64,000 nt of DNA from Nitrospirota bacterium. Lineage in GTDB: Bacteria > Nitrospirota > UBA9217. Positions 1-64,000 of this stretch are shown in pieces. The notes below the pieces were generated by a model. The model saw only the letters and a list, made by a program, of their open reading frames with translations, was not told where the DNA came from and made no database searches. Position 1 is the stretch's first letter; the number at the start of each line of letters is the position of its first letter. Location of the stretch: assembly GCA_029858565.1 (NCBI GenBank), contig JAOUEV010000010.1, positions 1 to 64,000 on the forward strand, read 5' to 3'. The position numbers and the translations under genes are program-made.

Positions 1-210
1 GCTGGACAGGACCTCGGCCTTGATCTCGGTCTTCCCCAACTCCGCGATCCGGGAGCGGTATTCCGTGCCCCTGCCGTCGCACAGCAGCAGCTCGTCGCCG
101 GTCTTCATGCGCAGCACCGCGGCGATATGGCGCACATCCTCGTCAGTGACCGTGATGACGGCCCCGTTCACCTGCGATGGCGCAATGAAGAACCTGGGCA
201 ATCGTGCCAT
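1..210 (-). CDS. rsmE: 16S rRNA m3U1498 methyltransferase RsmE, N-terminal part (runs off the window)
   Basis: Hand translation MARLPRFFIAPSQVNGAVITVTDEDVRHIAAVLRMKTGDELLLCDGRGTEY... has the typical RsmE N-terminus (PRFF...H...VLR..G...DG.G). Confidence 0.85.
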   Translation of the reverse strand, partial: MARLPRFFIAPSQVNGAVITVTDEDVRHIAAVLRMKTGDELLLCDGRGTEYRSRIAELGKTEIKAEVLSS

Positions 211-247
211 AGACCTGCTCCGCTCTCCCCGAACAGCGCTTTCGGGG

Positions 248-276
248 TTGACACCTTTCCTTGAACACGCTAATAT
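248..276 (+). promoter_or_regulatory. sigma70-type promoter of the rubrerythrin-like gene
   Basis: TTGACA-17 nt-TAATAT. Confidence 0.6.
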
Positions 277-334
277 CTACCTCGGGTTCGTGAACAGCAT
301 GATAACATAATTTTCCTGGCAAAGGGAGAGTTCC

Positions 335-802
335 ATGAACAAGTACAATGTCAACGAAGTCCTGGAAATGGCCGTGCAGACCGAGAGGATCGGGTACCAG
401 TTCTACACCTCCATGGCAAAGAAGTTCGAGAAGGACGCTGAACTGACCAAGCTCTTCAGCCAGCTCGCGTCAAAAGAGCAGAATCACGAGAAGACCTTCA
501 CGGACCTCAAGAACATGGTGGCCAAGTCGGGATCGGAACCGGTGGAGTGGGACGAGGTGTCGAACTACATGCGGGCCTTTGTTGAATCGGAATTCTTCCT
601 TGGCAAGGGCAAGTCCCTGCCGTCCATGGACCATATCAAGACCGTGAAGGACGCGGTCAAGTTCGCCATGGGCTTTGAAAAGGAAACCCTCCTCTACTTC
701 CTGGCCCTCCGCGGGGTGGTGAAGGAAAAAGAGATCGTCGATGAGGTGATCAACGAGGAAAAGAGCCACATCATGTGGCTGGCCGCTTTCAAGACAGCAT
801 AG
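335..802 (+). CDS. Ferritin-like/rubrerythrin-family di-iron protein
   Basis: Two E..G..FY / E..H repeats (ERIGYQFY...EQNH; EKETLLYF...EEKSH); SD gggag. Confidence 0.85.
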   Translation: MNKYNVNEVLEMAVQTERIGYQFYTSMAKKFEKDAELTKLFSQLASKEQNHEKTFTDLKNMVAKSGSEPVEWDEVSNYMRAFVESEFFLGKGKSLPSMDHIKTVKDAVKFAMGFEKETLLYFLALRGVVKEKEIVDEVINEEKSHIMWLAAFKTA

Positions 803-832
803 TGTCCCTCTCTGCTGGCGCCATGAAAACCG

Positions 833-860
833 AAAAGCCCGGAGCGATCCGGGCTTTTTT
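833..860. terminator. Bidirectional rho-independent terminator
   Basis: aaaagcccgga-gcga-tccgggctttttt between convergent genes. Confidence 0.8.
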
Positions 861-929
861 GCTAAAGCGATAAGCACTAGAGCTGTCAGCAAGCCAAACA
901 TCGGTTACCCCGTGCCGTCGTCGGCTTTC

Positions 930-1679
930 TCACTTCGCCGTTCGCGCTTGATCCTGCGATCGCTTACCCCTTACCACTTTATCACTTACCCCTGACTTCA
1001 GGAGTTCCCCCACGGTCACCAGTTCGAATCCCCGCTTCCGCAGACCGCTTATGACACCGGGCAGCACCTCGGCGGTATGCACGCCGTTCCGGTTCATGTG
1101 GAACACCACGATGCTGCCGCCTTTGGCGTCCTCCACCACGGCGCGGGCGATCTTCTTCGGCGTGAGCCCGGGGTCGGGGTCCCCTGAAGCGACATCGTAC
1201 TGGATCACCGTCAATCCAGCCCGCGCAGCAAGCTTCGCCACCCGCTCATCCACCTCGCCAAAGGGCGGCCGGAAATATTTCGGCCTTTTTCCCGTGAGTT
1301 TCCTGATGATGGCCTGTGTGCCCCTGAGCTCCCGCAGCACCCGTTCGTCGTCCTTCGCGGTCATATGCGGATGCCAGTAGGCGTGATTGCCGATCTCGAA
1401 CAGGGGCTGCGCCGCCAGTTCCCGCGCCCGCTCCTCGTTCTTTTCCACCCACCTGCCGCTCATGAAGAGCGTGGCATGGACCTTTTCCCGCGTCAGCACC
1501 TCGACCACCTGTTGGTCGTATTCATCATGATGGCTGGTCGGGCAGGCGTCAAAGGTCAGCGCGACCTTCTTCACGTCCCGGGGACCGTGCTCGATGATGA
1601 GGGGGGTATTCTCCGCAAAGGCGGGAACTGCGGGGAACGAGATGCAAAGAAGCGAAAGAACGATCTTGCGAATGCACAT
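930..1679 (-). CDS. Secreted polysaccharide deacetylase (NodB/CE4)
   Basis: Signal peptide; ALTFDA, IGNHAYWH, FRPPFG and IVVFH motifs. Confidence 0.9.
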   Translation of the reverse strand: MCIRKIVLSLLCISFPAVPAFAENTPLIIEHGPRDVKKVALTFDACPTSHHDEYDQQVVEVLTREKVHATLFMSGRWVEKNEERARELAAQPLFEIGNHAYWHPHMTAKDDERVLRELRGTQAIIRKLTGKRPKYFRPPFGEVDERVAKLAARAGLTVIQYDVASGDPDPGLTPKKIARAVVEDAKGGSIVVFHMNRNGVHTAEVLPGVISGLRKRGFELVTVGELLKSGVSDKVVRGKRSQDQARTAK

Positions 1680-1727
1680 GGACCATTATAACAAAAGGAC
1701 AGAGGAAAAAGAAATTCTTTGTGTTTT

Positions 1728-1945
1728 ACCACGGAGTCACAGAGACCACGGAGTGGGTCTTGGGACAGACCAGAGAATGCTTCAGAGGATCCTTGCGCAA
1801 GCAGTACAACCAGATCGTATTGATCGAACCACAAATCGAGACCGGTCTGATGGGAAGCCCTCACTGACAATATCAGCCAGCGGGCATGCCCGGCAACTGT
1901 CCATGATCTCATCTGCTAATCTCCGTGGCTCCGTGCCTCCGTGGT
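1728..1945. repeat. Intergenic inverted-repeat element with ~9-nt periodic arms
   Basis: Left arm accacggagtcacagagaccacggag (1728-1753); right arm ctccgtggctccgtgcctccgtggt (1921-1945). Confidence 0.75.
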
Positions 1946-2011
1946 TAATGTCTTTTTCAATACCGTCTCCTTCCTCTTTCCTATTCCCCCAGAACCCTTT
2001 ATAATGCTTTC

Positions 2012-3001
2012 GTGAACATCCGGGCATATCTCCAGTCCAATCCACTGGTCCTTGCACCCATGGCGGGTATCACGGACCTGCCTTTCCGCGTCATCTGCCG
2101 CGAGATGGGCGCGGGCATCGTGTACTCGGAAATGGTGAGCGCCGAGGCGCTCATCCGCGACCAGAAGCGAACCCTGACCCTGCTGGCCACGGAGCCGCGG
2201 GAACGGCCTGTGGCCTTCCAGATCTTCGGTTCCCGTCCCGCGTCCATGGCCGAGGCGGCCCGGATCCTTTCTGAACGGGATATCGACATCATCGACATCA
2301 ACATGGGCTGTCCGGTGCCCAAGGTGCTCAAGAGCGGCTCCGGATCGGCCCTGCTCAGGGCACCCGGGCTCGCACGGGAGATCATGGAAGCCGTGGTTAC
2401 GGCGTCCGCGAAACCCGTGACGGTCAAGATCCGCCTCGGATGGGACGCAAAGAACATCGTGGCCGAGGAACTTGCCCGGTCGGCCGAGCAAGCCGGCATC
2501 GCTGCGATCACGGTCCATGGCCGCACCCGGGTGCAGGGCTTCTCCGGCTCAGCCGACTGGAGCATGATCGGAAAGGTGAAGCGCTCGGTCGCCATCCCGG
2601 TGATCGGGAACGGCGATGTCCGCTCCGGCGCTGACGCGCGGCGGATGCTCGACGAGACCGGATGCGACGGTGTCATGATCGGCCGGGCCATCCAGGGCAA
2701 TCCCTGGATCTTCCGCGAAGCCGCCGCGTTTCTCCGGACCGGCGCCCCGTCCCCGCCGCCGTCGATCGAGGAGCGACGAACAGTGATGCTGCGCCATCTC
2801 AACGACGTTATTTCCCTGCTCAGCGAGAACGTCGGCGTCAGGGAGATGCGCAAGCACCTGTGCTGGTATACCAAGGGCCTGACCGGCGGCGCGGAGTTCC
2901 GCGAACGGGTCAACCACCTGGAGGCTTTGGACGCTGTCATCAGCGAGATCACTACCTTTTTCGAGGCCCAGGCGGTCCACCGGCCCGAGCCTGTTGTCTG
3001 A
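2012..3001 (+). CDS. dusB: tRNA-dihydrouridine synthase B
   Basis: LAPMAGITD, IDINMGCPVPKV, TVHGRT, IGNGDV, MRKHLCWY. Confidence 0.93.
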   Translation: MNIRAYLQSNPLVLAPMAGITDLPFRVICREMGAGIVYSEMVSAEALIRDQKRTLTLLATEPRERPVAFQIFGSRPASMAEAARILSERDIDIIDINMGCPVPKVLKSGSGSALLRAPGLAREIMEAVVTASAKPVTVKIRLGWDAKNIVAEELARSAEQAGIAAITVHGRTRVQGFSGSADWSMIGKVKRSVAIPVIGNGDVRSGADARRMLDETGCDGVMIGRAIQGNPWIFREAAAFLRTGAPSPPPSIEERRTVMLRHLNDVISLLSENVGVREMRKHLCWYTKGLTGGAEFRERVNHLEALDAVISEITTFFEAQAVHRPEPVV

Positions 3002-3086
3002 ACCGGTGTTTGGACTGGCTTTTCATCGGCAAGGCAGGTACAATTTTTACATAGATCATCCATGACCTGCACAGGAGGATGCCCGC

Positions 3087-3953
3087 ATGATCCATAGGAC
3101 CGCTGATCGTGTTATCCGCGTACTGATCCTGACCTGCCTGGCGCTGGGTATCGCGCTTGCCGCGATCGCGCAGGAGCCGCTCAAGCTCGGTGTCCATCCC
3201 TACCTTTCAGCGTCGGAAGTGGTCAAGCGCTACACGCCGCTGGCCGAGTATCTCGCCCGGGAGATCAAGCATCCAGTTTCGGTAGAAGTGTCAAGCACCT
3301 ATGGCAACCATATCCAGAAGATCGGCCAGGGCGCGCTTGATATTGCGTTCATGGGGCCGGGATCCTATGTCATCCTTACCAGCCAATACGGCAAACGCCC
3401 GATCCTGGCCGCGTTCCGGACCAAGGAAGGCAAGGTATTCCACGGCCACATCATGGTGCGCAAGGACAGCCCGATCACCACCCTGGGCCAGCTCAAGGGA
3501 AAGCGTTTCGTGTTCGGCGACCGGGATTCCACCATGAGCCATGTGGTACCGCGCCATCTGCTGCTCAAGAACGGCGTTGATGTCAAGCAGCTTGGCTCGG
3601 TCAGCTTCGTCGCGAACCACGATAACATCGCGCTCGGCATTCTCGCCGGCACCTTTGACGCGGGAGCGGTCAAGGAGGAGGTATTCCTGAATTACCAATC
3701 CCAGGGCCTGCGGTCACTAGCCCGGACGCAGCCGATCATGGACCACATCTTCATCGCCCGGACAGGACTGCCAAAGGACCTTGTGCAGGCGCTCGGCAAG
3801 GCACTCATCCATATTACCGACACGGCAGAGGGGAAGAAGATCCTGTTCGACATACGCAGCGACGTCGTCTCCCTTGTCCCCGGCGATGACCGGGACTTCG
3901 ACAATCTCCGCGCCATCGTAAGCGACCTGGAAAAGGCGGGCGTAGACCTATGA
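3087..3953 (+). CDS. PhnD-type periplasmic substrate-binding protein (probable sensor input for the adjacent kinase)
   Basis: Signal peptide; YTPLAEYL, GKRFVFGDRDSTMSHVVP, DAGAV motifs; 4-nt overlap with the kinase. Confidence 0.85.
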   Translation: MIHRTADRVIRVLILTCLALGIALAAIAQEPLKLGVHPYLSASEVVKRYTPLAEYLAREIKHPVSVEVSSTYGNHIQKIGQGALDIAFMGPGSYVILTSQYGKRPILAAFRTKEGKVFHGHIMVRKDSPITTLGQLKGKRFVFGDRDSTMSHVVPRHLLLKNGVDVKQLGSVSFVANHDNIALGILAGTFDAGAVKEEVFLNYQSQGLRSLARTQPIMDHIFIARTGLPKDLVQALGKALIHITDTAEGKKILFDIRSDVVSLVPGDDRDFDNLRAIVSDLEKAGVDL

Positions 3954-6130
3954 CCCGCCGCCGGTACCGGGGGGCGCTCATCGCGTTCATCGTTGTCCTG
4001 TTCTGCTTCCTGCTTATCGAAGCGTCGCTCGTCGCCGTGCAGCAGGGCCGCCTGCTGACCGACATGACCCGCGACACGATCGAATCTGAGCTCGATCTCA
4101 TGTCCGATGCCTTCTACGAATCCCTGCTCAAAGCCGATTACATCACCATTCGCACCTTCATCCAGCGTTGGGGAGAATCGCACGACGAATTGGTCCTGAT
4201 CCGCGCGCTTTCGCCGAACGGCTTTGTGGTCGGCGAGTTCAGAAGGCCGCCGTCCGGGAACGCCCGCACCTATTCTCTGACCAGGACGCTACGCCATGAG
4301 GGCATGCCGCTCTTGACCCTCGAGCTGGTCGGCGACCACCGCGAGGCCGAGGCTGTCGTGGCCAAGCTCCGGACACGCCTCTTTGCCGGCGCGGTCCTCT
4401 TCACCGCGGTGCTGGGAACGGTCCTGTGGTATTCCCAGCGCAGAATGGCGCTTATCCCGCTGGAGCAGGAGATCGCGCTCCGGCAACAGGCGGAAAAGCG
4501 CCTTCAGGAGGCTCACGATGCGCTGGAAACAAAGGTCCGCGAGCGGACCGCGGACCTGGAGCGCGAGCTTGAGGAGCGAAAACGCGTGGAGGCCGAGCTG
4601 GTGCGCAAAGAAGAACGGGTGCATCTGCTGCTGAACTCCACGGCCGAGGGCATCTACGGCATCGACACTAACGGCGGCTGCACCTTCTGCAATCCTTCCG
4701 GCCTGCGGATGCTCGCGTACGAGCGCGAGGCCGACGTCATCGGCAGGAACATGCATACCCTGATCCATCACAAACGGCCGGACGGCACACCTTATCCCGA
4801 GCAGGACTGCAAGATCTACCAGGCGTTCAGGACCACCCAGCCGTGCCATGTGGAGAACGAGGTCTTCTGGCGGTCCGACGGTTCCCGCGTTCCCGTGGAA
4901 TACTGGTCCTACCCCCTCTTTGAAAAAGGCGCCGTGATCGGCGCGGTCGTTACCTTCATCGACATATCCGCCCGGAAACGGCTTGAGACCCAGCTTGTCC
5001 AGTCCCAGAAGATGGAGGCCATCGGAACGCTGGCAGGCGGCGTTGCCCATGACTTCAACAACATCCTGACCGCGATCATCGGTTACGGGAGCATTCTTCA
5101 GCGCAAGATGGGCGACGAGGATCCCCTAAAGAAGAACGTCCATAATATCCTCGACTCGGCGCAGCGCGCAGCGCGGCTGACCAAGAGCCTTTTGACCTTC
5201 GGCAGGAAGCAGGTGATGGCTCCGCTGCCGGTCGACCTGAACTCGGTGGTGCGGCGGGTCGAGAAGCTGCTGGTGCCGCTGATCGGCGAGGATGTGGAGC
5301 TCCGGACGGACCTGTCCGAGGCCGACCTGGTCGTCAAGGCCGACGCCGGCCAGATCGAGCAGGTGCTCATGAACCTCGCGGCCAACGCGCGCGACGCCAT
5401 GCCCGGCGGCGGATGCTTTACTGTCCGGTCGGAGCAGACACTGCTCGATGATGAGCAGGCCCACTTGCACGGCGTTCCGGCTCCGGGTGCCTACGCGGTC
5501 CTCTCCGTGTCCGATACCGGCACAGGCATGGATGAGGAGACCCGGACCAAGATCTTCGAGCCTTTCTTCACGACCAAGGAGGTCGGCAAGGGCACCGGCC
5601 TCGGCCTGGCCATTGCCTACGGCATCATCAAGCAGCACAGCGGGATCATCACCGTGTACAGTGAGCAGGGAAAAGGATCGACCTTCAAGATCTACCTGCC
5701 CCTGCTGAACAAGGCCGCGTCAGCAGAGGAGCCCGTTGACAAGGAAGCCTTGTCCAGGGGCGGCACCGAGGTCATCCTGATCGCCGAGGACGACCAGGCG
5801 GTCCGCGAGCTGATGCGCTCCGTTCTCCGGGAAAGCGGCTACACCGTGATCGAATCGACGGACGGCGAGGAGGCGGTGCAGAACTTTACCGCGGACCAGG
5901 ACAGGATCAGACTGGTCATCCTGGACACCATCATGCCGAAAATGAACGGCAAGGAAGCCTATGAGGCAATCCGGCGGATCAAACCGGACATCAAGTCGCT
6001 CTTCATGAGCGGCTATACCGCGGACATCATCAGCAGGCAGGGACTGCTGAACCAGGGCTTCGATCTTATGCAGAAGCCCTTGTCTCCGGCGGAGCTGCTC
6101 GCGCGTGTGCGTAAGACCCTGGATACCTAG
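3950..6130 (+). CDS. Hybrid sensor histidine kinase (2 TM, PAS, HisKA, HATPase, REC)
   Basis: [12 protein letters not shown]-box, [30 protein letters not shown]; C-terminal receiver domain. Confidence 0.95.
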
Positions 6131-6146
6131 AGGCGGACCTCATACC

Positions 6147-6512
6147 ATGTCACCGAACAGGGAAGACAATAAATCTGAAAGCGACCTTATTGCCAATGCC
6201 CGCCGCGCCAGGGAACTGCGCGAGCAGGGCTACCGCGAACAGGCGTTGAAGCTCTTTCCTCCGGTCTGCGGAAGATGCAGCCGCGAATTCGAAGGGAAAA
6301 AGCTCAAGGAGCTCACGGTCCACCACAAGGACCATGACCACGACAACAACCCCCCCGACGGCAGCAACTGGGAACTGCTCTGCCTCTACTGCCACGACAA
6401 CGAACACCAGAAATACCTGCTCGAAGGTACCGCGGCCCCGGACAGCACGCCGACAACACCCGCTACGCATCAGCCCTTTGCCCGCCTTAAAGACCTTCTG
6501 AAGGACAAGTAG
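6147..6512 (+). CDS. yajD: YajD-family HNH nuclease-like protein
   Basis: GYREQALKLFP.VCGRCSREF...LTVHHKDHDHDNNPPDGSNWELLCLYCHDNEH. Confidence 0.88.
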   Translation: MSPNREDNKSESDLIANARRARELREQGYREQALKLFPPVCGRCSREFEGKKLKELTVHHKDHDHDNNPPDGSNWELLCLYCHDNEHQKYLLEGTAAPDSTPTTPATHQPFARLKDLLKDK

Positions 6513-6676
6513 TGATCGAATCCGGTCCCGGCTTGCAATAGCCGGGAAATTCTGATAAATTCGAGATGCTGTCGTTACCATGCGGCAACCGGTATTGATG
6601 CGGCTCGCGCCCGGAGGCGCCTGTTTATCCTGCGATATCAAGGCACTGCGGTTAATACCCGGAGAAAGGCACGATC

Positions 6677-7327
6677 ATGAAACCAATACTCTCGGAACAG
6701 GAACGTCAGCGCCTGGACAAACGCGTTGCCGAAGTGGAAGCACGCACAGGCACGCAGATCGTCCTGGCCTTTGTCAGCAGGAGCGACGTGTACGCGGAGC
6801 TGCCCTGGAAGGCTTTCGCCCTGGGAGCCGGCCTTGCGGGACTGGCGACCACGCTGCTCGACCTGCTGCGTCCCGCGTGGTCCTCTTCCCACACGATCCT
6901 GCTCACCACCACGGCGATCCTGGCGTCCGGAGCAGCCTGTTCGCTCCTCTGCACGACGGTCCCCGGTTTCGCCCGTATCTTTCTTGACGGCTTTCGCGCG
7001 GAAACCGAAGTGCGGCAGTACGCCGAGTCGCTCTTCCTGTCCCGTCAGGTGTTCGCAACGGAACAACGCAGGGGGGTCCTGCTGCTCGTCAGCCTTTTCG
7101 AGCACAAGGCTGTGCTGCTTCCCGATTCCGGCCTGAAGGAACGGCTTTCCCCTGATGCGCAGAAGAATGTCCTGGCGCGCCTTACCGCACGCATTGCGGA
7201 CGGCAATATTGCCGCCGCCCTTGAACAGGGCCTCATCGGCCTGGAAGAGGTCATGGGCGCGGGTCCCGCGGGAGCAGCAGGAAAGAACGAACTGCCGGAC
7301 AGCGTTGTTGAAGAGGAGGGAGTATGA
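6677..7327 (+). CDS. TPM-domain membrane protein
   Basis: VAEVEARTGTQIV, two TM segments, GVLLLVSLFEH...DSG, NELPD. Confidence 0.8.
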   Translation: MKPILSEQERQRLDKRVAEVEARTGTQIVLAFVSRSDVYAELPWKAFALGAGLAGLATTLLDLLRPAWSSSHTILLTTTAILASGAACSLLCTTVPGFARIFLDGFRAETEVRQYAESLFLSRQVFATEQRRGVLLLVSLFEHKAVLLPDSGLKERLSPDAQKNVLARLTARIADGNIAAALEQGLIGLEEVMGAGPAGAAGKNELPDSVVEEEGV

Positions 7328-8286
7328 AAGCCGTCATCCGTACCGCGCTCGTGGCGCTGACCGTGCTCGTGACCGCGGCAAGTGCCGCGGATGTTCCCTA
7401 TCTCGCCGGCCGCGTCACCGACAATGCCGAGATCCTGTCCGAGGCGGTCCGGCAGTCCGTGACCGAAAAGCTCAAGGCCCATGAAGACAAGACCAACAAC
7501 CAGGTCGCCGTGCTCACCGTGCCATCGCTCGGGGGCGAGAGCATTGAGGACTACGCTGTCGCGGTCTTCGAATCCTGGAAGCTCGGACAGAAGGGCAAGG
7601 ACAACGGCGTGCTCATCATTGTCGCGCCGCAGGACCGCCGCATGCGTATCGAGGTGGGCTTTGGTCTCGAAGGGACGCTCACGGACCTTATCGCGGGAAG
7701 GATCATCCGCAACAGCATGACTCCCCGCTTCAAGGCGGGTGACTATAGCGGCGGGATCGAAGCGGGTGTTGACGCGGTGATCGCGGTCCTGGAGGGCGGC
7801 GCCGCGCTGGAAGGATCGGAAGACGGGGCAGCGGATAAAGAGGCCTCGGGCTTCAGCATTAACGCGCCCGACATGCCGATCACCGAGCGCATCCTGATCG
7901 GCGCATTCATCTTCGGGATCATCGGCCTGTTCACGGTCATCGGCATCCTGACGCCCGGCACCGGCTGGTTCCTTTACTTCTTCCTGATCCCTTTCTGGGC
8001 CATGTTCCCCATCGTCGTGGTCGGCAGCAAAGGCGCGCTCATCATGCTGATCACCTACCTGGTCCTGTTCCCCCTCATCAAGCTCAGCCTCAGGAGTTCC
8101 GAGTGGTACAAAAAGGCGGGCAGTGACCTGCGCACCAAGGGCCGCGCCAGCATCGGCGGGTTCACGTTCCTGTCCGGCGGCGGGGGCGGCGGCGGATGGA
8201 GCTCGGGCGGGGGGTTCTCAAGCGGCGGCGGATTCTCCGGTGGGGGCGGGTCCTCGGGCGGGGGCGGTTCTTCGGGAAGCTGGTAG
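7324..8286 (+). CDS. YgcG-family TPM-domain protein with Gly-rich tail
   Basis: GRVTDNAEIL, WKLGQKGKDNGVL, RIEVGFGLEG; C-terminal GGGGSSGGGGSSGSW. Confidence 0.9.
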   Translation: MKAVIRTALVALTVLVTAASAADVPYLAGRVTDNAEILSEAVRQSVTEKLKAHEDKTNNQVAVLTVPSLGGESIEDYAVAVFESWKLGQKGKDNGVLIIVAPQDRRMRIEVGFGLEGTLTDLIAGRIIRNSMTPRFKAGDYSGGIEAGVDAVIAVLEGGAALEGSEDGAADKEASGFSINAPDMPITERILIGAFIFGIIGLFTVIGILTPGTGWFLYFFLIPFWAMFPIVVVGSKGALIMLITYLVLFPLIKLSLRSSEWYKKAGSDLRTKGRASIGGFTFLSGGGGGGGWSSGGGFSSGGGFSGGGGSSGGGGSSGSW

Positions 8287-8299
8287 GGAAGGAAACTGC

Positions 8300-10195
8300 C
8301 TACCCCTTCAGCGCTTCCAGCTCCTCCCAGCGCTTGTACGCGGCTGCCAGTTCCTTCTCGACATTTTCCAGACGCGTTGTGGTCGATGCTACCTTGTTCC
8401 CGCTCTCGCGGTAGAAATTGGGATCAGCCATGGTCGCGTGCAGCTTCTCCACTTCCGCTTCCATCTCTTCCAGCCGCTTCGGAAGTTCGTCGAGCTCCTT
8501 CTGCTCCTTGAAGGACAGCTTGCGCTGCTTTCCTGCTGAAGGACGGGGCTGTTCCTTCTTCTCCTCAACCTTGGCCGGGGCCGGCTGCGCTTCCTTCAGC
8601 TTCCTGCTCTGGCGCAGCCAGTCGTCGTACCCGCCAACATATTCGTTCACCGTGCCTTCGCCTTCGAGCACCAGCGTGCTCGTGACCACATTGTTGATAA
8701 AGGCGCGGTCGTGGCTCACGAGCAACACCGTGCCCTGGTACTCCATCAGGAGCTCTTCGAGAAGGTCCAGGGTCTCGATGTCCAAATCGTTCGTGGGCTC
8801 ATCCAGCACCAGCACGTTCGATGGCTGGGTGAACAGCTTTGCCAGGAGCAGCCGGTTCCGCTCTCCGCCGGAAAGCACCTTCACCGGACTCCTGGCGCGC
8901 GCAGGGGCGAACAGGAAATCCTGCAGATAGCCGATCACATGGCGGTTGTTACCGTTGATCGTCACGTAATCGCTGCCGTAGGCCACGTTCTGCTGCACGG
9001 TCTTCTCGTCGTCCAACTGGGCCCGGTGCTGGTCCAGGTAGGCGACCTCGATGTTCGTGCCGCGCTTGATCTTTCCCTGCTGCGGCTTCAAATTCCCGAG
9101 CAGCAGCTTTAACAGCGTCGTCTTTCCCGATCCGTTCGGACCGATGATGCCGATCTTGTCCCCCCGGATGATGGTCGTGGACAAGCCGCTGATCACGGTC
9201 TTGTTGTCATAGCCATAGCTCACATCCTCTGCTTCGAGCACCAGCTTGCCCGTGCGCTCGGCCTCCTGCACCTGGATGTTGGCGCCGCCGATCCGTTCGC
9301 GCCGCTCGTTCCTGATCCGGCGCAGCTCCTGGAGAGCGCGCACGCGGCCTTCGTTCCGGGTCCTGCGCGCCTTGACGCCCTGCCGGATCCAGACCTCCTC
9401 GGCGGCCAGCTTCTTGTCGAACTTGGCGTTCTCAGTTGCTTCAGCTTCCAGGGCAGCCTGCTTCAGCTCGAGATAGGCGCGGTAGCTCCCGGGCCAGCTT
9501 GTGAGCCTGCCCCGGTCGAGATCGATGATCCGCGTGGCCAGCTTCTGGAGCAGCGCCCGGTCATGGGTCACGAACAGCAATGTCCCGCCGTAAGAGAGCA
9601 GGAACTCCTCAAGCCAGGCGATCGAAACAATGTCCAGGTGGTTCGTGGGCTCGTCGAGCAGCAGCAGGTCCGGTCCCCCGGCCAACGCCCTGGCAAGCAG
9701 AACGCGTCGCTTGAGCCCGCCGGAAAGTTCGGAGAACTCGGCATCCTCGGGCAGCTGCAAGCGCGTCAGGATCTCGTCCACCTTCTGCTGCATCTGCCAG
9801 CCGCCTGCAGCTTCAAAGCGATGCTGCACATCCTCGAGCTCGGCCATGAGCTTGTCGCTGTGATCATGGGCCAGCTTCGCGCTCACGTGATGATAGTCCG
9901 CAAGGAGCTTGCCTTGCTCGCCGAACGCCCCGGCGACAACGTCGAACACGCTGCCCGTGATGTTCTGCGGCACTTCCTGGGTCAGGAGCGTCGTGCGCAG
10001 ACCCTGCTGGAACACGACCATGCCGCTGTCGGGCTTGATCTCGCCGGTGATGACCCGCATGATCGTGGACTTGCCGGTGCCGTTCCTGCCGACCAGGCAG
10101 ACCCGCTCGCCGGGCTCGATCTGGAGATCCACTCCTTCGAGCAAAAGCGGTCCGCCGAAACCGACGGTGATGTTCTGGAGACTGATAAGCGGCAT
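8300..10195 (-). CDS. uup: ABC-F family ATPase, Uup-like
   Basis: Two ABC domains; EEVWIRQGVKARRTRNEGRVRAL linker; C-terminal KLSFKEQKEL coiled coil. Confidence 0.9.
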   Translation of the reverse strand: MPLISLQNITVGFGGPLLLEGVDLQIEPGERVCLVGRNGTGKSTIMRVITGEIKPDSGMVVFQQGLRTTLLTQEVPQNITGSVFDVVAGAFGEQGKLLADYHHVSAKLAHDHSDKLMAELEDVQHRFEAAGGWQMQQKVDEILTRLQLPEDAEFSELSGGLKRRVLLARALAGGPDLLLLDEPTNHLDIVSIAWLEEFLLSYGGTLLFVTHDRALLQKLATRIIDLDRGRLTSWPGSYRAYLELKQAALEAEATENAKFDKKLAAEEVWIRQGVKARRTRNEGRVRALQELRRIRNERRERIGGANIQVQEAERTGKLVLEAEDVSYGYDNKTVISGLSTTIIRGDKIGIIGPNGSGKTTLLKLLLGNLKPQQGKIKRGTNIEVAYLDQHRAQLDDEKTVQQNVAYGSDYVTINGNNRHVIGYLQDFLFAPARARSPVKVLSGGERNRLLLAKLFTQPSNVLVLDEPTNDLDIETLDLLEELLMEYQGTVLLVSHDRAFINNVVTSTLVLEGEGTVNEYVGGYDDWLRQSRKLKEAQPAPAKVEEKKEQPRPSAGKQRKLSFKEQKELDELPKRLEEMEAEVEKLHATMADPNFYRESGNKVASTTTRLENVEKELAAAYKRWEELEALKG

Positions 10196-10277
10196 GAATG
10201 ATCCTTACACAACAATATTGATGAGACTGATTATCGCTACGAGTTCAATTAGAATCAAAGGCAACTGCGAACATCTG

Positions 10278-10439
10278 TCTCGCGCAAAGCCGCAAAGACG
10301 CCAAGAATACCGTCGAGGATCAAATAATAACACCGCAGTATTTCTCGGTAAACCGCCACAAAAGGAACCTATTTACTCTAAGCTGTGCCGTTTTCTTCAG
10401 ATGCGTTCTTACGTTGCGCCTTTGCGTCTTTGCGCGAGA
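10278..10439. repeat. TCTCGCGC-type palindromic intergenic element, copy 1
   Basis: tctcgcgcaaagccgcaaagacgccaag ... ttgcgcctttgcgtctttgcgcgaga. Confidence 0.8.
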
Positions 10440-10491
10440 TCGCATCGCCTTTGCAGTTATTTTTATGCTTGTTACAAAGATCAGGTGCAAT

Positions 10492-10523
10492 AAAAAAAGG
10501 GCTGACGGATTCATCAGCCCTTT
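10492..10523 (-). terminator. Rho-independent terminator after ahbD
   Basis: aaagggctga/tcagcccttt hairpin with a U-tract on the minus strand. Confidence 0.75.
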
Positions 10524-10542
10524 CGGAACCTGACGGACATAT

Positions 10543-11661
10543 CTATTTCTTTCTTGCCATCACCGGCTCATAGGTGCAGAAGGGCTCGGCGGCGAGATAG
10601 TCGCCTGAGATGGCGAACGCCCGGGCCCGGCAGCCGCCGCAGACCCTGCGGTATTCGCAGATGCCGCATTTTCCGTGGTAGTGGTCCAGGTCGCGCATCT
10701 CCTTGAAGAGCACCGACTCGTTCCAGATCTTGGAGAAGGGCTCCTTCTTGATATCGCCTGCCTCTTCCTCGAGGAACCCGCAGATCTGGACCTTGCCCAC
10801 ATGGGACACGAAGGCGAAGCTCTGTCCTCCCATGCAGCCCTTGGTCATGGCGTCGAAGCCGTGCGACTCGGGAGTGACCGTCTTGCCCTTCTCCTTCTCG
10901 CCCTGCCGGAAGATACGGTAGTAGTGGGGAGCGCAGGTGGGCTTGAACTGGATCGGCGATTTATCCCGCATTTCGTAGAACCACTTGAGCGTGCTCTCGT
11001 ACTCCGCCGGCGGGATCTCCTGGTCGATCAATTCCTTGCCTCGGCCCGTGGGCACCAGCAGGAAGGGATGATAGGCGACCGCGCCGAGCTTGATCACCAT
11101 ATCGAGCAGCTTCGGCAGGTCCTTCACATTATGCTTGGTGATCGTGGTGTTCACCTGGAACTCCATCCCGACCTTCTTGAAGTTCTCGATGGCCTTCATG
11201 ACGCTCTCGAAAGCGCCTTCCACGCGGCGGAAGTTGTTGTGCTGCTCCGCGGTCAGGCCGTCGATGGAAAGCGACACGCGCATGATCCCGGAGTCCTTCA
11301 TCTTCTGCGCCAGTTCCTCGGTCACGAGCAGTCCGCAGGGCGCCATGACCATGCGCAGCCCCAGCTTGGTGCCGTGCTTCGCGATGTCGTAGATGTCCTG
11401 CCGCATCATGGGCTCGCCGCCGGTCAGGATGATGATGGGATCGCTGAAAGACTTCACGTCATCGAGGAACGCGAAGGCATCCTCGGTCGAGAGCTCGCCC
11501 GGATAGGGGCCGTACTTGGCCGCGGCGCGGCAGTGGACGCAGTTCAGCACACAGCTCCGCGTGGTCTCCCAGGCGATCAGCCGGGGAAGATATTTTTTCG
11601 GTTCACCGCTTCCGCCGGCCTGCTGGCCATGGGGCGATTTGGTTGCATGGGGGTGGGACAT
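10543..11661 (-). CDS. ahbD: Radical SAM/SPASM haem b synthase (Fe-coproporphyrin III decarboxylase), AhbD-like
   Basis: LIAWETTRSCVLNCVHCRA, KPTCAPHYYR, TKGCMGG and CGICEYRRVCGGCRARA SPASM motif. Confidence 0.8.
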   Translation of the reverse strand: MSHPHATKSPHGQQAGGSGEPKKYLPRLIAWETTRSCVLNCVHCRAAAKYGPYPGELSTEDAFAFLDDVKSFSDPIIILTGGEPMMRQDIYDIAKHGTKLGLRMVMAPCGLLVTEELAQKMKDSGIMRVSLSIDGLTAEQHNNFRRVEGAFESVMKAIENFKKVGMEFQVNTTITKHNVKDLPKLLDMVIKLGAVAYHPFLLVPTGRGKELIDQEIPPAEYESTLKWFYEMRDKSPIQFKPTCAPHYYRIFRQGEKEKGKTVTPESHGFDAMTKGCMGGQSFAFVSHVGKVQICGFLEEEAGDIKKEPFSKIWNESVLFKEMRDLDHYHGKCGICEYRRVCGGCRARAFAISGDYLAAEPFCTYEPVMARKK

Positions 11662-11718
11662 GGAAACTCCTTTTTGTAATCATATTAAACAATCAGCCGC
11701 GATTAGTAAAGACCCATT

Positions 11719-12852
11719 TCAGGCCGTCTGCACCCGATTTCTTCCCGCATCCTTGGCGCGATAGAGCGCCTTGTCGGCCTCGCGGATCAGCACTTCGAAG
11801 TTCTCCTGCAGAAAGGACTTCCAGGCGCTCACGCCGATGCTCACGGTGACCCGGATCGGCACCTCGCCGGCGAAGGTGTTCGACTCCACGAGCTTCCGTA
11901 TGCGCTCGGCGAGCGTCCGCGCACCCTCCAGGTCCATGGGGGTCGCGATCAGGGCGAACTCCTCGCCGCCGTACCGGGCCAGCACGTCGGTGTCGCGCAA
12001 GTGGCTCGCGATCAGCCCCGCCACGCCCGCCAGCACCCGGTCCCCGATCTGGTGGCCGTGGGTGTCATTAACCTGCTTGAAATGGTCGATATCGATCATG
12101 AGCAGCGACACCGCATTGCCGTACCGGTTCGCGCGTTTCACTTCCTGGCGGATGCGCTCCATGAAGAACCTGCGGTTGAAGGCGTGGGTCAGGCTGTCGG
12201 TGATCGAGATCTGTTCCAGCTCCTGGTTCAGCACCGAGAGCCGCTCATTCGCCGCGACCAGGTCCGCGGTCCGCTCCTCCACCTTTTCCTCGAGCCGCTG
12301 GTTCAGGTCCCTGAGCTTCGTGTACAGGTCCGCGTTCTCCAGGGCGATGGCGGCCTGGGACGCCAGCGCCGCGAGCAGCGCCTCGTCGTCCGCGGTAAAG
12401 GTCCCCTCGCGCTTGTTCAGCACCTGCACCGCGCCGATGATCGCGCCCTGCATGTTCCTGAGCGGCGCGCAGAGGATGCTGGCCGTTCGGAAGCCCGTCC
12501 GCTTGTCGAACTCGGGATTGAACCGGCTGTCCTGATAGGCGTCGGGAATGTTGATGATCTCGCCGGTCCTGCCCACGGTCCCGGCAATGCCCGTGCCCAC
12601 AGGGAAACGGATCTCCGTGGTCCCGGCGCCCTCGGCGATCTTCGCCCACATCTCGTCCCGCTCCCGGTCGATCAGGAAGAGCGAGCTGCGGTCCGCGTCC
12701 ATGACCGACGTGGTCTCCTCGATGATCATCCTGAGCAGGCGGTCGAGGTCGCGCTCCGCCGTGAGCCGCAGGCCGATCTTGAGCAGGATCGAGAGCCGCT
12801 CCGGCCTGATATAGTCCGGCGCGGCGCAGGCCGGATCGCTTCCCTCTGTCAT
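11719..12852 (-). CDS. GAF-domain diguanylate cyclase
   Basis: GAF domain (FDKRTGFRT, NKREG), coiled coil, GGEEF with RDTD I-site. Start placed at MTEGSD, overlapping the upstream stop. Confidence 0.92.
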   Translation of the reverse strand: MTEGSDPACAAPDYIRPERLSILLKIGLRLTAERDLDRLLRMIIEETTSVMDADRSSLFLIDRERDEMWAKIAEGAGTTEIRFPVGTGIAGTVGRTGEIINIPDAYQDSRFNPEFDKRTGFRTASILCAPLRNMQGAIIGAVQVLNKREGTFTADDEALLAALASQAAIALENADLYTKLRDLNQRLEEKVEERTADLVAANERLSVLNQELEQISITDSLTHAFNRRFFMERIRQEVKRANRYGNAVSLLMIDIDHFKQVNDTHGHQIGDRVLAGVAGLIASHLRDTDVLARYGGEEFALIATPMDLEGARTLAERIRKLVESNTFAGEVPIRVTVSIGVSAWKSFLQENFEVLIREADKALYRAKDAGRNRVQTA

Positions 12853-13511
12853 CGCGCTCCTCCTTCCACAGGAGCAAAAAGCCCCGCAAGTTCCGGAAAG
12901 GAATGGATCACAAAATCCGGACCTTCGTTCCGCAGCTGCGCTTCCGAGCGGAACCCGTAGGTCACCGCGCAGGTCACGGTCCCGCACTCCCTGCCCGCCC
13001 GCATATCCGTGACGCCGTCGCCGACCACCACGGTTTCCCGGGGACTGACGTTCAGGTCAGCCATGATCTTCCTGAACGCGTCCGGCTCGGGCTTGAGCGG
13101 CAGGCCTGAATCCGCACCGATGATGACGCGAAAAAAATCCCGGACGCCCAGGTGTTCCAGTATGGGCTCGGCCAGCGCCAGCGGCTTGTTCGTGACCACG
13201 GCCATCGGGAAGGCGCGGAACTTTTCGAGCGTCTCTCGCACGCCGGGATAGAGCCGTGTGCGGACCACCAGGTTCCGGCTCTGGTGGACCGTATAGATAC
13301 CCGCAGCATCGTCCAGGAACTCCTGCCGGTCGCCCAGGGCGCGGGACAGCAGCATGGTGACGCCGTCGCCCACGAACTCGCGCACCTTGTTGATCGGCAC
13401 CGCAGGTCTGCCGAGCTTCTGGAGCGTGTAGTTGACCGACGCGGTGATGTCCTCGAGCGAATCAACGAGCGTGCCGTCGAGGTCGAAGATGAAGAGGCGG
13501 ATGGTTTTCAT
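12849..13511 (-). CDS. HAD-superfamily phosphatase (phosphoglycolate phosphatase-like)
   Basis: FDLDGTLVDS, VVTNK, KPEP, VGDGVTD. Confidence 0.9.
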   Translation of the reverse strand: MKTIRLFIFDLDGTLVDSLEDITASVNYTLQKLGRPAVPINKVREFVGDGVTMLLSRALGDRQEFLDDAAGIYTVHQSRNLVVRTRLYPGVRETLEKFRAFPMAVVTNKPLALAEPILEHLGVRDFFRVIIGADSGLPLKPEPDAFRKIMADLNVSPRETVVVGDGVTDMRAGRECGTVTCAVTYGFRSEAQLRNEGPDFVIHSFPELAGLFAPVEGGAR

Positions 13512-14378
13512 TTATCTATTTTCCAGATACCGTCTCGGATTCTCCGTAGCGAACTGGATGGCCCATTCCTGCTGCACACCCAGGGAGACCAGGTTCCTGA
13601 CGCACTGCATCAGCGTCACCCCACTGCCTTCCAGCACGCCGCCGGGCCCCCGGATCGCGCCCTTGCCCCACCCCGGTCCCTTGACCGAATCCGATACCAG
13701 GATGATGCGGTCCGTCTGCTTCATATCCAGGATCATCTTGAGGGTCTGGGGATGGAGGTGGACCAGGTCGGAGATCACTTCCACATAGATATCCTCGTCC
13801 ATCAGCCCGAAGCCGGCGAGCCCCGGCTCCCGGTGGTGGAAGGAGCGCATGGCATTGAAGATGTGGGTGATGCCTGTTGCGCCGGCCTGCTTGCCCTCCT
13901 CTGCCTGTTCGTACGATGCCTCGCTGTGGCCCATCTGGACCAGGAATCCTTTTTCCCTGCACCGCTCGATAACGCCGAGCGCGCCCGGCAATTCGGGAGC
14001 GATGGTGATGATTCTGATGACGTCCTCGAATCCGTCCACGAGCCGGTCAAGGTCCTTTTTCGACGGATCGAGAAAGCTCTTCCGGTCAAGAGCGCCTGCA
14101 TAGGAGGGATTCAGAAAAGGGCCTTCGACATGGATCCCGAGGATATTCGCTCCGGCCGACGCGGCGGCCATTGCGCGGCGGATCGCGCTCATGTTCTGGC
14201 GCATGTCCTCGATGTCCCCGGGATAGACCGTGGGCAGGATCGCGTCGGTGCCGTGCTCGCCATGGATCGCCGCGAGATGGACCACGTCGTCCTGACGCTT
14301 CGTGAGCGTATCGAACTTCCCCGCGCCGTGCACGTGGATGTCGATCACCTGCTGTTCTTCTTTTGCCGAGTAAGCCAT
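13512..14378 (-). CDS. nagA: N-acetylglucosamine-6-phosphate deacetylase (short form)
   Basis: IDIHVHG, GIHVEGPFL, TIAPE, GHSEA, THIFNAM, DLVHLHP, LVSD. Confidence 0.88.
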   Translation of the reverse strand: MAYSAKEEQQVIDIHVHGAGKFDTLTKRQDDVVHLAAIHGEHGTDAILPTVYPGDIEDMRQNMSAIRRAMAAASAGANILGIHVEGPFLNPSYAGALDRKSFLDPSKKDLDRLVDGFEDVIRIITIAPELPGALGVIERCREKGFLVQMGHSEASYEQAEEGKQAGATGITHIFNAMRSFHHREPGLAGFGLMDEDIYVEVISDLVHLHPQTLKMILDMKQTDRIILVSDSVKGPGWGKGAIRGPGGVLEGSGVTLMQCVRNLVSLGVQQEWAIQFATENPRRYLENR

Positions 14379-14525
14379 GGTTTTCTTGACGCCAGGCAGC
14401 AAGGGTCATGTAGCAAGTAGCAAGGAAAACGCCTGATCTTTAGCCCTTACTCCGCTGGCCCTTCATTGCAAGGTAATCCTGCATCACTTGCCCCTCTAAT
14501 CCTTTGTTGCCTCTTGATCCTGCTC

Positions 14526-14765
14526 TTAGGTGATCTTCCCTCTTCGCGAGAAGAACTCGGACAGCGCCAGCCGCACCACCGCGCCGCGGTCCCAGTTCTG
14601 TTTCAGTTCCTTTGTCAGCTCGGCCGCGACCTCGTCAAGGGCAGGGATGTGCTCGTCCTCAAGCTCGATGGTCACCTCGACCAGCCCGTGCTCGTGCTCC
14701 CCGTGGTCATGGCCGTGGTCGTGATGTCCGTGGCCGCAGTGTTCGTCGTGCTTGTGTCCTGCCAT
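14526..14765 (-). CDS. Small protein with His-rich N-terminus and ribbon-helix-helix-like C-terminus
   Basis: MAGHKHDEHCGHGHHDHGHDHGEHEH, then VTIEL...LDEVA...RGAVVRLAL; SD gaggtg. Confidence 0.7.
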   Translation of the reverse strand: MAGHKHDEHCGHGHHDHGHDHGEHEHGLVEVTIELEDEHIPALDEVAAELTKELKQNWDRGAVVRLALSEFFSRRGKIT

Positions 14766-14821
14766 GTTGGCACCTCTCAAATCACCTCTTTAAATCTCAA
14801 CGAGATAAAATCAAATGATAT

Positions 14822-14915
14822 TCTCGCGCTAAGCCGCAAAGTCGCAAAGGATATCAACGACATGGCCCATAAAATGATTTGGCCTTTCTTGGCGACTTGG
14901 CGTCTTTGCGCGAGA
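14822..14915. repeat. TCTCGCGC-type palindromic element, copy 2
   Basis: tctcgcgctaagccgcaaagtcgcaaag ... cttggcgacttggcgtctttgcgcgaga. Confidence 0.8.
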
Positions 14916-14947
14916 TGGCCCTTTCGATTTCAGCTGTGGAATCAAAT

Positions 14948-15874
14948 TCAAAACAACATCTTCATCATCACCGGCAGCGTGAAGAACGACGCCACCGTGG
15001 ATACCGCGATGCAGGTCGCCGCGAGCGGCACGTCAAGATCGAACTCATCGGCGATCACGAGCGACAGGACCATCACCGGCATGGCGCCTTCGATCACCAC
15101 CGCGCGAAGCTCCTGTCCGCTGATGCCGAGGGACGTTCCCAGCAGCCATGCGAGCGCAGGCGCCGCGATAAGTTTGAGCCCCAGCGCCGGGACAGCGATC
15201 CCGATCCGCCGGAGGTCCCTGAAATCCAGCGCCAGTCCCACCGTGAAGATCATCACCGGGATGACCGCCCTTCCCATGAGCTGTGCCGCGTCAAGCACCG
15301 GCCGGGGAACCTGGACAGCCGCCAGCTGGACCGCGACCCCGACAGCCACTCCCCAGAGAGGAGGAAGTTTCAGCACCCGGCGGAACGAAGCCCGCACGGA
15401 TACGGCTGCTCCGGTGCCGAACCGCGCCGCGGTCATCATGCCGACCGTGAGCAGGATCGGGGTTGTGGCCAGAAGGTCGTAGAGGATCGCGATATATCCG
15501 TATTCCTGGCCAAGGGTCTCGTTGATCACCGGCAGACCGAGGTACGTCACGTTCCCGAAAGCGCTCGAGAGCAGCAGCACGCCGATCGCGGGACGGGAGC
15601 TGCGGTTGAAGACCGGCAGGAACCGGTAGAGCGCCATGCCCGCGGCCAGCCCCGCCAGCGTGGTGATGCCCGCGACCAGCGGCACGGCAACAAAGCTCCG
15701 GTCCACCCGGGCCGTGGCGATCAAGCCGAAGGCCAGCGCCGGAAGGAACACGTGCAGCACCGCCGAGCTGAGCGCGTGGCGCAACCGCAGCCGGTCAAGC
15801 CCCCCGGGTTCGAAGAACCGCCACAGATACCCCGCGGCGACGATTAACGCGAATGACAACAGGACCTTGGTAAT
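14948..15874 (-). CDS. AEC (auxin efflux carrier)-family transporter
   Basis: Multiple TM segments; LPAL.F, FGNVTYLGLP, PP, EGAMP motifs. Start is either ATT at 15874 or TTG at 15859. Confidence 0.88.
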   Translation of the reverse strand: MTKVLLSFALIVAAGYLWRFFEPGGLDRLRLRHALSSAVLHVFLPALAFGLIATARVDRSFVAVPLVAGITTLAGLAAGMALYRFLPVFNRSSRPAIGVLLLSSAFGNVTYLGLPVINETLGQEYGYIAILYDLLATTPILLTVGMMTAARFGTGAAVSVRASFRRVLKLPPLWGVAVGVAVQLAAVQVPRPVLDAAQLMGRAVIPVMIFTVGLALDFRDLRRIGIAVPALGLKLIAAPALAWLLGTSLGISGQELRAVVIEGAMPVMVLSLVIADEFDLDVPLAATCIAVSTVASFFTLPVMMKMLF

Positions 15875-16023
15875 GACGAACTCCTTCCTCTGGACCCATT
15901 ATACCAGCAGATGAAGGCACGGGAAAGCGCAAAAACTCTGTCTTTGACTTCACGGAGCCGACGCGATATAATTTCCCGGTTTACAGATAGTGATCACACT
16001 AACCTGTTTTTCGGAGGTGCATC

Positions 16024-16278
16024 GTGCCCTGGTTGAGAACATTCATCGAACTCATTGCAGTATTGGTCATGGCCGGAGGCGTCGGCGGCATACTTTACGG
16101 TGTTCTGAAGGGGAATATCGCGTTCAGCGGCAGGACCATCCAGTTCGCGGCCATTACCTGCGTACTGCCGGCGATCCTTATCCTGTCGCTCGAACATGCC
16201 GTGGGAGGCGAAGGGACCATGGCGATCTTCGGGACCGTCGTGGGCTACGCCCTCTCGGTCATCAAGCAGACGGAATAG
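16024..16278 (+). CDS. Small membrane protein (about 3 TM)
   Basis: SD ggagg followed by GTG; hydrophobic segments. Confidence 0.65.
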   Translation: MPWLRTFIELIAVLVMAGGVGGILYGVLKGNIAFSGRTIQFAAITCVLPAILILSLEHAVGGEGTMAIFGTVVGYALSVIKQTE

Positions 16279-16336
16279 AGAAGCAAACCCTTACTCCTCT
16301 AGCCCTTGTTCTGCCTCACTAGCCCTTCCTTGATGC

Positions 16337-17596
16337 TTAATCCCTTTTTTTGCTCTTCACAGGCAGGAACGGGATGGTCAGCATGCCGGGGATCGTAAGT
16401 GCGCTCACAGCAAGGAAGAAGGCGGTATACCCGATCTTCTGCTGGAGCCAGCCCGCGAGGAGACCGGGAAGCATCATTCCCAAGGCCATGATGCCGGTCG
16501 AGATGGCATAGTGCGAGGTCTTGTATTTGCCCTCGGCGGAGTACATAAGGTAGACCGTGAAGACCGTGAAGCCCATGCCGTAGCCGAACTGTTCCAGGGC
16601 CACCAGCGGATAGGTCATCCAGACCTGCGGCTGGGCCCAGGCCATGTACACGAAGAACAGGTCAGGCAGATGCATGGCGATCACGAGCGGCCAGGTGCAG
16701 CGCGCCAGACCATATCGCGAAATAAGCCACCCTCCCAGTATCCCGCCGAACACCAGGGCAATAATGCCCACGGTGCCGTAGACCAATCCCACTTCCGATG
16801 TCGTAAGTCCCATCCCGCCCGCGGTCCGGCCATCGAGCAGGAACGGCGACACCAGCTTCAGCAGCATTGCCTCGCCAAGCCGGTAGAGCAGGATGAACGC
16901 CACGAGCACGCCGATCTTCTCCTGCTTGAAATAGGCAGTGAAAACTTCCTTGAAAGAAGCAGTCTCGCCTCTTGTCTCTCGTCTCTTGTCACTATCGGGA
17001 TAGGGCAACACAAAGAAGTGATAGGCCGCAAGAAGCAGAAAGATCCCGCCGCCCGTGGTCAGCACCATGGTCCAGCTCTGCGGGATGTTCCCGGTCCTGA
17101 CCTCGATCATTCCGGCGACGTACACCAGCAAGCCGGAACCGAATATCATCGCGAGCCGGTAAAAGCCCGATCTGAGGCCCACAAAGAAAGCCTGGTCCTG
17201 CTCGGTAAGCGCCAGCATGTAGAACCCGTCAGTTGCAATGTCATAGGTGGCTGAAACAAATGCCGCGAGCACGAAGGCGATGAGCGACAGGTAAAAGAAG
17301 CCTGCAGTGGAAAGAGAAAAAGCGACAAAGAAGAGCGCCAGGGCCATGGTAAGCTGGGTGGACAATATCCAGGTCCGCTTGGTCGAACGAAGGTCCACCA
17401 GCGGACCCCAGAACATCTTGATCACCCAGGGAAGGTAGAGCCAGCTCGTCCAGAAAGCGATTGCCGCGTTGTCCACGCCCATCTTCTTGTACAGGATCAC
17501 CGAGACCGTATTGATCAGAACATAAGGCAGGCCTTCGGCAAAATAGAGCGATGGGACGAACAGCCAGGGATTGCGGGAAACGCGCGGATCATTCAT
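16337..17596 (-). CDS. AmpG-like MFS transporter
   Basis: PSLYFAEGLP, LPWVIKMFWGPLVD, SATYDIATDG, EQFGYGMG, TSHYAISTG. Confidence 0.88.
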   Translation of the reverse strand: MNDPRVSRNPWLFVPSLYFAEGLPYVLINTVSVILYKKMGVDNAAIAFWTSWLYLPWVIKMFWGPLVDLRSTKRTWILSTQLTMALALFFVAFSLSTAGFFYLSLIAFVLAAFVSATYDIATDGFYMLALTEQDQAFFVGLRSGFYRLAMIFGSGLLVYVAGMIEVRTGNIPQSWTMVLTTGGGIFLLLAAYHFFVLPYPDSDKRRETRGETASFKEVFTAYFKQEKIGVLVAFILLYRLGEAMLLKLVSPFLLDGRTAGGMGLTTSEVGLVYGTVGIIALVFGGILGGWLISRYGLARCTWPLVIAMHLPDLFFVYMAWAQPQVWMTYPLVALEQFGYGMGFTVFTVYLMYSAEGKYKTSHYAISTGIMALGMMLPGLLAGWLQQKIGYTAFFLAVSALTIPGMLTIPFLPVKSKKRD

Positions 17597-17650
17597 GCGA
17601 AGCAGAGTAGCAGATTGGAGGGAGAGCGTCCAGAAAAAAGACGGGCACCT
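17468..17650. repeat. Direct repeat copy A (5' end and upstream region of the AmpG-like gene)
   Basis: Aligns over 183 bp with 19571-19753. Confidence 0.88.
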
Positions 17651-17782
17651 GTCGTAGACACACCTGTCGTAGACCCCTTTATTTATTCTCGCTTCTATGT
17701 TATGCTTTTTTCAGGCACATAGGCACATTGAAATGTTCGGCGCGGGACATGCGCTGAGCATTTGCATGTGAAGGAGGCCGCG

Positions 17783-19390
17783 ATGGGGACTCACCGGAAA
17801 TTAGTCATCCTGTTCGTTCTTCTTCTCTTCGCAGTCAGTCTCAATCTGGGAAGCTGTTCAAGCGGTGGCGGCACGAGTTCGGGCGCTGGAGGGGCCGGCT
17901 ACGACGGAACCTATAACTGCACCGGCACCTCAACAACGCCCGCTGGGACCAGCCAGGGCACGGGATCCTTTTCCTGTTCAAATGGGAACTGCAGCGATGC
18001 GTCCGGCGCCTTTACCGGCACGGTCAGCGCGAACGGGAATTTCACCGGCACGGACACGCTATGCTCGACCTGCATCCCCCTTCCCATGACCGGTCAGTTT
18101 TCCTTGACCCAGCCGTTTACGATCAGCGGACAGAGCGGCAATGTCAGCGCGACTTTCACCTGCACGTACGCCGGGGGAGGCGGTGGCGGAGGCGGAGGAA
18201 CGACGGTGACGCCCGTTATTTCCACGATCACGCCCACGAGCGGGCCCGCCGGCACGATCATCCGGATTGTGGTGGATGATTTCACCGCTGACCCGGCGCT
18301 CATTCAGCTCTCTATGTGCGGACAACCGGTCCCGATCGTGAACTGGGACAGCGTGACCCATACCTGGATCGACATCACTGTCCCGGCCACGGACCTGGCA
18401 ACCTGCGGAGTGACCATTTCCACGGGAGGCAAGACCGTCAACTCGCCGGTATCGTTCACGATCACGCCCCTGGTCCTGCCGTCCGGATCGAACGTATATT
18501 GGACGGAATCCTCCCTATCGATCGGCGGATTCCTCGGGTATGTGAGGATGACCGGCATCAACGGCGGAACAGTTACGGATATCTTCGCCGGAGCAGGCGA
18601 CCCCGGCGGGATCGCCGTGAATTCCACAGGCATCTACTGGGTCCAGGGGTCCACGAACGGGCCGATCATGAAGGTGGGATTGACCGGCGGGAAAGCCTCG
18701 CTCCTTGCGAACGGACTGTACGAGACCCGGTGCATTGCCCTGGATCCCTCCAATATCTATTGGGCCATGGGCTATTATGACACCGGTACCATAGAAAAGA
18801 CCAGCATCAGCAACACCGTACCGCTTGCCCCCACCATCCTCGCATCGGCGCTGCATATTCCCGTCTGTGTTGCCGTGGACGCTACGAACGTCTATTGGAC
18901 GGAGATCAACACATCGAACGGCCTGGTCAAAAAAGCCCCGAAAACAGGCGGGACAGCGACACTCCTTGCCTCAGGCACCGTCAATCCCGGGCAGGTTGTC
19001 GTTGACGGCACAAGCGTGTACTGGATCGAGAAGGGGTCCGCCTCCACTGCTCCATCGATCAAGAAGGTCGCCATAAGCGGAGGCGCAGCGACAACCCTTG
19101 CTTCCGGCCTGAGCAGTCCCAAGGGCCTGGCCGTTGATGCAACGAACGTGTACTGGACCGAGCGGACCGCTGATGCCGCAATGATAAAAAAGGTCAGCAC
19201 AAGCGGAGGAGCCGCGACAACGCTCTATTCAGATCTGAGCGTCCCCAGGGACCTAACCCTGGATTCCACGAGCGTGTATTGGGCTGACAATAGCGGTACC
19301 ATCAAGAAGGTGGCTAAAACCGGAGGGAGCGCAACAACCATTGCCTCCGGGCTCATCGGTCCTGTTTTTATCGCTGTGTATCCGCAGTGA
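17783..19390 (+). CDS. Surface lipoprotein with Cys-containing N-domain, IPT/TIG-like domain and beta-propeller repeats
   Basis: SD aaggagg; lipobox-like LGSC; poly-Gly linker; PVISTITPTSGPAGT; repeated (I/L)AVDxTNVYW blades. Confidence 0.8.
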   Translation: MGTHRKLVILFVLLLFAVSLNLGSCSSGGGTSSGAGGAGYDGTYNCTGTSTTPAGTSQGTGSFSCSNGNCSDASGAFTGTVSANGNFTGTDTLCSTCIPLPMTGQFSLTQPFTISGQSGNVSATFTCTYAGGGGGGGGGTTVTPVISTITPTSGPAGTIIRIVVDDFTADPALIQLSMCGQPVPIVNWDSVTHTWIDITVPATDLATCGVTISTGGKTVNSPVSFTITPLVLPSGSNVYWTESSLSIGGFLGYVRMTGINGGTVTDIFAGAGDPGGIAVNSTGIYWVQGSTNGPIMKVGLTGGKASLLANGLYETRCIALDPSNIYWAMGYYDTGTIEKTSISNTVPLAPTILASALHIPVCVAVDATNVYWTEINTSNGLVKKAPKTGGTATLLASGTVNPGQVVVDGTSVYWIEKGSASTAPSIKKVAISGGAATTLASGLSSPKGLAVDATNVYWTERTADAAMIKKVSTSGGAATTLYSDLSVPRDLTLDSTSVYWADNSGTIKKVAKTGGSATTIASGLIGPVFIAVYPQ

Positions 19391-19453
19391 TAAAGCGCAG
19401 AGCGGCGGGGGCTTCTCATTAAATCGTGATATTGCGTCGCAAAAGAAACAGCA

Positions 19454-19478
19454 AAGGCCCGGGATGTTCCCGGGCCTT
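19454..19478 (+). terminator. Hairpin, probable terminator
   Basis: aaggcccggga-tgt-tcccgggcctt. Confidence 0.6.
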
Positions 19479-19570
19479 GTCGAGCTTAGCCGGGTCGGCC
19501 CAAGCTAAGCTGCTGACATTCCAGCACTATCGTTCCAAAAGTAGCTGTTCTGCTGCCTTAAACCTTCATT

Positions 19571-19699
19571 GTTGTCCACGCCCATCGTCTTGTACAGGAT
19601 CACCGAGACCGTGTTGATCAGCACATAGGGCAACCCCTCGCCGAAATACATGGTGGGGACGAAGAGCCAGGGATTGCGGGAAGAGCGAGAATCGTTCAT
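19571..19699 (-). pseudogene. Truncated 5' fragment of the AmpG-like MFS gene
   Basis: MNDSRSSRNPWLFVPTMYFGEGLPYVLINTVSVILYKTMGVDN matches the first 43 aa of 16337-17596, then similarity stops. Confidence 0.88.
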
Positions 19700-19756
19700 G
19701 CGAAGCAGAGTAGCAGATTGACGAGGAAGCGTCCAGAAAAAAGACGAGCACCTCTG

Positions 19757-19796
19757 TTGACAGACTACCGCTGCAAGTGTACACTAGTAGTCACTA
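19757..19796 (+). promoter_or_regulatory. Toxin-antitoxin promoter and probable operator
   Basis: TTGACA-17 nt-TACACT; inverted GACTAC/GTAGTC and ctagtagtcactag overlap it. Confidence 0.65.
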
Positions 19797-19815
19797 GGAA
19801 TACCGGGAGGCATCC

Positions 19816-20055
19816 ATGATCAAGTCCGGAATAAAGGAAGCTCGTCAGCATTTTACCGAGTATCTTTCGCGGGTGGAAAAGGGAGAAGAGATCGTGATCA
19901 CGAAACGCGATCAACCCATCGCGCGGATCATTCCGGTTAAAAAGAAAACAGCAAGAGCGCTCGCAAGCCGCAAGGACCTGAGAAACGCCATCACCCCGAA
20001 GGGAAAACCGCTGTCGGAGACGGTCATTGCGTCGAGACGTGAGGAGCGTTATTAG
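19816..20055 (+). CDS. Phd/YefM-family antitoxin
   Basis: GIKEARQHFTEYLSRVEKGEEIVITKRDQPIARIIP. Confidence 0.9.
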   Translation: MIKSGIKEARQHFTEYLSRVEKGEEIVITKRDQPIARIIPVKKKTARALASRKDLRNAITPKGKPLSETVIASRREERY

Positions 20056-20056
20056 G

Positions 20057-20491
20057 ATGGCCTCGCTGTACATCGATACGAGCGCGCTGGTGAAATATTA
20101 CTTTCCCGAATCCGACAGCGACAAGATAGAGTCGGCGATCCTGTCTGCTGAACATATTGTGATCTCCTGGCTCACCACTGTGGAGCTCGCTTCGGCTCTT
20201 TCGAGACGGATCAGGACCGGGGAACTCACAAAGCGCCAGGAAACGCTCATTTGGAACGCCTTTCAGGACGACCTGCACGCCGACAAGATCAACCTCGTTG
20301 CAATGGATGATAGGCATTACCGTAAGGCCGCGGACCTCATCAGGGATTTCGGCGGCAAATACGGCCTCAAGACCCTCGACGCCCTCCACCTTGCCGTCGC
20401 ACACAGCCTGCCTCACGGCCATTTTCTCTGCTCGGACAAGGTCCTCAACCAGGTGGCGGTCAAAATGGGCATGAAATTATTCCCTATATAG
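20057..20491 (+). CDS. vapC: VapC-family PIN-domain toxin
   Basis: YIDTSALVKYY, VELASAL, LKTLDALHLA, SDK. Confidence 0.9.
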   Translation: MASLYIDTSALVKYYFPESDSDKIESAILSAEHIVISWLTTVELASALSRRIRTGELTKRQETLIWNAFQDDLHADKINLVAMDDRHYRKAADLIRDFGGKYGLKTLDALHLAVAHSLPHGHFLCSDKVLNQVAVKMGMKLFPI

Positions 20492-20639
20492 AATCGTAAG
20501 AAACAATTCACCTGTAGACACAATTCGTGACTTGCGCATTTAATGCCTGTTCGCTCGCGGCATTCCGCCCCGCCTGTCCTGTCTCCTTTGCCGAAAACAA
20601 AATGTGCAGTGAAACGCAGCTACGAGGAAAGTGGTTGAG

Positions 20640-20668
20640 ATTATAGGAAAATCGCAAGTATGTGTCAA
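20640..20668 (-). promoter_or_regulatory. Consensus sigma70 promoter with no intact downstream gene
   Basis: Minus strand reads TTGACA-17 nt-TATAAT. Confidence 0.7.
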
Positions 20669-20801
20669 GCGGTAATGTTGAACATATTGCTCTGGTCAAG
20701 CCCCGGTCCGGTGAAGCGCTGTACCGCTGCCGGAACCAACAACCGTTTGACTTTCCCGGGGCCTTCTGGTACAGTTTCGAAGCTTGTCCGCGGACCCCTC
20801 C

Positions 20802-22652
20802 ATGAGAAGAACAGCATATTTCCATACACTTTGCACGCTCCTCCTGTACGCGTTCCTGTGCGGTATGCCGGCGGCAGGATCTGCTGCGGACTTGATCGTG
20901 GAGGAAGCCCCCTCTGATCCGACCCATTACTCCTCCATCCAGGCCGCCATCGATTACGCCCACGGCATCCTGACCAGCAACGCGACCACGACACTCAGCT
21001 ATATCGTCATCGTGGAGCCCGGGACCTATGCCGGCGGAATCACGCTCAGGAGCAACATCCCGGTCCAGGGCCGCGAGACCATGCGGACCATTGTGAACGG
21101 CGGAGGATCGGGCACTGCCATGACCGCCTCCGGCGTCACCGGCGTGAGCGTGCGCAACTTCACTTTCAAGAACGCGTCGGTAGGCATATCCGTTGCCGCC
21201 AATTCCACGGTCAACATCTTGAACAATGTCTTTGCCCTGGGAAGCGCCGGGTCCGCGGTGGTCATCCAGGGTTCGCCGTCGTCATCAGTGGTGAACAACA
21301 CTTTTATCCAGAACGGCACGGCGGTCAGCAGGGACGCGGACAGTGTCCTGATCTCCAACAACCTGTTCTCCAACAACACAGCGGACATATCCCAGACATC
21401 GACACTGGCAACAGAAAGCAATATCTCCTATAATTTCTTTCAGCCCGCCACAGCTCCCAAAGGCGCCAATTACCGGCCGAACACCTCGTTCCCGGACACG
21501 CTGCCGCTCCTGGTCGATGATGCCGCTCCTGACGCCCATTTACAGGCTGCGTCGCCCTGCATCGACAGCGGGGATCCCACCATAGCGGACCCCTATCAGA
21601 TCACGTCGGGAACAGCGAACCTGAGCGATATCGGCGCATACGGCGGGCCTTATGCTGATACCATCCCGGCGCTGGTGACCGGGATCACGTCCTCCGCGAC
21701 CACGTCCGCTCCCTATATCATCACGCTGAACTGGAACGCCAGCAGCAGCTACCTTGTCGGCGGCTACCGCGTCCATTACGGGAACGCTCCCGGAACCTAC
21801 ACCGGGTCCGATGCAAAGAACGCGGCAGGCGCTCCGCTCCAATCTCCGGTCGATGTGGCAACGGACACAACGCTCTCGCTGAACGATCTTGCACCTGCCA
21901 CGACCATCCCCGCGGAGCCGGTCGTGAGCACGCCCCAGCCCCTGAATGGCAGCCTCGTGGTCTCCTGGACCGCGGTTTCCGGCGCGACAAGCTACGACGT
22001 CCATTACGGCATTGACTCGGTCGCCGAGAACGTGAAGTCCGTGCCTGTTGTGAACTCCACCACCATCACCGGCCTGACCAACGGCCAGGCCTATAAGGTC
22101 GCGGTATCGGCCATTGCCCAGACGACCTATTATGTTGTCGTGACAGCCTATGACAGGAGCGGCCTGACGCGAACTCCCGGTCTGGCCCACGAGAGCGGCT
22201 ATTCCGCCGAATTCATCGCGACCGTCGGACCGAAGAACGAGAGCGGCCTGTCCAACGAAGTGATCGGACTGCCGGAGATCATCACCGGTTATCCCAACCT
22301 GCCCAATTCAGGATGCTTCATCGCCACAGCAGCCTACGGCTCCGCCGAAGCATGGCCCGTGCGCATCCTCCGGTCCTTCCGCGACCGCTATCTTCTCGCG
22401 TCAGCGCCGGGCAAGGCGTTCGTGGAATGGTACTACGCCGTTTCGCCGGGACTGGCCGCCTTTGTCAACGCCCATCCTGTGCTGCGGCCGCCAATACAGG
22501 CGCTGCTTGCTCCTGTTGTCGTGCTTGCCGCTTTTGCCACCGCGCCGGCGCTCCTGCAGTTCCTGATCCTCCTCGCTGCCGGCGGAGCGGCACTTGCGCT
22601 CTTCTCCCGGAAAGGCGGATCAAACAATCCCTCGCGAGGTGTTTTCAAGTGA
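20802..22652 (+). CDS. Secreted beta-helix/fibronectin-III protein with CFI-box-CTERM domain
   Basis: Signal peptide; SIQAAID...PGTY beta-helix start; SPCIDSG, DIGAYGG; FN3-like repeats; GCFIATAAYG...LRSFRDRYL...FVEWYY..SP and a C-terminal TM segment. Confidence 0.85.
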   Translation: MRRTAYFHTLCTLLLYAFLCGMPAAGSAADLIVEEAPSDPTHYSSIQAAIDYAHGILTSNATTTLSYIVIVEPGTYAGGITLRSNIPVQGRETMRTIVNGGGSGTAMTASGVTGVSVRNFTFKNASVGISVAANSTVNILNNVFALGSAGSAVVIQGSPSSSVVNNTFIQNGTAVSRDADSVLISNNLFSNNTADISQTSTLATESNISYNFFQPATAPKGANYRPNTSFPDTLPLLVDDAAPDAHLQAASPCIDSGDPTIADPYQITSGTANLSDIGAYGGPYADTIPALVTGITSSATTSAPYIITLNWNASSSYLVGGYRVHYGNAPGTYTGSDAKNAAGAPLQSPVDVATDTTLSLNDLAPATTIPAEPVVSTPQPLNGSLVVSWTAVSGATSYDVHYGIDSVAENVKSVPVVNSTTITGLTNGQAYKVAVSAIAQTTYYVVVTAYDRSGLTRTPGLAHESGYSAEFIATVGPKNESGLSNEVIGLPEIITGYPNLPNSGCFIATAAYGSAEAWPVRILRSFRDRYLLASAPGKAFVEWYYAVSPGLAAFVNAHPVLRPPIQALLAPVVVLAAFATAPALLQFLILLAAGGAALALFSRKGGSNNPSRGVFK

Positions 22653-23311
22653 TGCGTGCGATCATCCTGCTCATAGCCGCGGTCCTGCTGCTCCCCGCGG
22701 CCGGCCATGCGGCAAGCTCCAGGCTCGACCAGCCCAACTGGTCCCTTGAGGTCAAGGGAGGAAATTTCTATCCCGAGATCGACAACTGGAAGGATTTCTA
22801 CGGCCGCGACCACACATGGCATTACGCCGGATCATTGGCATACAAGGTCCTGCGGCAGGTGGAGGCGGGGATCGAGGCAGGTTATATCAAGGACCGCGGC
22901 CAGGGATATGCTCCGCTGAACTCACAGGCGCAGGGCGTCACCGTACTGTCCGGCAGAGTGACCTACGAACTGGCGCCGATAAATGTCTTTGTACTGTTCC
23001 GGGGAATGTTCAGCGATGACCAGTGGCTGGTGCCTTACGCGGGCGGCGGATACACCAGGATGTTCTACCGCGAGAAGATCGAGAGCCAGGGTGCGGCGCG
23101 GGGTTATGTGAACGGTTACCACGGCAGGGCGGGCCTGCAGTTCCTGCTCGACGGGATCGATTCAAGCGCGGCGAACAATCTGTTCCAGGATTATGGCGTG
23201 CATCACACTTATTTATTCGTGGAGCTGGAGATCACGAAGGCCGCGCTGGACAATTCATCCATGGACCTGGGCGGAAAAAGCTATTTGGCGGGGTTCCTGT
23301 TCGAGTTCTAA
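22652..23311 (+). CDS. Outer-membrane beta-barrel protein (MXAN_2562-like)
   Basis: Signal peptide; amphipathic strands; LVPYAGGG, LDGID..AA...DYGVHHTYLFVE; C-terminal FEF; TGATG coupling to the upstream gene. Confidence 0.8.
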   Translation: MRAIILLIAAVLLLPAAGHAASSRLDQPNWSLEVKGGNFYPEIDNWKDFYGRDHTWHYAGSLAYKVLRQVEAGIEAGYIKDRGQGYAPLNSQAQGVTVLSGRVTYELAPINVFVLFRGMFSDDQWLVPYAGGGYTRMFYREKIESQGAARGYVNGYHGRAGLQFLLDGIDSSAANNLFQDYGVHHTYLFVELEITKAALDNSSMDLGGKSYLAGFLFEF

Positions 23312-23436
23312 GCACACAGTAGCAAGCACCACGCAGCACGTGGCAAGGAAATACGAAGTTAGGCCTTTAGCCCTTGTTGTCCTTGTTGATCCTTTGTCAT
23401 CCAGCCCTTCCTTGCCTCTTATGCCTTATTGTTTTC

Positions 23437-24102
23437 TTAAACTACCTGTCCGTCGCGGATCTCGATGGTCCTTGCCGCGCGACGGGCGTTCTCGGCGCTG
23501 TGCGTCACCATGATGATCGTGCGGCCCTCGCGGTTCAGTTCCTGCAGCATATCCAGCACCCGGTCCCCGGTCTTCGTGTCCAGGTTGCCCGTGGGCTCGT
23601 CCGCGAGGATCACCGGCGGCCGGTTCACGATCGCCCGGGCGATGGCCACGCGCTCCTGCTCGCCGCCCGAAAGCTGGGACGGCAAACGATGGGCCTTGGC
23701 ATCGAGACCAACCTTCTGCAGCGCCTCCCGCGCCACTCCCTGCGCCCTGCCGTTCATGCCCGGCTGGATCGCCAGCGGCAGCATCACGTTCTCCACCGCT
23801 GTGAGATAAGGCACCAGATAAAAGGACTGGAACACGAATCCCAGGTACTCGCGCCGGAAATCGGACAGTTTGTTCGGCCCCAGCTGCCCCAGGTCGATGC
23901 CGTCCACGGTCACCGTGCCCGTGGTCGCATGGCTCAAACCTCCGATAAGGGACAGGAGCGTGCTCTTGCCTGACCCCGAGGGGCCCATGATCGCCACGAA
24001 CTCGCCGCTCTGTATGGCAAGGGACACGTCGCGCAGCGCGGGATAGTTCTCCTCCCCGGCATGGAATGTCTTGGTAATATTATTGAGCTCTATGAACGCC
24101 AT
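23437..24102 (-). CDS. ABC transporter ATP-binding protein (LolD/MacB-type)
   Basis: GPSGSGKST, LSGGEQERVAIARA, ADEPTGNLD. Confidence 0.95.
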   Translation of the reverse strand: MAFIELNNITKTFHAGEENYPALRDVSLAIQSGEFVAIMGPSGSGKSTLLSLIGGLSHATTGTVTVDGIDLGQLGPNKLSDFRREYLGFVFQSFYLVPYLTAVENVMLPLAIQPGMNGRAQGVAREALQKVGLDAKAHRLPSQLSGGEQERVAIARAIVNRPPVILADEPTGNLDTKTGDRVLDMLQELNREGRTIIMVTHSAENARRAARTIEIRDGQVV

Positions 24103-24142
24103 GATTTCTCCTGATCTGTGCTTCCCGATTCAATGCCAGCAT

Positions 24143-24262
24143 ATTCACCACGTGGAGCGCGGAGGACACCAGCGTCAAAATCAGTTTCCGGTCTTTCTGT
24201 TCCAGGCAGGACTCCTTTGACTTCCTCGCCCGGATCCCCCCCCTGCGTCCCCTGCGGTGATT
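24143..24262. repeat. Degenerate palindromic intergenic element (TCACC-type ends)
   Basis: ttcaccacgtggagcgcggagg ... cctgcgtcccctgcggtga. Confidence 0.55.
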
Positions 24263-24268
24263 CAGATC

Positions 24269-25432
24269 TCACAATGTTCTCAGCGCTTCGATCGGGTCCA
24301 TCCGTCCCGCGCGCACCGCAGGATACACGCTCGCGGCGACGCCGACCACAACGGACGCAGCAACAGCAATGACCGCGAGCAGGGGATCGAAGGTGAAGGT
24401 CAGATGATAGGCGCTCATGAGATAGGGCGCGATGAACCGCGGACTGATCACGCCCACGGCGTAGCCCAGGAATCCCGCAAGCACGCTTACCAGGAACGCT
24501 TCGATCAACAGTACCTGGATGATATGGCCGGTGCGGAACCCGATGGCCCGGAACAGGCCGATCTCCTGGACCCGCTCCTTGACCGCGGCGGTCATGGCGA
24601 AGAAGATGATCATTCCCGCCACGATCAGCAGCAGGAGCGACAGCCCCAGCGAGAACCGGTGAAAGTAGTGCATGGCCTGCATCTTGAGCTCAACGGTCTC
24701 CTTCACCGCCACCGTGCGCGCGCCGGGCAGCGCGTCGTTGACCTGCGCCACCATCTCCTCGATCGGACAGCCGCCGCAGAGCGCCGAAAGTTCGATCAGG
24801 CTGATCGCGTTCCCCTTCCTGAAATGCTGCTGCACCAGGCCAAGGTCGGCGAAGATCAGGTTGTCGTCCTGCGAACCCGTGTTCGCCAGGATACCGGCAA
24901 CAGTGAACTTCCCGCTGCCGAGCGTTACGGTGTCGCCGGGACCTATGCCGAGCTTTGCCGCGGCCTCTTTGCCGATCAACGCGTCGGTCCGGTCCTGCGG
25001 ACCCATGCCGGACTCCACGCGCCACCATTTCTTGAGCCGGAACTCCGAGGGAAACTCCACTCCGGCAACAAGCACCCGGGTCTTCCTGACCTCACTGACG
25101 ACCAGGAGCTTGGGCGCCACGGTGCTGATGTTCTCCTTGTTCCTGATGGTGCGGACATTCTTCGCGTCCTCGATCGTCAGGAGACGTCCTCCCGTATTGA
25201 TCGCCGAGACCGTCATGCCGCCATAGGAAAGCGGCAGGTCCTCCGATGCCGGAAGCACCAGGATGTTGGCCCCGAACTCGTCCAGGGCGTGCATCACTTC
25301 GCGGTTCATGGCATCGCCCACCGACGTGAGCGCGACCGCCGCGCCGATCCCGAGCGCCAGCCCCGAGATCAGGAAGAACGTCCTGCCCTTCTTCCTGCGC
25401 AGGTTGTTCACGGCTATATCGATCAGCTTCAT
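24269..25432 (-). CDS. ABC transporter permease (MacB/FtsX-type)
   Basis: NLRRKKGRT, periplasmic domain with ALCGGCP, ERVQEIGLFRAIG, DPIEALR. Confidence 0.92.
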   Translation of the reverse strand: MKLIDIAVNNLRRKKGRTFFLISGLALGIGAAVALTSVGDAMNREVMHALDEFGANILVLPASEDLPLSYGGMTVSAINTGGRLLTIEDAKNVRTIRNKENISTVAPKLLVVSEVRKTRVLVAGVEFPSEFRLKKWWRVESGMGPQDRTDALIGKEAAAKLGIGPGDTVTLGSGKFTVAGILANTGSQDDNLIFADLGLVQQHFRKGNAISLIELSALCGGCPIEEMVAQVNDALPGARTVAVKETVELKMQAMHYFHRFSLGLSLLLLIVAGMIIFFAMTAAVKERVQEIGLFRAIGFRTGHIIQVLLIEAFLVSVLAGFLGYAVGVISPRFIAPYLMSAYHLTFTFDPLLAVIAVAASVVVGVAASVYPAVRAGRMDPIEALRTL

Positions 25433-25455
25433 ATCTTCACCCTATTCCGCATTTC

Positions 25456-26094
25456 TTAAAAATACTTCTCACCGCTCTCAAGGTCCGCTACCTTCACCAC
25501 GATCATCTTTCCGTCCACCTTCCTCTGGACCGGGATCGGGCTGCAGCCCCCGGTGACCTTGCCCACGTCGGTCGAACGGAATCCCATACCGCAGTTGTTG
25601 CAGACCATGGTGTCCCCGTTCTGGCTGTAGCCCAGTTTGGCGTGATAGCAGGCGGCGCAGGCATCCAGGGCGACACGCACCGTTCCATCAGCGGCTTTGA
25701 GCACGAAGAACTTGATCGCCTTTCCCGGGCCGGCATAGGTGTAGTAGTTCGCCGCGCTCCCCTTGAGCGAGTCTTCCGCTATCCTGATCTCGCCGCCCTT
25801 TGCCTGCACCGGCGTGAACGCGCTCTCGGGCGCCGCGCTCCGCTGTGCGTCCAGGCGCATCGCGCCGCCGTTCGTCATCTTTCCGTAGGACGAATAGGCA
25901 AAGATAGCCGCCACCGCGAAGATCACCGCGGCCGCGATGATCGCCGGCGTCCTGCGGGACCCTGACCCGGATCCCAGCACCCGCGCTTTTTTCTCGTTAT
26001 TATCAGCAGCGTTCATCCCGGCCCCGCAGGCCTTGCAAAATTTCGCCTCTGCAGCCGCTTTTGCACCGCACTTCGCACAGTTTTCCATCCCCAC
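25456..26094 (-). CDS. Zinc-ribbon plus DUF2318-like Fe-S/metal-binding protein
   Basis: CAKCG...FCKACG; TM segment; DACAACY...GY...VCNNCG..F...GGCSPIP. Confidence 0.85.
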   Translation of the reverse strand: MGMENCAKCGAKAAAEAKFCKACGAGMNAADNNEKKARVLGSGSGSRRTPAIIAAAVIFAVAAIFAYSSYGKMTNGGAMRLDAQRSAAPESAFTPVQAKGGEIRIAEDSLKGSAANYYTYAGPGKAIKFFVLKAADGTVRVALDACAACYHAKLGYSQNGDTMVCNNCGMGFRSTDVGKVTGGCSPIPVQRKVDGKMIVVKVADLESGEKYF

Positions 26095-26109
26095 ATCCTC
26101 CTCTGTTCC

Positions 26110-26991
26110 CTATAATGCTGAAATAGTGCCATTCTGGTATCTGAATGATTGAGCGATCTTTTCTCCCCGCATGACATCGACCTGGATGTGGCAGCCGAAG
26201 TCCGAGGCCCGCAGTTCCACAGGGCCGTCGCCGTTCCGGGCCTGCCAATAAGCGCGCACGGCCTTCTGCGCTTCCTGCATCTGGACGGTCATCCCGCCTT
26301 CCCCGCCTTTTCCTCCGGTGTTGCAGCATCCGCACCCGGACGCAGGAGCCTGCTCGGCGAGCGCAATGCGCACAGATGCACGGGAGATCTCCGTACCCAG
26401 CCACTGGTTCACGCGGCCGTCCAGGATCGTCGGATCGGCCGTTCCTGCGGCAAGCCGCTCGCTGATGAACTTACGGATCCCGATCTTGCGCTCCAGTGCG
26501 TTTCGAAATGCGGTACGGGAGCCATATTGTGCCGAGATGAGATCATCGAATCCGTCCGGCGATCCGACCGCGGATCTCGCGCGGTCATAGGCCGCTTCGA
26601 TCTCGGCGCCCGAAACAGAGATCCCCGCCCTCTTCGCAGCCTGCCAGGCGATCCGCTCGTTGATCAGATCGGACAGCGCGGCATAGCGCATGCGGATCCG
26701 CTTCTCCGAGGGCATCGCGGTTCCTGATGCATTGACGCTCATGAACCCGTCAACCTCGGCAAGCATGATCCGCTCTCCGTTCACCACTGCTGCGACGCCT
26801 TCCGGAAGAATGTACTTGTAGTAGCCCACGGCAGCGGCCAGCAGGACCGCGGGAAGGAGGAACAGCGCGTAGCGGTAGGCTTTGCGGCTTTTGTTCATGC
26901 TTTCCGGTGAGGACACAGCCAGGGTCTTTCCGCAGGAAGCACAGAATAGAGCGTCGTTATCATTGTCCTGGGAACAGTTCCGGCAATGCAT
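26110..26991 (-). CDS. Zinc-ribbon plus SurA-N-like protein with Cys-rich C-terminus
   Basis: CRNC...FCASCG, TM segment, AAVVNGERI, SGCGCC, DFGCHIQVD; SD ggagg. Confidence 0.75.
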   Translation of the reverse strand: MHCRNCSQDNDNDALFCASCGKTLAVSSPESMNKSRKAYRYALFLLPAVLLAAAVGYYKYILPEGVAAVVNGERIMLAEVDGFMSVNASGTAMPSEKRIRMRYAALSDLINERIAWQAAKRAGISVSGAEIEAAYDRARSAVGSPDGFDDLISAQYGSRTAFRNALERKIGIRKFISERLAAGTADPTILDGRVNQWLGTEISRASVRIALAEQAPASGCGCCNTGGKGGEGGMTVQMQEAQKAVRAYWQARNGDGPVELRASDFGCHIQVDVMRGEKIAQSFRYQNGTISAL

Positions 26992-27107
26992 AGCCGCCTC
27001 CATGGTTATCCGTTGATTATTGACCGGCTCTTTTTGGATCAGCAAGATCAGGCAACAGGTCCGCGCATAATGCCCCTGGTTCGACACGGGATAACGGTAA
27101 TTTATTT

Positions 27108-27123
27108 AGCAAATCTGTTGCCA
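27108..27123 (-). promoter_or_regulatory. sigma54 (-24/-12) promoter
   Basis: Minus strand reads TGGCAAC-AGAT-TTGCT. Confidence 0.7.
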
Positions 27124-27187
27124 GCAGAGGAAGTAACTATAAATCAGCTAGATAGGAGGAGCAAGTCTGGTAGGATTTAGTGGTGAC

Positions 27188-27203
27188 TGTCGCATATGCT
27201 ACA
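27188..27203. promoter_or_regulatory. Putative enhancer-binding-protein site
   Basis: TGT-N10-ACA (tgtcgcatatgctaca), about 65-80 bp upstream of the -24 box. Confidence 0.5.
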
Positions 27204-27360
27204 GTCTGGTCATGAGAAACAGCAGTTCCGACGTTCTTACCCATACCGTTCGAAGTCATGAGTACCGTTCTGAAGAACGCAGGTCAGAGGGGAACTGGGT
27301 GCGAGCAGCGCTCCGGCTTTCCGGACGCGCTTCATGGCATGGTGAACCAGTGCATGGGCT

Positions 27361-27681
27361 CTAGCGCGTGGAGATCTCGACCTGCTTGCCGCATGCCCGC
27401 ATCTTTTCGATGATGTCCCTGGTCGGCGGCAGATTTTCGCAGATCACCGGCGACTTCATTCCGTCAAACATCACGACTTTCTGAAACTCATAGCATTCCA
27501 GGATGTCAATGCACTCACGGTCCTTGGCAGGCCCGAAGGACAGGTTGCACAGCTCCCCGTCCTTGAAAAAGAACCTGACAAGGTTCTCGCTCTTACCGGC
27601 GATCTCCACGAACATCGCTCCGGTCTTCTTGCTCTGGTGATATTCCTCAAGCACATCTGCAAAAAGTCTCATCGCGGCCAT
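27361..27681 (-). CDS. Hypothetical protein (possibly a stand-alone DUF4388-like domain)
   Basis: SD ggagg; KKTGAMFV...RFFFKDGEL pattern. Confidence 0.65.
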   Translation of the reverse strand: MAAMRLFADVLEEYHQSKKTGAMFVEIAGKSENLVRFFFKDGELCNLSFGPAKDRECIDILECYEFQKVVMFDGMKSPVICENLPPTRDIIEKMRACGKQVEISTR

Positions 27682-28108
27682 GGTTCCTCCCCTGAAACCT
27701 GGATTAGTGATGCTCTGCGTTCTTACGGGACTTTGTAAACACTCCAGCGGCTGCACTGCCTGCGTACTTGATCAATAAGAAAGGAGATCTGAAAAGAAAT
27801 ACAGAAAGAGGTATGGCAGGAATCGCGTCAAGGGAATGGTTCGCAACAAAGGACGCGGATATCCTTGTTACCGCGTGTCCGGACCGTGATCGCGCGGTCC
27901 CGGTCATGATCTTGCTTGCTCCCATGGGCCTCCTCGGAATCGAGTGCAGGGTTCTTCCCGCGTGATCCTGACTGCCGCATCTGGTGCACGGTTATTATAT
28001 AGAAGACCGCTCGGAAAAGGCAAGCCTTATCTCGTGAAAAAACTCTCCGCCCGGGCTGTCAGCACGGCCGCTCCTCGCTGGTCGACCCTGGCAGTCAGAG
28101 ACCGATCG

Positions 28109-28279
28109 TCACCAGCAGATCACCCTGTCATGGGCAAACACCTCGGCGACCAGGCTGTCATAGGAAATGCCGCCCTTTGTAAGATCTATCGTCGTCACCT
28201 GGTTCCCGGGCTTCTGGAGGTCGATGATCTTCTTTGTTGACGCATCAGGAGCGGATTTGAGAATATGCAGGACCTTCAT
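28109..28279 (-). CDS. Small DsrH/TusB-like protein
   Basis: MKVLHILK...ISYDSLVAEVFAHDRVICW; SD gaggag. Confidence 0.7.
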   Translation of the reverse strand: MKVLHILKSAPDASTKKIIDLQKPGNQVTTIDLTKGGISYDSLVAEVFAHDRVICW

Positions 28280-28295
28280 CAATGTCTCCTCGTGC

Positions 28296-28574
28296 TCAAT
28301 AGGGAACAACGTGATCGAATTCCAGGAGCTTCGCGGCCATCTCCTCGATCGACAGCACCGGTAATCCGTTCTCGGGATTGTTCGAATAGACCTTGAGATC
28401 AAGGTCCGCCACCAGTTCCAGAGGCTTCGCGACCTCCGGATCGCTCTTATCAAGCATCCGGTCCAGCACGAAGACCTCGATCGTATCGTCCGCCAACGTC
28501 AGGCCGCCCGCCACGCGCAGCGCTTCTCCCTGCCGGTCCCGTACGATCACCGCAATGCGTTTTGCATCTCCCAT
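28296..28574 (-). CDS. Small DsrF/TusC-like protein
   Basis: KRIAVIV...EALRVAGGL...IEVFV...EEMAAKLLEFDHVVPY. Confidence 0.7.
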   Translation of the reverse strand: MGDAKRIAVIVRDRQGEALRVAGGLTLADDTIEVFVLDRMLDKSDPEVAKPLELVADLDLKVYSNNPENGLPVLSIEEMAAKLLEFDHVVPY

Positions 28575-28600
28575 AACTTGCTCCTTAGAACGCCTCCGGA

Positions 28601-28906
28601 TCAGAACACCAGCACCCGGTCGCTGTCATGCAACATCCCCGCGTTGTTGTTCTGGCTGCCATAGATGATCCCCTCGGCCTTGTCGTGCAAGCCGGCGCAT
28701 TCGCAGCTGTATTCGCACACCGAGATCTCCACACCGTCCAGCTTGAGCAGCTCCAGGAAACCGGGGTCCCGCGTGAACCGCACACCCTCGTCGGTCATAA
28801 AAATAGTGACGCCGTGTCCGGCCCTGCTGGCCGCCCTGGTCACGCCGGCGATGTGCTCAAAGTTCTCATATTTTGTGATCATGATCCCCAGCATCTTCTC
28901 CGCCAT
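28601..28906 (-). CDS. DsrE-family sulfur-relay protein
   Basis: GHGVTIFMTDEGV, SVCEYSCEC, GSQ...SDRVLVF. Confidence 0.8.
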   Translation of the reverse strand: MAEKMLGIMITKYENFEHIAGVTRAASRAGHGVTIFMTDEGVRFTRDPGFLELLKLDGVEISVCEYSCECAGLHDKAEGIIYGSQNNNAGMLHDSDRVLVF

Positions 28907-29038
28907 GGTTATCCCCTCCTTCCAGGAAAGAACCGGACGCAGCAGCCGCTCGCGTATCCTCGGTATGACGCCTCACCTCATTAATATATTCGCCCATCCC
29001 GGTCAGCATCGCAACATCTGTTTTATTCTCATCAGAAT

Positions 29039-29069
29039 AAAAAAAGCCGGGCAGTTTCCTGCCCGGCTT
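29039..29069 (-). terminator. Rho-independent terminator after the YeeE-family gene
   Basis: aagccgggcag/ctgcccggctt hairpin with a U-tract. Confidence 0.8.
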
Positions 29070-29082
29070 GAAGTTTCCGAAA

Positions 29083-30174
29083 CTAAACGTCCATGTCCTG
29101 CATGGGTTTGATCAGCAGGAAATAGACCATGGTCCAGTTCCCCAATATGATGAAGATGTTCGCCACCCAGCTCGACACAGCCAGGGTCGCCACGCCGGTC
29201 AGGCTGTGACCGATGTTGCAGCCGCCGCCGATCTGCGCGCCGACTCCCATGACGAATCCGCCAAGAAGGACCTTCAGGAGCTCATCCGCCGGAGGAACCT
29301 TCAGCTTCACTTCCTGAAGAAGCTTTCCGCTGATATAGGCGCCGAACGGAACTGCCAGAACATACAGCGAGCTCCAGGAGAACGTTATGCCCAGGAGCGA
29401 CATGGACTCCGTGGCCGGCGCCTTGGAATCGCCGAAGAACACGGCAAGGAAGAACTCGCGCACCGGGCCGGTGAAGGAAAGGCCGCGCGCCCGGCCGCCG
29501 TAATACGCAGACGCCCAGAAGGCCAGCACGGCGACGATGCCGATCAGCAGGCCGGCGAGGGACCAGGAATAGCCCTTTTTTGCCTTGGTGAAGGGCTTGC
29601 CCTGGAATACGAAGTAGAGCAGCACCGCGCAGATGATCGCGATCACGATCCACTTGTTCACTCCGATGACGTTGTACAGCGTGGGCACCGTGTCCTCGCC
29701 CACCCAGACGACGCGCTCTTCAGCGATCATCCAGTTGTACACCGGCTTCAGGAATCCGAACTTGGTGATGACGATGCCGAAGAAGAAGCCGCAGACCGCG
29801 AGAACATAGGCAAGGTTGCCCTCACCCACGCGGTACAGGATGCCGCTTCCGCAGCCGCCGGCAAGCACGATGCCCATGCCGAAGATATATCCGCCGATAA
29901 TGTTCGCCCAGGGCACAAAGGCCTGACGATAGAGCGGGCCGGCGACCATGGCCCCGGTCCCGTCATTTGACATGAGCCAGCCCATGTCCTCGAACAGGTT
30001 GGCGCCGATGATGGCCACGGCAACAGCGAGCAAATATGCCCGGATCATCGTGTAGTCCTGGAACAGGACCTCCCGATATGCCGAGTTGATGCAGAACCTG
30101 CCCCGCTGAAGCGACCAGCCCATTGCAAGACCGATCAAAAGACCAGAAAGCAAGAACATCGCAGTAGAAACCAT
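29083..30174 (-). CDS. YeeE/YedE thiosulfate/sulfur-compound transporter
   Basis: QRGRFC, LAGGCGSG, GGGCNIGH conserved Cys motifs. Confidence 0.92.
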   Translation of the reverse strand: MVSTAMFLLSGLLIGLAMGWSLQRGRFCINSAYREVLFQDYTMIRAYLLAVAVAIIGANLFEDMGWLMSNDGTGAMVAGPLYRQAFVPWANIIGGYIFGMGIVLAGGCGSGILYRVGEGNLAYVLAVCGFFFGIVITKFGFLKPVYNWMIAEERVVWVGEDTVPTLYNVIGVNKWIVIAIICAVLLYFVFQGKPFTKAKKGYSWSLAGLLIGIVAVLAFWASAYYGGRARGLSFTGPVREFFLAVFFGDSKAPATESMSLLGITFSWSSLYVLAVPFGAYISGKLLQEVKLKVPPADELLKVLLGGFVMGVGAQIGGGCNIGHSLTGVATLAVSSWVANIFIILGNWTMVYFLLIKPMQDMDV

Positions 30175-30257
30175 TCTCCCCTCCTTGACGGTTTTCCCCT
30201 AAGGTTTTCTACGGATACTGACTTGCGCAGTGCCTGTTGCTCTCAATCCGGATGTTC

Positions 30258-30500
30258 TTACGGCTTCTTGATGAACAGTTCCCATTTGTCGGCAAGCTTC
30301 ACTGATTCGAATCCGAATCCGCTCTTCTCGCAATACCGCGGGATGCTGTCCTCTGCCGATGCCGGCGCGTCGCACAACACCTTCAGGACCTGACCGCTGC
30401 TGAGCTTCTCAACAGCCTTCTTCGTGAGCAGAAGCGGATAGGGGCAGACCCGTCCGAGCGTGTCAAGCGTCTGTGCCGGTGCTTCGTCTTTCAATGCCAT
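30258..30500 (-). CDS. tusA: TusA/YeeD-family sulfurtransferase
   Basis: LDTLGRVCPYPLL...L..GQVLKVLCD. Confidence 0.9.
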   Translation of the reverse strand: MALKDEAPAQTLDTLGRVCPYPLLLTKKAVEKLSSGQVLKVLCDAPASAEDSIPRYCEKSGFGFESVKLADKWELFIKKP

Positions 30501-30724
30501 GATGTGTACCCTCCTTGAGATATGATCAGCGTGTGGTATGCAGTCACCGTGACTGTTCGTTCATGGAAGAGGCAGTTCAGGTGTTGCGTAATCGTGAATC
30601 CGATGCGGGTGGTGCTACGTAAGAGTACATTACCTTATCAAAAACGTTGTGCCCTGTCAATACTCCCGTGCGGGAACAGCAGGGTTTCGCATATTTATCT
30701 TAGTTATAGGCTTGTGAATTCCGC

Positions 30725-31108
30725 TTATAGGATCGCGAGGACAGTGAGGATGATGACCAGGAGCAGCAGACCGAGGCCGGTGAATGCGGGGATCTTCCGG
30801 CCTGCAAGGGAGCGATCAGCGGAACGATCAAGGAACGGCGCGAGCAGCACTACGCTAAACGCCAGAGCCGGCAGGATGACCGCGCCGACAAAGGTCCAGG
30901 AGCCGGGGAAATACTTGGTCAGCTGATAAAGGAACAGGAAGTACCATTCCGGCCGGGGAGCGTAGGGCGCCGAAAGATCGATCTCCCGCCCCGGGGAAGG
31001 GGGGAACAGGGCCGCGAGCAGCAGGACCGTCTCGATGGTGAACAGCGCCACCACGGCCACTTCAAAGAAGTAATAGGGATAGAAGGTCTTTGGTCTGTTC
31101 TGTTCCAT
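30725..31108 (-). CDS. Cytochrome b/b6 C-terminal (subunit IV-like) protein
   Basis: FYP, RPEWYFLFLYQL, LAPFLDR; three TM segments. Confidence 0.8.
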   Translation of the reverse strand: MEQNRPKTFYPYYFFEVAVVALFTIETVLLLAALFPPSPGREIDLSAPYAPRPEWYFLFLYQLTKYFPGSWTFVGAVILPALAFSVVLLAPFLDRSADRSLAGRKIPAFTGLGLLLLVIILTVLAIL

Positions 31109-31169
31109 GGCGCGTCCCGGAGCAGGACCATTCTACCGCAGTCCCGCGTCCGGCGCAATGGTGCGGAGA

Positions 31170-32225
31170 TCATGCTTCAGGAAAACACTGCGGGTCCTCG
31201 CCAAGGTAATCGTCAAGCCCCTGTGACCGGGAGTAGGAGAAGGCGATCGCGCGGCATCCCCGGCAGGAGTCCCAGCGGCCGCAGGAGCCGCACCGTCCGG
31301 AATAGCGGTCCTTGTCGCGCAGCGCTTCCGGCACCGGTGACAGGGCCCAGACCTCGCGCAGGGAATCAATGCGCACGTTCCCGAGCGGCACGGGCATGCG
31401 GCGGCAGGGAACGATCGTACCGTCCGCTGAAATGGTTATGCCCGATACGCCGGCTGCGCACCCGCCGCAGAGCGCGTCGGACCGGCGCATCCGCTTTTTC
31501 CCTTTCGCTGTTGTCCGCATATGGGAAGCCACCGGGTCGCCGGTCACGATCTCCAGGTTCCTGATGTCGAAGGAAAAGATATGTTCATAGAGCGCCCGTA
31601 CTTCCGCGGGAGACAGCATCTCCGAGACCAGTTCGCAACCCCGGCCGGCTGGCACCATCCGGGAGAAGCCGACCCGCTGCACGCCCATGTGCGAAGCGAA
31701 CAGGATGACCTTCTTCATGCTCTTCGCGTTCATTCGCGACAGCGTCACATTGAGCGTAACCGGGAGACCGGCGTCCAGCAGACGCTCCGCCCCGTCGGTT
31801 GCCCGGGAAAAGCTTCCTCCGCCCCGGACGTTGTCGTGCACCTCTTCGCATCCCTCGAAGCTGACCTGCACACCCTTGATGCCGGGGCCGGCCAGCTGCC
31901 GGGCCCGCTCCCGATCGACCTGCACGCCGTTGGTGAGCAGGAAAACATCGTAGCCGCGCTTTCTGATCCCGGCAAGGACCTCGGGAAGGTCCTCGCGCAG
32001 CAGCGGTTCGCCTCCGGTGATGTTGAAGCTCGGCGCTATCGACAGCGCATAAGCATCGGACCAGCGGCTGAACATATCGCCGATCTCATCAAGGACCTGT
32101 TCGATCTCCCGCAGGCTCAGCTCGACCGAACCACGGCCGTCCTGGTAACAGTGCCGGCAGGCCAGGTTGCATCGTTCCGTCACATGCCATTGGATCAGAA
32201 AATCGAATTCGTCGTGTATTGCCAT
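31170..32225 (-). CDS. Radical SAM/SPASM protein, substrate unknown
   Basis: IQWHVTERCNLACRHCY, TGGEP, GCAAG...PCRR...CGSC....CRGCRA. Confidence 0.9.
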   Translation of the reverse strand: MAIHDEFDFLIQWHVTERCNLACRHCYQDGRGSVELSLREIEQVLDEIGDMFSRWSDAYALSIAPSFNITGGEPLLREDLPEVLAGIRKRGYDVFLLTNGVQVDRERARQLAGPGIKGVQVSFEGCEEVHDNVRGGGSFSRATDGAERLLDAGLPVTLNVTLSRMNAKSMKKVILFASHMGVQRVGFSRMVPAGRGCELVSEMLSPAEVRALYEHIFSFDIRNLEIVTGDPVASHMRTTAKGKKRMRRSDALCGGCAAGVSGITISADGTIVPCRRMPVPLGNVRIDSLREVWALSPVPEALRDKDRYSGRCGSCGRWDSCRGCRAIAFSYSRSQGLDDYLGEDPQCFPEA

Positions 32226-32494
32226 GGGGACCGCCCAGAATATCCGTCCGGTTCAGGACGTTTACCAGAAGCCCGGGAACGGACCAGACCAGGAAGAGGA
32301 TTTTCACGCACAGATGCGCTGCAAGAACAAACATAGCATAGTAAAGACAGGGAAAGGCTGAGGAAGGATTACTTAAAGGATTAAAAGGCTGGTGAACCAA
32401 AGAACGGGTTGGAAACACGGATTCCCTTGCTACATGCTACTTGACCTTGTTACAGGTATATCATGCCCGGCTACTGGCTGCCGGGTACCGGCTC

Positions 32495-33406
32495 CTAGAA
32501 CCCCAGGCTGTTCTGGAACTTCTGCCAGGGCGTCTTGGGCTTGGATTTCTTGAACCAGACGCCCCATGCGAGCGTGATGATCAGAATGATGACAACAGCA
32601 ATGGTGCCGTACTGGACCGCGCGGGAATGCCGGACCTCGCTTCGCCACCAATGGAAACCGGTGTTCGCCATATCCCCGGCCTTGCGGATGGCGTCGGGCG
32701 TCTTCTGGACCAGGCCTTGCACATGGTCCAGCGCCGGCGCAAGCGCGGCGCCGGCAGACATCCTGTCGCGAACACGGTCCAGTCCGTGGCCGCCAAAGGG
32801 AAGGCTCGCCACCGCGGGAACGCCCTCGTCGCCCGACGCCTGGCCGGGAACATTGCCCCGCTGCTTCAGCGAATACCCGCCGGCCTCGTCAGCGCGCGGC
32901 ACGCGGTAGAGCCGCACCTTGCCGCTTATCCCTTTCAGTTCCGCGTAGCCGACCTCTTCGCTCGGCACCTCGGTGCGGGTCATGGACAGGTACACCGACT
33001 CTGAGAAATAGATCTCCCCTGCGCCCGCCTTGCCCTCGATGCGCGAAGCGATGTTCACGGCCTCGCCGTACACATCCCCGCCGTCAATGCGCACCTCGCC
33101 CACATTGACCGCCGCGCGGATGGTAAAGCGGTCCGCGGGATCGAGCGCCGCGTCGGTCTCGGCGATCCGGTCGTGGATCGCCATGGAACAGAGCAGCGCG
33201 TCCGTGGGAGAGCGAAAGGTCAGGAGGTAAGCATCGCCGATGGTCTTGATCACCCTGCCTGAATAGCAGCGCACGAGAGGCCGCACGATCCCGTCGAAGC
33301 GCCTCAGCATTTGAAGGTTCTCTTCGCGCGTCTGGTTCGAGGTCCGGGGGGTGAAGCCGGCAATATCGATGAAAACGATGGCGAGATTTTCTGTTCGCAT
33401 GGGCAT
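32495..33406 (-). CDS. Class III adenylate/guanylate cyclase with C-terminal TM segment
   Basis: VFIDIAGFT, IKTIGDA, DVYGEAVNIASRIE, ELKG; the K/D specificity residues favour ATP. Confidence 0.88.
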   Translation of the reverse strand: MPMRTENLAIVFIDIAGFTPRTSNQTREENLQMLRRFDGIVRPLVRCYSGRVIKTIGDAYLLTFRSPTDALLCSMAIHDRIAETDAALDPADRFTIRAAVNVGEVRIDGGDVYGEAVNIASRIEGKAGAGEIYFSESVYLSMTRTEVPSEEVGYAELKGISGKVRLYRVPRADEAGGYSLKQRGNVPGQASGDEGVPAVASLPFGGHGLDRVRDRMSAGAALAPALDHVQGLVQKTPDAIRKAGDMANTGFHWWRSEVRHSRAVQYGTIAVVIILIITLAWGVWFKKSKPKTPWQKFQNSLGF

Positions 33407-33544
33407 GTCCGGCAGACTTGCCGGACGAATTGATATACCATCGGCGCCCGGTGCGTGTCAAGACCAATGAAGTGATAAGCAGTAAGGCGAAGAAAAAAAT
33501 ACTGATTGCTTACAGCTCTACAGCTTATCGCTTTAGAGCTGTCT

Positions 33545-34549
33545 TTAGTGCGTCAACTCCCTCAGCTTGGGAATGAGCCGCTCGTACTGCTCCACCGGGA
33601 TCTGGGAGTGCCACTTGCCGCTCACGACGCCGATGCCGATCACCAGGTAGAACAGGCCCACGAGCAGCGCAACGTAGATCGCGGGTTTGAGCACTTTGAT
33701 CGTCTTACCCGTGTTCGCGGTCATGTCCAGCGCGCCCGGCGACGGACAGGAGCTCACGCAGGTCATGCAGCCAAAGCACTCTGCGGACCTCACGACCTCG
33801 GTCTTCTCCACGTCGATCAGGGCCGGGCAGGAACGGGTGCAGGCGCCGCAATGGGTGCACTGCGATTCGCTCCGCCGCACCTTCACCGGGCTCCAGCGCG
33901 ACAGCAGTCCCAGGAGCGCTCCGTAGGGGCAGAGATACCGGCACCAGAAGTTCTTGTAGAGCAGGGACAGCACCGCGAGACCGCCGATCACCCACATGCT
34001 CAACACCGACATGTCGGTGAAGAACTTGAGCATCTTCACGTCCGCGATCACGTAATAATCGGACATGAAGAACATGACGATCATGGTGGTGCCCATGGCG
34101 AACACGATGATGTAGAAGAAGAAGGTGAACAGTGCGTACTTGATGCTCCGGAGGCCGATGTCAGTGTACCGCTCGACCCGGAAGTTCTTTCCGAAGATCT
34201 TTTCCCCTGCCATCCAGACATACTGCGAGGCCGTGCCGATAGGGCAGATCCAGCCGCAGAATCCCTTCTTGAGCGCCAGGGACACGCCGCAGATAGCGAT
34301 GAACATGATGACGCCCGAAGGATGGACCGGCTCGATATTCCCGGTCATCACAAAATACTTGAAGGCCATGAGCCCGCCGATGGGCAGATAGGCGTCAACC
34401 GACGGCGGACGCTGCACAAATGGCTGCGTCGGGTCCTCGAAGTGGAGCACAAAGCGGTAGAACTGCCAGCCGGCGACGAGCGTGATCAGCAGGAACGCGG
34501 CCTGAACCGCGTAGCGCATATAGCGAATGGAGGCTCTTGTATCGTTCAT
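33545..34549 (-). CDS. Membrane polyferredoxin (NapH/YccM-like 4Fe-4S binding protein)
   Basis: FCGWICPIG, WCRYLCPYG, CTHCGACTRSCP, CFGCMTCVSSCP. Confidence 0.9.
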   Translation of the reverse strand: MNDTRASIRYMRYAVQAAFLLITLVAGWQFYRFVLHFEDPTQPFVQRPPSVDAYLPIGGLMAFKYFVMTGNIEPVHPSGVIMFIAICGVSLALKKGFCGWICPIGTASQYVWMAGEKIFGKNFRVERYTDIGLRSIKYALFTFFFYIIVFAMGTTMIVMFFMSDYYVIADVKMLKFFTDMSVLSMWVIGGLAVLSLLYKNFWCRYLCPYGALLGLLSRWSPVKVRRSESQCTHCGACTRSCPALIDVEKTEVVRSAECFGCMTCVSSCPSPGALDMTANTGKTIKVLKPAIYVALLVGLFYLVIGIGVVSGKWHSQIPVEQYERLIPKLRELTH

Positions 34550-34706
34550 GCAAGGAGTATAGCACCCGCGGCAGGCAGCGGACTATGACGGGTATCATAA
34601 AGCGGGGCGAAAAAAATGGCGAGGATCGGTTCCTCGCCATTAAGCGCTCATGGTTCCATGACCCGGTCGAGGGCCATGGCGTTGGTTCACCTGCTGAAAC
34701 GGCTGG

Positions 34707-34937
34707 TCACCGCCTGGTTATGATCTTCTGAATGTTCAGCACCCGGTTCAGTTCGGTCGGATCCACTGCGCCCATGCGCACGAGAATGTCGCCGATCAGT
34801 CCCTTGCTGTATTTCTGGTGCTCCAGGGCAAAATCCAGGTCCTGGGGCACAATGTACTCCCCTGCCACCAGCATGGTCCCGATAGGCGGCGCCATGGCTT
34901 TATCTATTTCGATCTCCCTGTTCTTTCTTTCTCCCAT
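34707..34937 (-). CDS. Stand-alone MshEN-like small protein
   Basis: PIGTMLV...DLDFALEHQ and LIGDILVRMG...ELNRVLNIQ tandem motif. Confidence 0.7.
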   Translation of the reverse strand: MGERKNREIEIDKAMAPPIGTMLVAGEYIVPQDLDFALEHQKYSKGLIGDILVRMGAVDPTELNRVLNIQKIITRR

Positions 34938-35083
34938 GCTCCCCACACCCTTTCCCTGCAAGATCAGACAACTAATATAAATTGTCTGGCCACTATTTTA
35001 TAGTTGCAATACCTGATTGTCAAGGGAAAGTTGCCGAATAAAGTGAATATTATGTGTCCTTAATAAGATAGCAAATCGAATGA

Positions 35084-35096
35084 AATCAACATGTTA
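35084..35096. promoter_or_regulatory. IHF-like binding site in AT-rich intergenic DNA
   Basis: AATCAA-catg-TTA matches WATCAA-N4-TTR. Confidence 0.45.
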
Positions 35097-35161
35097 TTGT
35101 GTTTTCGAAAAAAGACATTTGGAAGATTTCCATATTGGAATGAGTTTCGTTCATGATCCTA

Positions 35162-35905
35162 CTAGCTGCTGCGTTGCTGATCATCCAACAGGGTTATGCC
35201 GAGAGCGCTGGAAAATCCCGCACAAAAAGCCGCCTTGACCTCATGCAGCGGGACCTGTTGCCGCAGTTCCCTCTCGATGGAAGTGACCTTTTCCAGCAGT
35301 TCGCCGCAGGGTATCACCTCGGCGTCGAACAAGGGATCATGGCTGATAAGGATCGATCCATGCTGCAGGAACGCTCCGGGCACGCGGCGCTGGGCGCTTC
35401 CCACGATCTTCCTTCCTGACACAACGATCTCGTACCACGAGGGAGAGGAAAAGCACGAGGGATCGCGGCTGTTTTTTTTCACCAGTTCGGCGTGCCGGCC
35501 CGTCCGCGTCACCAGTTCGGCGGGGATCCCGAGGTTCCTGAGCCCGGCCAGCAGCCCGGCGGCAATGACCTTGTACGTGCCGATCACGTCAGGAGGGAAC
35601 AAGGCGTTCCCCTCGGGGCACACGATGCTGTAGGTCAGCTCGGAATTGTGCAGCACCGCGCGTCCGCCGGTGATCCTGCGGACGACATCCACGCCCCGGC
35701 GTCGGCAGGCGTCGGCGTTCACCGCTGTTTCCAGCCGCTGGAACCTGCCGATGGAAACAGCCGGCGGGTCCCAGGCATAGAACCGGAGCACGGGCAGCGC
35801 GCCAGGCAGCAGGGCCTGCGCCAGGAGCTGCTCATCGACCGCCATGTTGTCGGATGCCCGACCCGGGCCGCTGTCGATATATCGCCACAGGTGTACGCTG
35901 TTCAT
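35162..35905 (-). CDS. Lipoate-protein ligase A / octanoyltransferase (LipM-like)
   Basis: [40 protein letters not shown]. Confidence 0.9.
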
Positions 35906-36048
35906 AGAATGGCGCAGACATATCCGCTCGTCAGATGGATGCAGGCAACGCCCGCGGGCTTTCCCTGCTCCATCCCGGGGATGGACGACGACAGCGACGG
36001 CGCAATGCAGCAGGCCCCGCATCCGATGCGGCATTCCATCCTGGGCAT
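35902..36048 (-). pseudogene. Truncated YkgJ/YeiW-family cysteine-cluster protein
   Basis: Hand translation [48 protein letters not shown]. Confidence 0.75.
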
Positions 36049-36125
36049 GAGATCCGATACCTCTTTTCAATTTTCGCTGATTCTGGTATAGTCCACTTCG
36101 TTCACTTCACCTGAAGGGATAGGCC

Positions 36126-37034
36126 ATGGGCGTACTTGACAGCATCGGCAACACACCGCTCGTAAAGCTCGAATCGATCAATCCCAATCCATCGGTGCAG
36201 GTTTTTGCCAAGCTGGAAGGGAACAATCCCGGCGGATCGGTCAAGGACCGCATCGCACTTGCCATGGTCCGCGACGCGGAGCGTTCCGGATCGCTCAAGC
36301 CGGGGGATACGATCCTCGAAGCAACCTCGGGGAACACCGGCATAGGCCTTGCCATGGTCGGCGCGGCCCTGGGCTATAAGGTCATCCTCACCATGCCCGA
36401 GTGCGTGAGCCAGGAGCGCAGGAAGATCCTCGAGGCCTTCGGCGCCGAGCTCATCCTCACCAAGGGCTGCGAAGGCACCGACGGCGCGATCAAGGTCTGC
36501 CGCCGCATGCATGAAGAGAACCCGGGGAAGTACTTCATGCCCAACCAGTTCGACAATCCCGCCAATATCGCGGCGCACTACCAGACCACGGGCCTTGAGA
36601 TCATCGAGCAGACCAGGGGCAAGCTCAACGCCTTTGTCGCGGGGCTCGGCACCACCGGCACGCTCATGGGAGCAGGCAGACGGCTCAAGGAGCACGACCG
36701 GTCGATCCGCGTCGTTGCCGTCGAACCGAACCTGGGCCACAAGATCCAGGGCCTCAAGAACATGAAGGAATCGATCGTGCCGAAGAACTTCGATCCCTCG
36801 TTCCCCGACGAGAAGATCAACGTGAACGACGTCGACGCATTCGCCACCACGCGGGCACTGGCGCTCAAGGAAGGCCTGTTCGTGGGCATGAGCAGCGGCG
36901 CCGCCGCCTTCGGCGCGCTCGAGCTCGCGAAACGCATGGACCGCGGCACTATCGTCGTTATCCTGCCGGACCGCGGGGACCGCTACCTCAGCACGTCCCT
37001 GTTCACGTCGGTCTGCGCACAGTGTCCGCCGTGA
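36126..37034 (+). CDS. PLP-dependent cysteine synthase (CysM/CysK family)
   Basis: IGNTPLV, NPGGSVKDR, EATSGNTG, GTTGT, GMSSG, PDRGDRYLST; C-terminal CAQCPP. Confidence 0.93.
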   Translation: MGVLDSIGNTPLVKLESINPNPSVQVFAKLEGNNPGGSVKDRIALAMVRDAERSGSLKPGDTILEATSGNTGIGLAMVGAALGYKVILTMPECVSQERRKILEAFGAELILTKGCEGTDGAIKVCRRMHEENPGKYFMPNQFDNPANIAAHYQTTGLEIIEQTRGKLNAFVAGLGTTGTLMGAGRRLKEHDRSIRVVAVEPNLGHKIQGLKNMKESIVPKNFDPSFPDEKINVNDVDAFATTRALALKEGLFVGMSSGAAAFGALELAKRMDRGTIVVILPDRGDRYLSTSLFTSVCAQCPP

Positions 37035-37052
37035 GTTTTGCAATGGCCTTTT

Positions 37053-37294
37053 GCCACGGAAGAACCGGAAAAATCAAAAGCTGCTCTTTGACACTGGAGC
37101 TCTAAATCCAGAAGCTTTTCTTTGACACTGAAGACTCTGAGAACGGCTATGATAACGGCGAATAAAACTTTAGTCACGGAAGATTCTGAAAAACCGGAGC
37201 AGGAAGATTTATCCTGCCTCTTCATAGCCTCTATCCGCCTCTTCCGTGGCAAACGATCCGTCAGTGTCCTCAGTGTCTAAACCTTATTCCGGTT
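37053..37294. repeat. Long intergenic repeat, copy 1
   Basis: Near-identical to 38479-38689, with an extra internal duplication of the ctttgacactg segment. Confidence 0.9.
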
Positions 37295-38447
37295 TCCGTA
37301 GCTCACGCTTCGTTCCCAGATAGATATCATACTCCAGCAAACGACATTCGATGCCGCTGTTCCAGAACGGTATCTTCCGTTTGCTCTTCAACCCGATCTT
37401 CTTCGCCAGACCCGGATTGCCGGTGAACACATACCCCCGATAGCCCTGGCACTTCTGCTTCAGGAAATCGCCGATAGCTTCATAGACACCCTCCAGCTGC
37501 CGGATCTCTCCCATCCTCTCCCCGTATTCGGGATTCATCACCACCGCGCCGCCGCCGGCCGGGATGTCCGTTTCCGCAAAATCGCAGACCTTGAACTCGA
37601 TCAGGTGATCAACACCCGCGGTCAAGGCGTTCTTCTTCGCGGCGTCCACGGCCGCGGGGTCGATGTCCGTGGCGATGATCCTGGCGCCCAATTCCTTTTT
37701 CGCGGCCTTCCTGGCCTCGTCGCGCAGCAGCTTCCATTGCGTTTCATCATGGCCGAGCAGGTGCATGAATCCGAAGTTCGTTCGCAGCAGCCCCGGGGCC
37801 CGGTTCAGACCGATAAGCGCCGCCTCGATCGCGAGCGTTCCGCTCCCGGTCATGGGGTTCACAAAGCTCCCCTCGCCTGACCAGCCTGTCGCAAGCACCA
37901 CTCCGGCGGCCAGCGTTTCCTGCATGGGCGCGGCCATGGGGATCTTGCGATACCCGCGGCGGGACAGGGGCTCGCCCGAGGTGTCGAGGTAGAGCGAGGC
38001 CCTTCCCTCGGCCCAGTAGAGATGCACCACGGTACGATCGCGCTCCGGCCCTGAATCAGGCCTTCGTCCCTGGCGCTCCTTGATCCGGTCAACGATAGCG
38101 TCCTTGCACTTGAGGCTCGCGAAGCGCTGGTCCCGGATCGACTCCATCTGGACGCTCGAGGTCACGCAGAGATATCCGTCAGCCGGGATGAAGGTCTCCC
38201 AGGGGATCATTTTCACTCCCCGGTAGAGCTCGTCGGCCATCGCCGCCCTGAACTGCGCGAGTTCCACAAGCACGCGGTGTCCTGTGCGGATGCGAAGGTT
38301 CAGCACCATCGCGTCGCGCATATCTCCCTCGGTCTCGACCCCGGCGTTCCCTGCAGCAAGAACCGGAAATCCCAGGCCGGCCAGTTCCTGCGAAAGGATC
38401 GGCGGGATGCCCTTGGAGCAGGTTATGAGTATTCTGGATTTTTTCAT
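37284..38447 (-). CDS. THUMP-domain class I SAM-dependent RNA methyltransferase (RlmL-like)
   Basis: NLRIRTGHRVL, LDTSGEPLSRRGYR, APMQETLAA, NPMTGSGT, NPEYGER. Confidence 0.9.
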   Translation of the reverse strand: MKKSRILITCSKGIPPILSQELAGLGFPVLAAGNAGVETEGDMRDAMVLNLRIRTGHRVLVELAQFRAAMADELYRGVKMIPWETFIPADGYLCVTSSVQMESIRDQRFASLKCKDAIVDRIKERQGRRPDSGPERDRTVVHLYWAEGRASLYLDTSGEPLSRRGYRKIPMAAPMQETLAAGVVLATGWSGEGSFVNPMTGSGTLAIEAALIGLNRAPGLLRTNFGFMHLLGHDETQWKLLRDEARKAAKKELGARIIATDIDPAAVDAAKKNALTAGVDHLIEFKVCDFAETDIPAGGGAVVMNPEYGERMGEIRQLEGVYEAIGDFLKQKCQGYRGYVFTGNPGLAKKIGLKSKRKIPFWNSGIECRLLEYDIYLGTKRELRKPE

Positions 38448-38478
38448 AATAACGGCGGATCTCGTTTAAAACCTTTTA

Positions 38479-38689
38479 GCCACGGAAAAACCGGAAAAGT
38501 CAAAAGCTGTTCTTTGACACTGAAGACTCTGAGAACGGCTATGATAACGGCGGATAAAACTTTAGCCCCGGTAGGTTCTGAACGAAACCGGAACAGGAAG
38601 ATTTATCCTGCCTCTTCATAGCCTCTATCCGCCTCTTCCGTGGCAAAAGGTTCTTTTCAGTGTCCTCAGTGTCCAAACCTATTCCGGTT
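38479..38689. repeat. Long intergenic repeat, copy 2
   Basis: Direct repeat of 37053-37294. Confidence 0.9.
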
Positions 38690-38978
38690 CAATCGTCGCG
38701 ATCAGCGAATAGGATATGAGCTGGTCGCGGTGATGCTCGGCCTGTTCGAGCGGCTCGACCGCGCAGAGCGCCACTCCATTGTTATGGGCCTCGATCATGA
38801 TGCGCACGCACTCTTCCTCGCCGAACCGGAACACGCGCATGAGCGCCTTCACCACATGCTCCATGGAGTTCTTGTCGTCATTATGCAGCAGGACCTTATA
38901 CCGCGGGATGTGCGTTGCCTGGCGTTCGATGACCGTCGAGGTCTTGGGGGATGATGCGGCTGCCGAGGCGATAAACAT
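38679..38978 (-). CDS. clpS: ATP-dependent Clp protease adaptor ClpS
   Basis: YKVLLHNDDKNSMEHVV...IMIEAHNNG. Confidence 0.9.
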   Translation of the reverse strand: MFIASAAASSPKTSTVIERQATHIPRYKVLLHNDDKNSMEHVVKALMRVFRFGEEECVRIMIEAHNNGVALCAVEPLEQAEHHRDQLISYSLIATIEPE

Positions 38979-39138
38979 GGTAGGGGACCTTAATACAGAG
39001 ATCGGAAAAAATCAAGAAGAATAGCGCCGCTTTTGTCCTATGAACAGCGGGATCAGGGCAGAGGAACCTCGAGTTCATCCAGAGACGCTGAACTGCCGGA
39101 AAAGCCGCTCCTAGCCCGCTAATCCTTACTTGCGTTTC

Positions 39139-39543
39139 TTACTCCTCTAGCCCTTGTTCTGATTCTTTAAACCTTCCCTGCAGCTTGAACGCCGCTTCGG
39201 CCGCGCGGACCGCGATCCAGAGGATGATGACCGCGAGGACAAGGTTGGTCCCGCCTTCGGCCATGACCCCGAGGCGGTTCAGGACCGTGACGATGCAGGC
39301 AAGGAGCGACAGAACTACAAGGAGCGACGCGGCTACGCGGGATTGCCAGCGGTACAGGATGAAACCGAGAACACCGAACAGCGCGGCGTCGGTCAGCATG
39401 GCCGGGGACAGATAGAGGCCGATGCCTCCCTGCAGCAGAGCAACAATGAAAAAGGCGAGCGAGCTGTGACGGATCGTCCGAAGGGCTTCGTCGCGGCTGG
39501 TGATCCTGCGGAAAAAACCCCGCCGTGCCTGTTGGTCCGCCAT
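39139..39543 (-). CDS. Hypothetical membrane protein (about 4 TM)
   Basis: SD ggagg; hydrophobic helices. Confidence 0.7.
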   Translation of the reverse strand: MADQQARRGFFRRITSRDEALRTIRHSSLAFFIVALLQGGIGLYLSPAMLTDAALFGVLGFILYRWQSRVAASLLVVLSLLACIVTVLNRLGVMAEGGTNLVLAVIILWIAVRAAEAAFKLQGRFKESEQGLEE

Positions 39544-39582
39544 TGGTCGCCTCCTGCCGGAACCGCGTCCGCTCGTCCCGGC

Positions 39583-40374
39583 CTACCGGGCCGAGTGGCA
39601 GTTCCCGCAGATATCCATGGATGACTGCATGGGAAATCGTATCATCTGGGGGGAATCGCCGCTGTGCGGATCATGGCAGCTCGCGCAGGTGAAACGCTTG
39701 CCTTTGCGCGCCGGGTCCTTGATCTTTCTCTTCTCGCCGTGGTCCTTGCCCGCGCCCAGGGGATGGCCCTTCCCGGCCGTGCCGCTGATCAGATGCGGCT
39801 TTGACAGGATCTGTGCGTGGCAGAGACAGCAGATGCGGACCGGCTCGGCAAGCAGCAGGGAGTCAGTGCGCGACGAGTGGGGCGTGTGGCACTGGAGGCA
39901 GAGGCCGGCGGATACCGGCCCGTGCATGACCTTCCTCGTGAACATGCCGCGGTCGTGGCAGCCGAAGCACAGCTCGGGCACCGTAGTGGTGAGCAGCCGT
40001 GCGTTCTTGGAGCCGTGGGGATTATGGCAGGAGCTGCATCCCATGTCCAGGGCCGGATGCTTGAACTTGTTCGTGAACATCTTCGAATCATGACAGGAGA
40101 AGCAGAGCTCGGGCTGGTCGGCGAGCAGGCCCCGCTTTACCGAGTTCGTGATACGGTGGGGAACATCGGCAGCGTCGATCCCCACATGGCAGCTGGGACA
40201 GCCCATGGACACGGCGGTGTGGACCTGCAGGCCCTCGATCATCTCGCCGTGGCACAGGAGACAGTCGATCTCATCCTTGGCTGAGGCAGGACCGGGACCG
40301 CCTGCTGATGCCGCCGCAAGCGCAAGGAACAGCGTAATGATGCGCAACACGTTCATAACGACCCTCGTGACCAC
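39583..40374 (-). CDS. Periplasmic multihaem c-type cytochrome (9 CxxCH)
   Basis: Signal peptide; CLLCH, CPSCH, CFSCH, CSSCH, CFGCH, CLQCH, CCLCH, CASCH, CGNCH. True start may be 40356. Confidence 0.92.
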   Translation of the reverse strand: MVTRVVMNVLRIITLFLALAAASAGGPGPASAKDEIDCLLCHGEMIEGLQVHTAVSMGCPSCHVGIDAADVPHRITNSVKRGLLADQPELCFSCHDSKMFTNKFKHPALDMGCSSCHNPHGSKNARLLTTTVPELCFGCHDRGMFTRKVMHGPVSAGLCLQCHTPHSSRTDSLLLAEPVRICCLCHAQILSKPHLISGTAGKGHPLGAGKDHGEKRKIKDPARKGKRFTCASCHDPHSGDSPQMIRFPMQSSMDICGNCHSAR

Positions 40375-40443
40375 CCTGTACCGCCACTACGATCAGGAAG
40401 CAGCGACGATTCCCGGCGCCGATCGACCTGGCGGACAAAATCA

Positions 40444-40472
40444 ACTATAGGCAATTCGAGGGTGCTTGTCAA
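40444..40472 (-). promoter_or_regulatory. sigma70-type promoter of the multihaem cytochrome
   Basis: Minus strand reads TTGACA-17 nt-TATAGT. Confidence 0.65.
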
Positions 40473-40598
40473 GCAAAGGAACGAAAGCGGCGAGGTTGCA
40501 TTTAGTTGCAACTAAAGCGCGGCATTCAGCACTGGCCCATCACCGCCTGCCGGGCACGGAGGTCGTCACAATTCTTCCTGCGGCAGCAATGCCTGTCC

Positions 40599-40889
40599 TC
40601 AGCAGCATGCCGGCCCGGAATCGCCGCACCCGCAGGTCGGCTCGCCTCCGATGATCATGCTGTTGATCAAGGCGGCCGCGCATCCCACGCCGGCGTTCAC
40701 GGTGATGGCCTTGAACTCGCAGTTCAGGGCGCAGGCGCCGCACTCCATGCACTTGTCGCGGTCAGTGACCTTGGCGCGGCGGGCCTCCATTTCGAACACC
40801 CCGTGCGGGCAGACCTCCACGCACCGTCCGCAGCCTTCGCACCTGTTCTCATCATAGGCAAGCGAAACCGTATTGGCCAGATATTTCAT
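40599..40889 (-). CDS. hgcB: Mercury-methylation 2[4Fe-4S] ferredoxin HgcB
   Basis: MKYLANTVSL, CEGCGRCVEVCP, CMECGACALNC, GVGCA, C-terminal CC; overlaps the hgcA stop. Confidence 0.95.
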   Translation of the reverse strand: MKYLANTVSLAYDENRCEGCGRCVEVCPHGVFEMEARRAKVTDRDKCMECGACALNCEFKAITVNAGVGCAAALINSMIIGGEPTCGCGDSGPACC

Positions 40890-42043
40890 TGCATCCTCCA
40901 GGTCTGGAACTTGTGCGCGATCACCAGCAGGACCGACAGGCCCGATGCCGCGAAATAGGCAGGGACCGCCAGCTTCAGTTCCTTTTTCACGCCCGACATT
41001 CCGGTATAGGTTGTCGCGCCGGTGAACTGCAGCGCGAGATAGGACGTCAATGCCGGGAACAGCAAATAGGCCGCCAGGCGCATAAGACCTGCAGGGAAGA
41101 ACGAGGGAGCCGCTGCTTCAAGTGCGGCAAGTGCCGCGACGCCCATGACCAGCCCCTTGAGCGCGAATGACCGGAACGGAACAAAAGGAAGGAGCACCGG
41201 TGTCAGGAACGCTCCGGCGAACACCGCGACAAGCCCGAGCGCCAGGAACGGCAGGCCGCCGAAGAACGCGTCCCTGAACAGGATGCCGCTCGGCTGGAAT
41301 CCGAACAGCAGCAGCACGGCAAGTGCGAACCAGGGATATTTCTGCAGGGCAGGATTCAGCTCCATGGGCGTCAGGATCATCCGGTCGAGCAGGGAAAACC
41401 TGATCGTGCGCATCTCCGGCGTCTTTTTGTAGTTTCCCCGCACATAGGCCGGGATATCCCGCGCTTCGACCGGTCCGAAGGCAACGCGGAAGCCTGTCCG
41501 CTTTCTGATCTCAGCGGCATTCACTCCCACGGCGCCAAGCTGCGGAAGGATCAGTTTTCTGTGCGCCACCACCTCGGACAACCGGGCCGCGCTGATGCGG
41601 GTGGCCAGCTCTTCGGTCCCGAAGGTCCCCTTGCCTGCGGCGCACCACACGTTGATGCTCTTGGTATCGAGCGCCAGGACCCAGGCGTTCATACCGGCGA
41701 GAGATCTGCGCAGGATGTCGAAGGTCAGCTTGTAGTTGGCGGTCACGAACACGTCGGAATCCGGCGTTGGCTCGCCGACAGCATAGAGCCCCGGCTCGAC
41801 CGTGTACCGCATGCGGTAACCGCCGCTCCTGCTCCGGACCATACCCCAGGTATCCGAGGAGGTCCAGGTCGTCACGATCTTCGGCACCGGCCCTGCCGCC
41901 GTGGTCACGGAACCGATGACAAAGGACTGGACCTGAGACGTCGTCGAACAGCACGAAGCTGCAGACTCCTGGCCGCTCGTACCGCAGCATGAGCTCGAAC
42001 CGTTCGGCGTTCCTTCTGTTTTGATGAATTTTATTTCCTGCAT
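40886..42043 (-). CDS. hgcA: Mercury-methylation corrinoid protein HgcA
   Basis: Cap-helix motif NVWCAAGKGTF; VTANYKLTFD; LPQLGA; C-terminal TM domain ending FTGATTYTGMSGVKKE. Confidence 0.96.
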   Translation of the reverse strand: MQEIKFIKTEGTPNGSSSCCGTSGQESAASCCSTTSQVQSFVIGSVTTAAGPVPKIVTTWTSSDTWGMVRSRSGGYRMRYTVEPGLYAVGEPTPDSDVFVTANYKLTFDILRRSLAGMNAWVLALDTKSINVWCAAGKGTFGTEELATRISAARLSEVVAHRKLILPQLGAVGVNAAEIRKRTGFRVAFGPVEARDIPAYVRGNYKKTPEMRTIRFSLLDRMILTPMELNPALQKYPWFALAVLLLFGFQPSGILFRDAFFGGLPFLALGLVAVFAGAFLTPVLLPFVPFRSFALKGLVMGVAALAALEAAAPSFFPAGLMRLAAYLLFPALTSYLALQFTGATTYTGMSGVKKELKLAVPAYFAASGLSVLLVIAHKFQTWRMQ

Positions 42044-42072
42044 AGGATCACCTTTCCTTTCGCAACACGACC

Positions 42073-42759
42073 TCATGCCCGCGCAAGAATAACCTCGGAA
42101 GGGAACAGCATCTGTTGATGATATTCCCGCACCTCGACCGAAAAACCCTGCTGCTTCAGTTTCTCGGTCAAGCGCACGCCGCGGCATCCTCCCATGAGAC
42201 GCGGAGACAGCCGATACAGCAGTTCATAGAATCCGCCGGAGAGTGTTTCGCTTTTGGTCATATTGACCAGCGCGAGTTTCCCGCCCGGTTTCAGCACACG
42301 CTTGAACTCCCTTAGTGCACGGTCCAGGTCCTCGTCAGCGAGAAGATCGAACATATAGTTATTGATCAGGATATCGATCGTTCCCGTTCCCTGCGCAAGA
42401 TCCAGAGCCGTGCCGATGGCGAGCACATAGCTTGCCCCTGGCAATGATCGGAGACGCTGCCTTGATTGTTCCAGCATCCCCGATGAAAGATCGATGCCCA
42501 TGTTCCTGCCATCCCGGTTCCGCTGAACGATCTCCAGAAAAGCCAGCCCCGTCCCGACAGCTGCCTCGAGCACTGTCGATCCGTTCGCTATCCCGGCAAG
42601 TTCGATAGCCCGCATCCGCGCCCGGGACTCTGCCAGCCTGCCCCATATATCATAGAGCGGGGCGATCCTGTCATAGACCTTGCAGATCTCCTGCTGGGGA
42701 ACCATCGCATCCAATGTTGCGGAAGCATTTCCAGCACAGCATTGCGATAGGAGTCTCAT
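42073..42759 (-). CDS. Class I SAM-dependent methyltransferase in the hgc operon
   Basis: VLEAAVGTG, GIDLSSGML, REFKRVLKPGG; start position uncertain. Confidence 0.85.
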   Translation of the reverse strand: MRLLSQCCAGNASATLDAMVPQQEICKVYDRIAPLYDIWGRLAESRARMRAIELAGIANGSTVLEAAVGTGLAFLEIVQRNRDGRNMGIDLSSGMLEQSRQRLRSLPGASYVLAIGTALDLAQGTGTIDILINNYMFDLLADEDLDRALREFKRVLKPGGKLALVNMTKSETLSGGFYELLYRLSPRLMGGCRGVRLTEKLKQQGFSVEVREYHQQMLFPSEVILARA

Positions 42760-42799
42760 TGCATGTCATTCCTTTCAGGAACAAGGTAGTTTCCGCCGC

Positions 42800-43048
42800 T
42801 TACTTCTTGAACAGGTCCCCCATCACCGGCCCGAGCACGCCCTTCACCATCGTCTCCAGGCTCCCGGCCTTGAGCAGGGCGATGCAGCAGACCTCGCCGT
42901 CCTTTTCCCAGGTCGTGACCGCGAGCTTGTCGCCTGCCTTGATCCCGGCCTTGTCCCGCAGCTCCTTGGGCAGCACCATCTGCCCCCGCTCGTCAACGGT
43001 CACGATACCCTGGATCGCGCAGCAGCTTCCGTTCGTTTTCCTGGTCAT
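42800..43048 (-). CDS. hgcC: AbrB/MazE-fold, HgcAB-associated (HgcC-like) regulator
   Basis: CC..QGIVTVDERGQMVLPKELRDKAGIKAGDKL...VCCI, upstream of hgcA. Confidence 0.8.
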   Translation of the reverse strand: MTRKTNGSCCAIQGIVTVDERGQMVLPKELRDKAGIKAGDKLAVTTWEKDGEVCCIALLKAGSLETMVKGVLGPVMGDLFKK

Positions 43049-43063
43049 GGTCCCGCACCTCCA

Positions 43064-43107
43064 AATTCTGATTAATCTGATATATCAGAATTGGCTGATC
43101 ATGTCAA
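43064..43107 (-). promoter_or_regulatory. hgc operon promoter with overlapping inverted repeat (putative operator)
   Basis: TTGACA at 43107-43102; AATTCTGAT...ATCAGAATT and CTGATATATCAG palindromes over the -10/+1 region. Confidence 0.6.
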
Positions 43108-43210
43108 GAGGTTTCTGCCAGGACTGTTAATCCGTTGTTTTCCTGCGAGGATTCACATTTAGGAGGAAGATTGAGAGGAGAAATCCCTAAGAGGTTCCCA
43201 AGCCGACACA

Positions 43211-43618
43211 TTACTCTAGATGTGGCCAAGGATTGGCCACGCTTGAAATGAATATGTATCCATAGGAATATACCGCCATGGCAATGACAATAACAGTAGT
43301 GACAAGAAGAAAAGGTTTATGCGATTTTCCGCGAAAGTACGCTTCAGTACATATAGACTTTAACCATACTGCATATATAACAAGCATGACAAAAACAGCT
43401 GCACTTCCACCAAACAGTAAGAAGGAATCGGACTTTGATTGCCAGAACATGAAGCCACCGATTGCCGCGCCTAGCGATATGCCAGATGCAAGTGCGCCGT
43501 ATAGCCACATTATGTTAGCTGGACGCAAACCTACATACAGAAGGATCTTGGATGGTCGTTCTTTTGTTCCAGAGATTAAAACGTAGATGGCGGTAAATAG
43601 CGGTGCCCACAGACCCAA
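43211..43618 (-). CDS. Hypothetical low-GC membrane protein (5' end uncertain)
   Basis: Hydrophobic ORF in AT-rich DNA. Confidence 0.5.
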   Translation of the reverse strand: MGLWAPLFTAIYVLISGTKERPSKILLYVGLRPANIMWLYGALASGISLGAAIGGFMFWQSKSDSFLLFGGSAAVFVMLVIYAVWLKSICTEAYFRGKSHKPFLLVTTVIVIAMAVYSYGYIFISSVANPWPHLE

Positions 43619-43732
43619 TAGGTTAAAAGTCCGATAACTTACATGTTCAGTTAAGATGTGCGCTGCTCGGCCACCTCAATTTGCTGCAATCTGATCGAGT
43701 TGGTAGCTCCCCGGCAGCGTAGGAGCTACCCC

Positions 43733-44599
43733 CTACTCTTTATATATTAAACCAATCGTAACAAATATATGGTCCAATAAGAGGACCCAGGCATTATGAA
43801 GTTCAATTAGCATTGCTTGATGCCGTTCTTTCAATAAATTTGAAAGATCAACATTCAATCGGCTATACGCTTTTTCTTGAATTAACAATTGCTGCTCTAT
43901 GCCGGCATCTCCATCTGATAGCCGGGACGACATCTTTCCCCAATCCATGCTCTTTTCCTGATTATTTGCTCTGGCTTTATCAAATAGCTCACCCTTAAAT
44001 TTTAGAAGCAGATTCCTCATCTCATTTGCCGCAGATGTAATTTTCTGTGGATTATTTTTCGACTCATACACATATTGCTTTGTTTTAGTAAATAGGCCGA
44101 CGACATATTCAACATTCAACTTCTTCAACAGTGCCAACACATCTTCTTCTCGTTGGTGCGCTGTTTGAATGGCATCATATTTCTCAAGCGACTCTAACGC
44201 AGCGTCCTGTTGTCCGATCAATCCCCAATTAATGTTTTGAATAAGCTCGGAATAGACAGTTGCTGCACTCGCCGTCGAAGTATACGCCATTCGAAAAGGT
44301 AGAACCTTATATTTGGGCATCATTGGCAGTTGCTTTTGCAGTTCACGCGTGTCATACTCGATCTGCATTTTTAAATCCGGGTTGGTCCCTACGCTTGGCA
44401 CATTTTCAAGCGTTTCTAATTCCCACTCGGTAACTTCAAGATTATGTTCCACAGTTGGAACAATCTCGCCTGCACTCCTGATGTTATCCAGCCACTGCTT
44501 TAAGTAAGCCTTTTTCTCTTCCAGGTTTTTAATGTTATCATCCTTGTGTTTGACCGTGTCGATGGGGGTGGTACTATTCGATTTCTTTTTCGGCGGCAT
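43733..44599 (-). CDS. Hypothetical low-GC helical protein, possibly chimeric
   Basis: 288-aa ORF in AT-rich DNA with an SD; N-terminal 20 aa resemble a restriction-modification methyltransferase start. Confidence 0.7.
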   Translation of the reverse strand: MPPKKKSNSTTPIDTVKHKDDNIKNLEEKKAYLKQWLDNIRSAGEIVPTVEHNLEVTEWELETLENVPSVGTNPDLKMQIEYDTRELQKQLPMMPKYKVLPFRMAYTSTASAATVYSELIQNINWGLIGQQDAALESLEKYDAIQTAHQREEDVLALLKKLNVEYVVGLFTKTKQYVYESKNNPQKITSAANEMRNLLLKFKGELFDKARANNQEKSMDWGKMSSRLSDGDAGIEQQLLIQEKAYSRLNVDLSNLLKERHQAMLIELHNAWVLLLDHIFVTIGLIYKE

Positions 44600-44775
44600 T
44601 ATTTAGGAGCCTCCCTGACTGTTATTGCTTCGCTTGCTGCGATCAGCACTGACAAAGGTATATCAAAGTGATATACAGATGAAATACAGACGCACCAGAA
44701 CACTTCGAAAAATCAATTAGTTACGGTTTTTTATAAATATTTATTAGATAAATTACAAATTATCTTCAAATAAAA

Positions 44776-46440
44776 TCAAGTCAGCACCCATTTCGGTTTC
44801 TTGGCTGATCCCTTGTTTTTAATGGTTTTATCCTTCCTCGACATCTGCGCTAATAGATTGCTAATCTTGTTCTTCTTCTGCTGATCGCTCAGGGCATCGG
44901 ACAGTTTATTCAGGAGAAGACCGTCGATATCTTGCCGGCTTGCAGACGCATATTTTTTTAAATACGCGACGATCAACTTTTTATAGTGGTCATCATCGAA
45001 AGAACGATTACGGATGTATTCCGCGCGTTTTCCGGTTACATCTGCAATCGGCGCAGATACGTAGAGATTTGGAAAACGGCCTTCCGTCAACTTGGCCTTC
45101 TTTAGTTGTGATGCATCTTCCTTTGATATCGCTTCATGCTTTTGTATTCGGTCAAGCAAGATAACGGTTTTCAGGTCAAGATCTGTCTTGTTGATAAGGA
45201 GTCGGGTATATTTTTCGTCGATGACTTTTCCCGTAATCCGGACCTTCACTTTTTGCAAATCGGAGAGGTCGTAATCAGGCAGCGGGAAATAACGGTTCAT
45301 CTGAAGAGAAAACATCTTCTTGATACCGCCGCCCTGCGTATCGATAAGATTAAGGTTCACCATGGCCTGGGCAAGGAAGGCATTGCGGTAATATTCCTGC
45401 GGGGAGTCCTGCTCAATGACCTTCTCAACTGATTCCGGCAAGAAGCTGCCGAGATTGGCAAAGAGAATATCATCAGGATTTTCCACTACTGTGATTCGTC
45501 CACGAAGCTCATAATCCTGATGAGCAATGCAGTTGTTCAGCGCTTCCCGGATCACGTAGGGTTCATACTTCGTTACCTCCGTGGGAAAGAGCGTGTTGTC
45601 GAGAAGGTAGCGATACTTCAGATTGCGGATCTTTGCGTACACTGCGTCGATGTTCAGCAGGAATGGCGGGCCGAAGTGTTCATAGTCTTTTTCAATATTA
45701 TGGTCGTCTTTCAACACCCACGATATGCGGGCGATCGCAGAGCTGAGGAAATGCTCTGATTCGTCTTTCCCAAGAAGAATTATCGCGGCTCGGGTGATGC
45801 CCCCCTGAATCGTCAGCTTGGCCTTGTTTAAGAACGTGGCGTCATCCCAGGTATCGACTTCCGCGGCCTTACCCGCAAATTTCCCCTTATAATTCTCGCG
45901 CGCTCTGGCGATAGCCGCCGGGTCGAGGTCGTTGAGCGTTGCACCTTCGCAAATGCTGGCTGACCAATCTTCCTTTTCTTTTCTCAACCAAATCTTCCGC
46001 TCCTTCTCCGGATGGTCCTTCAGCTTCTTCTTGTACGTGCCGACTCGTATAAAACCTTCACCTTTGAATTTTACGGGGATATGATGCGCAGGATCGACTT
46101 TGAAAACAACGATCTTTGAACCATTGTAGTCGCACTCATGTATCGCGAAGTCATTACGAGGTTCCAGGAGCCTCGCGAGCCAGTTTTCGATCTCTTCATT
46201 GCCAACCTTTGCATCCCGAGGCCGAAACGAAGTGCCCGTGACCGCGTGGGTCCGGTCCTCAATTCCGAAAACAAGATATCCAGCTGGTTGTTCATGCAGA
46301 CCCGCGGAATTCGCCAGCGCGGAGATATACTCGCCGATGTCATCGGGAGTGTCGTTGTTAAACTTAAACTCGACCCACTCGGTCTCTTTCGGCAAGCTCC
46401 GCAAATCGTCAATAAGCGTTATGAGGTCATCATTGGTCAT
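44776..46440 (-). CDS. AlbA_2 (Schlafen-like) / HATPase-like / wHTH protein
   Basis: ETEWVEFK, YISALANS, GYLVFGIED, IREALNNCIAHQDY, YRNAFLA, GGGIKK. Confidence 0.85.
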   Translation of the reverse strand: MTNDDLITLIDDLRSLPKETEWVEFKFNNDTPDDIGEYISALANSAGLHEQPAGYLVFGIEDRTHAVTGTSFRPRDAKVGNEEIENWLARLLEPRNDFAIHECDYNGSKIVVFKVDPAHHIPVKFKGEGFIRVGTYKKKLKDHPEKERKIWLRKEKEDWSASICEGATLNDLDPAAIARARENYKGKFAGKAAEVDTWDDATFLNKAKLTIQGGITRAAIILLGKDESEHFLSSAIARISWVLKDDHNIEKDYEHFGPPFLLNIDAVYAKIRNLKYRYLLDNTLFPTEVTKYEPYVIREALNNCIAHQDYELRGRITVVENPDDILFANLGSFLPESVEKVIEQDSPQEYYRNAFLAQAMVNLNLIDTQGGGIKKMFSLQMNRYFPLPDYDLSDLQKVKVRITGKVIDEKYTRLLINKTDLDLKTVILLDRIQKHEAISKEDASQLKKAKLTEGRFPNLYVSAPIADVTGKRAEYIRNRSFDDDHYKKLIVAYLKKYASASRQDIDGLLLNKLSDALSDQQKKNKISNLLAQMSRKDKTIKNKGSAKKPKWVLT

Positions 46441-46747
46441 GTTCTTCCCATTTCACTCGCACCAGGTTCCATCGGCATACTGATTATTACTATTGCGCAG
46501 GCAATCCTGATCCGCTATAATCAGATCAACTCATACGCCAAGCGCGTAAGGAGTTGGGACATCGCTCCGCATTGTCCTATTACATCTTTCTATTAAAGGT
46601 CCCGTCCCGATGACAAGGGCCCATGGGGCTCTCTCGCAATAGTAGTCAGGGCGGTCGCATTCATCTGCTCCCCGTTCGATCAGCCGGAAGGCCTCGGACG
46701 GGGTTATTTTTTTCGAAGCTGCTATCTAACCGTTGTATTTCCGTCTA

Positions 46748-48089
46748 CTATTCAGCCTTCAGTAAGAACTCTCGTATCTCATTCTTCGCATTCCACGGGT
46801 CCGTGATCTCGATGAACGCCCACCTGCCGAAGCCACCGTGGTTGTTGATCGCGGGAATCCAGAGGGTTCTCGCCGTTGAGACTTTTGTAGCTTTGTCTTT
46901 CTTCTGCTCGCCGGTGACTTCAATGATCAGATTCAGGTTGCCGCTCCCCTCACCCCCGCCCTCTCCCGCAAGGGGCGAGGGAGTCTTTACCTGGACAATG
47001 AAGTCGGGATAGTAATTCTTTTCTTCGCCGTTCAGGAGATAAGGGATCGTAAAGCCGAGGTTCGTGTTTTTGACATAGCTCTTCACCTCATCCATCTCTT
47101 CGAGAGCGCTTGCCATTTTCTGTTCCCATGATGCCGTATCAGCGACAACGTGCGAAATATGGCACTTATCAGATCGGGTGGCATAAACCGGTCTCGTCGT
47201 TGATGATGACGATGTTCTTCTTGTTTCCCAGCTCCCGGCAGACGCGCCTCACCATCTGATCGGGCGTTTCGATGAACGGGCTTTCGCCGCCCTGGGTCAG
47301 GATGCTCTTGGTGAGCTTTCCTGCTCCGCTCTTCTCTCGCTGTTTGAAAGCATGGAAATCGGTGATCAGGATCTTGGCCTTGTTCAGTTCCGCCATGAGT
47401 TCAGACGGCAAAATATCCCGCTGGCGGTAATAGTTCTGCGGATCGCTTGGAAGGAGCACGCGCAGACGATCGCGGATGGTGATGCCCGGCGCAACGAGCA
47501 GGAAGGTGTCGGAAAATTTGGAGTTCTGCGTGTCCGCAAGCTTGTTCAGCGCTTGCCAGGCAATGAGCATTGCCATGACCACGGTCTTTCCGCTGCCGGT
47601 CGCCATCTTAAAAGCGATCCGATAGAGAAGCGGATTCGCCGCCTCATTCTTTTCGCGGAGATAGTTTTCGATCCAGGCGTCGCCGTACTTGCCGGCGATC
47701 TCAGCAATGTAGATGGCTGTTTCCAGCGCTTCCCGCTGGCAGAAAAAGAGTATCTTCTCGCGGGCAGGATTGTTCCAGTATTCGAGGAGACGGGCCGTGG
47801 TTTTCGTAACCCCGACATAACCGCCCTTGCGCCACGCGTCCACGCGGCCGCGAATACGGTTGATCTCGTCGTTTTCCTTGAGCCGGTCTTCGGTCCATTC
47901 CGTGTCCAGGCTGAGCTGCGACTGCTTCCCCCGGCTGCGAGGACGGGCAATGGGAATGAAGTATGCGCTCGGCCTGCGGATTCCTTCGATGATCTCGTTG
48001 GCAATGCCTTCTTCAGTGAATTTGAAATGGCGGGTGGGAGCGTCAAATGGAGAGTTAATGATCGGATTTTCAATGACGACCTGTTTCAC
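46748..48089 (-). pseudogene. Type III restriction-like DEAD/DEAH helicase-endonuclease with a large internal deletion and frameshift
   Basis: N-part IENPIINSPF...FCQREA...KMATGSGKT...INDE is joined out of frame to C-part TRPVY...CHISHVVADT..WEQKMA...YYPDF...IEVTG...GRWAFIE. Confidence 0.88.
46945..46983. repeat. REP-like CCCTCACCCC..CCCTCTCCC..GAGGG element within coding sequence
   Basis: tcccctcacccccgccctctcccgcaaggggcgagggag, translated as TPSPLAGEGGGEG. Confidence 0.7.
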
Positions 48090-48110
48090 GAATAGCGCTC
48101 CTCTGCCGGA

Positions 48111-48458
48111 CTATAGATCCGTATACTTTTTGCTCGAGCCTTTCGCTTTCTCCACCGGATACTTCGCTTCATTCACTGCTAATGTCTTTTCTACTTCGTT
48201 GAGCAAGTCGATCTTATATTCTTCACTAAGATATGTGAGAAATATGAAGATATCGGCAAGTTCTTCTTTTACGTTCTTGAGTTCTTCAGGAGAGAGCTTG
48301 CGGGTCTGCTCGGTCGTCTTCCACAGGAAGTTTTCGAGCAATTCCCCCGCTTTGATGGAGAGGGCTTCGGCGAGGTTCTTGGGATCGTGGAATTGTGCCC
48401 AGTCGCGCTCGTTCCGGAATGCGACGATCTTTTTCCGGATGGACTCTAAATCAGCCAT
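48111..48458 (-). CDS. MazG-like nucleotide pyrophosphohydrolase
   Basis: FRNERDWAQFHDPKNLA...ELLENFLW...EELADI...NEAKYP. Confidence 0.9.
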   Translation of the reverse strand: MADLESIRKKIVAFRNERDWAQFHDPKNLAEALSIKAGELLENFLWKTTEQTRKLSPEELKNVKEELADIFIFLTYLSEEYKIDLLNEVEKTLAVNEAKYPVEKAKGSSKKYTDL

Positions 48459-48753
48459 GCCCCTCCTTCACAGCCGAAAAACAGTGCAACTGATTGAAAA
48501 CTTTACTCCAAGTTGCATTAAATGTCCAGAAAAGAAACGGATGGAAAATGTTAATATGTCGAAGGGAATTGCGTGATAGTAACAAGCCTGATCAACTTGA
48601 TTTCACCGAATCACCATATCGCAGTGCTGCCGGAAAAAGGCTTTACCTCTGTACCCGATGCTGTTACACTGTGTCAACAGATCTTGTGGGATGCGTCTAT
48701 GGCAACGGTTGTCGCGCCGGTATCCGCACGTCTGACGGCCTTGGAGGACCATT

Positions 48754-50826
48754 ATGGTGCTCGGCAGGATCAGAAACACCCTGGTGACGCAGTTCACCGC
48801 CATCATCCTGCTGATCCTTGTCGTGGGCCAGGGCGGTCTCTACACCTGGCTGCTGCTCTACCAACGGGCCTATCTCGAAACAAGCCTCCGCCGGGACATG
48901 ACCGCGGTCGCCCGGCAGATCGGCGATACGATCACGCGGCAGAACACCGACCAGCGCTCTCTTGAGCAGTTCCTGGACCTGGTCCTCGGGACCGGCAGCG
49001 TTCTCTCGGTCCGCGTGATCGACGGGACCGGCCGGGAACTGGTCGCGAGAACCGCTCCCCGGTCGAAGATCGATGCCGGCTCCGGAACCTCGTCCTCCCG
49101 CTGGCTCTTTTCCATTCCTTCCGAGAACACCCTGCGCGTCCCGCTCCGGACGGACGGCGGCGCGGGCGCCGTTGAGGTGATCTACAGCGGCCGAACCGTG
49201 AATGAAGTGATGGGCAGGTTCCTGGTCATCCCCCCGGTGATGCAGACCATCACGTTCCTGGTGGTGATCTACGCCATCGCCAGGTTCTTCCGCAGCAGGG
49301 TCTCCTTCCCCGTGGCAAGCATCAACGCGGCGCTGAGCAGGATCACCGAGGGCGATCTCGTCGCCGAGGTGCCCCCTATCGCCGGAACGGAGATCGGCAG
49401 CATCGCCACGGGCGCCCGTTTCCTTGCCGAGAAGCTTTCCTCGACCCTTGCCCGGGTCGATTTCCTATCCAAGGGCGTCGCCGCTGCTCTCGAGCGGCTC
49501 ACCGCGTCCCTCGCGGCGGTCCGCGACTCCACGCACGCCCAGGCCGAATCGATCAACAGCGTCATGTCCGTGATCCTGAAGGCGAACGAACAGCAGCGGT
49601 CGTCCACGGAAAGCACGGACCGGCTCTCGCGCGTTTCCTATGACAATGTGACATCGCTGCTCGAGATGCGGTCCGCCGCGGACGAGATCGCGTCGAGCAC
49701 CGACCGCCTGTTCCGTTCCGCGGCCGACGCCCACGCGATGATTTCCGCGATGTCCCAGGCTTCCGCCGCCATCGCCGACAGCACCGGCGAGGTGTTCCGC
49801 GCCATGGAGAGCACCTCGACGTCGGTCGAGGAGATCAGCGCCTCCCTCACGACCGTGCGGGAGAACGCGCGGCAGTCGGCGGAGTTCTCGGCGCGGGTGC
49901 GGCAGCTCCTGACCGAGCGGGGCACCCTTGCGGTCGCTGACGCCGTCGAGGCCATGGAAAAGATCGCCGACGAGGTCGGCCGCTTCCAGACGATCGTCGA
50001 GCACCTCGACACCCAGTCGAAGGACATCGAGAACGTTCTCTCGGTCATCAACGAGGTCACCGAACGGACGAACCTGCTGAGCCTCAACGCCTCCATCCTT
50101 GCATCGCAGGCCGGTGAGCACGGACGCGGGTTCGCGGTCGTTGCCGGAGAGATCCGGTCGCTCTCCGAGGGCACCGCTGCATCGGCAAAGGACATCGCGG
50201 GGATCGTGAAGGCCATCCAGTCCCAGATCCGCGAAGCCGTGACCTCGATCCGCGCCGGGGTGAAGCTTGTCGAGCAGGGCAAGGACCTGATCTTCAAGTC
50301 CGGCGAAGCCATGGGGGAGACCCTCGAGGCGGCGCAGAAGACCGCCCAGATGACCACGGCGGTCGAAAAGGCGACGGTGGAGCAGGCCGGCGGCCTGAAG
50401 CAGATCCGGTCGGCCGCGGAGAACGTCCGCCTCATGCTGGAGCAGGTCATGAAGAACACGAACGAGGAGCGCCGCAACGCCTCGCGCATGCTCGACAGCA
50501 TTCGCGAGGTAAAGGAGGTCGCCCAAGTGGTCCGGAAAGGCACGGGCGAACACGCGTCAGGCACCCAGGTGATCTCCCGGAACCTGGAGGAAAGCCGGGA
50601 CATGGTCACGCGTGTCCATCAGGCCGCGCAGGACCAGCTCGGCGCCAACGAGGAGATCGCCGGGGCCGTGGAAATGATCAAGCGCGCGGGCGTTTCGGCC
50701 ATGAAGGACCTGGAGGAGATCACCCGGTCCTTCAGCGCGCTCCGGAACGAGGTCGAGGACCTGAAGCACGAGATGGCGGCCTTCCGCACGAAACAGGACC
50801 CCGCGCGGCGCGACGCTCCGAAATGA
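48754..50826 (+). CDS. Methyl-accepting chemotaxis protein (2 TM, HAMP, long cytoplasmic domain)
   Basis: RTNLLSLNASILASQAGEHGRGFAVVAGEIRSLS. Confidence 0.93.
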   Translation: MVLGRIRNTLVTQFTAIILLILVVGQGGLYTWLLLYQRAYLETSLRRDMTAVARQIGDTITRQNTDQRSLEQFLDLVLGTGSVLSVRVIDGTGRELVARTAPRSKIDAGSGTSSSRWLFSIPSENTLRVPLRTDGGAGAVEVIYSGRTVNEVMGRFLVIPPVMQTITFLVVIYAIARFFRSRVSFPVASINAALSRITEGDLVAEVPPIAGTEIGSIATGARFLAEKLSSTLARVDFLSKGVAAALERLTASLAAVRDSTHAQAESINSVMSVILKANEQQRSSTESTDRLSRVSYDNVTSLLEMRSAADEIASSTDRLFRSAADAHAMISAMSQASAAIADSTGEVFRAMESTSTSVEEISASLTTVRENARQSAEFSARVRQLLTERGTLAVADAVEAMEKIADEVGRFQTIVEHLDTQSKDIENVLSVINEVTERTNLLSLNASILASQAGEHGRGFAVVAGEIRSLSEGTAASAKDIAGIVKAIQSQIREAVTSIRAGVKLVEQGKDLIFKSGEAMGETLEAAQKTAQMTTAVEKATVEQAGGLKQIRSAAENVRLMLEQVMKNTNEERRNASRMLDSIREVKEVAQVVRKGTGEHASGTQVISRNLEESRDMVTRVHQAAQDQLGANEEIAGAVEMIKRAGVSAMKDLEEITRSFSALRNEVEDLKHEMAAFRTKQDPARRDAPK

Positions 50827-50994
50827 TCCTCTGCCTCCCCGCGGCTTCCGAACAGGGGATCACCCGGCGGCCATCGTGACGCCCCGGGAAGCGCACTTGA
50901 TTCTTTGCCTGAGGGCATTTATAATTCCAGGTACCAACACGTGACCCTGCGTCAACAGCCCCCTGTTCGGCGCGCCTGAGGTATACTTACCACC

Positions 50995-52773
50995 ATGGCT
51001 TTTACCGGCGAACTTGAACATCTTCATATCGTGGACGTCATCCAGCTGGTCCATACCACGCGGAAATCGGGAATCTTTTCCGTCAAGGGGGACCGGGGGG
51101 AAAGCACGATCGTCTTCAGCAGCGGCGCCATTGTCGGAGCGAACCATCTGAACGACAGCGTCCGCATCGGCACCATCCTGGTGAAGATGGGCGCCATCTC
51201 GGTCGAGGATCTCAAGCAGGCACTGGACGCGATCCGGGATATCGCCGCGGGCGGCGAGCCGCTTCTTGCCGCATTGATCCAGTCCGGCAAGCTGAAGCAG
51301 GAAGACGCGCTGAAGGGTCTCCGGACGCTTGTCGAGATCACCATTGTCGAGCTCATGGGCTGGAGCAAAGGCACTTTTACCTTTGACACCGACGCGCCGG
51401 TCTACGCCGGCGGGGACAGCGGGACCGATGTGGCGCTCGATGCCCAGATGGTCCTGATGGACGCGCTGCGCGTCTTTGACGAACGGGAACGGGACCGCGC
51501 CAACGGGAAGGACGTTCCGTCCTTTGAATCGCTCTACGCCGAGGTCCTTCCCGGCCAGGCCCATGCGCCCAGGGAACAGCCGTCAACGATCACCGCCGAT
51601 CTCCTCGGGCTCGCGGATGTCGAACGGCTCGAGAAGAAGATCCCCCGGCCGGTCTCGGAGATGGAGCTCTTCGATCCCCTGGCGATCCATCGCCAGAAGA
51701 TCAGGGAGCTGCTTGCCGCTTTCTCGCCGGAGGAGCAGGACGCCTTTGTCGCGTTCCTCCAGCGGTCGCTGGACCGCAAGGCCGCGCCCGGCGGGGCGGC
51801 AAAGCAGTCCGGCAAGGCGGTCGTCCTGTTCAGCAGCGACAAGCTGATCCGGCATTCGGCAATGACCATCTGCAAGGAGGACGGCGTGCCCGTATTCTCC
51901 GCCGAGGAAGAGAACGACCTCGAGCGGACCGTGGAGCAGTGCCTTTCGGCAATGCGGATGCCCATCGTGGTTTTCGACAGCCCCGGAGGCGAAGGCGGCG
52001 GCTTTCCGGAAGAAACGATCATCGCTCTGCGGAACCGGATACGGGGAAGACACCCCGCGGTCCCGCTCGTCCAGTTCGCCGCTCCCCAACAGAACGACTT
52101 CATCCTTCGGTCGTACAGCGACGGCGTCTGGGCCGTTCTTCCGAAACCGACGAACGAGGGCAGGAACGGGTCTTACGTCAGCGGTACGATCCAGTTCCTG
52201 GCGGCCTTCAAATCGTATATCAAGGATTTTCAGTACCGCCCCGACGCCGCGGACCGGTACATCAAGGAGCTGAAGAAGGACATCAAGGCGCTTCGCGAGA
52301 TCGTCACCCCGTCGGACGCGGCGCTGGTGCTGCTGATCACCGTCGCGGACATGTTCGAGCGGGCGATCACCTTCATCGTCCGGCCCGGGGAACTGGCCGG
52401 GGAGCGGGCCATCGGCGTGACCTCGGACAAGAGCGAGGGGCCGACCCATGCGGACCGGCTGAGGATCCCGCTGGCGAAGCCCTCGGTCTTCCGCGAGGCG
52501 ATCGAAAAAGGACAGGTCCTGTTCGGCGAGAGCAGGGACGGGATCCTCACCGGCCTGTTCCAGCAGATCGGCGCGCCCCTGAGCCCCTCGGTCGTGCTGC
52601 TGCCGGTGATCAGCGACCGCAAGGTCGTTGCGGTCGTGTACGGCGATTTCGGGAAGAAAGCCGCTCAGCCGGTGCAGATCGACATCCTTGAGATCCTGAG
52701 CCAGCAGGTCGGCATCTCGCTGGAATACGCGCTGTTCCGCAGGCACGTTGCGAAAGCCGCGCAAAAAGCATAA
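50995..52773 (+). CDS. DUF4388 / MshEN-like / degenerate REC / GAF-like signalling protein
   Basis: MAFTGELEHLHIVDVIQLV...RKSG; RIGTILVKMG; W..GTF.F; C-terminal VLLPV...VVYGD. Confidence 0.8.
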   Translation: MAFTGELEHLHIVDVIQLVHTTRKSGIFSVKGDRGESTIVFSSGAIVGANHLNDSVRIGTILVKMGAISVEDLKQALDAIRDIAAGGEPLLAALIQSGKLKQEDALKGLRTLVEITIVELMGWSKGTFTFDTDAPVYAGGDSGTDVALDAQMVLMDALRVFDERERDRANGKDVPSFESLYAEVLPGQAHAPREQPSTITADLLGLADVERLEKKIPRPVSEMELFDPLAIHRQKIRELLAAFSPEEQDAFVAFLQRSLDRKAAPGGAAKQSGKAVVLFSSDKLIRHSAMTICKEDGVPVFSAEEENDLERTVEQCLSAMRMPIVVFDSPGGEGGGFPEETIIALRNRIRGRHPAVPLVQFAAPQQNDFILRSYSDGVWAVLPKPTNEGRNGSYVSGTIQFLAAFKSYIKDFQYRPDAADRYIKELKKDIKALREIVTPSDAALVLLITVADMFERAITFIVRPGELAGERAIGVTSDKSEGPTHADRLRIPLAKPSVFREAIEKGQVLFGESRDGILTGLFQQIGAPLSPSVVLLPVISDRKVVAVVYGDFGKKAAQPVQIDILEILSQQVGISLEYALFRRHVAKAAQKA

Positions 52774-52815
52774 CGGACCTATCCGGACGGTCCGGAGCCC
52801 GGAAAGACAATGCTG

Positions 52816-52910
52816 TCTCGCGCCAAGCCGCAAAGGCGCAAAGAGAACAGGCGGCAGAGGGTATTCGTGATCTAAAGATGTTCTTTGCGTCTTTGCGGCT
52901 TGGCGCGATA
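52816..52910. repeat. TCTCGCGC-type palindromic element, copy 3
   Basis: tctcgcgccaagccgcaaaggcgcaaag ... ctttgcgtctttgcggcttggcgcgata. Confidence 0.8.
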
Positions 52911-52967
52911 TTTTTTTGCTGTATTAATCATATCTGACACGTAAGACCGCGGAGGTACACCAGCGTC

Positions 52968-54035
52968 ATGGACAACACGATCCTGAACCAGATCCTGAAC
53001 ATCGCCTTTGAGAAAAAGGTCTCGGACATCCACTTCGAGGTCGACAATCCGCCCATGTTCCGCGCGCGGGGCCACCTCATCCGCGCCAAGATGGGTCCCC
53101 TGACGAAGCAGGACACGGAGTTCGTGGCAACGACGGTCATGGCGCAGCACAACCGGAAACTGCCCGAGAACCTGATGGAGTTCGACACGTCCTACACCCT
53201 GGCGAAGGTGGGCCGGTTCCGCGTCAGCATCTTCCGGCAGCGCGGCAATCTCGGCGTGGTCATGCGGGTCATCCCCCACCAGATCGGCAACTTCGAACAG
53301 CTGAACCTTCCGCCGGCCCTCGGCAGGATCGCCCAGGTGCCGAACGGCCTGATCCTGGTCACCGGACCGACGGGGAACGGCAAATCAACGACCCTCGCGT
53401 CGATGATGCAGTTCATCAACGACAGCTTCGCCTACAACATCATCACCATCGAGGACCCGATCGAGTTCCTGTTCACGTCGGGCAAGAGCTGCATCATCCA
53501 GCGGGAAGTGGGCATTGACACGGAAAGCTTCACCATCGCCCTGCGGTCCGCCATGCGCATGAACCCCGACGTCATCATGGTCGGGGAGATGCGCGATCTC
53601 GAGACCGTGGACGCCTGCGTCAAGGCGGCCGAGACCGGGCACCTGGTGCTGTCCACGCTCCACACGCCGAACACCGCCGCGACGGTCAACCGCATCGTGG
53701 GCTACTTCCCTCCTGACGCGCAGGAGAACACCCGCCAGCGCCTGGCCGAAAGCCTCACCGCCGTCATCTCCATACGTCTGATCCGGGGAAAGACCGGCGA
53801 GACCGTGCTGCCGGTCCTGGAAGTGATGTACGCCACGAACACCATCAAGGCCTGCATCCGGGACAACAAGCTCGACGAGATCGAGCAGCACATCGAAAAA
53901 GGGCGGGACGAATACGGCATGCAGACCATGGACCAGCATCTCATCCAGCTCTGCAGGGACGATCATATCACGCTCGACGAGGCGAAGCGCATCTCCCGGT
54001 CAAAGGACCTCGAGCGGAAGCTGATGTTCAATTAG
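52968..54035 (+). CDS. pilT: PilT/PilU-family type IV pilus retraction ATPase
   Basis: SDIH, GRFRVS, GPTGNGKSTT, TIEDPIE, QREVG, VGEMRD, AETGHLVLSTLH, GMQTMDQ. Confidence 0.88.
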   Translation: MDNTILNQILNIAFEKKVSDIHFEVDNPPMFRARGHLIRAKMGPLTKQDTEFVATTVMAQHNRKLPENLMEFDTSYTLAKVGRFRVSIFRQRGNLGVVMRVIPHQIGNFEQLNLPPALGRIAQVPNGLILVTGPTGNGKSTTLASMMQFINDSFAYNIITIEDPIEFLFTSGKSCIIQREVGIDTESFTIALRSAMRMNPDVIMVGEMRDLETVDACVKAAETGHLVLSTLHTPNTAATVNRIVGYFPPDAQENTRQRLAESLTAVISIRLIRGKTGETVLPVLEVMYATNTIKACIRDNKLDEIEQHIEKGRDEYGMQTMDQHLIQLCRDDHITLDEAKRISRSKDLERKLMFN

Positions 54036-54203
54036 CTTCGCCCGCAGGTCACGGCACAGGACCCTCTCAAGCGCCTCGTTCCCGGCAGGTTGATCCTCCG
54101 TCAGCCGGGGACCAGCATTCTCAGGCCTTTCGTCCGATCTTCCTCGGCCTTTGCCTTCATCTTATACAGGGATGCTCCCGTCTCCGAAACCCTGCGAGCA
54201 TCA

Positions 54204-54350
54204 TTATCCCTCTTGCCGCGGTTCCGGAAAGCACACAGGGCACCAGGTCTCGCCCTGGTCCCGGGGGCATACATGACTGCAGGCCTCGCAGCAGACGCAG
54301 TCCTGCATGGGAAGGTCGCACACAGCACAGATCGCATTCAGCTCAGACAC
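54204..54350 (-). CDS. Small Cys-rich protein (48 aa, 9 Cys)
   Basis: SD aggagg followed by GTG; MSELNAICAVCDLPMQDCVCCEACSHVCPGDQGETWCPVCFPEPRQEG*. Confidence 0.65.
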   Translation of the reverse strand: MSELNAICAVCDLPMQDCVCCEACSHVCPRDQGETWCPVCFPEPRQEG

Positions 54351-54726
54351 TTTATCTGGTCCTCCTGATCCGGTTCATTCCGCGTCCGCTGACATACCCG
54401 CTAACGAGGAAAATCCCGGGAGACGGCCGGCGCGAACAAGCACCAGCGGCATGGCCGGCCTGTGACGTCCAAGGCCCCTGTTCACGCGGTCTTTACTACT
54501 GACTGCAGATTCTCCGGATGAACACACTATAAACCACCATGCAGGGGATTTCATTCTTTTTGGTTCAGCCTGACCGCGCGCTCCCGGGATATTAACAAGT
54601 TCATATTCATCCCAATTCCCGCCCAGGAACTGCTATAATTTGTCTTACAGACCAGTGATCCCCTCAAGAGGTTTTCCCTGGCGTCCGGCGCAGGATCCCG
54701 GCAGTTCGTATCACGATGGAGGCTTT

Positions 54727-55953
54727 ATGGGTTTTTCAGGCAGGCTGGAAGGCATCGCGCCTTCGGACATATTCCAGATCATCAGTCAGAACAGGATGAC
54801 CGGCACGCTGATCGCCCGCTGTCAGGACGGCACCGCCATGGTCGTGTTCAAGGACGGCCAGGTGATCGAGGCAACGAGCGACGCGCCGCAGGAGTCCCTC
54901 GGCTTTCTCCTGGTGTCCCAGGGGCTCGCGTCCGAAGGGACGATCGCCGCTGCCAAGGAACAGCGGGTGCGAACGCCCGAAAAACCGCTCGGCGCCATCC
55001 TCGTGAGCATGGGCGCCATCGATCAAAAGACCCTTGAGACCGTTGTGCTCAGACAGATCGAGCGCATCGTGACCCGCCTGATGACCTGCGATGACGGGTT
55101 CATCACCTTCGACCGCGGAGAGACCGCGGTCAAGCGCAAGCTCAATACGAACGAGTTCTTCCTTGACGCCGGGGTCAGCACCGAGTTCCTGATGATGGAA
55201 GGCGCGCGGGTCTTTGATGAGGAGCAGGCCCGCGTAAAAGCATCGGACCGGCGCAGATCGCAGCCCGACGTTGCCGCGGACGAGGGGCCTGAGGGCGAAC
55301 GACGGCGGCAGACCGATGAACCGCCGGCCGCCGGAGCAGCTCCGCGGCAGGAAAGCGTTCCGTCGTGGTTCGAGTCGATCAGTTTTCCGAGCTATGCGGC
55401 CTTTGCTGAAGCGGAGGTGGACCTGTATCGGCAGGGACGCAAGTTCCTATGGACCGCGCGCGACAGGGTCAGGAGCGTGGTCCAGCCCTGGTTCGCGGGC
55501 ATCAGGAGCAAGGCAGCTGCATTCTCCCCCGATGGCACGGCCATGCTCGCGGCCGGCATCGGCGCTGTCGCGGCAGCCGTCGTCCTGATCATCACGCTCT
55601 CCTTCTCCTCCGAAACGACCGGCGGCGACCTCCTGATCACCGGAAAGATCGTGAAGCTCCGCGCCGAGCCCACGACCGAGGCGGACGTGGTGACAAAGAT
55701 AAGCCAGGGGGAGATCGTGTCGCCGGTCGAGTTCAGGAATGACTGGCACCTGGTGAAGACAAAGGCCGGCGAGACCGGCTGGGTGTGGAAGAGCCTGGTG
55801 GAGCAGCAGGAGAAAAAGACCATCCGGATCTTCAAGTACCGCGTGACCGGCTCGGAACTCCTGCTGTTCGCTGGACTGGGACTGCTCGTCGAAGGATTCA
55901 GGCGGAAGCAGCGGACCGGGGCCAATGCGGCCGGCCCGCAGGGCAAAGCGTGA
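54727..55953 (+). CDS. DUF4388 / MshEN-like / TM / SH3b-domain membrane protein
   Basis: MGFSGRLEG...DIFQII; LGFLLV..G and LGAILV.MG; VKLRAEP...WHLV...GWVW; SD ggagg. Confidence 0.8.
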   Translation: MGFSGRLEGIAPSDIFQIISQNRMTGTLIARCQDGTAMVVFKDGQVIEATSDAPQESLGFLLVSQGLASEGTIAAAKEQRVRTPEKPLGAILVSMGAIDQKTLETVVLRQIERIVTRLMTCDDGFITFDRGETAVKRKLNTNEFFLDAGVSTEFLMMEGARVFDEEQARVKASDRRRSQPDVAADEGPEGERRRQTDEPPAAGAAPRQESVPSWFESISFPSYAAFAEAEVDLYRQGRKFLWTARDRVRSVVQPWFAGIRSKAAAFSPDGTAMLAAGIGAVAAAVVLIITLSFSSETTGGDLLITGKIVKLRAEPTTEADVVTKISQGEIVSPVEFRNDWHLVKTKAGETGWVWKSLVEQQEKKTIRIFKYRVTGSELLLFAGLGLLVEGFRRKQRTGANAAGPQGKA

Positions 55954-55975
55954 AGCCTCTTGCCGGGAAGCGGGC

Positions 55976-56257
55976 CTAAATGACCGAGGGAAGCACCAGG
56001 ACCTCTTTTGCCATCCGCTTCTTGATCGGCTGCTTCTTTATCTTGGCGGCGTTCAGCATCAGATGAGCAATGGCCGTTTCCCGTTTGGCAACCATGTACT
56101 CCTGTTCGCTCGTCGCCATCTGCTTCAGCTCCACGATCAATCCGCGCGCCTGTTCCAGCTGCGCCATGGATTCAGACTGAGCTTTGTTCTGGATCGCAGC
56201 TTTTGTGCCGTCGATCAGCGTATCTATCGCAACCCTCACCCGCATGAACTCTTCCAT
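55976..56257 (-). CDS. Hypothetical helical protein
   Basis: 93-aa ORF with SD ggagg. Confidence 0.6.
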   Translation of the reverse strand: MEEFMRVRVAIDTLIDGTKAAIQNKAQSESMAQLEQARGLIVELKQMATSEQEYMVAKRETAIAHLMLNAAKIKKQPIKKRMAKEVLVLPSVI

Positions 56258-56552
56258 AGGAATACCTGGCCTCCCTTGTTAGATGTGATGATACATTGTA
56301 AGGCTTATTAACGGGAATAGCTCGATAAAAGAGCGAACCGTCAGGTGAGGCCGGAAACGGCTCAGGTCGTGATAAAGCCCTGCAAACAGCGCGATCCCCC
56401 TGATATTGCGGGATAATCCATCGAATAACTCCGGGTCCTGCCTGCAGCGGTCCAGGAAAAAAAGACCGGAGAGTTCTTCTCTCCGGTCCTGGCTTTTCCG
56501 GCCCTGCGCGGTCGCGGACGTGATGCTTTGGCCTGCCCCGGCGGGTCCGGAG

Positions 56553-56684
56553 CTAGGAGGCTTTTTTCCCTGCAAAGGCGCTCTGCGGCTGTTTGTTCTT
56601 CTGCATCTGCACGTCGTGGACATGCTTCACTTCTTTTTGCTTTTCGCTCTTTTCCTTGTTCTTCTTGCCGCCCTTGTCTCCCAT
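56553..56684 (-). CDS. Small Lys-rich protein (43 aa)
   Basis: SD aaggag; MGDKGGKKNKEKSEKQKEVKHVHDVQMQKNKQPQSAFAGKKAS*. Confidence 0.65.
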   Translation of the reverse strand: MGDKGGKKNKEKSEKQKEVKHVHDVQMQKNKQPQSAFAGKKAS

Positions 56685-56984
56685 TGCGTCTCCTTTTCGT
56701 GCGCCGGTACAGGATAGGTGTGATCATTCATTATAGCATCATATCCTTCCCGGCAGGCGCACAGACAGGGAAAATGCCGTGACCTACGAAGAACAGGTGC
56801 CGCGGCAAAAGAGTCCTGCCCTGAAAACGGCGGTTCATTTGCGATGACAGAAGTGCTGAAATGAGCGCAGTAACGTTGGGCATTTGACCAGATCGAGGCT
56901 GCTTTGGTTAAGATTGCCCGCTACTGCCAGGCGGCTGAACAACGAAAAGAAGAGAAGGCCCGGATCAGGGACCGATGTTTCAGC

Positions 56985-57230
56985 CTATTTGCACTTCTTG
57001 TAGCATTCGTCCTTGGACTTGGCGCAGCCCAGTTCGCCCGCCTTTTTCTTCACCTCGTCCTTTGCCTTCTCGTTGTCTTCCTTGGCCTTCTTCATGCACT
57101 CGTCATAGGACTTGTCGCAGGCAGCCTCACAGCTCTTCTTCTTCACGTTCACACCCAGGTCCAGGCCATAGACGGACAGGGACAGCGTTACCGCGGCGAT
57201 CACGAACAGCACGATCAGGATCTTCTTCAT
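56985..57230 (-). CDS. Small secreted Cys/Lys-rich protein
   Basis: SD aaggagg; signal peptide; CX3CX6C...CX6CX3C. Confidence 0.8.
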   Translation of the reverse strand: MKKILIVLFVIAAVTLSLSVYGLDLGVNVKKKSCEAACDKSYDECMKKAKEDNEKAKDEVKKKAGELGCAKSKDECYKKCK

Positions 57231-57541
57231 GATTCCCTCCTTGGACAGCGAATGGAAATACCGATGAACAGCTGTCCTCGTTTATAGCAACTTCCGCGCG
57301 GCAAGTCAAGCAGGGGATTTCGGCGATACCCGCTATCGGTCATGGGAGAAACTATCAGAGGAGAAGCGGGAAGTCAACTAGAGAGACACTTGAGGTGATT
57401 AATGTCGGACCGCAGGAAATGACCCGACGGTGCTCCCCGCGCACCACCTACGAGGCCTCAATCCAGAGGGGTGCTGGTACAGTGAAAACCGACGCCCAAC
57501 GTATAAGTAAAACTGCGTCAGCGGTGAAGATGAGGATGACT

Positions 57542-57576
57542 AAAAAAATTTCGGCGAGAAACGATCGTTTCTCGCC
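57542..57576 (-). terminator. Probable terminator after sodC
   Basis: Perfect palindrome ggcgagaaacgatcgtttctcgcc with a nearby U-tract on the minus strand. Confidence 0.55.
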
Positions 57577-57631
57577 TCAAGATAGTTGTTTGCACTTGAC
57601 GGCGCCCTTCACAGGGGGGCACTCAAGATCC

Positions 57632-58159
57632 TTACTGAACAACACCGCACGCCACCCGTGCCCCGCCTCCGCCTAAAGGCGCCGGGTGGTCCGAATAATT
57701 GTCGCCGGCCGCATGGATCATGAGCGAGCGGCCCTTCACGTCGGACATCTTGAGCCGCGGAGCAGTGACAGCGGTTGCTGCTGTTCCATCAGCTTCGACC
57801 GTGAGCACCGGGAGGTCGCCGAGATGTCCCTTGCCCTCGTGGCCCTCATGTTTACCGGTCGCGGCCGGATCATAGTGACCCCCAGCGGCAAGACCAGGAA
57901 CCTGCTTGCCATCCTTCGTGCCGACCCCGCAGCCGGGATTCTGGTGGACATGAAATCCATGTGTCCCGGGCGACAGATCGGTGAGCTTGGGGGTGAACAC
58001 GAGGCCCTTCGGCCCCTCAGAGATCGTGATCGTGCCGATGGCCTTTCCGATACCCAGCTCATTCACCAGATTCATCTTCACCACCTCGTCGGCAGCGTAC
58101 ACCGGAATCGCCGCCAGAAGCCCCGCAACAACAGCTACAGCCATCCATGATAGTTTCAT
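57632..58159 (-). CDS. sodC: Periplasmic Cu/Zn superoxide dismutase
   Basis: Signal peptide; [38 protein letters not shown]. Confidence 0.95.
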
Positions 58160-58250
58160 TTCTGTACCTCCGCGTTGGAATGCCAAGGTCCATGCCTTAG
58201 CTTACGGTTTTACTCCCGGCAAGGAGCCCATGCGGACCTCTCTACCGCGA

Positions 58251-60500
<2,250 letters not shown>

Positions 60501-60577
60501 TTATCGTGGTGCCTCGCCTCATCACTGATCTGTTCGTTTCATTCGTAACTACTTTGGAAAGCAACAGCAAACTTCGG

Positions 60578-60681
60578 TCTCGCGCAAAGCCGCGAAGCTC
60601 GCAAAGAAATTCAATGACAGGGGCTTTGGAAAAGCTGCCTTTTCTTTCAGGCTTACCCTTCCTTTGCGCCTTTGCGCGAAA
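60578..60681. repeat. TCTCGCGC-type palindromic element, copy 4
   Basis: tctcgcgcaaagccgcgaagctcgcaaag ... cctttgcgcctttgcgcgaaa. Confidence 0.75.
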
Positions 60682-60795
60682 AAGGTTTTATTGGGTCGCC
60701 GCTGCTCCCTGCTCGTCCATGACAATCAGGCAATTTCAACCAACTATGCGAAGGAGCTGGATGTTCTCAAAGAGAAGCTGCGCTGCCGCCGTATC

Positions 60796-61254
60796 TCATC
60801 CTGCTCGCTTTCTGCGGCAGCTTTTGCAATATCCATAATATTCATATCTCATCCCCAGGGGCTGAAAATCCGTCTTTTGCCGCACCTGGGCATAGGTGTA
60901 GGGCTGCTTGCCTGGGAAGTCCTCGATCTTTCCGCAGTTCTTGCAGATCAGGTTGATATGGTTCGACACGTTGATATCGTACCGGTTGTCCTGGTCGTAG
61001 AACTCAAGCTCCTGGATCAACCCCTCCCTTTTCAGCATATCAAGGGTGTAATAGACAGTTGATACGCTGACGTGGGGCAGGCTTTTCCTGATCTTTTTCA
61101 ATATGTCAGCAGCCCCTGGATGCGTCAGGTCCTTTGACAGCAGGCTGATGATCGCCAGTCTCTGAGAGGTAAGCTTATACCCCTTCTCTCTAAGCCTTTT
61201 TCGCAGGACCGCTTCGATTTCCCGGGGTGTAGGAGAGCGTTTCATAACGGGCAC
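60796..61254 (-). CDS. perR: Fur-family regulator, PerR-like
   Basis: LTSQRLAI, HP, STVYYTL, RYD, CKNCG and GYCKSC; lies upstream of katG and sodC. Confidence 0.8.
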   Translation of the reverse strand: MPVMKRSPTPREIEAVLRKRLREKGYKLTSQRLAIISLLSKDLTHPGAADILKKIRKSLPHVSVSTVYYTLDMLKREGLIQELEFYDQDNRYDINVSNHINLICKNCGKIEDFPGKQPYTYAQVRQKTDFQPLGMRYEYYGYCKSCRRKRAG

Positions 61255-61310
61255 AAATAGGAATGGTTCCTATTTAGTCTTACTTTAACCCAAATGGGAC
61301 CATTTGTCAA
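61255..61310 (-). promoter_or_regulatory. Promoter with Fur/PerR-type palindromic operator
   Basis: TTGACA-17 nt-TAAAGT (61310-61282); perfect inverted repeat AAATAGGAA-tgg-TTCCTATTT (61255-61275). Confidence 0.75.
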
Positions 61311-61331
61311 ACCCCTGGCGATGCTTCTGTC

Positions 61332-62450
61332 CTATTGGCCCTTCTCGTCTGCAAGGGACACGCTGGTATCATCGTTCACCAGGAACTTCGCTGTCCGGGT
61401 TTGACCCTGTTCCAAGGGACGCGCTTCTCCGCCTGTTTGTTCCGACCCCGGCTTCTCTTTTTGCGGGGCCAGGGCCTCGAGCTTCTGAACAACAGGATCG
61501 TTCGCCGCGTTCGGCCGGGTGATGGAAAGGTAGATCGGCGTATGCCGGATCAGGTCAGGGAACTCGATCGTGTAGATCAGAAGGCTCACGGTCTTCCATT
61601 TGTTGCCGCCCCCTCGCCGGCTGGCCTCTGCTTCGGTCATCAGCTCCTGCTCGTACCCGATGGTCCGGGCGACCACTTTGCCGGTGATCTCCCGTCCCGG
61701 CGCTGCGTTCGCCAGCAGCTCGCTCCTGAGCTCCTTCTGCAGATGGCCGAACTGCTCCTGGTAGCCGCTCTTGATCTTGTGCACCATATACCCGCCCAGG
61801 AACCAGGGGGTCATCACGACGGCGATAGCGATTCCGGCGATCAGGGGAAAGGACAGGCCCGTGATTGGCCGGAAACGGGCGTGGATCTCCCCATAGGTCA
61901 GCGTGCGGGAAGGGTCGTGGGTGCCGAGATACTCGACCGTGTAGGTATACAAGACCATATAGCAGGCAACAAAGATCAGGCAGATAAAGAACAGGACCAA
62001 AGCGCCCATCCAGGGCTTGCGCACCTGCGCGTCCGCGTCCTCCCACCAGTCAAAGCGCGGAGAGCGATAAAAAGCGACCACATCAAAAGCATCGGAGAAC
62101 CGCTCAGCTGCAGGCACGTAGTTGCGCCTGGGATAGATGCGGTAGTCCTTATCAGCGGGAGCGTAGAGCTTCACCCCTGAAGCGTCCGTGTAACCCCGCA
62201 GAGCGCCTTCATGGGTGCTGTTCATGGCGACCAGGGTGACCGGCATTTCCATCAGCACCATGAGACAGATCATCGAGAAAAGATAGAAGAAGCCCATGAC
62301 CAGGAGGATCGGCAGCTGCCTGCGGCTGGCCTGCCAGGACACCACCTCGAAGGCGTCGACCCCGGACAAGCGCGAGAAGAGCCGCAGGCCGCCATAAGCA
62401 ATGCCGACGGCCGCTGCGAGCGTAATGACGATGGTGAGAAGGCATTTCAT
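61332..62450 (-). CDS. Hypothetical membrane protein (about 4 TM)
   Basis: SD aaggag; long ORF with host-like codon usage. Confidence 0.7.
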   Translation of the reverse strand: MKCLLTIVITLAAAVGIAYGGLRLFSRLSGVDAFEVVSWQASRRQLPILLVMGFFYLFSMICLMVLMEMPVTLVAMNSTHEGALRGYTDASGVKLYAPADKDYRIYPRRNYVPAAERFSDAFDVVAFYRSPRFDWWEDADAQVRKPWMGALVLFFICLIFVACYMVLYTYTVEYLGTHDPSRTLTYGEIHARFRPITGLSFPLIAGIAIAVVMTPWFLGGYMVHKIKSGYQEQFGHLQKELRSELLANAAPGREITGKVVARTIGYEQELMTEAEASRRGGGNKWKTVSLLIYTIEFPDLIRHTPIYLSITRPNAANDPVVQKLEALAPQKEKPGSEQTGGEARPLEQGQTRTAKFLVNDDTSVSLADEKGQ

Positions 62451-62521
62451 GGCAGGCTCCTTTCCATGAAACAACGCCCAAGATCAGGTCAAAGCCGTCA
62501 CTATCCGATCCTCTGAAATTC

Positions 62522-63112
62522 CTATTGCCCCATGATCGCCTGCACCAGCTCGACGCCAGCAGCCAGGTCGCGGTCGAAGTCCGCGCGCGCGTAGCCGCCT
62601 TCCAGCAGGAGCGTGGCGCCCTGGTAATTGTCGTAGATCATCACTTCGTTCACAAAGGGCGAGAGCCTGACCAGGGCGTCAGCAACCCCGCGCTGCCTGA
62701 GCAGGGGCAGGTCAAAGGTCCCTTGCGGATAGGCCAGGAGGCAGAACTGCCTGCCTGCCCCGTGGCCCTGGACAATGCCGGCGATCCGGCCCGGTGAACC
62801 CTCAGGCGGAAGGGGCCGCTGCGCTGTGGCGCGTCCGAGGTATATTTCCGCGATCTCGGCGATCGTGCCGATGTGCACGAACAACCTGCCCCTGTTCTCC
62901 ATGACCGCGAACCGCGTGACGCCTGTTTCCCCTTCCCACCACGTTCCCTCGATGCTTGGTTCGTAGGATTCCTTCTCTTTCAGGCCGTAGGCCTTCGCGA
63001 TATCCGCGAGCGACAAACGCGGCGCAGCGGAATGCGGAGGCGCCTGTTGGTCCGGCGCATGCGGCTTCTTGCCTGCAGCGGACTCGCCTTTAAAACGGTC
63101 AAAGAATCCCAT
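62522..63112 (-). CDS. Hypothetical protein with MGFFDRF N-terminus
   Basis: SD ggagg; amphipathic N-terminal motif. Confidence 0.7.
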   Translation of the reverse strand: MGFFDRFKGESAAGKKPHAPDQQAPPHSAAPRLSLADIAKAYGLKEKESYEPSIEGTWWEGETGVTRFAVMENRGRLFVHIGTIAEIAEIYLGRATAQRPLPPEGSPGRIAGIVQGHGAGRQFCLLAYPQGTFDLPLLRQRGVADALVRLSPFVNEVMIYDNYQGATLLLEGGYARADFDRDLAAGVELVQAIMGQ

Positions 63113-63255
63113 GGTTCAAACCTCCCGGTTCAGCATGAAAAAAGGATAGAGGAATCCAACGGGAATGTCAACGGCCCGAGCAGGGCAAGAATGAAAGGTC
63201 TTGTTGCACTTCTGAAAAATAACCTCTAATATGGCCATACCTATAATTTCGGAGG

Positions 63256-63678
63256 ATGATCATGAGAACAAAGACCGTTGCCTCATCAAAGAAAAAGACC
63301 GCCGCTGTTGCAAAGAAGAAGCCGCTTGCTGCGCCAAAAAAGAAACCAGCTGTCCCGGCAAAGGAAAAGCCGGTCTCGCTTGCAAAGCAGAAGCTTGAAT
63401 TGCACAAGCAGGTCATGGAATTCGTCAGATCAGCGTTCAAGAAAAGGCGCATGGCCTATTTCGTAAGCGCTGACGAACGCAAAGGCCGCGCCTATATCAT
63501 GTGCTTTGTTGTGGAGAATGAGTCCGGGTTCTATAAATTGGACTGGGGCTGGCACTGCGGCCTTGCCGAGGCACAGGCGGAAACCGCTCTGATGAACAAG
63601 AAACTGGGCCTGGACGAAGAGGAAGTGAACAAGATCATGATCTCGACCATGGGACCGGCGGCCCGGAAGAAGAAATAG
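63256..63678 (+). CDS. Hypothetical protein with Lys/Ala/Pro-rich N-terminal tail
   Basis: SD ggagg; KKKTAAVAKKKPLAAPKKKP. Confidence 0.7.
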   Translation: MIMRTKTVASSKKKTAAVAKKKPLAAPKKKPAVPAKEKPVSLAKQKLELHKQVMEFVRSAFKKRRMAYFVSADERKGRAYIMCFVVENESGFYKLDWGWHCGLAEAQAETALMNKKLGLDEEEVNKIMISTMGPAARKKK

Positions 63679-63845
63679 CAGGGGGTAAATCTGACACCAG
63701 GGGAAGAGCGGGATAGGGCGTTAGCAGCACTCGGCCCCTTTTGCCCGAGGTTTCCCTGGTGTTCAGAGAGTGTTATTTACAAGGGATGGGGCAACAAAAG
63801 CCTCCGCTCTGCGCAATCTGTGGACGAAGGTCTCCATATTCTTTT

Positions 63846-64000
63846 CTATCCGCCCGATTGTTTCGGTTGATACCCGATCTTCCCCAGCTCCGCCATGATC
63901 CCGTCGCAATGGTCCCCCTGGATCTCGAGCGCGCCATTCTTCAAAGCGCCGCGGGTGCCGAATCTTGTCTTTAACTTCTTCAGAAGCTTTTCACCGTCCT
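63846..64000 (-). CDS. yciH: SUI1/YciH-family translation initiation factor, C-terminal part
   Basis: Hand translation ...LLKKLKTRFGTRGALKNGALEIQGDHCDGIMAELGKIGYQPKQSGG*. Confidence 0.85.
   Translation of the reverse strand, partial: DGEKLLKKLKTRFGTRGALKNGALEIQGDHCDGIMAELGKIGYQPKQSGG

Follow-up and report, generated by a model that had tools for sequence, protein, structure and literature searches.

To our knowledge, the gene pair hgcAB is the sole known marker of microbial methylmercury production. In the passages of two studies that deal with it, a small gene in front of hgcAB is treated as toxin-antitoxin-like or as an unknown regulator (McDaniel et al., 2020, PMC7438021; Zhang et al., 2023, PMC10349881). 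Control of hgcAB by ArsR and a location of hgcAB amid ars genes have also been described (Gionfriddo et al., bioRxiv 10.1101/2022.10.17.512643; McDaniel et al., 2020, Fig. 6 legend, PMC7438021), and, according to the available text of the preprint, the sole hgcAB regulator that has been tested is of the ArsR type, in one Desulfovibrionaceae strain (Gionfriddo et al., bioRxiv 10.1101/2022.10.17.512643).

The locus analyzed here lies within a 64,000-nt stretch of a Nitrospirota genome (the window). Its three hgc genes, their order, and their common strand are those of the loci with hgcAB and an AbrB-PrlF-MazE-like gene, as far as these are described in the accessible parts of both papers (PMC7438021; PMC10349881). 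In contrast to the 45 other hgcC-hgcA loci sampled, a gene encoding a methyltransferase (MT) of 228 aa is present between hgcC and hgcA, and the locus is a canonical hgcC-hgcA-hgcB operon with one inserted foreign gene. The co-location, and probable co-regulation, with an arsenic-type gene resembles the ars-linked hgcAB genes in the available text of the preprint (10.1101/2022.10.17.512643), and a related locus with the gene order arsC-MT-hgcA-hgcB-acr3-arsR (L074) is an example. Unlike in ArsR-controlled hgcAB, the regulator has an AbrB fold instead of an ArsR/SmtB fold, and the arsenic-type gene encodes a methyltransferase that is not ArsM. The best explanation, which we regard as fairly probable, is that an arsenic-associated MT has been inserted into an hgcC-hgcA-hgcB operon, is controlled by HgcC, and acts on a metalloid.

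Organization of the locus and identity of the genes

The open reading frames of the window include four co-oriented genes on the minus strand, in the order hgcC (42800..43048, 82 aa), MT (42073..42759), hgcA (40886..42043, 385 aa), and hgcB (40599..40889, 96 aa). The spacing is 40 nt between hgcC and MT and 29 nt between MT and hgcA, both gaps contain the Shine-Dalgarno-like sequence GAAAGGAA, and hgcA and hgcB overlap by 4 nt (ATGA). An earlier annotation of this DNA from its letters alone (the sequence-only reading) had proposed four closely spaced, co-oriented genes for an AbrB-fold regulator, a class I SAM methyltransferase, HgcA, and HgcB. The arrangement and all identities were borne out, the latter by scores above the NCBIfam cut-offs for HgcA, HgcB, and HgcC, and by Pfam matches for MT.

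The corrinoid protein HgcA reached 390.8 bits with NF040863 (cut-off 275), covering profile positions 1-324 of 325, and its translation contains NVWCAAGK (SINVWCAAGKGTF), in agreement with N(V/I)WCA(A/G)GK, which we take to be the definition of the cap-helix motif. HgcB, a 2[4Fe-4S] ferredoxin, scored 116.9 bits with NF040864 (cut-off 99), and contains two CxxCxxCxxxC ferredoxin motifs as well as a C-terminal Cys pair. HgcC matched NF040962, "HgcAB-associated protein HgcC", with 115.6 bits (cut-off 70), the Pfam family MazE_antitoxin/AbrB (PF04014, 37.5 bits), and, with residues 15-52, TIGR01439 (46.1 bits, cut-off 28.3). The start codon of hgcA is the ATG at 42043 (MQEIKFIK), which agrees with the N-termini of homologues (M..LKF); the Cys-rich N-terminal insert that follows is variable across homologues. 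A start at 42187, which would yield 433 aa and a third Cys-Cys pair (RSCCER), was rejected because it would result in a 115-nt overlap with MT and because the homologues begin with M..LKF.

Promoter-like and terminator-like sites inside the operon showed no excess over the shuffled expectation, and Rfam and tRNA scans of the neighbourhood yielded no matches. Comparison with a public contig from a separate assembly (8358 nt), which spans positions 40500-43200 with 0 differences and possibly originates from the source sample, gave no support for a mis-assembly of this region. A relative with about 94-97% identity across hgcB-hgcA and hgcC was detected in run X2, which belongs to a different study; there was no match over MT and no contig joining across MT. 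The locus is directly preceded by an island of low GC content (0.41-0.49), which carries a Schlafen/AlbA_2 gene.

Insertion of MT between hgcC and hgcA

The comparison of the locus with its relatives was based on a phylum sample of 401 genomes, 95 of which have hgcA above its cut-off, while hgcC is present in 57. In 46 genomes hgcC is located upstream of hgcA on the same strand. The gap from match to match measures 930 nt in the source genome only; in the other 45 genomes it is within 76-432 nt. A gene-sized ORF in this gap was found only once (88 aa, L107) among 41 other fetched loci with hgcC but without MT, and a genome of the same genus (G115) has hgcC-hgcA-hgcB without MT. A member of the MT family was found in 5 of the 401 genomes sampled from the phylum and, at the level of the taxonomic family, in 3 of 64 genomes. 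The GC3 value of MT is 0.638, versus 0.916 for hgcC, 0.775 for hgcA, and 0.835 for hgcB, and due to this deviation MT looks like a recent insertion. Direct repeats around MT were not found; the sole word present on both sides is the 8-nt Shine-Dalgarno-like GAAAGGAA.

A recently transferred gene might be a neutral passenger of the hgcC-hgcA spacer, unrelated to HgcAB or to the signal of HgcC. The deviant GC3, the unique case among 46 loci, and the low-GC island directly upstream are in agreement with this, and the spacer tolerates insertions, as exemplified by the ORF in L107 and by three genes in the spacer of L044. However, the reading frame of MT is intact, all family-invariant residues are kept, and the gene has its own Shine-Dalgarno sequence. 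Furthermore, HgcC-like genes precede the MT family also in the absence of hgcAB, namely in 7 of 80 genome loci, in 1 of 80 metagenome loci, and in genome G157; therefore, control of MT by HgcC would be a recurring arrangement and no accident of the source genome. A mere passenger thus seems rather unlikely.

MT belongs to a family with arsenic-gene neighbours

MT matched the Pfam families Methyltransf_25 (PF13649, 60 bits, cut-off 27), Methyltransf_11 (PF08241, 54.4 bits, cut-off 21.2), and also Ubie_methyltran. No NCBIfam model was matched above its cut-off, neither that of ArsM (NF008823, 49.6 bits versus 263) nor those of the UbiE/MenG quinone methyltransferases (NF001244, 65.6 bits versus 216; TIGR01934, 52.1 bits versus 158). 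The top fold matches of its AF2 model (pTM 0.77) are all class I methyltransferases, which is in agreement with a class I enzyme; in the predicted structure the N-terminal Cys region and residues 169-192 have pLDDT values below 50. The nearest solved structure in both profile and fold comparison is the phospholipid N-methyltransferase 8ys9 (E 3.5e-13, TM 0.70-0.79), while ArsM was absent among the listed matches of the profile and fold searches. Solved structures, fold search, and the ESM Atlas provided just generic class I or UbiE-like labels.

The start of MT at 42759, on which the sequence-only reading of its Cys pair had depended, is correct, because M1 and C7 show a conservation of at least 90% across 25 aligned sequences, with the consensus MKxSxSCCGxxC. 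The database gene call of the same protein (P0001) begins at M19 and comprises 210 aa (92% coverage). The closest relatives (P0002-P0005) are 71-78% identical, the best one from the metagenome scan 67%, and taxa labels in the family include Shewanella, Halomonas, Chlorobium, and Rhodanobacter. The family is characterized by the N-terminal SxCC and an invariant cysteine in MGGCRGV (C192).

A direct alignment of MT with ArsM by hhalign had a probability of 99% (MT residues 51-224). ArsM has two catalytic-domain cysteines, which we take from the CmArsM literature to be substrate-binding. The one in GC(V)AGA aligns with the invariant C192 of MT, whereas the position of the other, in SNCVINL, is an invariant tyrosine (Tyr135) in the MT family. 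With one of two cysteines aligned, the metal site of ArsM is not conserved as such. MT therefore shares with ArsM the class I SAM fold, one aligned cysteine, N-terminal CC...CC motifs, and often the gene neighbourhood, but it differs by the lack of the N-terminal domain of ArsM, by the exchange of the SNCVINL cysteine to tyrosine, and by having a phospholipid N-methyltransferase as the nearest solved fold.

The neighbourhoods of MT homologues were surveyed in 160 loci, 80 from genomes and 80 from metagenomes. A canonical ArsM is encoded on the same strand within 1.4 kb of MT in 17 of the 80 genome loci, and at 4.4 kb in one more; in three of the loci (L008, L040, L062) the ArsM neighbour was confirmed by an NF008823 score above the cut-off. 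ArsR-type genes are found beside MT in 17 and HgcC-like genes in 7 genome loci, and taken together 30 of the 80 have ArsM, ArsR, or HgcC beside MT. Beside MT, 50 of 80 genome loci have none of the three, and neither do 74 of 80 loci from metagenomes, where many contigs are short. A "metalloid-methylating step" had been one option in the sequence-only reading, and the neighbours of the family, i.e., ArsM, ArsR, arsC, and acr3, fit with it. The source genome does not contain a canonical ArsM (best score 63 bits versus the cut-off of 263), so that the usual ArsM partner of MT is missing. The hgc operon contains no other ars gene, and the acr3 gene of the genome is on a different contig.

Infrequent linkage of MT and hgcAB

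The other option had been an accessory function of MT for HgcAB, and a survey of synteny had been proposed as a check, in which homologues mostly unlinked to hgc would count against this function. A dedicated accessory enzyme could load the corrinoid of HgcA with methyl groups from SAM, or reactivate oxidised cobalamin as in MetH, and thereby increase the production of methylmercury. MT is located 29 nt upstream of hgcA in one apparent operon, the adjacency of MT and hgcAB recurs in 5 further loci with differing layouts, and the NCBIfam model for CpaM, a corrinoid protein-associated methyltransferase, is a precedent for SAM methyltransferases beside corrinoid proteins. At least three layouts can be distinguished: hgcC-MT-hgcA (the window and L044), arsC-MT-hgcA (L074), and hgcA-hgcB-MT (L144, L155, L157). 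The hgc-linked MTs are dispersed over the MT tree, in which the 6 rows need 5 changes; this tree is weakly resolved, and its well-supported branches are compatible with a single origin of the linkage.

However, hgcAB is found beside the MT homologue in only 5 of the 160 loci, 155 loci are without it, and the family occurs in lineages labelled Shewanella, Halomonas, and Rhodanobacter. Conversely, 45 of the 46 hgcC-hgcA loci manage without MT. A genome of the same family (G119, 95% complete) contains MT and another one (G248, 86% complete) an apparently frameshifted MT copy, and neither has an hgcA match. The score with the CpaM model (NF043040) is 49.9 bits versus a cut-off of 180, so that the proposed donation of methyl groups to HgcA finds no support. 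We therefore consider an accessory role for HgcAB to be quite improbable. From the interpretation of the sequence-only reading, the gene identities, the Cys-Cys pairs, and the metalloid option have stood, while the role of MT as hgc accessory or methyl donor was not upheld.

HgcC and its putative operator

HgcC is not directly upstream of hgcA in the source genome, as MT intervenes. The promoter of hgcC, together with a putative HgcC operator, was read from the sequence at 43064..43107 (minus strand). It consists of a -35 element TTGACA (43107-43102), a 17-nt spacer, and TATATC (43084-43079), and the inverted repeat AATTCTGATATATCAGATTAATCAGAATT (43092-43064) overlaps these elements. A consensus promoter scan did not include the site at 43079-43107 in its output. 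In other loci, CTTGACA followed by repeated ATCTGAT/ATCAGA half-sites is likewise present upstream of hgcC. Of 43 regions upstream of hgcC, 31 contain the half-site pair, versus 13 of 721 control windows, and the density of TCWGA is 12.2 per kb in the upstream regions versus 1.34 per kb elsewhere in the loci. The strict double half-site was found twice in the whole source genome (C135:43075 and C54:7315), versus 0-3 times in shuffles, and due to this low number, which is within the range of the shuffles, no HgcC regulon can be defined.

The family NF040962 is not exclusive for hgc loci. Among 11 genomes with hgcC that is not linked to hgcA, arsM is located downstream of hgcC in 8, in one case with an intervening ORF, and a gene of the MT family in 1. 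The layout of TTGACA and ATCWGA repeats precedes hgcC in hgc-type and arsM/MT-type loci alike. Based on the shared operator-like motif and the arsM contexts, HgcC looks like a candidate metal(loid)-sensing repressor with AbrB fold and Cys pairs, common to hgcAB and arsenic-methylation operons. The accounts of the small gene in the accessible parts of McDaniel et al. (2020) and Zhang et al. (2023) do not contain this link to arsM. In the literature on hgcC, hgcA, and arsM we found no description of the MT family or of an AbrB-type arsM regulator; the supplementary tables of the two hgcAB papers (Table S3 of McDaniel et al., 2020; Table S11 of Zhang et al., 2023) may include the regulator genes discussed here. 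HgcC has the domain of AbrB/MazE/SpoVT proteins in common with autoregulated antitoxins, as well as half-sites that overlap its own promoter, but it differs from them in that a downstream toxin gene is missing, that two conserved Cys-Cys pairs flank the domain, and that hgcAB or arsM follows downstream.

Cys-Cys pairs

The sequence-only reading had noted vicinal Cys-Cys pairs in all four proteins. The translations confirm them in HgcC (GSCCAI, EVCCIA), MT (SQCCAG), the N-terminal extension of HgcA (SSCCGT, ASCCST), and the C-terminus of HgcB (...GPACC), and for three of the four proteins they are shared throughout the family. All 43 homologues have the second pair of HgcC and 39 of 43 the first, while the pair of HgcB is found in 41 of 43 and that of the MT family in at least 90%. 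In contrast, the N-terminal pairs of HgcA were found in 13 of 44 HgcA proteins, and the insert is absent from the other 31. Judged from these alignments, Cys pairs typify the families of HgcC, HgcB, and MT, but are facultative in the HgcA extension. Their accumulation in the operon exceeds chance. In a crude ORF set of the genome, 8.7% of 3710 proteins contain a Cys-Cys pair and 0.75% at least two, and 0.036 co-oriented four-gene runs with a pair in every gene would be expected among 618 runs. Crude windows of four genes contain at most 5 pairs, versus 6 in the operon, which was scored by hand because the crude ORF caller had wrongly called antisense ORFs in place of hgcB and hgcC.

In ArsD, As(III) is bound by vicinal cysteines, as is Hg(II) in MerA. 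Together with the conservation of the pairs in HgcC, HgcB, and the MT family, this would be compatible with HgcC being not a regulator but a Cys-rich metallochaperone, which passes Hg or As via Cys pairs to MT, HgcA, and HgcB. However, HgcC contains the DNA-binding AbrB/MazE swapped-hairpin domain, and most loci show the conserved repeats overlapping the promoter of hgcC itself. The absence of the HgcA insert with its pairs from 31 of 44 proteins rules out a fixed relay through this insert as a general mechanism, and with only 13 of 44 the pairs of HgcA cannot be an obligatory link of the hand-off chain considered in the sequence-only reading. A chaperone function instead of regulation is very unlikely in our opinion.

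Proposed regulation and its implications

In the favoured explanation, i.e., an arsenic-associated MT inserted into the operon and controlled by HgcC, one promoter upstream of hgcC most likely drives the co-transcription of all four genes. HgcC would most likely bind to the ATCWGA repeats that overlap this promoter and repress it, and binding of a thiophilic metal(loid), for example As(III) or Hg(II), to its two conserved Cys-Cys pairs would release the promoter. The most likely reaction of MT would be the methylation of a thiol-bound metalloid, As(III)-like or methylarsenite-like, with SAM as the methyl donor, and the enzyme would grip its substrate with the flexible Cys pair at its N-terminus and with Cys192, which is invariant. 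MT would act alongside HgcAB, being neither a subunit of HgcAB nor its methyl donor.

More tentatively, HgcC might represent an unrecognised class of thiophilic metal(loid) sensors, namely AbrB-fold repressors with two vicinal Cys pairs and a conserved ATCWGA-repeat operator of their own, which switch on either arsM-type metalloid methylation or hgcAB. hgcAB would then be part of an arsenic/metalloid-methylation regulon, and in the source genome the corrinoid route (HgcAB) and the SAM route (MT) of methylation would be united under the control of one sensor. This wider proposal is possible, and we do not regard it as probable.

HgcC belongs to a second, putative regulator family, structurally unrelated to the ArsR type, that is found in front of either hgcAB or arsM, the operator-like motif being shared by both contexts, and a Cys-rich MT from arsenic-gene neighbourhoods has repeatedly been brought beside hgcAB. 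At the genomic level, both observations independently support a connection between the methylation of arsenic and that of mercury. The parts are amenable to experiments, i.e., a protein of 82 aa, a putative operator of about 45 bp, and an enzyme of 228 aa. Should HgcC respond to As(III) or Hg(II), the expression of hgcAB in many environmental methylators could become predictable from metal(loid) exposure, beyond the mere presence of the genes. And if HgcC represents a sensor class of its own, this would point to the handling of metalloids, and not to mercury methylation, as the long-sought native role of HgcAB.

Organization of the operon

The region 40599-43107 contains four genes, all on the minus strand. 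It starts with hgcC (42800-43048), which encodes an 82 aa protein matching the NCBIfam model NF040962 "HgcAB-associated protein HgcC" with 115.6 bits (cut-off 70) and, by profile match, an AbrB/MazE swapped-hairpin domain. It is followed by a gene for a class I SAM methyltransferase of 228 aa, here called MT (42073-42759; Pfam Methyltransf_25/11 and Ubie_methyltran), by hgcA (40886-42043; NCBIfam score 390.8, cut-off 275; motif NVWCAAGK), and by hgcB (40599-40889; 116.9, cut-off 99). HgcA, HgcB and HgcC thus all exceed their NCBIfam cut-offs, and what was observed in the sequence-only reading is real. The gaps of 40 nt between hgcC and MT and of 29 nt between MT and hgcA each contain a Shine-Dalgarno-like GAAAGGAA, and an ATGA overlap joins hgcA and hgcB. 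The numbers of promoter-like and of terminator-like sites within the operon were not above the shuffled expectation.

The MT start at 42759, previously marked as uncertain, was confirmed, because M1 and C7 are kept in at least 90% of an alignment of 25 family members (consensus MKxSxSCCGxxC); one database gene call for the same protein (P0001) starts at M19. For hgcA, the ATG at 42043 (MQEIKFIK) agrees with the homologue N-termini M..LKF, and a longer ORF from 42187 was rejected as it runs into MT.

The gene directly downstream of hgcB (39583-40374, minus strand) encodes a multihaem c-type cytochrome, in which four paired-CXXCH domains are found; it is equipped with a strong promoter-like site of its own (TTGACA-17-TATAGT, 40472-40444, 11 of 12 positions matching). 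A second, weak match to the HgcA profile in the same genome (G000:C7:14348-14722, 63.5 bits, under the cut-off) is probably a corrinoid protein of the CdhD/AcsD type, from the acetyl-CoA pathway.

Insertion of the methyltransferase gene

Among the 401 genomes of the phylum sample, hgcA exceeded the cut-off in 95, and hgcC was found in 57. The arrangement with hgcC upstream of hgcA and co-oriented with it occurs in 46 genomes; 45 of these have a match-to-match distance of 76-432 nt, and only in the window's genome is it 930 nt. Gene-sized ORFs in the hgcC-hgcA spacer were present in only three fetched loci, namely an 88-aa ORF in L107, MT in the window, and MT together with two further genes in L044. 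The MT family is scarce in the lineage (5 of the 401 phylum-sample genomes and 3 of the 64 genomes of the whole family), and the locus of a same-genus genome (L084) has the order hgcC-hgcA-hgcB without MT. The GC3 value of MT is 0.638, compared to 0.916 for hgcC, 0.775 for hgcA, and 0.835 for hgcB. We conclude that an ars-type methyltransferase gene was inserted into a canonical hgcCAB operon, and we hold this much more firmly than the complete mechanism proposed below.

The two further genes of L044, between MT and hgcA (L044:1353-2703), encode a 209-aa Cys-rich protein (..NCNCQIICPAH..) and a membrane-like ORF, both without NCBIfam match; therefore, the spacer is able to hold several inserted genes. 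The 88-aa ORF of L107 (G107:C58, same family as the window) has a CxxC motif (..HATPLCRKCKDEL..) and looks thioredoxin/glutaredoxin-like. In another locus of this family (L086, G248:C16) the matches of the MT homologue fall into two frames (residues 14-86 and 85-226), so that it is apparently frameshifted.

A low-GC island (43211-46440; GC 0.41-0.49 versus 0.57 for the genome) is located directly upstream of hgcC and is probably foreign DNA. It contains two ORFs without Pfam match, one of 288 aa and one of 135 aa, the latter apparently for a membrane protein, as well as the gene for a 554-aa protein in which Schlafen/AlbA_2 and HATPase_c_4 domains are combined. The RlmL/THUMP-type methyltransferase gene (37284-38447) has on either side a copy of an intergenic element (37049-37284 and 38475-38680; about 200-235 nt, 90-98% identical in segments), which appears to be an intergenic repeat or a miniature mobile element.

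The methyltransferase family and its arsenic context

The MT family is a large one, with 2759 matches at E <= 0.001, and spans a wide range of taxa. Against the curated NCBIfam models, MT reached no cut-off; the best scores were obtained with UbiE (65.6, cut-off 216), DVU_1556 (55.4, cut-off 155), CpaM (49.9, cut-off 180), and ArsM (49.6, cut-off 263). The genes hgcA/hgcB were found within the flank of MT in 2 of 80 genome loci (L044, L074) and near MT in 3 of 80 metagenome loci (L144, L155, L157; order hgcA-hgcB-MT). The sequence-only reading had suggested that MT may be an accessory methyl-donor or a metalloid-methylating step, and had named homologues that are mostly not hgc-linked as the refuting outcome for the hgc link. 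This outcome was obtained, with only 5 of 160 loci hgc-linked, and MT is thus not a dedicated hgc accessory. The metalloid context holds, as arsenic genes are what recurs beside MT. In 17 of the 80 genome loci a canonical ArsM is encoded no more than 1.4 kb away and on the same strand, and in one more at 4.4 kb (a weak 56-bit match in L010 is left out of this count); an ArsR-type gene is near MT in 17 and an HgcC-like gene in 7 loci, and by our tally the union amounts to 30 of 80. The ArsM proteins of L008, L040, and L062 exceed the cut-off of NF008823. In L074 the gene order is arsC-MT-hgcA-hgcB-acr3-arsR. The acr3 gene of the window's genome is on another contig, and no canonical ArsM was found in this genome.

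In two loci from MAGs (L042, L062) with the order HgcC-like - ArsM - MT, the next gene encodes a flavodoxin/ferredoxin fusion of the EFR1 family (NF038196, over the cut-off). The SAM methyltransferases thus have an electron-transfer partner at their side here, much as HgcA has HgcB.

In a profile comparison between the MT family and an ArsM neighbour, residues 51-224 of MT were matched with a probability of 99%. The GC(V)AGA cysteine of ArsM is aligned with the invariant C192 of MT, whereas the SNCVINL cysteine is aligned with the invariant Tyr135; in the CmArsM literature, these two ArsM cysteines are described as binding substrate. The nearest solved structure, by sequence profile and by fold, is 8ys9, a phosphatidylethanolamine N-methyltransferase from bacteria; various small-molecule methyltransferases come next, and ArsM is absent among the structure matches listed for both searches. 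The ESM Atlas names are generic only. MT is therefore outside the ArsM family, although it is found in arsenic company.

HgcC and its operator-like site

Upstream of hgcC in the window, TTGACA and TATATC are separated by a 17-nt spacer and overlapped by the inverted repeat AATTCTGATATATCAGATTAATCAGAATT. Across the fetched loci, hgcC is preceded by CTTGACA, after which the half-site ATCTGAT/ATCAGA occurs two or three times at intervals of about 10 nt. The half-site pair is present in 31 of 43 hgcC upstream regions, whereas among control windows of these loci it was seen in 13 of 721, and the TCWGA density is about nine times higher in the hgcC upstream regions. The motif is also found upstream of HgcC-like genes that precede arsM and/or MT instead of hgcAB; it is visible by eye in L008, L031, L040, L042, L058, L062, and L088, and four of these seven have the strict pair pattern. 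The contexts of hgcC were also tabulated for the 11 hgcC-positive phylum-sample genomes without hgcA on the same contig. A canonical-looking arsM is downstream in eight of them (directly in seven, after one intervening ORF in L132), and an MT-family gene in one (G157); in one case hgcC adjoins a sigma-factor-like gene, and in one the context is cut by the contig end. Three hgcC-arsM genomes (G119, G182, G230) come from the same family as the window and lack an hgcA match. Because HgcC also occurs upstream of arsM and MT genes, with the same operator-like motif, it is not hgc-specific, but a regulator-like protein fronting either hgcAB or arsenic-methylation genes.

Conservation of the Cys-Cys pairs

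All Cys-Cys pairs that had been listed for the four proteins are present in the translations. They were surveyed in the hgcC-hgcA(-hgcB) loci of the window, L044 and L084 and in 40 more that had been fetched from the phylum sample, 43 in all. For HgcA (44 rows) and HgcB (43 rows, leaving out L117, with no HgcB in the fetched stretch), L074 was added, where hgcA and hgcB occur without hgcC. All 43 loci have the second pair of HgcC (G-x-[IVL]-CC-[IVL]-[AT]-L); the first is kept in 39, and the remaining four retain a single Cys. A pair within the last eight residues was found in 41 of 43 HgcB rows; one exception (L090) is truncated by the contig end. The MT family retains the N-terminal Cys motif and the invariant MGGCRGV cysteine C192. 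An N-terminal pair was found in only 13 of 44 HgcA rows, the Cys-rich insert is facultative, and many same-family relatives begin with MQMQTLKFVKK, without cysteine. A hand-off chain of Cys pairs through the operon proteins, as had been suggested, cannot be general.

In a crude ORF set of the genome, 8.7% of 3710 proteins have a pair and 0.75% have two or more. Only 0.036 co-oriented four-gene runs with a pair in every gene are expected among 618 runs, and the operon has six pairs, whereas no four-gene window of the crude set has more than five (as hgcB and hgcC were mis-called in this set, the operon pairs were counted by hand). Therefore, the clustering is not due to chance; it mostly represents per-gene family signatures.

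Relation to known operons and proposed mechanism

The hgcAB genes have been described with a small gene for a putative regulator immediately before them in 112 genomes, and with ars genes, arsM among them, in their neighbourhood (McDaniel et al., 2020; PMC7438021). An AbrB/PrlF/MazE-like gene upstream of hgcA has been interpreted as toxin-antitoxin-related (Zhang et al., 2023; PMC10349881), and ArsR-type control of hgcAB has been shown in one strain (Gionfriddo et al., bioRxiv 10.1101/2022.10.17.512643). Both this type of operon and its link to arsenic are therefore already known. In the accessible text of the literature searched, neither a description of the MT family, nor its insertion between hgcC and hgcA, nor the use of the HgcC regulator/operator by arsM operons was found; supplementary tables may list relevant genes.

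We give slightly better than an even chance to the following reading as a whole. HgcC dimers or tetramers would repress the hgcC promoter via the ATCWGA repeats, and binding of a thiophilic metal(loid) by the Cys pairs of HgcC would lift the repression, so that hgcC-MT-hgcA-hgcB would be expressed as a single unit. MT would use SAM to methylate a thiol-coordinated metalloid, with C192 and the flexible N-terminal Cys pair of MT possibly holding this substrate between them. SAM is an electrophilic methyl donor, which suits As(III)-type nucleophiles and not Hg(II). The locus is a useful lead on the regulation of hgcAB, and HgcC is the more interesting result.
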